Shown: positions 1 to 14,092 of the stretch, in pieces | Layout: every line of letters begins with the position of its first letter | How positions within the stretch are numbered: the stretch's first letter is position 1 | DNA from: a virus | DNA length: 14,092 nt | Direction: 5' to 3' (one strand) | UHGV virus genome: UHGV-1666403 | Notes under the pieces: model-generated | Database searches by the model: none | The model's input: only the letters and a program-made list of their open reading frames with translations | What the model was told of the DNA's origin: nothing | Translations under genes and position numbers: made by a program

Positions 1-106
1 TTGGTGATTTTGAACTTTTGCTTTGCCACGGAACGGTCTGCGTTGTCGGGAAGATACGTGATCTGATCCTTCAACTCAGCAAAAGTTCGATTTATTCAAC
101 AAAGCC
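1..106. mobile_element. IS903-family (IS5 family) insertion sequence, terminal 106 bp only; body of element lies left of the window
   Basis: Reverse complement of 89..106 is GGCTTTGTTGAATAAATC, the 18-bp terminal inverted repeat I recognise from IS903/Tn903. The whole of 1..106 reads as the IS903 end sequence (revcomp GGCTTTGTTGAATAAATCGAACTTTTGCTGAGTTGAAGGATCAGATCACG...CAAAATCACCAA), about one mismatch from the copy I remember. The same 18-mer recurs at 14039..14056. Boundary is +/-1 bp (a C at 107 could extend the repeat). Confidence 0.8.
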
Positions 107-133
107 CCTCCAGTGCTCCAGATATTGAATGGC

Positions 134-736
134 CTATGCCTCCGGCAGTTCAGGCCAGATGACATCCGGCGCGGTGCTGGTATCTGTTGCCACCACCGCG
201 TCAATGTAATCCAGCACAGCGTTAAGTCTGGTTGTTTCTTCCTGCGTAAGTTTACGTCCGGCCTGTAATTTCAGCTGAATCAGACCGACGGAATTCATTG
301 CTGCATCAATCAGTGACTGGCGTTGGATTTCTGCCGCGTCCACTGCGGCGCTACATTGTGCCTCAGTATCCGTCACCCATTTCTCACCATCCCATTTATC
401 GTATGGTGTTAACGGGGCGATAGTGGTTGTATTTTCGGGGTAATCACCCAGAGATGTGATTTCTTTCGATTCTCCTGTTTCGGTGCTATAGACCGTTTCA
501 CCGCGATGGTCTGACACATATTCCCATGAGTTTAAATCTACCGTTCGGCAGATTGCATAACCAGCTTTGTTTGAGCCAGGAGCATCTAAACAGGAATGCG
601 CCGGAATACCGACACCCACCGCAAGATACTCAGTTGATGTGGATATATATTCCCGCGTTTCTCCGTTGTAGTTATAAACGGTAATGAAGCCGGGTTCCGT
701 GGCAATAAATTCACTGTTTAATTTTGCCTGTGTCAT
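134..736 (-). CDS. G: Tail fiber assembly chaperone (P2 G / lambda Tfa family)
   Basis: 200 aa ORF directly downstream of the tail fiber gene. Contains Tfa-family motifs (DHRGETVY, KWDGEKWVTDTEA, and C-terminal TDTSTAPDVIWPELP resembling lambda Tfa VDTSTAPDIEWP). Start ATG at 736 overlaps the H stop (TAATG). Confidence 0.9.
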   Translation of the reverse strand: MTQAKLNSEFIATEPGFITVYNYNGETREYISTSTEYLAVGVGIPAHSCLDAPGSNKAGYAICRTVDLNSWEYVSDHRGETVYSTETGESKEITSLGDYPENTTTIAPLTPYDKWDGEKWVTDTEAQCSAAVDAAEIQRQSLIDAAMNSVGLIQLKLQAGRKLTQEETTRLNAVLDYIDAVVATDTSTAPDVIWPELPEA

Positions 737-1974
737 TATGCAGCCCTCACAATGTAGTTAAATGCAATGTTGCGGGGGCGCGTTTCATTTCCGCCGGTGT
801 CGTCGGTATCTCTGCCTGCACTGCCGTTAAAATCGTATACAGCACCAGTCCCTCCATCTACAGCCCAGGCTCTAAAAAACGAAAAATTGTGGTGGTGCGC
901 TTTAAATAAATCGGACTGCGCCGAGAGAAGCGCGCGCCCTGCATCCACCCCGCGCCCATCATCCCATCCACGAATAAACTCACCGCGTAAATCAGGTAAT
1001 TTATTTGTTGGATAAGCCTTTGCCAGTTCCGGGTATTCTTCAGCAGAAAATGCCGCACCATTGCATTTCAGCCAGCCTGTTGGAGGAGTGGCTGAAGGCC
1101 ACGGAACAGGTACACCAACGGGTAACGCTGAGCCTTCTCCCAAACCAAGGTATGTGAGAAGACCAGCTACATCCTTTCCACTCAAATGAGTCAGCGTATT
1201 GTCCAGCGGTTGTTTACCTGCCAGCGCATTGTTAATGGTGGTACTGAATTTCGGGTCATTGTTAATGGCTGCGGCAATTTCTTTCAGTGTATCCAGCGTG
1301 GCAGGCGCACCGTTAATCAGAGCGGTAATAGCAGCCTGTACAAACGCAGTGGTCGCAATCCGCGTGGTGTTATTTCCTGCGGCAGGCGTCGGCGCTTTTG
1401 GTTCTCCGGTAAATGTCGGATTATGTTTCTGTGCATACTGGGTATGAGGATCCTGTGCGGCAATGTGGTTTCTCATCTGTTCATCCACATACAGCCTTAA
1501 TTCCAGGACTTCATCATCCACGTATTTACGGGTCGCCAGTACCACCGATGGGTCGATTTTCAGCGTAATAGCTTCGGTATTCGTGACAACCAGAATCATG
1601 CGGATAGTCTGGGTACGACCACTGCCTTCCTGCAACTGCGGTTTGTACGTTTCCGGGCAGTTCGCCACCGCAATGAGTACGCCTTCATCATCATAAAGCC
1701 CAATCTCACGGATCCAGAATCCGCCCTCGTTCTCAGGGATGATTTGCTCCGCAATAATCTGGCTCTGGTTGTTCGGGTCAACACTCAGAAGATTCAGCGG
1801 TGCAATGCGTTTCTGATTAATCAGTTTTGTCTGTGCCGGGTCTGGTGTCGGCAAGACACCATTCGCATCACCAACGGCCATTTGCGTCAGATTCAGCTTA
1901 CTGCCGAGCATCGTCGCGTTAGCCAGCCGTGCCGCGCCCTGATTAGTCAGAATGGCGTAGTATTTCACTGTCAT
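736..1974 (-). CDS. H: Tail fiber protein (P2 H-like N-terminal domain; C-terminal tail-collar-type receptor-binding domain)
   Basis: 412 aa. The N-terminus (TQMAVGDANGVLPTPDPAQT, GGFWIREIGLYDDEGVLIAVANCPETYKPQLQEGSGR) matches the conserved N-terminal domain of P2 gpH-type fibers. The C-terminus (LPDLRGEFIRGWDDGRG...GNETRPRNIAFNYIV) looks like a phage tail collar domain. Position between baseplate I and chaperone G. Start overlaps the I stop (ATGA). Confidence 0.9.
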   Translation of the reverse strand: MTVKYYAILTNQGAARLANATMLGSKLNLTQMAVGDANGVLPTPDPAQTKLINQKRIAPLNLLSVDPNNQSQIIAEQIIPENEGGFWIREIGLYDDEGVLIAVANCPETYKPQLQEGSGRTQTIRMILVVTNTEAITLKIDPSVVLATRKYVDDEVLELRLYVDEQMRNHIAAQDPHTQYAQKHNPTFTGEPKAPTPAAGNNTTRIATTAFVQAAITALINGAPATLDTLKEIAAAINNDPKFSTTINNALAGKQPLDNTLTHLSGKDVAGLLTYLGLGEGSALPVGVPVPWPSATPPTGWLKCNGAAFSAEEYPELAKAYPTNKLPDLRGEFIRGWDDGRGVDAGRALLSAQSDLFKAHHHNFSFFRAWAVDGGTGAVYDFNGSAGRDTDDTGGNETRPRNIAFNYIVRAA

Positions 1975-2582
1975 GCGTTTACTCTCAGGTTATCAATTAA
2001 ATGAATGGCCGAGGCCGGGAAATAATCCCCTCCGACAATAATGGCCTCCGGGGTGTAGGGATAAACCGTCAGGGCGTCGCCGTGATAGCATCCCGCACCG
2101 GCAAAAATGTTGCCGGTTGTACTTAAACTGATAGCCAGTCCCGTCAGATGGCGGCTTGCCGGTTTTGCATCAGCAACGAGGCGCTCCAGCTCCTGATACA
2201 TTTCCTCGGTAATACCCTGCTCAAGCACGCCAACAACGATGCGGAACGTCCCCGGCTCCTCGTTGAGCTGCCACCACTCCCTCACCTCAATCAGATAGCC
2301 GAGCGGCTCCACCACACGCCGGATTGCGCCTATAGTGCCCTTATGGCAGTGAATGAAATACGCATCGCGGATAACAGCGCGTTTTGTCGCTTCCGGCCAC
2401 TTATCATCCCAGCGGTCAACCGAAAATGACCACGCCAGCCACGGCAGCAGATTTGCCGGGCAGGTGTCCGGGTTCCACAGCTTACGAATACTGACCGGCG
2501 TTTTTTCAATTTCCGCACAGGCTTTTGCGGCAGCGACTTCAAGCGGTGATGAGCCGGTCGGCAGCAGTCGCGAATCACTCAT
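1971..2582 (-). CDS. I: Baseplate assembly / tail formation protein (P2 gpI family)
   Basis: 203 aa ORF between J and H with P2 synteny; overlaps the J stop by 8 nt. Start could be an internal Met; I did not resolve this. Confidence 0.8.
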   Translation of the reverse strand: MSDSRLLPTGSSPLEVAAAKACAEIEKTPVSIRKLWNPDTCPANLLPWLAWSFSVDRWDDKWPEATKRAVIRDAYFIHCHKGTIGAIRRVVEPLGYLIEVREWWQLNEEPGTFRIVVGVLEQGITEEMYQELERLVADAKPASRHLTGLAISLSTTGNIFAGAGCYHGDALTVYPYTPEAIIVGGDYFPASAIHLIDNLRVNA

Positions 2583-3483
2583 CCGAGCCTCCGGTCACGA
2601 CGCTGTATTCGGTACAGAAAGACGCCTGCGTATTGTTGAGCACGATGTCGGCCAGCGGTGCAGCCAGTTCGACACGCTGCACGCCTTCCACATGCAAAGC
2701 GGCATAAATGGCAGACAGTCGGATGTCGCGCCCCAGCCGGTGCTGTGCCGTGATATACGCTTCCAGTTTTTTCACGGCGGCAGCGCGAATGGGTTCGCTT
2801 TCGGGGCCAGGATAAAGGTAAAGCGTGGCATTTATCTGGTATTCAACGATGACGGCAGACTGCACGGTCACACGGTCGGCCACCGGTCTGACGTCCTCAC
2901 CATTAAGGGCGTTGCGCACCACCGCCAGCAGGTCTTCGGATGCCACACCGTTATTTTCACGTGACAGCACAGAGATGGTGACGCAGGCCGGAGACGGACT
3001 GGTGACAGAAATATCCGCGACACGCCCGTCGGCACTGCGACCATGATACTGATAGGCTCCCACCGACCCGGCGACGCTTAAGCCCTCAAACGCCTGCTGA
3101 ATACGCAGACGATAATCGGTGTCAGACTCCATCACTGCCGGTGTCGGCGGGATGGTCGAATCATCTGCCGGGGTGATAATCAGGCGCGTGGTGTTGTAAT
3201 TGGCACCAATCACATCAAGGTCATTACCGGCGGCACAGGCCAGCATTACCGCCCGTGCGGCCTCATTCACACGCTGACGCCAGATAAGCTCACGATAAGC
3301 ATTTTCCTCCAGCAGTTTGACGAGAGGCTCGGATTCCAGCGTCAGGGTACGGGCAACCGCCTCCTGCTGGTCTTCCGGGTAAAGGGAAATCAGTGTCGCC
3401 TTGCGTTCGGCAAGAATGGTTTCAAAGTCCAGCTCCTCGACCACATCCGGTGCGGGTAGCTGGTTCAGGTCGATAATCGGCAT
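2575..3483 (-). CDS. J: Baseplate wedge protein (P2 gpJ / T4 gp6-like)
   Basis: 302 aa ORF following W, typical size and position for baseplate J. Confidence 0.88.
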   Translation of the reverse strand: MPIIDLNQLPAPDVVEELDFETILAERKATLISLYPEDQQEAVARTLTLESEPLVKLLEENAYRELIWRQRVNEAARAVMLACAAGNDLDVIGANYNTTRLIITPADDSTIPPTPAVMESDTDYRLRIQQAFEGLSVAGSVGAYQYHGRSADGRVADISVTSPSPACVTISVLSRENNGVASEDLLAVVRNALNGEDVRPVADRVTVQSAVIVEYQINATLYLYPGPESEPIRAAAVKKLEAYITAQHRLGRDIRLSAIYAALHVEGVQRVELAAPLADIVLNNTQASFCTEYSVVTGGSDE

Positions 3484-3487
3484 GGTT

Positions 3488-3835
3488 TCAACTCACAGGG
3501 ATGGTTAACGAAAGTGGCTGGCCGGTGTCGCTGTGCTGGCCGGTTAACGTGACCGTCATTCGCCCGTCAAAACTGCGCTCAGTGGTGACGGATGACAGGG
3601 TGACGCGGGGTTCCCATTTCAGCACCGCCATGTAACAGGCGACCTTAATCTGCAACTCAAGCGCCGGGGTCTGCGGCTGGTCAATCATTGACGCCAGCAA
3701 TGAGCCGTAATCACGACGCATCACCCGTGAGCCGACCGGCGTGCGCAGGATATCGCCGATACTCTGGCTGATATGCTCAAGGTCAGTGACAGTCAGGCCA
3801 TCACTGCGATTCATTCCAAGATAACGCGCTGTCAT
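3488..3835 (-). CDS. W: Baseplate wedge protein (P2 gpW / T4 gp25-like)
   Basis: 115 aa, the size and position of GPW/gp25-family proteins. Start ATG overlaps the V stop (ATGA). Confidence 0.88.
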   Translation of the reverse strand: MTARYLGMNRSDGLTVTDLEHISQSIGDILRTPVGSRVMRRDYGSLLASMIDQPQTPALELQIKVACYMAVLKWEPRVTLSSVTTERSFDGRMTVTLTGQHSDTGQPLSLTIPVS

Positions 3836-4467
3836 AGAGGACTCCCGGTTGTGCCGCCGCTGTCGCCGGGGTGTTTATGGGTATGCAGTACCTTACCGTT
3901 TGATGAGAGTTCACCGCCGGTATGTTTAATGTTGCCGCGCATCGTCCCGCCCTTCTGCACTTCCAGCGTGCCGGTAATCAGTCTGTTGGTGCAGACCACC
4001 TCCGGGGTGTCCAGGGTGATGCGGGTTGACGCTTTCACCATGACCACCGGCACCGTGGCAGTAACAGAATCAGAAGCCGTCACGCTGGCCGTTTTAATTC
4101 CGCTTACCGTGAGTGCACTGGTTTCGGGTTCATACTCAATCACCGCCCCGTCAGGGAAACGGATATGCAGGGCATCCGCCGACGTAGACGGCGCGGGGTT
4201 ATCGCCGGAATAAATCCCCGGCAGAACGAACGCCGTGTCGAGTTCACCGCCCACGGCCAGAATCAGCACCTGTTCCCCCACGGAAGGTGCCCACCATGTG
4301 CGCGAACGTCCGGCGCGATGGGTCAGCCACTGAAGCCAGTCGGTGCACATGCCGCCGGTCTGCACACGGCAGCGACCGGCGTTAAGGTCGGTTTCGACGA
4401 TAATGCCGGTGCGGATCATGTTGCGCAGTGCGCGCGCGAGTTCCTGAATATTTGCGAGAGTGTTCAT
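3832..4467 (-). CDS. V: Baseplate central spike/hub protein (P2 gpV)
   Basis: 211 aa, first gene after the S-V intergenic gap. C-terminal His-rich tip (KVLHTHKHPGDSGG) resembles the metal-binding apex of gpV-type spikes. Confidence 0.88.
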   Translation of the reverse strand: MNTLANIQELARALRNMIRTGIIVETDLNAGRCRVQTGGMCTDWLQWLTHRAGRSRTWWAPSVGEQVLILAVGGELDTAFVLPGIYSGDNPAPSTSADALHIRFPDGAVIEYEPETSALTVSGIKTASVTASDSVTATVPVVMVKASTRITLDTPEVVCTNRLITGTLEVQKGGTMRGNIKHTGGELSSNGKVLHTHKHPGDSGGTTGSPL

Positions 4468-4533
4468 AACGGGAAGGATGCCGCCGGGTCATACCGGCGG
4501 CAATGTGCCGATGAGGTGTCGGGAATGGCACAA
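4468..4533 (-). promoter_or_regulatory. Putative internal late promoter region (by position analogous to P2 P_V) with a GC-rich hairpin
   Basis: The only substantial intergenic gap (66 bp) in the tail operon. Perfect 8-bp inverted repeat GCCGCCGG (4480..4487) / CCGGCGGC (4494..4501) with a 6-nt loop. A TGT-N10-ACA dyad at 4517..4532 abuts the S stop. No -10/-35 assignment made. Confidence 0.3.
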
Positions 4534-4986
4534 CTAACGGTCGAGGTGAGCCAGGATAATCTCTTCAATCATCTGCACATCCTCACCGGTAAAGCCGAGC
4601 AGAGGACGCGCCGGATAATCAATTTTCTTACCGTCTTTCCGGTTTTCTTCCGACAGACCGAACTGATGCACACTGGCGATTTTCGGCGACTTCCCGCCGT
4701 AAAACTCCATTGATGCCTGCTCCGGGCTGGCGCGGATATGCAAAAAACGACTGGTGATAAGTTTCGCAAACATTTTTCGCTTAACGCGACCGGTCTTTTT
4801 TCTGGCGCTCTGCTGCTGGCGTGGCACGTAGGGTGTGCCGTCCGGGGCTTTCTGTGCCATCACCCGACGCTGCTGACTCTGCCGCAGACGTTTCGCCAGT
4901 TCGGCACTCAGTCGTCGACGCCCTGACGGTGACAGCGACTCAATCAGTCCGGTCAGCCGGTCTTCAAAACGCTTAAACTCATTCAT
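4534..4986 (-). CDS. S: Tail completion / virion morphogenesis protein (P2 gpS family)
   Basis: 150 aa ORF downstream of R (8-nt overlap), with P2 synteny. Basic central region. Confidence 0.8.
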   Translation of the reverse strand: MNEFKRFEDRLTGLIESLSPSGRRRLSAELAKRLRQSQQRRVMAQKAPDGTPYVPRQQQSARKKTGRVKRKMFAKLITSRFLHIRASPEQASMEFYGGKSPKIASVHQFGLSEENRKDGKKIDYPARPLLGFTGEDVQMIEEIILAHLDR

Positions 4987-5446
4987 CCCACTTGCTCACC
5001 AGTTCGCCATTGATATAAAGCTCCATCGGGCGGGTGACCGGCTCCGGCGGCGTGGGTTCCGGGATATTCTTCACATGCAGCGCGCCGTCCACCTCACTGA
5101 CCAGCGTGCGCTCGGTCAGCATCAGGCTGATGCTGATATCAAAGCTGCTGTCATTGTTGATGTCTGCATAAAACGTGAAGCCCTTTTTCTGACCTTCGTC
5201 AGTGGTCATGATGTCGGGCTGATTTTCCCGCAGCCACGCCAGCACCGGCACGATGAGCAGGTCAAAATCACCGGTAAAGTCGGTCACAATCACATTGAGC
5301 GTGTAACGCTTTTCGAACGACAGCGACGTCGCCAGCGTGGAGGCAATACTCCCGTTATCCACGAATATCCGAAGCATCTCTGGACTGGTTTTCAGCACCG
5401 TGACGGCATCAGTCAGCGCCCTGCGCAGGCTGTCGGGTTTGAGCAT
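4979..5446 (-). CDS. R: Tail completion protein (P2 gpR family)
   Basis: 155 aa ORF immediately after the lysis cassette, with P2 synteny. Start at 5446 lies inside the 3' end of lysC. Confidence 0.8.
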   Translation of the reverse strand: MLKPDSLRRALTDAVTVLKTSPEMLRIFVDNGSIASTLATSLSFEKRYTLNVIVTDFTGDFDLLIVPVLAWLRENQPDIMTTDEGQKKGFTFYADINNDSSFDISISLMLTERTLVSEVDGALHVKNIPEPTPPEPVTRPMELYINGELVSKWDE

Positions 5447-5699
5447 CGTTTTCGTCCTGACAGTGTTTAATCATTTTTACCTGGCTGGCACAGCGTGCCA
5501 GCGCGTTCTCAAGCTGCCGGATATCAGCACTTAAATCGCCGTTCGTCTCCGGGTCACTGCCCGGCATCGGGCAAAGGCTCACTTTCGGGCAGGCGTTGGC
5601 GACAATCACTGGCGTCGGTGCAGGCCGGGCGCTGGTGCAACCGGCGCACAGCATCAGGCAGGTCAGCACCGTACCAGCGGCGAAAATCTTCGTTTTCAT
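5409..5699 (-). CDS. lysC: Outer-membrane spanin lipoprotein (o-spanin; P2 LysC / Rz1-like)
   Basis: 96 aa. N-terminal signal peptide with a lipobox-like LMLCAGC followed by a Pro-rich mature region. Starts in an alternate frame inside lysB (GAGG 9 nt upstream of the ATG at 5699) and extends beyond it. Confidence 0.8.
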   Translation of the reverse strand: MKTKIFAAGTVLTCLMLCAGCTSARPAPTPVIVANACPKVSLCPMPGSDPETNGDLSADIRQLENALARCASQVKMIKHCQDENDAQTRQPAQGAD

Positions 5700-5979
5700 T
5701 CAGTAACCTCGTGATGGTTTTCTCGCGCTGTGCTTCACGCTTCGCGGCGTTTTCCAGCTCCTGACGCAGTGCCACCTGCGCCAGCTCGTTTTTGTCTGCC
5801 CTGGTGAGGGCAACATGAAGCTGATTTTTCAGCATGGTGATGGTCGTCTGCTGCCCGCTGGCGACGTTATTCGCCCTGTCCAGCGAGGCGCGCAGGCTGG
5901 CATTTTTGTGTTTCACCAGAAACAGACCGGACACCGCCAGCGATAACAACACGACCAGCACAATCATCAGCTTTGACAT
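5554..5979 (-). CDS. lysB: Inner-membrane spanin (i-spanin; P2 LysB / Rz-like)
   Basis: 141 aa. N-terminal transmembrane anchor (LMIVLVVLLSLAVSGLFLV) followed by a charged, coiled-coil-like periplasmic domain. Contains the lysC start. Confidence 0.82.
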   Translation of the reverse strand: MSKLMIVLVVLLSLAVSGLFLVKHKNASLRASLDRANNVASGQQTTITMLKNQLHVALTRADKNELAQVALRQELENAAKREAQREKTITRLLNENEDFRRWYGADLPDAVRRLHQRPACTDASDCRQRLPESEPLPDAGQ

Positions 5980-6392
5980 GGTTCCCGCCCCTCAAAACGC
6001 TGACGGCAGGCCGTGCGTATCAGCCGGAAAAACAGTGACGCCACGAGATAAATCAGCGCGGTAAAAATCCATCCGGCGGCGACCAGCGAGATAAATGTCG
6101 CCACCATCACCACCAGAGCCGCCGCCCGTCTGCGCCACGGCACCGGCTGCAAAAACAGCGACGTGACAATCTTCACGGCCAGCGATTCCGGCGGCAGCTC
6201 CCGCCCGTAGCGTTCCAGCACATACTCCGTGGCATACACGCCGACACCACCGGCAACCACACAGATAACCGTCGCCAGAATCGCCCAGGCAGCGACAAAA
6301 CTGACGGCCACGCTCTGCGGGTAAATCAGGGACAGTGCCAGCATCAGCGCCAGCGACACGTTCAGCATCAGTGAAAGGGATAATTTCTTCAT
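5967..6392 (-). CDS. lysA: Lysis timing/regulatory membrane protein (P2 LysA-like)
   Basis: 141 aa, strongly hydrophobic with several predicted transmembrane helices, placed between the endolysin and the spanins as in P2. Confidence 0.75.
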   Translation of the reverse strand: MKKLSLSLMLNVSLALMLALSLIYPQSVAVSFVAAWAILATVICVVAGGVGVYATEYVLERYGRELPPESLAVKIVTSLFLQPVPWRRRAAALVVMVATFISLVAAGWIFTALIYLVASLFFRLIRTACRQRFEGREPCQS

Positions 6393-6406
6393 GGTGTTTA
6401 CTCCGT

Positions 6407-6904
6407 TTAAGCCGGTACGCCGCCAGCGGTACGCCAGACGGTGACCAGTTTTTCCAGTGAATGCTCACGCTGACCGTAACCGGCACCCGGCAGGGACGCC
6501 CAGATATTGCGACAGCGTGAAATGGCGCGCTCAATGCGTCCCGCCCGGATGTCATCCAGTGCACCGCGTTCGCGGATCAACTGAATGGCAAGTCTGTCCT
6601 GTGACAACGGACTGAAATCCGGCAGGGCAAGCTGTTTGCGGTAATGCGGCCAGAACAGGTAAAGCTGCTGATAGCGACCGGAGGCCGTGGATTTTTCACC
6701 GCGACGGTTAAACACCTTCGCCGGTCGGCCATGTGCGAACGGGTGGTCACTGTAGTCGGTGAAAATTTCCGGCTTCCCGTCCAGTCCGGTGACTATCACG
6801 TCATAGCCCCGGTTTTTCGTCAGCGGATGGTTTGCCGTCCCTTCGGACACGGCCAGCATGTCGAGAAAGGCGGCGATATTCTGATGCGTGTTAATAACCG
6901 GCAT
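6407..6904 (-). CDS. K: Endolysin (lambda R-like lytic transglycosylase / phage lysozyme family; P2 K)
   Basis: 165 aa with close motif matches to lambda R: FLDMLAVSEGT (catalytic Glu), GYDVIV, FTDYSDHP, GRYQ, DFSP, RCRNIWASLPGAGYGQ. Start overlaps the holin stop (TAATG). Confidence 0.93.
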   Translation of the reverse strand: MPVINTHQNIAAFLDMLAVSEGTANHPLTKNRGYDVIVTGLDGKPEIFTDYSDHPFAHGRPAKVFNRRGEKSTASGRYQQLYLFWPHYRKQLALPDFSPLSQDRLAIQLIRERGALDDIRAGRIERAISRCRNIWASLPGAGYGQREHSLEKLVTVWRTAGGVPA

Positions 6905-7185
6905 TACGGTTTCCCCCTGCCCTTAAAGCGGCGCTGAATGGCAATCTCAATCACCTGATAACCGGCGATACCCAGCATGGAGCCGATACCGCACACCGCA
7001 GGCAGTGACAGGTCAGGAAACTGCACCAGAACAACACCGGCAACCATCGAGACAAAACCACCGAGCAACATGCGCCCGATAAACAGACGCGGGGTGATGG
7101 GTTCACCACCGGCAAGCACCTTGCCGACAACAATCAGCACCCCAATCATGAAAAGCGACAGGACGCTTTTTTCTTCTGCTGTCAT
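6904..7185 (-). CDS. Y: Holin (P2 Y)
   Basis: 93 aa with hydrophobic transmembrane segments and a charged C-terminus (RRFKGRGKP), immediately upstream of the endolysin. Confidence 0.85.
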   Translation of the reverse strand: MTAEEKSVLSLFMIGVLIVVGKVLAGGEPITPRLFIGRMLLGGFVSMVAGVVLVQFPDLSLPAVCGIGSMLGIAGYQVIEIAIQRRFKGRGKP

Positions 7186-7188
7186 GCG

Positions 7189-7392
7189 TTACTCCCACAG
7201 ATTGACAGTTTCAGCCACGGGCGCGGTCTGAACGTCGGGCAGTTCGACGGCGGTGCCGTGTGGCAGCACCGCACCCAGTTCAGCCAGTCCCGGATTTGCG
7301 GCGAGCACGGTCTCAACCACGCCCTCAGTGCGCCCGTAATACCGGACACAAATGGCGTCGAGCGTGTCGCCCTGTAGCGCAAAGGTCTTCAT
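7189..7392 (-). CDS. X: Tail protein X (LysM-like; P2 gpX)
   Basis: 67 aa from the internal ATG at 7392 (MKTFALQGDTLDAICVRYYG... LysM-like motif). This ATG overlaps the L stop (ATGA). The longer 90-aa ORF in the track would run into L and is rejected. Confidence 0.85.
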   Translation of the reverse strand: MKTFALQGDTLDAICVRYYGRTEGVVETVLAANPGLAELGAVLPHGTAVELPDVQTAPVAETVNLWE

Positions 7393-7901
7393 CAGATTTG
7401 ACTCACGATGCAGCGCGGCTTGTCCTGGATGCGCGCCACTGCCCAGCGCATATCCCGCCACAGCTCATCAATGGTGCTGTCAATGCTGTCGGCCTTCTTG
7501 TCGCCTTTCGCACTGGCATCCACACCGCGATAACGTTCATAAAGCGACGCGGTCGCCATCGCACACACGGCGCGCTCGTAGTAAAAAACTTTGATGCTTT
7601 CACCGTCGATGTCGTCCGCCGGGACGTCCGCCAGACGCGTAAAACCGGCGGCAATTTTCTGTTCGCGGTACTCGTACAGCTCCGCATTCGTCTCCGCCAT
7701 GCCTGACTTGATGGCCTCACGCAGACGGGCGGGGGCGACGGTCTGCTCAAGGCGCATACGTTCCCGGACGCGCTTCGGGTCGATATCGGGAAAAAAGAAC
7801 GTGTTTTTAATCACCGGCTCGTCGCCTGCCGGTTGCGGGATGACCACCGTACCCTCACCGGACACGGGAGCCTCCTTTCGCGGAATAATCAGCGTCATCA
7901 T
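7392..7901 (-). CDS. L: Head completion/stabilization protein (P2 gpL)
   Basis: 169 aa from the ATG at 7901 (MMTLIIPRKE...), which has a GAGG Shine-Dalgarno 6 nt upstream. The ORF-track start at 7961 lacks a comparable ribosome-binding site. Confidence 0.85.
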   Translation of the reverse strand: MMTLIIPRKEAPVSGEGTVVIPQPAGDEPVIKNTFFFPDIDPKRVRERMRLEQTVAPARLREAIKSGMAETNAELYEYREQKIAAGFTRLADVPADDIDGESIKVFYYERAVCAMATASLYERYRGVDASAKGDKKADSIDSTIDELWRDMRWAVARIQDKPRCIVSQI

Positions 7902-8000
7902 GACTACCTCTGAAAAGTCGGGCGGTGGACGCCGGTGCAGTGTCAGGTGATTCACCCTCACTGACCGGCGTGCCGCCCTGGCGCGGGGCGCATTCGGTTG

Positions 8001-8738
8001 TTAACTGGCTTTCTTTTTCGGGCGTCCACGTTTTGCCGGGGGCGCACTCCGGGTCTTACGCGGGGCGCGGGTGACCGCTTTTGGCTCCGGCTTCGGTTTC
8101 AGCTCCCGCTCCAGTCGTTCAATCTCTTTTTTGACGCCTGCCTGACAGTCGAGCTGTGTCGCACGTTGCAGATGCGCCAGCGCCCCTGCGGCATCACCAG
8201 CGTCACGCAGAAACAGACCGGTGATTTTGTGCAGCTTTGCGCGCACTTCATCAGGCATGTCAGCCGTGGCGGTCAGTTCAAGGGTCTCCGTCAGCAGGCG
8301 GGTATCCACAGACTCACCGGCAGCGTGAGCGCGCATGGCCGCAAGCGCGACCTCCTCGGTGAACATGTACGGCGGGGTACGGCGGTGTTTACCCGGCATG
8401 GTCAGACCGTACTTCAGGGCATAACGGGCAATCTCCAGCGCACCGGCAATATCGCCGGTATCCAGACGCCACAGCATGACCGTCATCAGAATGTCATCCT
8501 GTGCACCTTTGCCCTGCTCCAGCACGCCGTTCACCCACGACAACCAGAACGGCAGCAGTTCGCGTTTTTTCGCGGCCTTCAGCTCTTTTGAATAAATCGC
8601 TTTCAGTGTGCGCTGGTCTGCGGCGAGCTTAACCAGCATCTGCTCATAGACAGTTGCATGTCGCAGCGGGGCGGCTTCCCGCTGCGCGGTCATCGCTGCC
8701 GAGACCCGCATCATGTGGCGCTGTGCGGGACTCGTCAT
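8001..8738 (-). CDS. M: Terminase small (endonuclease) subunit (P2 gpM)
   Basis: 245 aa with P2 synteny between N and L. Strongly basic C-terminal tail (RAPRKTRSAPPAKRGRPKKKAS). Confidence 0.88.
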   Translation of the reverse strand: MTSPAQRHMMRVSAAMTAQREAAPLRHATVYEQMLVKLAADQRTLKAIYSKELKAAKKRELLPFWLSWVNGVLEQGKGAQDDILMTVMLWRLDTGDIAGALEIARYALKYGLTMPGKHRRTPPYMFTEEVALAAMRAHAAGESVDTRLLTETLELTATADMPDEVRAKLHKITGLFLRDAGDAAGALAHLQRATQLDCQAGVKKEIERLERELKPKPEPKAVTRAPRKTRSAPPAKRGRPKKKAS

Positions 8739-8741
8739 CGG

Positions 8742-9815
8742 TTACGCTCCCGGCTCTGCGGTCGCTTTAGCCAGTGTGGAGAAATCACCGACCTTAATTT
8801 TTTCCACCAGACAACCGGCGGCGTAGTCTTCCACCACGTAATCAATGTTCATTGACTCGTAGTTCTCCACGCGGTCGAGTTTCGGGTTTTCCTCAATCAC
8901 GCGGCGATGGCTGTCATCCATGTAGTAGATGGACAGGTTTTCCAGCTTTGTGATGAGCATCGCATCCGCCGGGAAGTACGGGACGCGTACCGCCGGCAGG
9001 TTACCGATGCGTTTCTGGCTGATGATGACGTCAGCGGCCAGCATTTCGCTGTTGTCCTGCTCCTTGTTGACGATGGGAAAATACTTGTCCGCCAGTAGCT
9101 GACGTCCCACAATCACCACAAGGTCAGGGTCTTCCTGATACCACGGCTCAATCAGGTTGTTGGTCGCATCCATCACCAGTGCGTCAAGGCTGGCATAATC
9201 ACCGCCCTTACCCACGCGGATAACCTCAGAGGTGGTGTGCCCTTCCTCGTCAGTGACCTTGCTCATCACGCGCGCCGGTGCTTCATTGCGGTATTTCTGC
9301 AGCCAGCCGACCGCCACATCCTGTAGCATCGGATTACTGCTGCGGTCAGAGGTTTCGGCACGCCTCACGCCGTTAAAACCGGCCATGATGAAATCAAGGG
9401 ACTGGCGTTTGATAATGGCGTTACGGACACGGAGCTGGAAATCCTGATAACGCGCCCACAGGTCAAGCGTTTTGTAGCGGATATAAAAATCGAAGTTAAT
9501 CTGGTCGCATTCGTACTTGTTTGACGCCAGCTTCGAGAAGTCCTTCGGCTGACGCTCGGTGCCACCGGCGGTGTCGCTGGTGCTGGCGATGGAGCCGGTG
9601 ACACCAATACCAATTTTTTCCCCTTTCATTTCGCTGACCGGCACAATGTTGATGCGGGTCAGAAAGTCAGAGGACTCCTGCATGGTGTTCATCAGGGTCT
9701 GGGTGACCGACGGTTCAACGGTGAATTTTTTCGACACATCACCGGCGTCGATGCCGTTCAGTTCGGCAACACGGGACAGGTAGGCATTAAATTTAAAGCG
9801 GGTTTCCTGGCGCAT
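8742..9815 (-). CDS. N: Major capsid protein (P2 gpN)
   Basis: 357 aa, the longest head ORF, directly after the scaffold gene. AGGA ribosome-binding site 8 nt upstream of the ATG at 9815. Confidence 0.93.
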   Translation of the reverse strand: MRQETRFKFNAYLSRVAELNGIDAGDVSKKFTVEPSVTQTLMNTMQESSDFLTRINIVPVSEMKGEKIGIGVTGSIASTSDTAGGTERQPKDFSKLASNKYECDQINFDFYIRYKTLDLWARYQDFQLRVRNAIIKRQSLDFIMAGFNGVRRAETSDRSSNPMLQDVAVGWLQKYRNEAPARVMSKVTDEEGHTTSEVIRVGKGGDYASLDALVMDATNNLIEPWYQEDPDLVVIVGRQLLADKYFPIVNKEQDNSEMLAADVIISQKRIGNLPAVRVPYFPADAMLITKLENLSIYYMDDSHRRVIEENPKLDRVENYESMNIDYVVEDYAAGCLVEKIKVGDFSTLAKATAEPGA

Positions 9816-9873
9816 AGTTTTTCCTGAAATTAAGGGTTAATCGTGAAGGTTTTCCCGGACTGACTGACGCCGG

Positions 9874-10728
9874 TTAGCAGTTCGTCATCAGGGCGTCACC
9901 GCCACCGCCGGTGGCTTTACTGCGGCGCTGCTGGGTCAGACTTTCGGTGTGGTCGAGACTGTTTTTCAGGCGGGTGAATGCCTGACTGGTTTCATCCGCC
10001 CTGTCAGTCACATCCTGCTTAAGTGCGGAAAAGGCGGTTTCCATCTCAGCAAGGCGCTGCTCAGTGGCGCTCAGTTTTTCCTGCACATGCTCAGCGACAG
10101 CGGTCACCGCTTCATGCACGTCATTCAGACGGGCGTCATCGCTGGCCTGTTTGCGGCCAAAAATGGATTTCACCTTTTCGGTCAGGGCTGTGAACACGGT
10201 TTCAGGCAGGTCTTCAAATTCCAGCTCAACAGGCGTTGCCACTGAAATCAGGTTTTCAGGGCTTAATTTGAAGCGGTTCAGGGGGTTGTGTTTTGCCGTG
10301 CGGCAGAATTCCAGGTATTCCGTGCCGAGGCTTGCCGGGTCATCGGTGACGGCCAGACCCACCAGATAACATTTGCCGGTATTGGCAAAGTTCGGCTGAA
10401 TTTCCATTGAGGTATAGACCTTCTGCGCGGCCTTGTTCATCGCGATAAGGTCATCGGTCGGGGTGATTTTCGCAAACAGCGCCCATTTGCCTTTCAGCGC
10501 CGAATCGTCGTCAATCTTTTCGGCCTTCAGTTCGGCCACATCACCATAACGTTTAAAAATACCGTCAGGCAGGATGCCGCGCAGATGTTCCAGGTTAATG
10601 CGGCAACCATAGACTCGCGGGTCAAAGGTTTCGGCCATTTCCTGAATATCCTGCGCACTGATGACACGCCCGTCACAGGTGTCACCCTCAACGCCGATAC
10701 GAAAGAATTTTGAGACTTTTTTTGCCAT
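9874..10728 (-). CDS. O: Capsid scaffolding protein (P2 gpO)
   Basis: 284 aa from the ATG at 10728 (MAKKVSKFFRIGVEGD...). C-terminal coiled-coil-like, Ala/Glu-rich region. First gene of the leftward head operon. The ORF-track 5' extension to 10794 is rejected. Confidence 0.9.
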   Translation of the reverse strand: MAKKVSKFFRIGVEGDTCDGRVISAQDIQEMAETFDPRVYGCRINLEHLRGILPDGIFKRYGDVAELKAEKIDDDSALKGKWALFAKITPTDDLIAMNKAAQKVYTSMEIQPNFANTGKCYLVGLAVTDDPASLGTEYLEFCRTAKHNPLNRFKLSPENLISVATPVELEFEDLPETVFTALTEKVKSIFGRKQASDDARLNDVHEAVTAVAEHVQEKLSATEQRLAEMETAFSALKQDVTDRADETSQAFTRLKNSLDHTESLTQQRRSKATGGGGDALMTNC

Positions 10729-10901
10729 TGTCAGGAGTCCTGAATAGTGATTAGAGGAGTCACATGTCGGCATCAGTTTCCCGACGATGCGCATCCTCCG
10801 CCATCAGTCCCGGATGGCTTATCACTGACACAACAGCACCTTAGCGAATCGCGGGGCGCGACTAAGTAGCCTTGCCGTGTATTCATCACGGCGAGGTATT
10901 C
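10729..10901. promoter_or_regulatory. Divergent control region between the O...head/lysis operon and the P-Q operon; presumed late promoters
   Basis: 173-bp non-coding gap between divergent starts. Dyad GTCGG-N10-CCGAC at 10766..10785 and perfect dyad CCGTG-N7-CACGG at 10875..10891 just upstream of the P ribosome-binding site (GAGG 10893..10896). Promoter hexamers not assigned. Confidence 0.5.
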
Positions 10902-12674
10902 ATGACCATCACCACAGACACCACTCTTTTACACGACCCGCGTCGTCAGGCGGCGCTGCTGTACTGGCAGGGGTTTTCCGTGCCGCAGATTGCCGCCATG
11001 TTGAAGATGAAACGCCCGACGGTGCAGAGCTGGAAACAGCGCGACGGCTGGGACAGTGTTGCCCCCATCAGCCGTGTCGAAATGAGTCTGGAAGCGCGGC
11101 TGACCCAGCTCATCATCAAACCGCAGAAAACCGGCGGTGACTTCAAGGAAATTGACCTGCTGGGACGCCAGATTGAACGACTGGCACGGGTTAACCGTTA
11201 CAGTCAGACCGGCAACGAGGCAGACCTTAATCCGAACGTCGCTAACCGCAACAAAGGCGGGCGGCGCAAACCGAAAAAGAATTTTTTCAGTGACGAGGCC
11301 ATCGAAAAGCTGGAGCAGATTTTCTTTGAGCAGTCTTTCGAATATCAGTTGCACTGGTATCGCGCCGGGCTTGAGCACCGCATCCGCGATATCCTGAAAT
11401 CCCGCCAGATTGGCGCGACGTTTTATTTTTCCCGCGAGGCGCTGCTGCGCGCCCTGAAAACCGGCCATAACCAGATTTTTCTGTCGGCCAGTAAAACGCA
11501 GGCGTATGTGTTCCGTGAATACATCATCGCCTTTGCCCGTCTGGTTGACGTTGACCTGACCGGTGACCCGATTGTCCTGGGCAATAACGGCGCAAAACTG
11601 ATTTTTCTCGGCACCAACTCCAATACCGCGCAGAGCCATAACGGCGACCTGTACGTCGACGAGATTTTCTGGATCCCGAATTTTCAGGTACTGCGTAAGG
11701 TGGCATCAGGTATGGCCTCACAGAGCCACCTGCGCTCGACCTATTTCTCCACCCCGTCCACGCTGGCGCACGACGCCTACCCGTTCTGGTCGGGTGAACT
11801 GTTCAACCGGGGACGCGCCAGCGCCGCCGAACGCGTGGAAATCGACGTCAGTCATAACGCCCTTGCCGGAGGTCTTCTCTGTGCGGACGGCCAGTGGCGA
11901 CAGATTGTCACCATTGAGGACGCCCTGAAAGGCGGCTGCACGCTGTTCGACATTGAGCAGCTCAAACGCGAAAACAGCGCCGACGATTTTAAAAACCTGT
12001 TCATGTGTGAATTTGTTGACGACAAGGCGTCGGTGTTCCCGTTCGAGGAGCTGCAACGCTGCATGGTCGACACGCTGGAAGAATGGGAAGACTATGCGCC
12101 GTTTGCCGCCAATCCGTTCGGCTCCCGCCCGGTATGGATTGGTTACGACCCGTCACACCGTGGCGACAGCGCCGGATGCGTGGTGCTGGCACCGCCGGTG
12201 GTGGCCGGAGGTAAATTCAGAATACTTGAGCGTCACCAGTGGAAAGGCATGGACTTTGCCACTCAGGCGGAATCCATCCGCAAACTCACCGAAAAATACA
12301 ACGTCGAATACATCGGAATTGATGCCACCGGCCTCGGTGTCGGCGTGTTCCAGCTCGTGCGCTCGTTCTATCCCGCCGCGCGCGACATCCGCTACACGCC
12401 GGAAATGAAAACCGCAATGGTGCTCAAGGCCAAAGACGTTATCCGCCGTGGCTGTCTGGAATATGACGTCAGCGCCACCGACATCACCAGCTCGTTTATG
12501 GCTATCCGCAAGACCATGACCAGCAGCGGACGCAGTGCCACCTATGAGGCCAGCCGCAGCGAGGAAGCCAGCCACGCCGACCTCGCCTGGGCGACCATGC
12601 ACGCCCTGTTAAATGAGCCACTCACCGCCGGTATCAGCACCCCGCTGACATCCACCATTCTGGAGTTTTACTGA
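10902..12674 (+). CDS. P: Terminase large (ATPase) subunit (P2 gpP)
   Basis: 590 aa from the ATG at 10902, with GAGG 5 nt upstream. Divergent from O and co-oriented with the portal, as in P2. The TTG-initiated 600-aa version in the track is rejected. Confidence 0.92.
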   Translation: MTITTDTTLLHDPRRQAALLYWQGFSVPQIAAMLKMKRPTVQSWKQRDGWDSVAPISRVEMSLEARLTQLIIKPQKTGGDFKEIDLLGRQIERLARVNRYSQTGNEADLNPNVANRNKGGRRKPKKNFFSDEAIEKLEQIFFEQSFEYQLHWYRAGLEHRIRDILKSRQIGATFYFSREALLRALKTGHNQIFLSASKTQAYVFREYIIAFARLVDVDLTGDPIVLGNNGAKLIFLGTNSNTAQSHNGDLYVDEIFWIPNFQVLRKVASGMASQSHLRSTYFSTPSTLAHDAYPFWSGELFNRGRASAAERVEIDVSHNALAGGLLCADGQWRQIVTIEDALKGGCTLFDIEQLKRENSADDFKNLFMCEFVDDKASVFPFEELQRCMVDTLEEWEDYAPFAANPFGSRPVWIGYDPSHRGDSAGCVVLAPPVVAGGKFRILERHQWKGMDFATQAESIRKLTEKYNVEYIGIDATGLGVGVFQLVRSFYPAARDIRYTPEMKTAMVLKAKDVIRRGCLEYDVSATDITSSFMAIRKTMTSSGRSATYEASRSEEASHADLAWATMHALLNEPLTAGISTPLTSTILEFY

Positions 12675-13708
12675 TGAGCAAGAAAAAAGGGAAAACACCG
12701 CAACCTGCGGCCAAAAAAATGACCGCCAGCGCCCCGAAAATGGAAGCATTCACCTTTGGCGAGCCGGTACCGGTACTCGACCGCCGTGACATTCTGGATT
12801 ACGTCGAGTGCATCAGTAACGGCAGATGGTATGAACCACCGGTCAGCTTTACCGGTCTGGCAAAAAGCCTGCGTGCTGCCGTGCATCACAGCTCACCGAT
12901 TTACGTCAAACGTAATATTCTGGCCTCAACATTTATCCCGCATCCGTGGCTTTCCCAGCAGGATTTCAGCCGCTTTGTGCTGGATTTTCTGGTGTTCGGT
13001 AATGCGTTTCTGGAAAAGCGTTACAGCACCACCGGTAAGGTCATCAGACTGGAAACCTCACCGGCAAAATATACCCGTCGTGGCGTGGAGGAGGATGTTT
13101 ACTGGTGGGTGCCGTCCTTCAACGAGCCGACACCTTTCACGCCCGGCTCCGTGTTTCACCTGCTGGAGCCGGATATCAATCAGGAGCTGTACGGCCTGCC
13201 AGAATATCTGAGCGCCCTTAACTCTGCCTGGCTGAATGAGTCGGCCACGCTGTTCCGCCGCAAGTATTACGAAAACGGCGCTCATGCCGGATATATCATG
13301 TACGTCACCGATGCCGTGCAGGACCGCAACGATATCGAAATGCTTCGCGAAAACATGGTTAAGTCGAAAGGCCGCAACAACTTTAAAAATCTGTTTCTCT
13401 ATGCCCCGCAGGGGAAAGCTGACGGCATTAAAATTATCCCGCTCAGTGAAGTGGCAACGAAGGACGATTTTTTTAATATCAAAAAAGCCAGCGCCGCTGA
13501 CCTGCTGGACGCGCACCGCATCCCCTTTCAGTTGATGGGCGGCAAGCCGGAGAACGTCGGGTCACTGGGCGATATTGAGAAAGTGGCAAAGGTCTTTGTC
13601 CGCAATGAGCTTATCCCGTTACAGGACAGGATTCGGGAAATAAACGGCTGGCTCGGTCAGGAGGTCATCCGCTTTAAAAACTACTCACTGGACACTGACA
13701 ACGGCTGA
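12674..13708 (+). CDS. Q: Portal (capsid portal vertex) protein (P2 gpQ)
   Basis: 344 aa. ATG at 12674 overlaps the P stop (TGATG). Followed by a terminator and the cos site, as at the P2 left end. Confidence 0.92.
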   Translation: MSKKKGKTPQPAAKKMTASAPKMEAFTFGEPVPVLDRRDILDYVECISNGRWYEPPVSFTGLAKSLRAAVHHSSPIYVKRNILASTFIPHPWLSQQDFSRFVLDFLVFGNAFLEKRYSTTGKVIRLETSPAKYTRRGVEEDVYWWVPSFNEPTPFTPGSVFHLLEPDINQELYGLPEYLSALNSAWLNESATLFRRKYYENGAHAGYIMYVTDAVQDRNDIEMLRENMVKSKGRNNFKNLFLYAPQGKADGIKIIPLSEVATKDDFFNIKKASAADLLDAHRIPFQLMGGKPENVGSLGDIEKVAKVFVRNELIPLQDRIREINGWLGQEVIRFKNYSLDTDNG

Positions 13709-13713
13709 ACATC

Positions 13714-13736
13714 GCCGCCTGCGGGCGGCTTTTTTA
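13714..13736 (+). terminator. Rho-independent terminator downstream of Q
   Basis: Perfect GC stem GCCGCC (13714..13719), loop TGCG, GGCGGC (13724..13729), followed immediately by TTTTTT (13730..13735), 6 nt after the Q stop. Confidence 0.65.
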
Positions 13737-13877
13737 CACCCCGTCATCACGCCCTCACACGCTCACCACAGCACAAAACATCCCGCAAACACACCAACAC
13801 CCCAACGGGCAGACTAAACGCCGCCACGACGCGCTCAGACGCTGAAAAAATAAAATCAGCACCACCGCCAGCGCGCA

Positions 13878-13896
13878 GTGCTTTCCCCGCCTCGCC
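13878..13896 (-). other. cos site: P2-type 19-nt cohesive end sequence
   Basis: 13878..13896 is GTGCTTTCCCCGCCTCGCC, whose reverse complement GGCGAGGCGGGGAAAGCAC is the cohesive-end sequence I recall for P2. It sits about 170 bp beyond the Q stop, as at the P2 left end. Confidence 0.7.
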
Positions 13897-14038
13897 CGCC
13901 CGCTTCATGGGTCGGTTTGAATGCAGTTGAATTACAACTACCAAACCAAGCAATCCCTACTATTACGCAGAAAATGCATACTGAAATACCTCGTGCAAAT
14001 TGATGCAGCTAAGTATGCATAGGTTTTATGCCTCAACG

Positions 14039-14092
14039 GGCTTTGTTGAATAAATCAGATTTCGGGTAAGTCTCCCCCGTAGCGGGTTGTGT
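14039..14092. mobile_element. IS903-family (IS5 family) insertion sequence, first 54 bp only; body of element lies right of the window
   Basis: 14039..14056 is GGCTTTGTTGAATAAATC (the same 18-bp terminal repeat as at 89..106, in inverted orientation), followed by AGATTTCGGGTAAGTCTCCCCCGTAGCGGGTTGTGT, which I recognise as the opposite IS903 terminus. Confidence 0.8.

Follow-up and report, generated by a model that had tools for sequence, protein, structure and literature searches.

Late genes of a P2-like prophage between two IS903-group ends

The window (the whole stretch of DNA analysed, 14,092 nt) is the late-gene half of a P2-like prophage in reverse. Its minus strand carries G, H, I, J, W, V, S, R, the lysis genes, X, L, M, N and O, and its plus strand P and Q, as read from the list of open reading frames and Pfam labels. 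Both edges lie in insertion sequences (IS). The features on which the argument rests are:

1..106, minus strand: IS903-group IS, transposase-proximal end, 100% identical to IS903B copies
89..106: 18-bp terminal inverted repeat, GGCTTTGTTGAATAAATC on the minus strand, read from the sequence
107..162, plus strand: 3'-end remnant of tfa' (an alternative, convergent tail-fibre assembly gene), 17 codons and a TGA at 160-162, assigned by homology to IS-free relatives
134..736, minus strand: G, tail-fibre assembly protein, 200 aa (Pfam Caudo_TAP, E=4e-31)
736..1974, minus strand: H, tail fibre, 412 aa (Pfam Phage_tail_fib and Collar)
1135..1160: orphan 26-bp crossover site of the Din family (Pin/Gin/Cin type), TTCTCCCAAACCAAGGTATGTGAGAA, assigned from relatives
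13869..13887: P2-type cos cohesive end, GTGCTTTCCCCGCCTCGCC, the reverse complement of GGCGAGGCGGGGAAAGCAC, read directly from the sequence
14030..14038: target site GCCTCAACG of the right-hand IS903B, duplicated beyond the IS in siblings
14039..14092, minus strand: second IS copy, a true IS903B, transposase-distal end, read from the sequence and in the same orientation as the left copy

The stop codon of G is a TAG on the minus strand at 134-136, and the source name attached to the exact G sequence is 'tail fiber assembly protein [Klebsiella pneumoniae]'. The exchangeable receptor-binding tip of H is encoded by the codons from 736 to ~1147. Between V and S (window ~4467-4534) the window has a gap of 66 bp; in some relatives an extra plus-strand gene lies there, for a hypothetical protein or a DUF2971 protein (L006 13494-14087; L004 12981-13850).

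Exact-sequence look-ups of the G, H, M and P proteins retrieved a few dozen public assemblies of the same prophage. The same look-up with the portal protein Q returned only other lineages, because Q is too conserved, while M and P are lineage-specific. Two of the retrieved contigs (L034 and L035) are 100.000% identical to the window over all 14,092 nt, and L008 is 100% identical over the shared 10,736 nt. Short-read assembly broke at the IS903 repeats, which is why the window, as a contig, has IS sequence at both of its ends. Since it holds only 106 nt of the left IS, the sequence further left was read from other, identical assemblies, and we infer that the window's own genome is the same as that of its 100%-identical siblings.

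The host of the prophage is Klebsiella pneumoniae, with integration between cpxP and fieF. FieF of the chromosomal flank is exactly FIEF_KLEP7 (K. pneumoniae); its sole 100% match in the contig scan was a stray contig in a Raoultella metagenome-assembled genome. We also considered an E. coli host, as the phage genes are ~97% identical to those of E. coli P2-like prophages. This was rejected because the identity of the chromosomal flank to E. coli reaches only 86.5% and because FieF is the exact K. pneumoniae protein.

A complete IS903-group element next to G

The original prediction, made from the window alone, placed an IS903-type inverted repeat 27 bp past the G stop, with IS sequence running to the window edge. 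Both statements held. The IS903 18-bp inverted repeat GGCTTTGTTGAATAAATC is matched exactly, in reverse complement, by positions 89-106 (GATTTATTCAACAAAGCC), and the spacing to the G stop is exactly 27 bp (107-133). Window 1-106 is identical to IS903B ends at 106 of 106 positions. Over window 1-110, the identity to copies on plasmids with the annotation 'IS5-like element IS903B family transposase' is likewise 100% (E=2e-50), and plasmid records that match 1-110 at ≥95% number more than 5,000, which places the IS903B match far beyond chance. The transposase gene could start at TTG 72-74 or GTG 27-29, and it runs leftward, in the same direction as G.

At least five contigs span the left IS (L008, L009, L010, L014 and L034). 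The gene order is the same in each: G, 27 bp, IS, 145 bp, FI, FII, E, T, U, D, ogr, fieF, pfkA. In these siblings the IS is complete, with a length of 1055-1056 bp (1056 bp in the contigs that are 100% identical to the window, at 10631-11686 in L008) and a far end that reads GGCTTTGTTGAATAAATA. Its transposase is intact, with 322 or 307 aa depending on the start, and matches DDE_Tnp_1_5 and DDE_Tnp_1 as well as NCBIfam transpos_IS5_2 (351 bits; L034 and L008). The full element of ~1.06 kb with an intact transposase that the original prediction proposed to check for is therefore present; it is a complete IS903-group element of 1056 bp between G and FI and appears to be functional.

The left IS shares with IS903B and the IS903 group (IS5 family) the identical 18-bp inverted repeats, the single DDE transposase of 307/322 aa and the length of 1056-1057 bp. 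Unlike the right-hand copy, however, the left IS is only 89.0% identical to annotated IS903B. The two are identical only over nt 1 to ~200, and the remaining ~850 nt differ at ~116 positions. The usual threshold for IS isoforms is ~95% nucleotide identity, following ISfinder practice; identity at this level over the whole element is seen for the right IS (99.4%) and not for the left.

A promoter and terminator scan of window 1-800 returned nothing between G and the left IS, and the transposase gene has the same direction as H-G. As no terminator-like site separates H-G from the transposase gene, late transcription may enter the latter, and read-through from the late operon is thus possible.

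Both flanks of the left IS are remnants of an invertible tail-fibre switch

IS903-group elements create 9-bp target duplications. Such duplications flank the copies that we used as controls, namely TTGCTGAAG in L004, TCGTTTGGG in L006 and GCCTCAACG at the right-hand IS in L039. The left IS, in contrast, lies between CACTGGAGG and TTGGCCTGT, and the 9-bp duplication contemplated in the original prediction is absent.

The closest IS-free relative is E. coli 30EVA1 (L007). The near flank of the left IS maps to L007 8999, and the match of the far flank ends at L007 7097, a point within an invertase gene and 86 nt from its 3' end; L007 7098-8998 (1,901 bp) is missing. In L007, this interval holds a convergent tfa' (Caudo_TAP), fragments of alternative fibre tips and a 197-aa serine recombinase with Resolvase and HTH_7 domains, and tfa' converges on G with a 29-nt overlap. 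L006, L004 and L002 have the same switch architecture, as has the P2-like phage KC618326, whose recombinase gene bears the annotation 'phage DNA invertase'. All four of the IS-free or differently interrupted relatives examined contain the invertible tail-fibre segment (tfa', alternative H tips and serine invertase), and the invertase gene is intact in L007, L006, L004 and L049.

Pieces of this segment remain on both sides of the left IS. Homology to the IS-free relatives begins at 107-109, under their second, convergent gene annotated 'tail fiber assembly protein'. The tfa' remnant amounts to 56 nt and shares its last 29 nt with the 3' end of G, and the 27-bp 'spacer' at 107-133 is the 3' end of the lost convergent tfa'. 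Directly beside the IS, a stretch of ~13 nt (window 107-120) differs at 3 positions from the tfa' ends of the relatives. Beyond the IS, 86 nt of the invertase gene are left, and its last 27 codons, GLSTLYKKFPASVTKNKLCHPLANRDK followed by the stop, match the C-terminus of the L007 invertase.

A further trace lies within H. H of L007, L006 and L004 also contains the 26-bp site, and in all three the invertible segment carries inverted partners of it; in L002 and L004 the site adjoins the invertase gene. A second, inverted 26-bp site was found in four of the four relatives scanned (L002, L004, L006 and L007). The window lineage has no second site, the single copy at window 1135-1160 corresponding to L008 9577-9602, and the partner sites of the relatives lie in the stretch that is deleted here.

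In the Din-family switches (e14 Pin, Mu Gin, P1 Cin and that of Peduovirus magyaro, KC618326) a 26-bp site likewise lies inside the fibre gene and the cassette consists of a fibre tip plus tfa, and inversion has been documented in P2-like prophages (PMC4272514). Here, the overlap of G with tfa' and the invertase C-terminus are recognisable remnants of such a switch. In contrast to those switches, this one has lost the catalytic domain of the invertase, the partner sites and the alternative cassette. With 27 codons of the invertase gene, one crossover site and 56 nt of tfa', the switch is a relic. The two remnants and the relatives, which are ~97% identical, indicate that the ancestral state was probably an invertible segment; an IS-free genome of the very same lineage was not found among the public assemblies retrieved. 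Switching would accordingly have been lost, and the tail fibre is presumably locked in the H-G form that is now expressed. The host-range switch is thus destroyed, probably leaving the phage with one fixed tail fibre.

In related prophages, the silent part of the invertible segment or the fibre tip has been hit by other, independent IS insertions: an IS903-group copy in tfa' of L004 (7051-8106) with the duplication TTGCTGAAG, ISEc12 in L006 (5578-7880), where it separates the invertase from the alternative tip, and IS903B inside the H tip of L015 (1-21).

A probable IS-associated deletion would explain the missing duplication

We interpret the left IS as the mark of an IS-associated deletion of ~1.9 kb that removed most of the invertible tail-fibre switch, rather than as a simple insertion into cargo, and we give this reading a probability of roughly 0.85. 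The deletion explains the missing 9-bp duplication. The identity and completeness of the IS, its flanks, the end points of the deletion and the retained genes can be read directly from the spanning contigs. The route is less direct. Either intramolecular transposition, giving an 'adjacent deletion' of the kind known from IS903, or recombination between a pair of like-oriented IS copies would have removed the ~1.9 kb, and both routes fit the data equally. Adjacent deletions by IS903 have been described, as has the loss of target duplications by deletion or by IS-IS recombination (PMC11708052). As in the scars left by either process, the IS is kept here, the duplication is absent, and the flanks are collinear with the reference yet 1.9 kb apart. 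We noticed no notable difference from these scars.

A different origin for the element was favoured at first. The left IS could be a hybrid made in place, by recombination of an IS903B in tfa' with a different IS903-group element in the invertase gene. Its composition, IS903B over the first ~200 nt and divergent over the remainder, would fit such an event, and so would the absence of a duplication, as expected from recombination between two copies. This was downgraded on finding the architecture of the left IS on plasmids. The element matches a 1056-bp IS903-group type that is common on Klebsiella and E. coli plasmids (CP088883.1 119619-120674, 99.1%), and plasmid elements of the same make-up (98.9-99.1%) carry perfect 9-bp duplications of their own, AGATGAAGC and GCGTATTGC. 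The left IS is thus a circulating IS903-group type that need not have arisen in place, and the data are accounted for just as well by an adjacent deletion or by two identical copies of this type. We now give the in-place hybrid only a small chance.

Whichever route led to the deletion of the switch, the genes beyond it are kept. The original prediction had left the remaining tail genes either beyond the IS or deleted; they lie just beyond it, with FI after 145 bp and FII next, and they are not deleted. The 145 bp that remain ahead of FI align with the activator site and the promoter pF of the P2 annotation. The Ogr-dependent promoter of the F operon and the tail genes FI-FII-E-T-U-D-ogr are intact. 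Since the F promoter and all tail genes are kept after the IS, tail synthesis need not be affected.

The Z/fun hotspot without cargo

In P2-like phages, the interval from G to FI is known as the Z/fun hotspot, in which a DNA invertase is reportedly common and tail fibres are often swapped (10.1101/2024.10.15.618418). The original prediction assigned the left IS to the Z/fun cargo position of P2 and proposed that the slot was occupied or truncated by the IS, with the cargo either beyond it or deleted. The position is correct: the IS lies in the G-FI interval, with the pF promoter and FI directly downstream, likewise as in P2. The slot is also truncated by the IS. The cargo, however, did not materialise. 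G and FI are separated only by the IS and 145 bp, and the relatives hold an invertible tail-fibre segment in this slot instead of fun(Z) or another cargo gene. A tblastn search with the N-terminal 420 aa of Fun(Z) from P2 found no homologue; the best hit had E=0.17 and lay inside Q.

A simple insertion of the IS into an anti-phage cargo slot, with the cargo genes beyond it or displaced, would agree with the recognised position of the Z/fun hotspot. For the sibling assemblies it is refuted: the left IS has no target duplication, FI follows 145 bp after it with no open reading frame between, a Fun(Z) homologue is lacking, both flanks of the IS are remnants (of tfa' and of the invertase), and defence-like cargo, a PDC-S39 candidate, is found at the other hotspot, beyond Q. 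We therefore regard this explanation as very unlikely, and nothing in the sequences indicates that Z/fun or anti-phage cargo was ever present in the G-FI slot of this lineage.

The IS-associated deletion of the inversion switch has little significance beyond annotation. Each of its components is already known, namely the IS903 group, the loss of duplications by deletion, the G-FI hotspot and inversion in P2-like prophages, and an IS that replaces an inversion switch is ordinary prophage damage, not a new system. The G-FI hotspot of this prophage hides no defence cargo. In the mining of P2 hotspots, the window is to be scored as 'IS scar, former invertase module'.

The right-hand IS and the neighbouring cargo

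The IS end at the right edge of the window, which the original prediction missed, reads GGCTTTGTTGAATAAATCAGATTTCGGG... and its 18-bp inverted repeat occupies window 14039-14056. In L039, GCCTCAACG is present on both sides of a single IS of 1057 bp. L040, L042 and L033 have an IS903B-acyltransferase-IS903B arrangement (Acyl_transf_3, 339 aa) with the same outer duplication of GCCTCAACG, and the right-hand copy of L033 is 99.4% identical to annotated IS903B. The right-hand IS is a simple insertion of IS903B ~150 bp beyond cos, at the old/tin hotspot. EC9952 was considered as a genome sharing this right-hand IS and was rejected, as its copy lies elsewhere, has the duplication TCGTTTGGG and was inserted independently. 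In L033, an IS110-family element (640-2000) lies inside the terminal inverted repeat of the outer IS903B, the repeat being cut after GATTTATTCA.

Beyond the right IS, L039 encodes an intact 610-aa DUF7380 protein (14213-16045) at the old/tin hotspot between Q/cos and gene A. This protein matches the PADLOC candidate defence family PDC-S39 (E=2e-84). This PDC-S39-like protein, and not the G-FI slot, is the likely anti-phage cargo of the prophage; its gene, the real defence candidate, is located at this second hotspot, immediately beyond the window's right-hand end. NCBIfam returned no names for the acyltransferase or for the 610-aa protein.

Both ends of the window are ends of IS903-group elements in direct orientation, and a true IS903B-acyltransferase-IS903B composite adjoins in some siblings, which could suggest that the 13.9-kb block between the like-oriented ISs is itself a composite transposon or translocatable unit carrying phage late genes outside an intact prophage; this is highly improbable, as the collinear P2 order continues on both sides (A and cargo beyond the right IS, FI to ogr beyond the left), the outer flanks form no matching duplication, the block sits in its native location, and the two IS copies are of different types and only 89.5% identical.

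A junction shared with E. coli prophages of another type

The junction of G with the left IS, TTCAACAAAGCCCCTCCAGTGCTCCAGATATTG (the IS end and then CCTCCAGTGCTCCAGATATTG), is identical to the base in E. coli L001 (8001-8200), L003, L005 and L011 (2872-2932). These four loci belong to a different type of prophage, with a Mu/SfV-like tail, gtr genes and a location in the argW/dacD or yagU region. Their homology to the window (99.3% for L011, 93.6% for L001) ends at 1149-1151, the breakpoint of H with other prophage types and the core of the crossover site. Beyond the IS, L001, L003 and L005 have a truncated native tfa, and L011 has the acyltransferase composite. The E. coli IS copies are mosaics, which have the window-side part in common and switch to IS903B at different points.

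The IS of L011 combines the G-side flank of the left IS of this prophage with the acyltransferase-side flank of the neighbouring composite. It has the structure expected of the reciprocal product that a crossover between the left IS and an IS of the acyltransferase composite is predicted to give.

These junctions suggest that a fibre-tip cassette may have passed from one genus to another, flanked on one side by the invertase site and on the other by IS homology, and they would provide a small concrete example of tail-fibre module exchange across genera. That the H tip and G travelled between phage families and genera as one unit bounded by the crossover site and the IS is a tentative proposal, to which we assign clearly less than even odds. 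If true, IS903-group elements and Din sites would serve as portable ends for the exchange of host-range cassettes between Klebsiella and Escherichia prophages.

Among the matches listed, the acyltransferase part was not found in complete E. coli genomes. The same IS903B-acyltransferase-IS903B unit is present at L011 2900-6355, on an E. coli chromosome, and at L040 13138-16593, in a K. pneumoniae P2-like prophage, and the inner junctions of the two units, ACACTGAAG... and ...TTGACTGAT, are identical.

Follow-up and report, generated by a model that had tools for sequence, protein, structure and literature searches.

The 142-bp stub that separates the cohesive-end site of a P2-like prophage from an insertion sequence (positions 13897-14038) is the right flank of a P2-family cos and, in our judgement, probably consists of an extended terminase-recognition region followed by an 18-bp cargo-side tail, with IS903B inserted beyond it. 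The window, by which we mean the whole stretch of 14,092 nucleotides that was analysed, is a piece of a P2-like (Peduovirus) prophage whose gene content runs through tail, lysis and head genes to gpP and gpQ. Its cos 19-mer is identical to the annotated cosR of P2 (NC_001895), lies 170 bp downstream of the end of gpQ and is located between gpQ and the right-arm genes; intact relatives have gpQ, cos, cargo and gpA in this order. The stub is flanked by this 19-mer (13878-13896) and by the end of IS903B (14039 onward), exactly where an earlier description, made by a model from the letters of the window without database searches (the sequence-only reading), had placed its borders. That reading also correctly assigned the stub to the right arm beside a P2-type cos, bordering the accessory locus of old and tin and truncated by an IS, and its low GC content is borne out: 43.0% for the whole stub, with 51% over 13897-13935 and 39.8% over 13936-14038, against 56% in positions 1-13877 of the window. 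The coordinates of the individual features are collected in Table 1.

Table 1. Features of the window around cos, with offsets (+) counted from the end of the cohesive-end sequence
Feature	Position	Strand	Remarks
gpP	10872-12674	+	
Portal gene gpQ	12674-13708	+	Upstream of cos
gpQ terminator	~13713-13735	+	In the gpQ-cos intergenic region
Terminator-like hairpin and T-run just left of cos	13859-13874	-	Consensus match only
cos cohesive-end 19-mer GTGCTTTCCCCGCCTCGCC, the reverse complement of P2 GGCGAGGCGGGGAAAGCAC	13878-13896		Exact match
Right half of the conserved cos core, +1 to +36	13897-13932		P1 plus degenerate inverted partner
Box P1, ATGCA, +25	13921-13925		Inside near-repeat TTGAATGCAG
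Degenerate inverted partner TGAAT, +32	13928-13932		Consensus TGCAT
Spacer, +37 to +96	13933-13992		Sequence varies between lineages, length constant
Left arm of the inverted repeat, with an extra ATGCAT at +78 inside the spacer	13974-13982		Lineage-specific
Distal box D1, GTGCAAA, +97	13993-13999		Consensus cATGCAAA, one substitution
Distal box D2, ATGCA, +107	14003-14007		Inside near-repeat TTGATGCAG
Right arm of the inverted repeat, holding distal box D3	14012-14020		D3 is ATGCAT, 14015-14020, +119 to +124
Cargo-side tail, +125 to +142 (18 bp)	14021-14038		Cross-lineage conservation absent past about +125
18-bp terminal inverted repeat GGCTTTGTTGAATAAATC of IS903B	14039-14056		
Terminal 54 nt of the IS903B copy	14039-14092	+	Window ends inside the IS

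The surroundings of cos have features of their own. Over the gpQ-cos intergenic region (13700-13900), C greatly exceeds G on the plus strand, with a GC skew of about -0.45, and the region is conserved among P2-like phages, not in P4. Some RefSeq and phage records list a hypothetical protein for a 68-aa open reading frame that runs across cos on the minus strand (13747-13953); we rejected this frame as coding. Among 48 unique relatives in-frame stops are absent, but its variable sites are distributed evenly over the codon positions (21/42, 18/43 and 19/43), and the open frame is more probably a by-product of the G-rich minus strand than a gene. At the far end of the window, positions 1-108 near the tail-fibre assembly genes represent a different variant, and nearly all close E. 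coli relatives match from about 107-110 only.

A plain similarity search with 13936-14038 matched one phage only and returned nothing beyond +40 in other phages, a result that first suggested cargo-specific DNA; the conservation of short boxes in this segment is visible only by position-anchored motif analysis, with positions taken from the cos end. From 120 viral contigs that carry the cos 19-mer, we obtained 57 representatives whose segments from +36 to +92 are less than 60% identical in pairwise comparison, and boxes were counted over 56 of these, the window's own lineage being left out. ATGCA is present at +24 to +26 in 50 of the 56 lineages (box P1), and its inverted partner, TGCAT, at +31 to +33 in 33; further copies of ATGCA are found at +95 to +98 in 46 lineages (box D1), at +105 to +108 in 45 (box D2) and at +115 to +121 in 31 (box D3). 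As background, the occupancy of ATGCA is 0.5-1.2% in windows of the same size from +140 to +400, and 0 in the spacer. The boxes also keep their distances from one another, D1 and D2 being spaced by exactly 10 bp in 37 of 38 lineages and P1 and D1 by 71-73 bp in 39 of 41. Between about -9 and +36, the columns of 55 dissimilar lineages have a high information content; the spacer columns are unconserved, and column conservation between lineages is gone after about +125. Lineages that share a spacer and differ downstream usually diverge at about +118 to +135, that is, at the end of the box cluster.

P2, P4, 186 and PSP3 all carry boxes at +25, +97, +107 and +116-120, with D3 at +119 in P2 and at +120 in P4 and 186. 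MAFFT aligns the window, P2, 186, PSP3, YpM_22 and P4 without gaps, and in this alignment the TGCAA of D1 and the ATGCA of D2 are invariant. An exact ATGCA is missing at D1 or D2 in about 10 of the 56 lineages, and the D1 of the window itself reads GTGCA; with this one substitution, the window has the complete extended layout of P1, D1, D2 and D3. Its flank from +1 to +36 is conserved in at least 55 lineages, including P2, P4, 186 and PSP3, and backbone relatives with other cargo cease to match at 13926-13936. The two near-repeats remarked on by the sequence-only reading (TTGAATGCAG, 13917-13926, and TTGATGCAG, 14000-14008) are present as described and turn out to be boxes P1 (+25) and D2 (+107), so that they belong to the conserved cos layout. 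Judged by comparison of the sequences, about 125 of the 142 bp of the stub are cos-flank architecture common to P2, 186, PSP3, P4 and more than 50 lineages with unrelated cargo.

The spacer and the distal boxes show further peculiarities in individual phages. In many lineages, for example 186, PSP3 and P4, there lies midway along the spacer (about +48 to +68) a GC-rich palindrome of the CCGCGCCAGCTCTGGCGG type, which is absent from P2 and from the lineage of the window. In P2 (NC_001895), a TTGAAT over box D3 is placed as the -35 element of the old promoter, as deduced from old-tin transcript starts at +149 to +151; a cos box and a cargo promoter may thus overlap in P2, and some boxes may have other uses.

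Phage vB_EcoM-569R9 and E. coli prophages, for example that of FDAARGOS_1261, match the stub with 100% identity up to exactly position 14038. Alignment to relatives, which had been proposed as a check, identifies the neighbour: 10 bp past 14038, in intact relatives, a minus-strand gene of 610 aa ends with its stop codon; it is located between cos and the replication gene A. The encoded cargo protein matches DUF7380 (E = 5e-39) and the PADLOC defence-candidate family PDC-S39 (E = 1e-84), with a weak match, below the Pfam cut-off, to DUF4209, a HEPN-superfamily domain (PMC3710099). Of 5426 complete E. coli genomes, 55 contain the 103 nt of 13936-14038, and the cargo gene is found in the same 55, the two being directly contiguous among the records listed in both searches. 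Since the 55 genomes link the segment to the cargo, and backbone relatives stop at 13926-13936, everything beyond about +36 is inherited with the cargo in this lineage; because spacer and boxes are inherited in this way, linkage alone cannot separate a function in cos from a function in the cargo. The stub contains no cargo coding sequence. The suggestion that it is the tail end of a low-GC cargo region therefore stands as far as its contiguity with one cargo gene is concerned, but does not describe the roughly 125 bp that are cos flank.

Work by Odegrip et al. from 2006 is said to bear likewise on the accessory-gene locus between gpQ and gpA of P2, that of old and tin. This interval is an accessory and defence hotspot of P2-like phages, in which P2 carries old and tin (Rousset et al. 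2022, PMC9122126). The locus is the same in our case, and the neighbour in relatives is a single-gene cargo (DUF7380/DUF4209, equivalent to PDC-S39), whereas the window holds only the cos-side boundary of the hotspot and 18 bp of intergenic tail.

The perfect 9-bp inverted repeat was also read correctly, its arms ATGCATACT (13974-13982) and AGTATGCAT (14012-14020) being fully complementary and 29 nt apart, and six of its nine bases are the self-complementary hexamer ATGCAT. To estimate what chance would produce in the stub, we used 1000 dinucleotide-preserving shuffles. A perfect inverted repeat of at least 9 bp (loop 3-60) arose in 29 of them, which is marginal (p ~0.03); the five copies of TGCA were equalled in 8 shuffles and the six copies of ATGCA/TGCAT in a single one, and by these lower frequencies the enrichment of the motif is a stronger signal than the inverted repeat. 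Were the inverted repeat considered alone, its marginal probability and the lack of any fold signal would allow it to be a meaningless feature of AT-rich DNA, and the 55 near-identical genomes carry no covariation information to set against this. We nevertheless give almost no credence to chance as an account of the inverted repeat and the near-repeats together, as the motif count is so rarely reached in shuffles and three of the four motif copies fall on positions that are conserved across more than 45 independent lineages. A chance origin fails for the boxes; for the extra copy at +78 it is possible.

Whether the repeat is conserved in relatives has a divided answer. The right arm is box D3, found in 31 of the 56 lineages, while ATGCA occurs between +38 and +90 in none of the 56 (0/56), so that the left-arm copy is absent there and peculiar to the window's lineage. 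We regard the inverted repeat as a pair of palindromic ATGCAT boxes, one conserved and one lineage-specific, plus three further matching inner bases, and as neither a hairpin nor an operator.

The sequence-only reading had taken it for a terminator or operator, and one could indeed picture the stub as the 3' trailer of a low-GC cargo gene and the repeat as the minus-strand terminator of that gene or an operator: the stub is strictly linked to a DUF7380 cargo that is transcribed toward cos and ends 10 bp beyond it, its GC content is low like that of the cargo, and on the minus strand UUUUCU follows the hairpin. We consider this very unlikely. On neither strand of the stub did a promoter and terminator scan return a candidate site of either kind, and a search of 13600-14092 against Rfam gave no match at an E-value of up to 1. 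With its AT-rich stem, 29-nt loop and only four U, the repeat falls short of what defines an intrinsic terminator, a GC-rich stem with a short loop and a U-tract after it. RNA folding, likewise proposed as a check, went against the idea, in that the repeat gives folds of no greater stability than shuffled sequences do (z of -0.6 on the plus strand and about -1.0 on the minus strand, where the repeat folds with -13 kcal/mol; the stub as a whole has a z of -0.8). When the whole minus-strand RNA is folded, the minimum-energy structure leaves the inverted repeat unused. The right arm, moreover, is a box that recurs in phages whose cargo is unrelated and may have the opposite orientation, and the left arm is confined to this lineage among those sampled. 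Covariation of the two arms is unobtainable from the 55 genomes, which vary only at 13946, at 13971 and by a 1-nt indel near 14033, leaving the arms untouched. For transcripts running from the hotspot toward cos, the terminator scan offers a sole terminator-like site, the minus-strand hairpin at 13874-13859. The reading had itself named two outcomes as telling against a terminator or operator, namely a segment that aligns as conserved core in all P2-like phages and a repeat that is absent from relatives and lacks a stable predicted structure, and what we found corresponds largely to these.

Beyond the stub, homology to intact relatives ends exactly at 14038, and the 54 visible bases of the IS (54/54) are identical to IS903B copies in more than 5000 plasmid records. 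Its terminal inverted repeat and all 54 bases agree with IS903B, a member of the IS5 family of which a single end is visible in the window, its transposase gene and the target duplication being situated past the window's end. The element sits at +142/+143, outside all conserved boxes and 10 bp downstream of the position that the cargo stop codon has in relatives; nothing shows that a gene has been lost, and the lost or displaced gene that had been envisaged is without support. An independent IS903B is found in E. coli EC9952 (NZ_CP104595.1, ~21802-23040), inserted at +159 after the cos of a P2-like prophage that carries other cargo. That element, whose annotation reads IS5-like IS903B family transposase, is oriented like the one in the window, is bordered by a 9-bp duplication, TCGTTTGGG, and lies just outside the ATGCA boxes with the cargo retained; its end differs from that of the window by one base. 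Because the IS903B of EC9952 is a simple insertion that left the cargo in place, a simple insertion is also the most economical guess for the window. The IS junction of the window was found neither in genome_contigs, metagenome_contigs or viral_contigs nor in any complete E. coli genome, and the predicted far junction (the 9-bp duplication GCCTCAACG followed by TATACGTTATCA) is missing too. The two IS903B cases hint at a preferred or tolerated target zone, two being too few for a conclusion. A different element is found in E. coli CH436 (NZ_CM166356.1), one of the 55 genomes, in which an ISEc12 of the IS21 family lies in the spacer at about window position 13970, at or near the left arm, and separates the cos core from the distal boxes; the CH436 prophage should be unpackageable if the boxes matter for packaging.

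We consider it probable that the boxes are recognition sites of the P2 terminase, most likely of its small subunit gpM, and that they would be needed for packaging. The flank consists of a core half with P1 and its inverted partner, a spacer of fixed length and free sequence, and a distal cluster at +97, +107 and +119 that ends at about +125. The boxes would position terminase to nick the 19-bp cohesive-end sequence, much as the R sites of lambda cosB do; packaging of satellite P4 by its helper would require that they be retained; and the distal cluster would set the cos-side limit of the gpQ-gpA hotspot. IS903B inserted at +142/+143, outside the boxes. P4, a satellite packaged with the P2 terminase, is reported to have essentially nothing but the cos site in common with P2 (PMC9594776, PMC9122126). 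We infer a role in terminase recognition because P4, in spite of this minimal overlap, keeps the distal boxes at the same distances, and because the Pseudomonas phage phiCTX, with a different cohesive end, has a similar layout built from a different repeat. In the accessible literature, we found no experiment that ties the distal boxes to terminase; only the 55-bp cos core is spoken of there.

Positional conservation by itself names no binding partner, and the boxes might be real and linked to cos and yet serve something other than terminase, such as a host architectural protein, the anchoring of the DNA end in the virion, or cargo exchange, for which they would be a recombination landmark. 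The last of these would suit the clustering of cargo junctions right at the end of the box cluster, and cos ends have been speculated to promote recombination at the hotspot (PMC9122126), but a 5-bp box is too short for recombination homology. We hold such a non-terminase role to be unlikely, given that the boxes are kept in P4, which is reported to have essentially only the packaging signal in common with P2 (PMC9594776), and that the arrangement in phiCTX, where a different repeat with similar spacing accompanies a different cos, fits a site that evolves together with the phage protein recognizing it. By eye, the boxes matched neither an IHF-like nor a Cox-box-like consensus, and these readings were dropped.

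Returning to terminase recognition, a more specific proposal is possible, though we regard it as rather doubtful: the distal cluster (+95 to +125), lying at a constant distance of about 72 bp from the cos core, could be a second and formally undescribed terminase-recognition element that would be common to P2-like and 186-like phages and P4 satellites, with a co-varying version in phiCTX. If so, cos would extend over about 145 bp rather than 55 bp, and the element would explain why the defence hotspot always starts about 125 bp from the cohesive end.

The stub is in itself an ordinary, already-sequenced cos flank that lies beside a common IS at the edge of a known hotspot. With all conserved boxes spared by the IS, the packaging signal of the prophage looks intact, and for annotation the loss of a neighbouring defence-candidate gene is a statement to be corrected as unsupported. 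The fixed box layout provides a practical rule for marking the end of cos and the start of the cargo in P2/P4 hotspots. By the same layout, part of the signal may be missing from P2/P4 cosmid vectors that rely on the 55-bp cos; transduction of P2/P4 cosmids is better with longer cos flanks (PMC9594776).

In papers that cite Ziermann & Calendar 1990 (PMC3931495, PMC9594776, PMC5694545), the P2/P4 cos is described as 19-nt cohesive ends within a conserved core of about 55 bp, which we take to correspond to the high-information bases around cos, including 13897-13932. The window agrees with the P2/P4 cos in the cohesive-end sequence, in the place of this sequence downstream of gpQ and in the flank from +1 to +36; it differs in that the partner of P1 is TGAAT, not TGCAT, and, compared with the cited core, the stub adds a spacer and distal ATGCA boxes that lie outside it. 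P2 has been reported to package from monomeric circles. In lambda cosB, the R3, R2 and R1 sites for the small terminase gpNu1, together with an IHF site, lie beside cosN. The likeness is that several short repeated boxes stand to one side of the nicking site, with fixed distances and a spacer between them, whereas the sequences are unrelated, the protein that would bind the P2 boxes is a presumed one, and an IHF-like consensus was not seen in the stub by eye. The phiCTX record (NC_003278) annotates repeats R4-R6 spanning cos, and CTGCR occurs at +24, +33, +79, +95 and +105 from the cos end. The repeat is thus CTGCR and not ATGCA, the cohesive end is a different one of 21 nt and the host is Pseudomonas; nevertheless, the positions are close to the +25, +32, +97 and +107 of the P2 group, and the extra copy at +79 resembles the extra ATGCAT that the window carries at +78.

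Follow-up and report, generated by a model that had tools for sequence, protein, structure and literature searches.

IS903-group ends bound a P2-like late-gene contig that most likely derives from a complete prophage

Several described systems resemble a block of phage genes held between two insertion sequences. In the composite transposons Tn903 and Tn602, two IS903-group elements flank a DNA segment, and Tn602 is bordered by 9-bp duplications (PMC9282650). The element IS903B itself (IS5 family, IS903 group) is characterized by an 18-bp terminal repeat, a length of 1057 bp, an IS5-family DDE transposase and a 9-bp target duplication. Where such duplications are absent, this has been ascribed to recombination between IS copies or to adjacent deletions, the latter being common for IS903 (PMC11708052). 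Repeat-induced breaks of short-read contigs produce IS-bounded sequences of yet another kind. A natural counterpart is the P2-like prophage of Escherichia coli EC9952, which has the same late-gene order at ~97% identity and an IS903B copy in the cos-adjacent variable region. This copy (L001 26978-28034) is an independent insertion with its own 9-bp duplication, TCGTTTGGG; it differs from the locus studied here in insertion site and neighbouring cargo gene, and the EC9952 prophage has kept the invertase and the alternative fibre genes, while an ISEc12 element interrupts its invertible fibre segment.

Here, we analyzed a stretch of viral DNA of 14,092 nucleotides (UHGV-1666403), referred to as the window. 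We propose that the window is most likely an entire short-read contig from a non-E. coli enterobacterium, namely the part of a complete P2-like prophage enclosed by two IS903-group elements, and that the IS pair is incidental; we assign this reading a probability of about 0.9. The features are compiled in Table 1. The 13.9 kb between the IS ends represent a P2-type late region with ~97% identity to numerous P2-like phages and prophages. The genes followed the P2 late-gene order Q P / O N M L X Y K lysA lysB R S V W J I H G, and a cos site was present as well: the window contained the 19-mer GGCGAGGCGGGGAAAGCAC, which we take to be the P2 cohesive-end sequence, at a distance of 142 bp from the right IS. 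P2-like late regions ~97% identical to the window were also found in three E. coli records of 66-216 kb (NZ_CP018956.1, NZ_CP146689.1 and NZ_CP104682.1), which are presumably plasmids.

Table 1. Coordinates of features in the window and sequences expected to adjoin it
Feature	Position	Strand	Remarks
IRL end (transposase-proximal) of the left IS903-group element	1..106	-	18-bp terminal repeat at 89-106; body outside window
Left-element transposase ORF	start 74 (TTG, 322-aa call) or 29 (GTG, 307-aa call)		leftward, exits window
Nine bases flanking the left IS	107..115		CCTCCAGTG; no matching duplication on the far side of the element
Cassette junction			AAAGCC/CCTCCAGTGCTCCAG
Tail-fibre assembly gene (tfa, P2 G equivalent)	134..736	-	Pfam Caudo_TAP
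P2-type late genes	736..13708		ORF list, ~97% identity to annotated P2-like prophages/phages, Pfam families
H, I, J, W, V, S, R, lysis genes, X, L, M, N, O	H at 736-1974	-	
P	10902-12674	+	
Q	12674-13708	+	
P2 cohesive-end (cos) 19-mer	13878..13896	-	reverse complement of GGCGAGGCGGGGAAAGCAC; exact match
Target site of the right IS	14030..14038		GCCTCAACG; one copy of the 9-bp target duplication
IRR end (transposase 3' side) of IS903B, first 54 bases	14039..14092	+	terminal repeat at 14039-14056; body outside window
DNA past the left IS			expected to begin TTGGCCTGTCCACGC, upstream of sheath gene FI
DNA past the right IS			expected to begin GCCTCAACGTATACG (DUF7380 gene) or to be the acyltransferase

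Both edges of the window were identified as IS903-group termini. The 18-bp IS903 terminal repeat GGCTTTGTTGAATAAATC occurred exactly twice, once at each edge and on opposite strands; none of 200 shuffles contained a match, so that practically no copies would arise by chance. The last 54 nucleotides were identical (54/54) to the start of the complete 1057-bp IS903B copies in the relatives L023, L024 and L026, and 53/54 positions agreed with the E. coli EC9952 copy annotated as 'IS5-like element IS903B family transposase'. Positions 1-106 matched the opposite (IRL) end of the same EC9952 copy at 100%. Both element bodies are directed outward from the window and the two ends share their orientation; in the relatives, the transposase genes of both elements lie on the window's minus strand and the elements are thus in direct orientation. 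An earlier note on this DNA had recognized an IS903-family terminus at the window end, oriented like the left one, and had pointed out that the 9-bp inner flanks differ (CCTCCAGTG on the left, GCCTCAACG on the right); both observations were confirmed. Its description of two directly repeated IS copies was correct in that two distinct IS903-family elements lie in direct orientation. However, these are not copies of one IS, as the left and right elements differed at 105-111 of 1057 positions and are thus only 89-90% identical.

To look beyond the window, we searched for relatives by exact-protein look-ups with tail-fibre protein H and terminase P, which are both lineage-specific; the portal protein was dropped as a query, its exact sequence being present in 4538 blocks. 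The DNA beyond the two window ends was inferred from the clonal relatives found in this way rather than read from the window's own genome. L007 and L010 were 100% identical to window positions 1-11974, L026 and L027 were 100% identical to positions 902-14092, and L008/L023 (one 130-kb contig) as well as L009/L024 (a 5.09-Mb chromosome) showed 99.96-99.99% identity. In all relatives that cross an IS (L007, L008/L023, L009/L024, L025, L026 and L027; 99.85-100% identical to the window) the remainder of the prophage was present and in order. Past the left IS (L007, L008, L009), we found the sheath gene FI, the tube gene FII, E, the tape-measure gene T, U, D and ogr, after which the phage end (~900 bp) leads to the host gene fieF. 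Past the right IS, a 610-aa DUF7380 gene was followed by replication gene A, small early genes, cox, C and int (L023). Neither the DUF7380 protein nor the acyltransferase described below was assigned to an NCBIfam family. As L008 and L023 belong to a single contig, one genome displays the whole ~31-kb prophage with both ISs inside.

The relatives also gave an indication of the host. The fieF gene of the clone shared 79.8% nucleotide and 89% amino-acid identity with E. coli fieF (L007 19680-21239). Because of this low nucleotide identity, we concluded that E. coli is not the host of this clone. The 900 bp that follow ogr, consisting of a 213-aa gene and 122 bp, showed 100% identity to prophages that occupy this cpxP-fieF site in E. 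coli. Near-identical phage DNA therefore occurs in different genera despite the divergence of fieF.

The right element could be examined in full in the relatives. In L023, it was a 1057-bp IS903B with GCCTCAACG on both sides, i.e., with a perfect 9-bp duplication. E. coli 30EVA1 has the corresponding empty site, ...GCCTCAACG/TATACGTT, in its P2-like prophage, directly downstream of the same cargo gene. By convention, IS copies are regarded as isoforms at 95% nucleotide identity. With 7 to 30 differences from the annotated EC9952 IS903B over 1057 positions (97-99% identity), the right element qualifies as an IS903B isoform, and it agrees with IS903B in terminal repeat, length, transposase type and target duplication. 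In the relatives, both complete elements encoded a 322-aa protein matching NF033579 at ~351 bits (cut-off 140) and Pfam DDE_Tnp_1, and each carried 18-bp terminal repeats at both ends. Judged by its sequence, the right IS is a plain IS903B transposition into a probably dispensable region between cos and the DUF7380 cargo gene.

The same site can be occupied by a larger insertion. In L024, L025 and L026, it held two IS903B copies in direct orientation, (a) and (b), with an acyltransferase gene between them (L024 13138-16593). In L024, this composite was flanked by GCCTCAACG at both ends, and its copies (a) and (b) differed at 27 positions. The acyltransferase belongs to the Acyl_transf_3 family, and the IS903B-acyltransferase-IS903B module was also detected at an unrelated chromosomal site of E. 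coli WCHEC050613 (L029 7944-11399), there without a duplication. A 99.8% identical acyltransferase was present beside a glf/glycosyltransferase cluster on small plasmids (L030 5826-6821). The last ~83 bp of the acyltransferase segment (L024 about 15453-15536), just before IS903B(b), were 93-95% identical to IS30-adjacent sequence in many E. coli genomes, and the L026 contig ended at this ~83-bp IS30-associated fragment.

The left element turned out to be of a different make-up. It was complete in L007, L008 and L009, which are identical to the window in this part, and there measured 1056 bp and encoded an uninterrupted IS5-family transposase of 322 aa (L007 11869-12924). Unlike IS903B, to which it was only 89% identical overall (116 differences), it lacked a target duplication and fell below the isoform convention. 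The differences were unevenly distributed: none occurred in the first 235 bp on the tfa side, after which the divergence from IS903B rose to ~13%. The remaining ~820 bp represent another IS903-group type, which shares ~87% identity with IS903B; copies labelled 'IS5 family' and matching it at 98% occur at many sites in E. coli. Conversely, when the element was compared with L032, a copy of this other type, 14 of the 18 differences were located within the first 300 bp. The left IS is thus a hybrid of two IS903-group types.

Its flanks were in agreement with a deletion. In L007, L008 and L009, the element was bordered by CCTCCAGTG next to tfa and by TTGGCCTGT at its far end. On the tfa side, the flank falls within the 3' end of the alternative tail-fibre assembly gene, for which an empty site was present at ~12000 in L002, the intact P2-like prophage of strain 30EVA1, while the far flank corresponded to the last 85 bp (3' remnant) of the invertase gene of intact relatives. 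Compared with these, ~1.9 kb of the invertible tail-fibre segment, including the invertase and alternative fibre genes, were missing at the left IS. The IS-mediated deletion considered in the earlier note therefore fits the left element, with its ~1.9 kb of missing DNA and lack of a target duplication, and this element alone. Because of the hybrid make-up, homologous recombination of one IS copy with another is the most likely origin of the left IS and is preferred here to a transpositional adjacent deletion. It resembles known IS copies without target duplication in the essentials, and its hybrid origin together with the adjacent deletion would account for the missing duplication.

The sequence next to the left IS might reflect a further exchange. 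SfV-like prophages shared a cassette comprising the IS end, tfa and the fibre tip (the C-terminus of H, to about 1151), down to the exact IS junction. This junction, the IS end followed by CCTCCAGTG..., recurred in the SfV-like prophages of three E. coli genomes (L003/L004/L005 19955-21105) and in one metagenome contig (L006 11562-12661). An exact search for the left junction gave no match among viral and genome contigs and a single match among metagenome contigs, namely L006, which carries an SfV-like prophage and not the window's prophage. From window position 52 to about 600 (~550 bp, IS end and tfa), L006 was identical to the window, while L003 was 93.6% identical over window positions 1-1151. 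For comparison, tfa was only 85-86% identical to that of the P2-like prophages L001 and L002, and P2-like homology resumed only at ~932 in H. The SfV-like prophages concerned have a Mu-type tail, reside at tRNA-Arg and carry gtr genes; the IS in them likewise lacks a target duplication. Independent insertion into a hot spot was rejected as the sole cause of the shared junction, given that the adjacent tfa was identical over ~500 bp in L006; for the more divergent L003-L005, such insertions may conceivably have occurred. A tentative explanation, which we consider possible but rather doubtful, is that a cassette of fibre tip, tfa and IS903B end might pass between the unrelated P2-like and SfV-like prophage types. 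On the basis of the sequence comparison, the left junction would then be the footprint of an IS-assisted exchange of a host-range module, with crossovers in the fibre gene (932-1151) and inside the IS, 235 bp from its end.

With both elements characterized, other explanations of the IS-bounded window could be weighed. Taken by itself, the window contains nothing past either IS, and the left IS without target duplication marks a real deletion of ~1.9 kb. Such features would be expected if IS-mediated deletions had left the structural module of a prophage alone, as the earlier note had considered. However, FI-FII-E-T-U-D-ogr after the left IS and DUF7380-A-...-cox-C-int after the right IS were present in genomes 99.96-100% identical to the window, so that a remnant reduced to the structural module is very unlikely. 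The earlier note had itself named an intact prophage continuing past both IS copies as the observation that would overturn its proposal, and this is what the clonal relatives contain. The window ends are, furthermore, opposite IS termini in the same orientation, as a single copy would give if it resided on a circle, either a phage-plasmid or an excised molecule, that the assembler had cut open inside the IS, and one IS903B in EC9952 indeed matches both window ends. Yet the flanking 9-mers differ and, in the clonal relatives, the far end of the left element reads GGCTTTGTTGAATAAATAAGATTTCTTGCG... and is unlike window positions 14039-14092, in line with the 105-111 differing positions between the two elements. 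A split circle is thus almost certainly wrong, as the earlier note had argued from the flanks.

A further possibility is that the two elements and the 13.9-kb late-gene block move, or once moved, as a unit in the manner of a composite transposon. The IS903-group elements that flank the block have indeed kept their terminal repeats and transposases intact, and IS903-type composites are real, as exemplified by the IS903B-acyltransferase-IS903B module with a 9-bp duplication that L024 carries next to the block. The outer flanks, however, are different (ACAGGCCAA outside the left IS, GCCTCAACG outside the right one), and the right IS has its own duplication and was therefore inserted alone. Moreover, the genes on either side form the contiguous remainder of one prophage in normal P2 order. 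Every contig carrying the IS-block-IS unit showed this same prophage context. An exact scan for the right junction gave no match in complete E. coli genomes or in viral, genome-representative and metagenome contig collections, and the far-left junction was absent from complete E. coli genomes. Neither a shared outer target duplication nor the same unit at more than one genomic location was thus found. The resemblance to Tn903 and Tn602 ends with the two flanking elements: no outer duplication is shared, the element types differ and were inserted or recombined separately, and the 'cargo' is the middle of a prophage for which no second location is known. We thus regard a composite transposon as extremely unlikely, and the suggestion in the earlier note that the module might be mobilizable as a unit did not hold: the outer flanks, the separate duplication of the right IS and junctions seen in no other context all speak against it.

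The preferred reading, a stretch of a complete prophage delimited by the assembler, has to account for the exact positions of the window ends. The right IS903B would have transposed into a non-essential region between cos and the DUF7380 gene, generating the 9-bp duplication. The left hybrid, just downstream of tfa, would have resulted from recombination of two IS903-group elements, and the same event would have removed the invertase and the alternative fibre half. To the left, the prophage would go on with tail genes and ogr and, to the right, with the genes for replication, immunity and the integrase, to a total of ~31 kb; all of these genes were read in the clonal relatives. An assembler unable to pass either IS903-group repeat would then end the contig there. 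Comparable ends were observed in other short-read contigs of the clone: a k141 contig reaches ~140 nt and a Logan contig 30 nt into these IS termini, the depth varying with the assembler used, as is typical of repeat-induced breaks. The SPAdes metagenome contig L006 ends 55 nt into the IS terminus. In the window, an A/G SNP that distinguishes IS copies lies at position 56, which leaves exactly 55 nt between it and the left edge, and the right edge includes 54 nt of the right IS. These ends fit a de Bruijn assembler with an inferred k of 55, provided that another IS903B copy in the source genome is also preceded by G. The model has the A variant unique in the source genome, so that the single-IS form of the right insertion is weakly favoured over the acyltransferase composite. 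Two Logan contigs, L028 (window 1231-14068) and L012 (window 623-6983), are interrupted within the fibre or assembly gene and not at an IS. This hints at a second copy of the fibre-tip cassette in these genomes, perhaps in an SfV-like prophage.

All parts of the locus belong to well-known categories, i.e., IS903B and its relatives, recombination between IS copies, P2-like prophages that tolerate cos-adjacent insertions, and contig breaks at repeats. The case calls for caution with IS-bounded contigs: they can resemble a transposon or a truncated element, yet the present one is most likely the assembler-resolvable piece of an intact prophage, and labels such as 'incomplete prophage' or 'mobilizable module' would mislead annotators. 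The underlying biology is routine, comprising an IS903B insertion beside cos and a probable IS-IS recombination that removed the tail-fibre invertase; loss of the invertase in this way would lock the tail fibre in one orientation. Exchange of tail-fibre genes between unrelated phages has long been known, and the use of an IS as a homology arm would possibly add only a mildly new angle. If the proposed passage of the cassette between prophage types is true, IS903-group elements would serve as portable homology arms for tail-fibre swapping.
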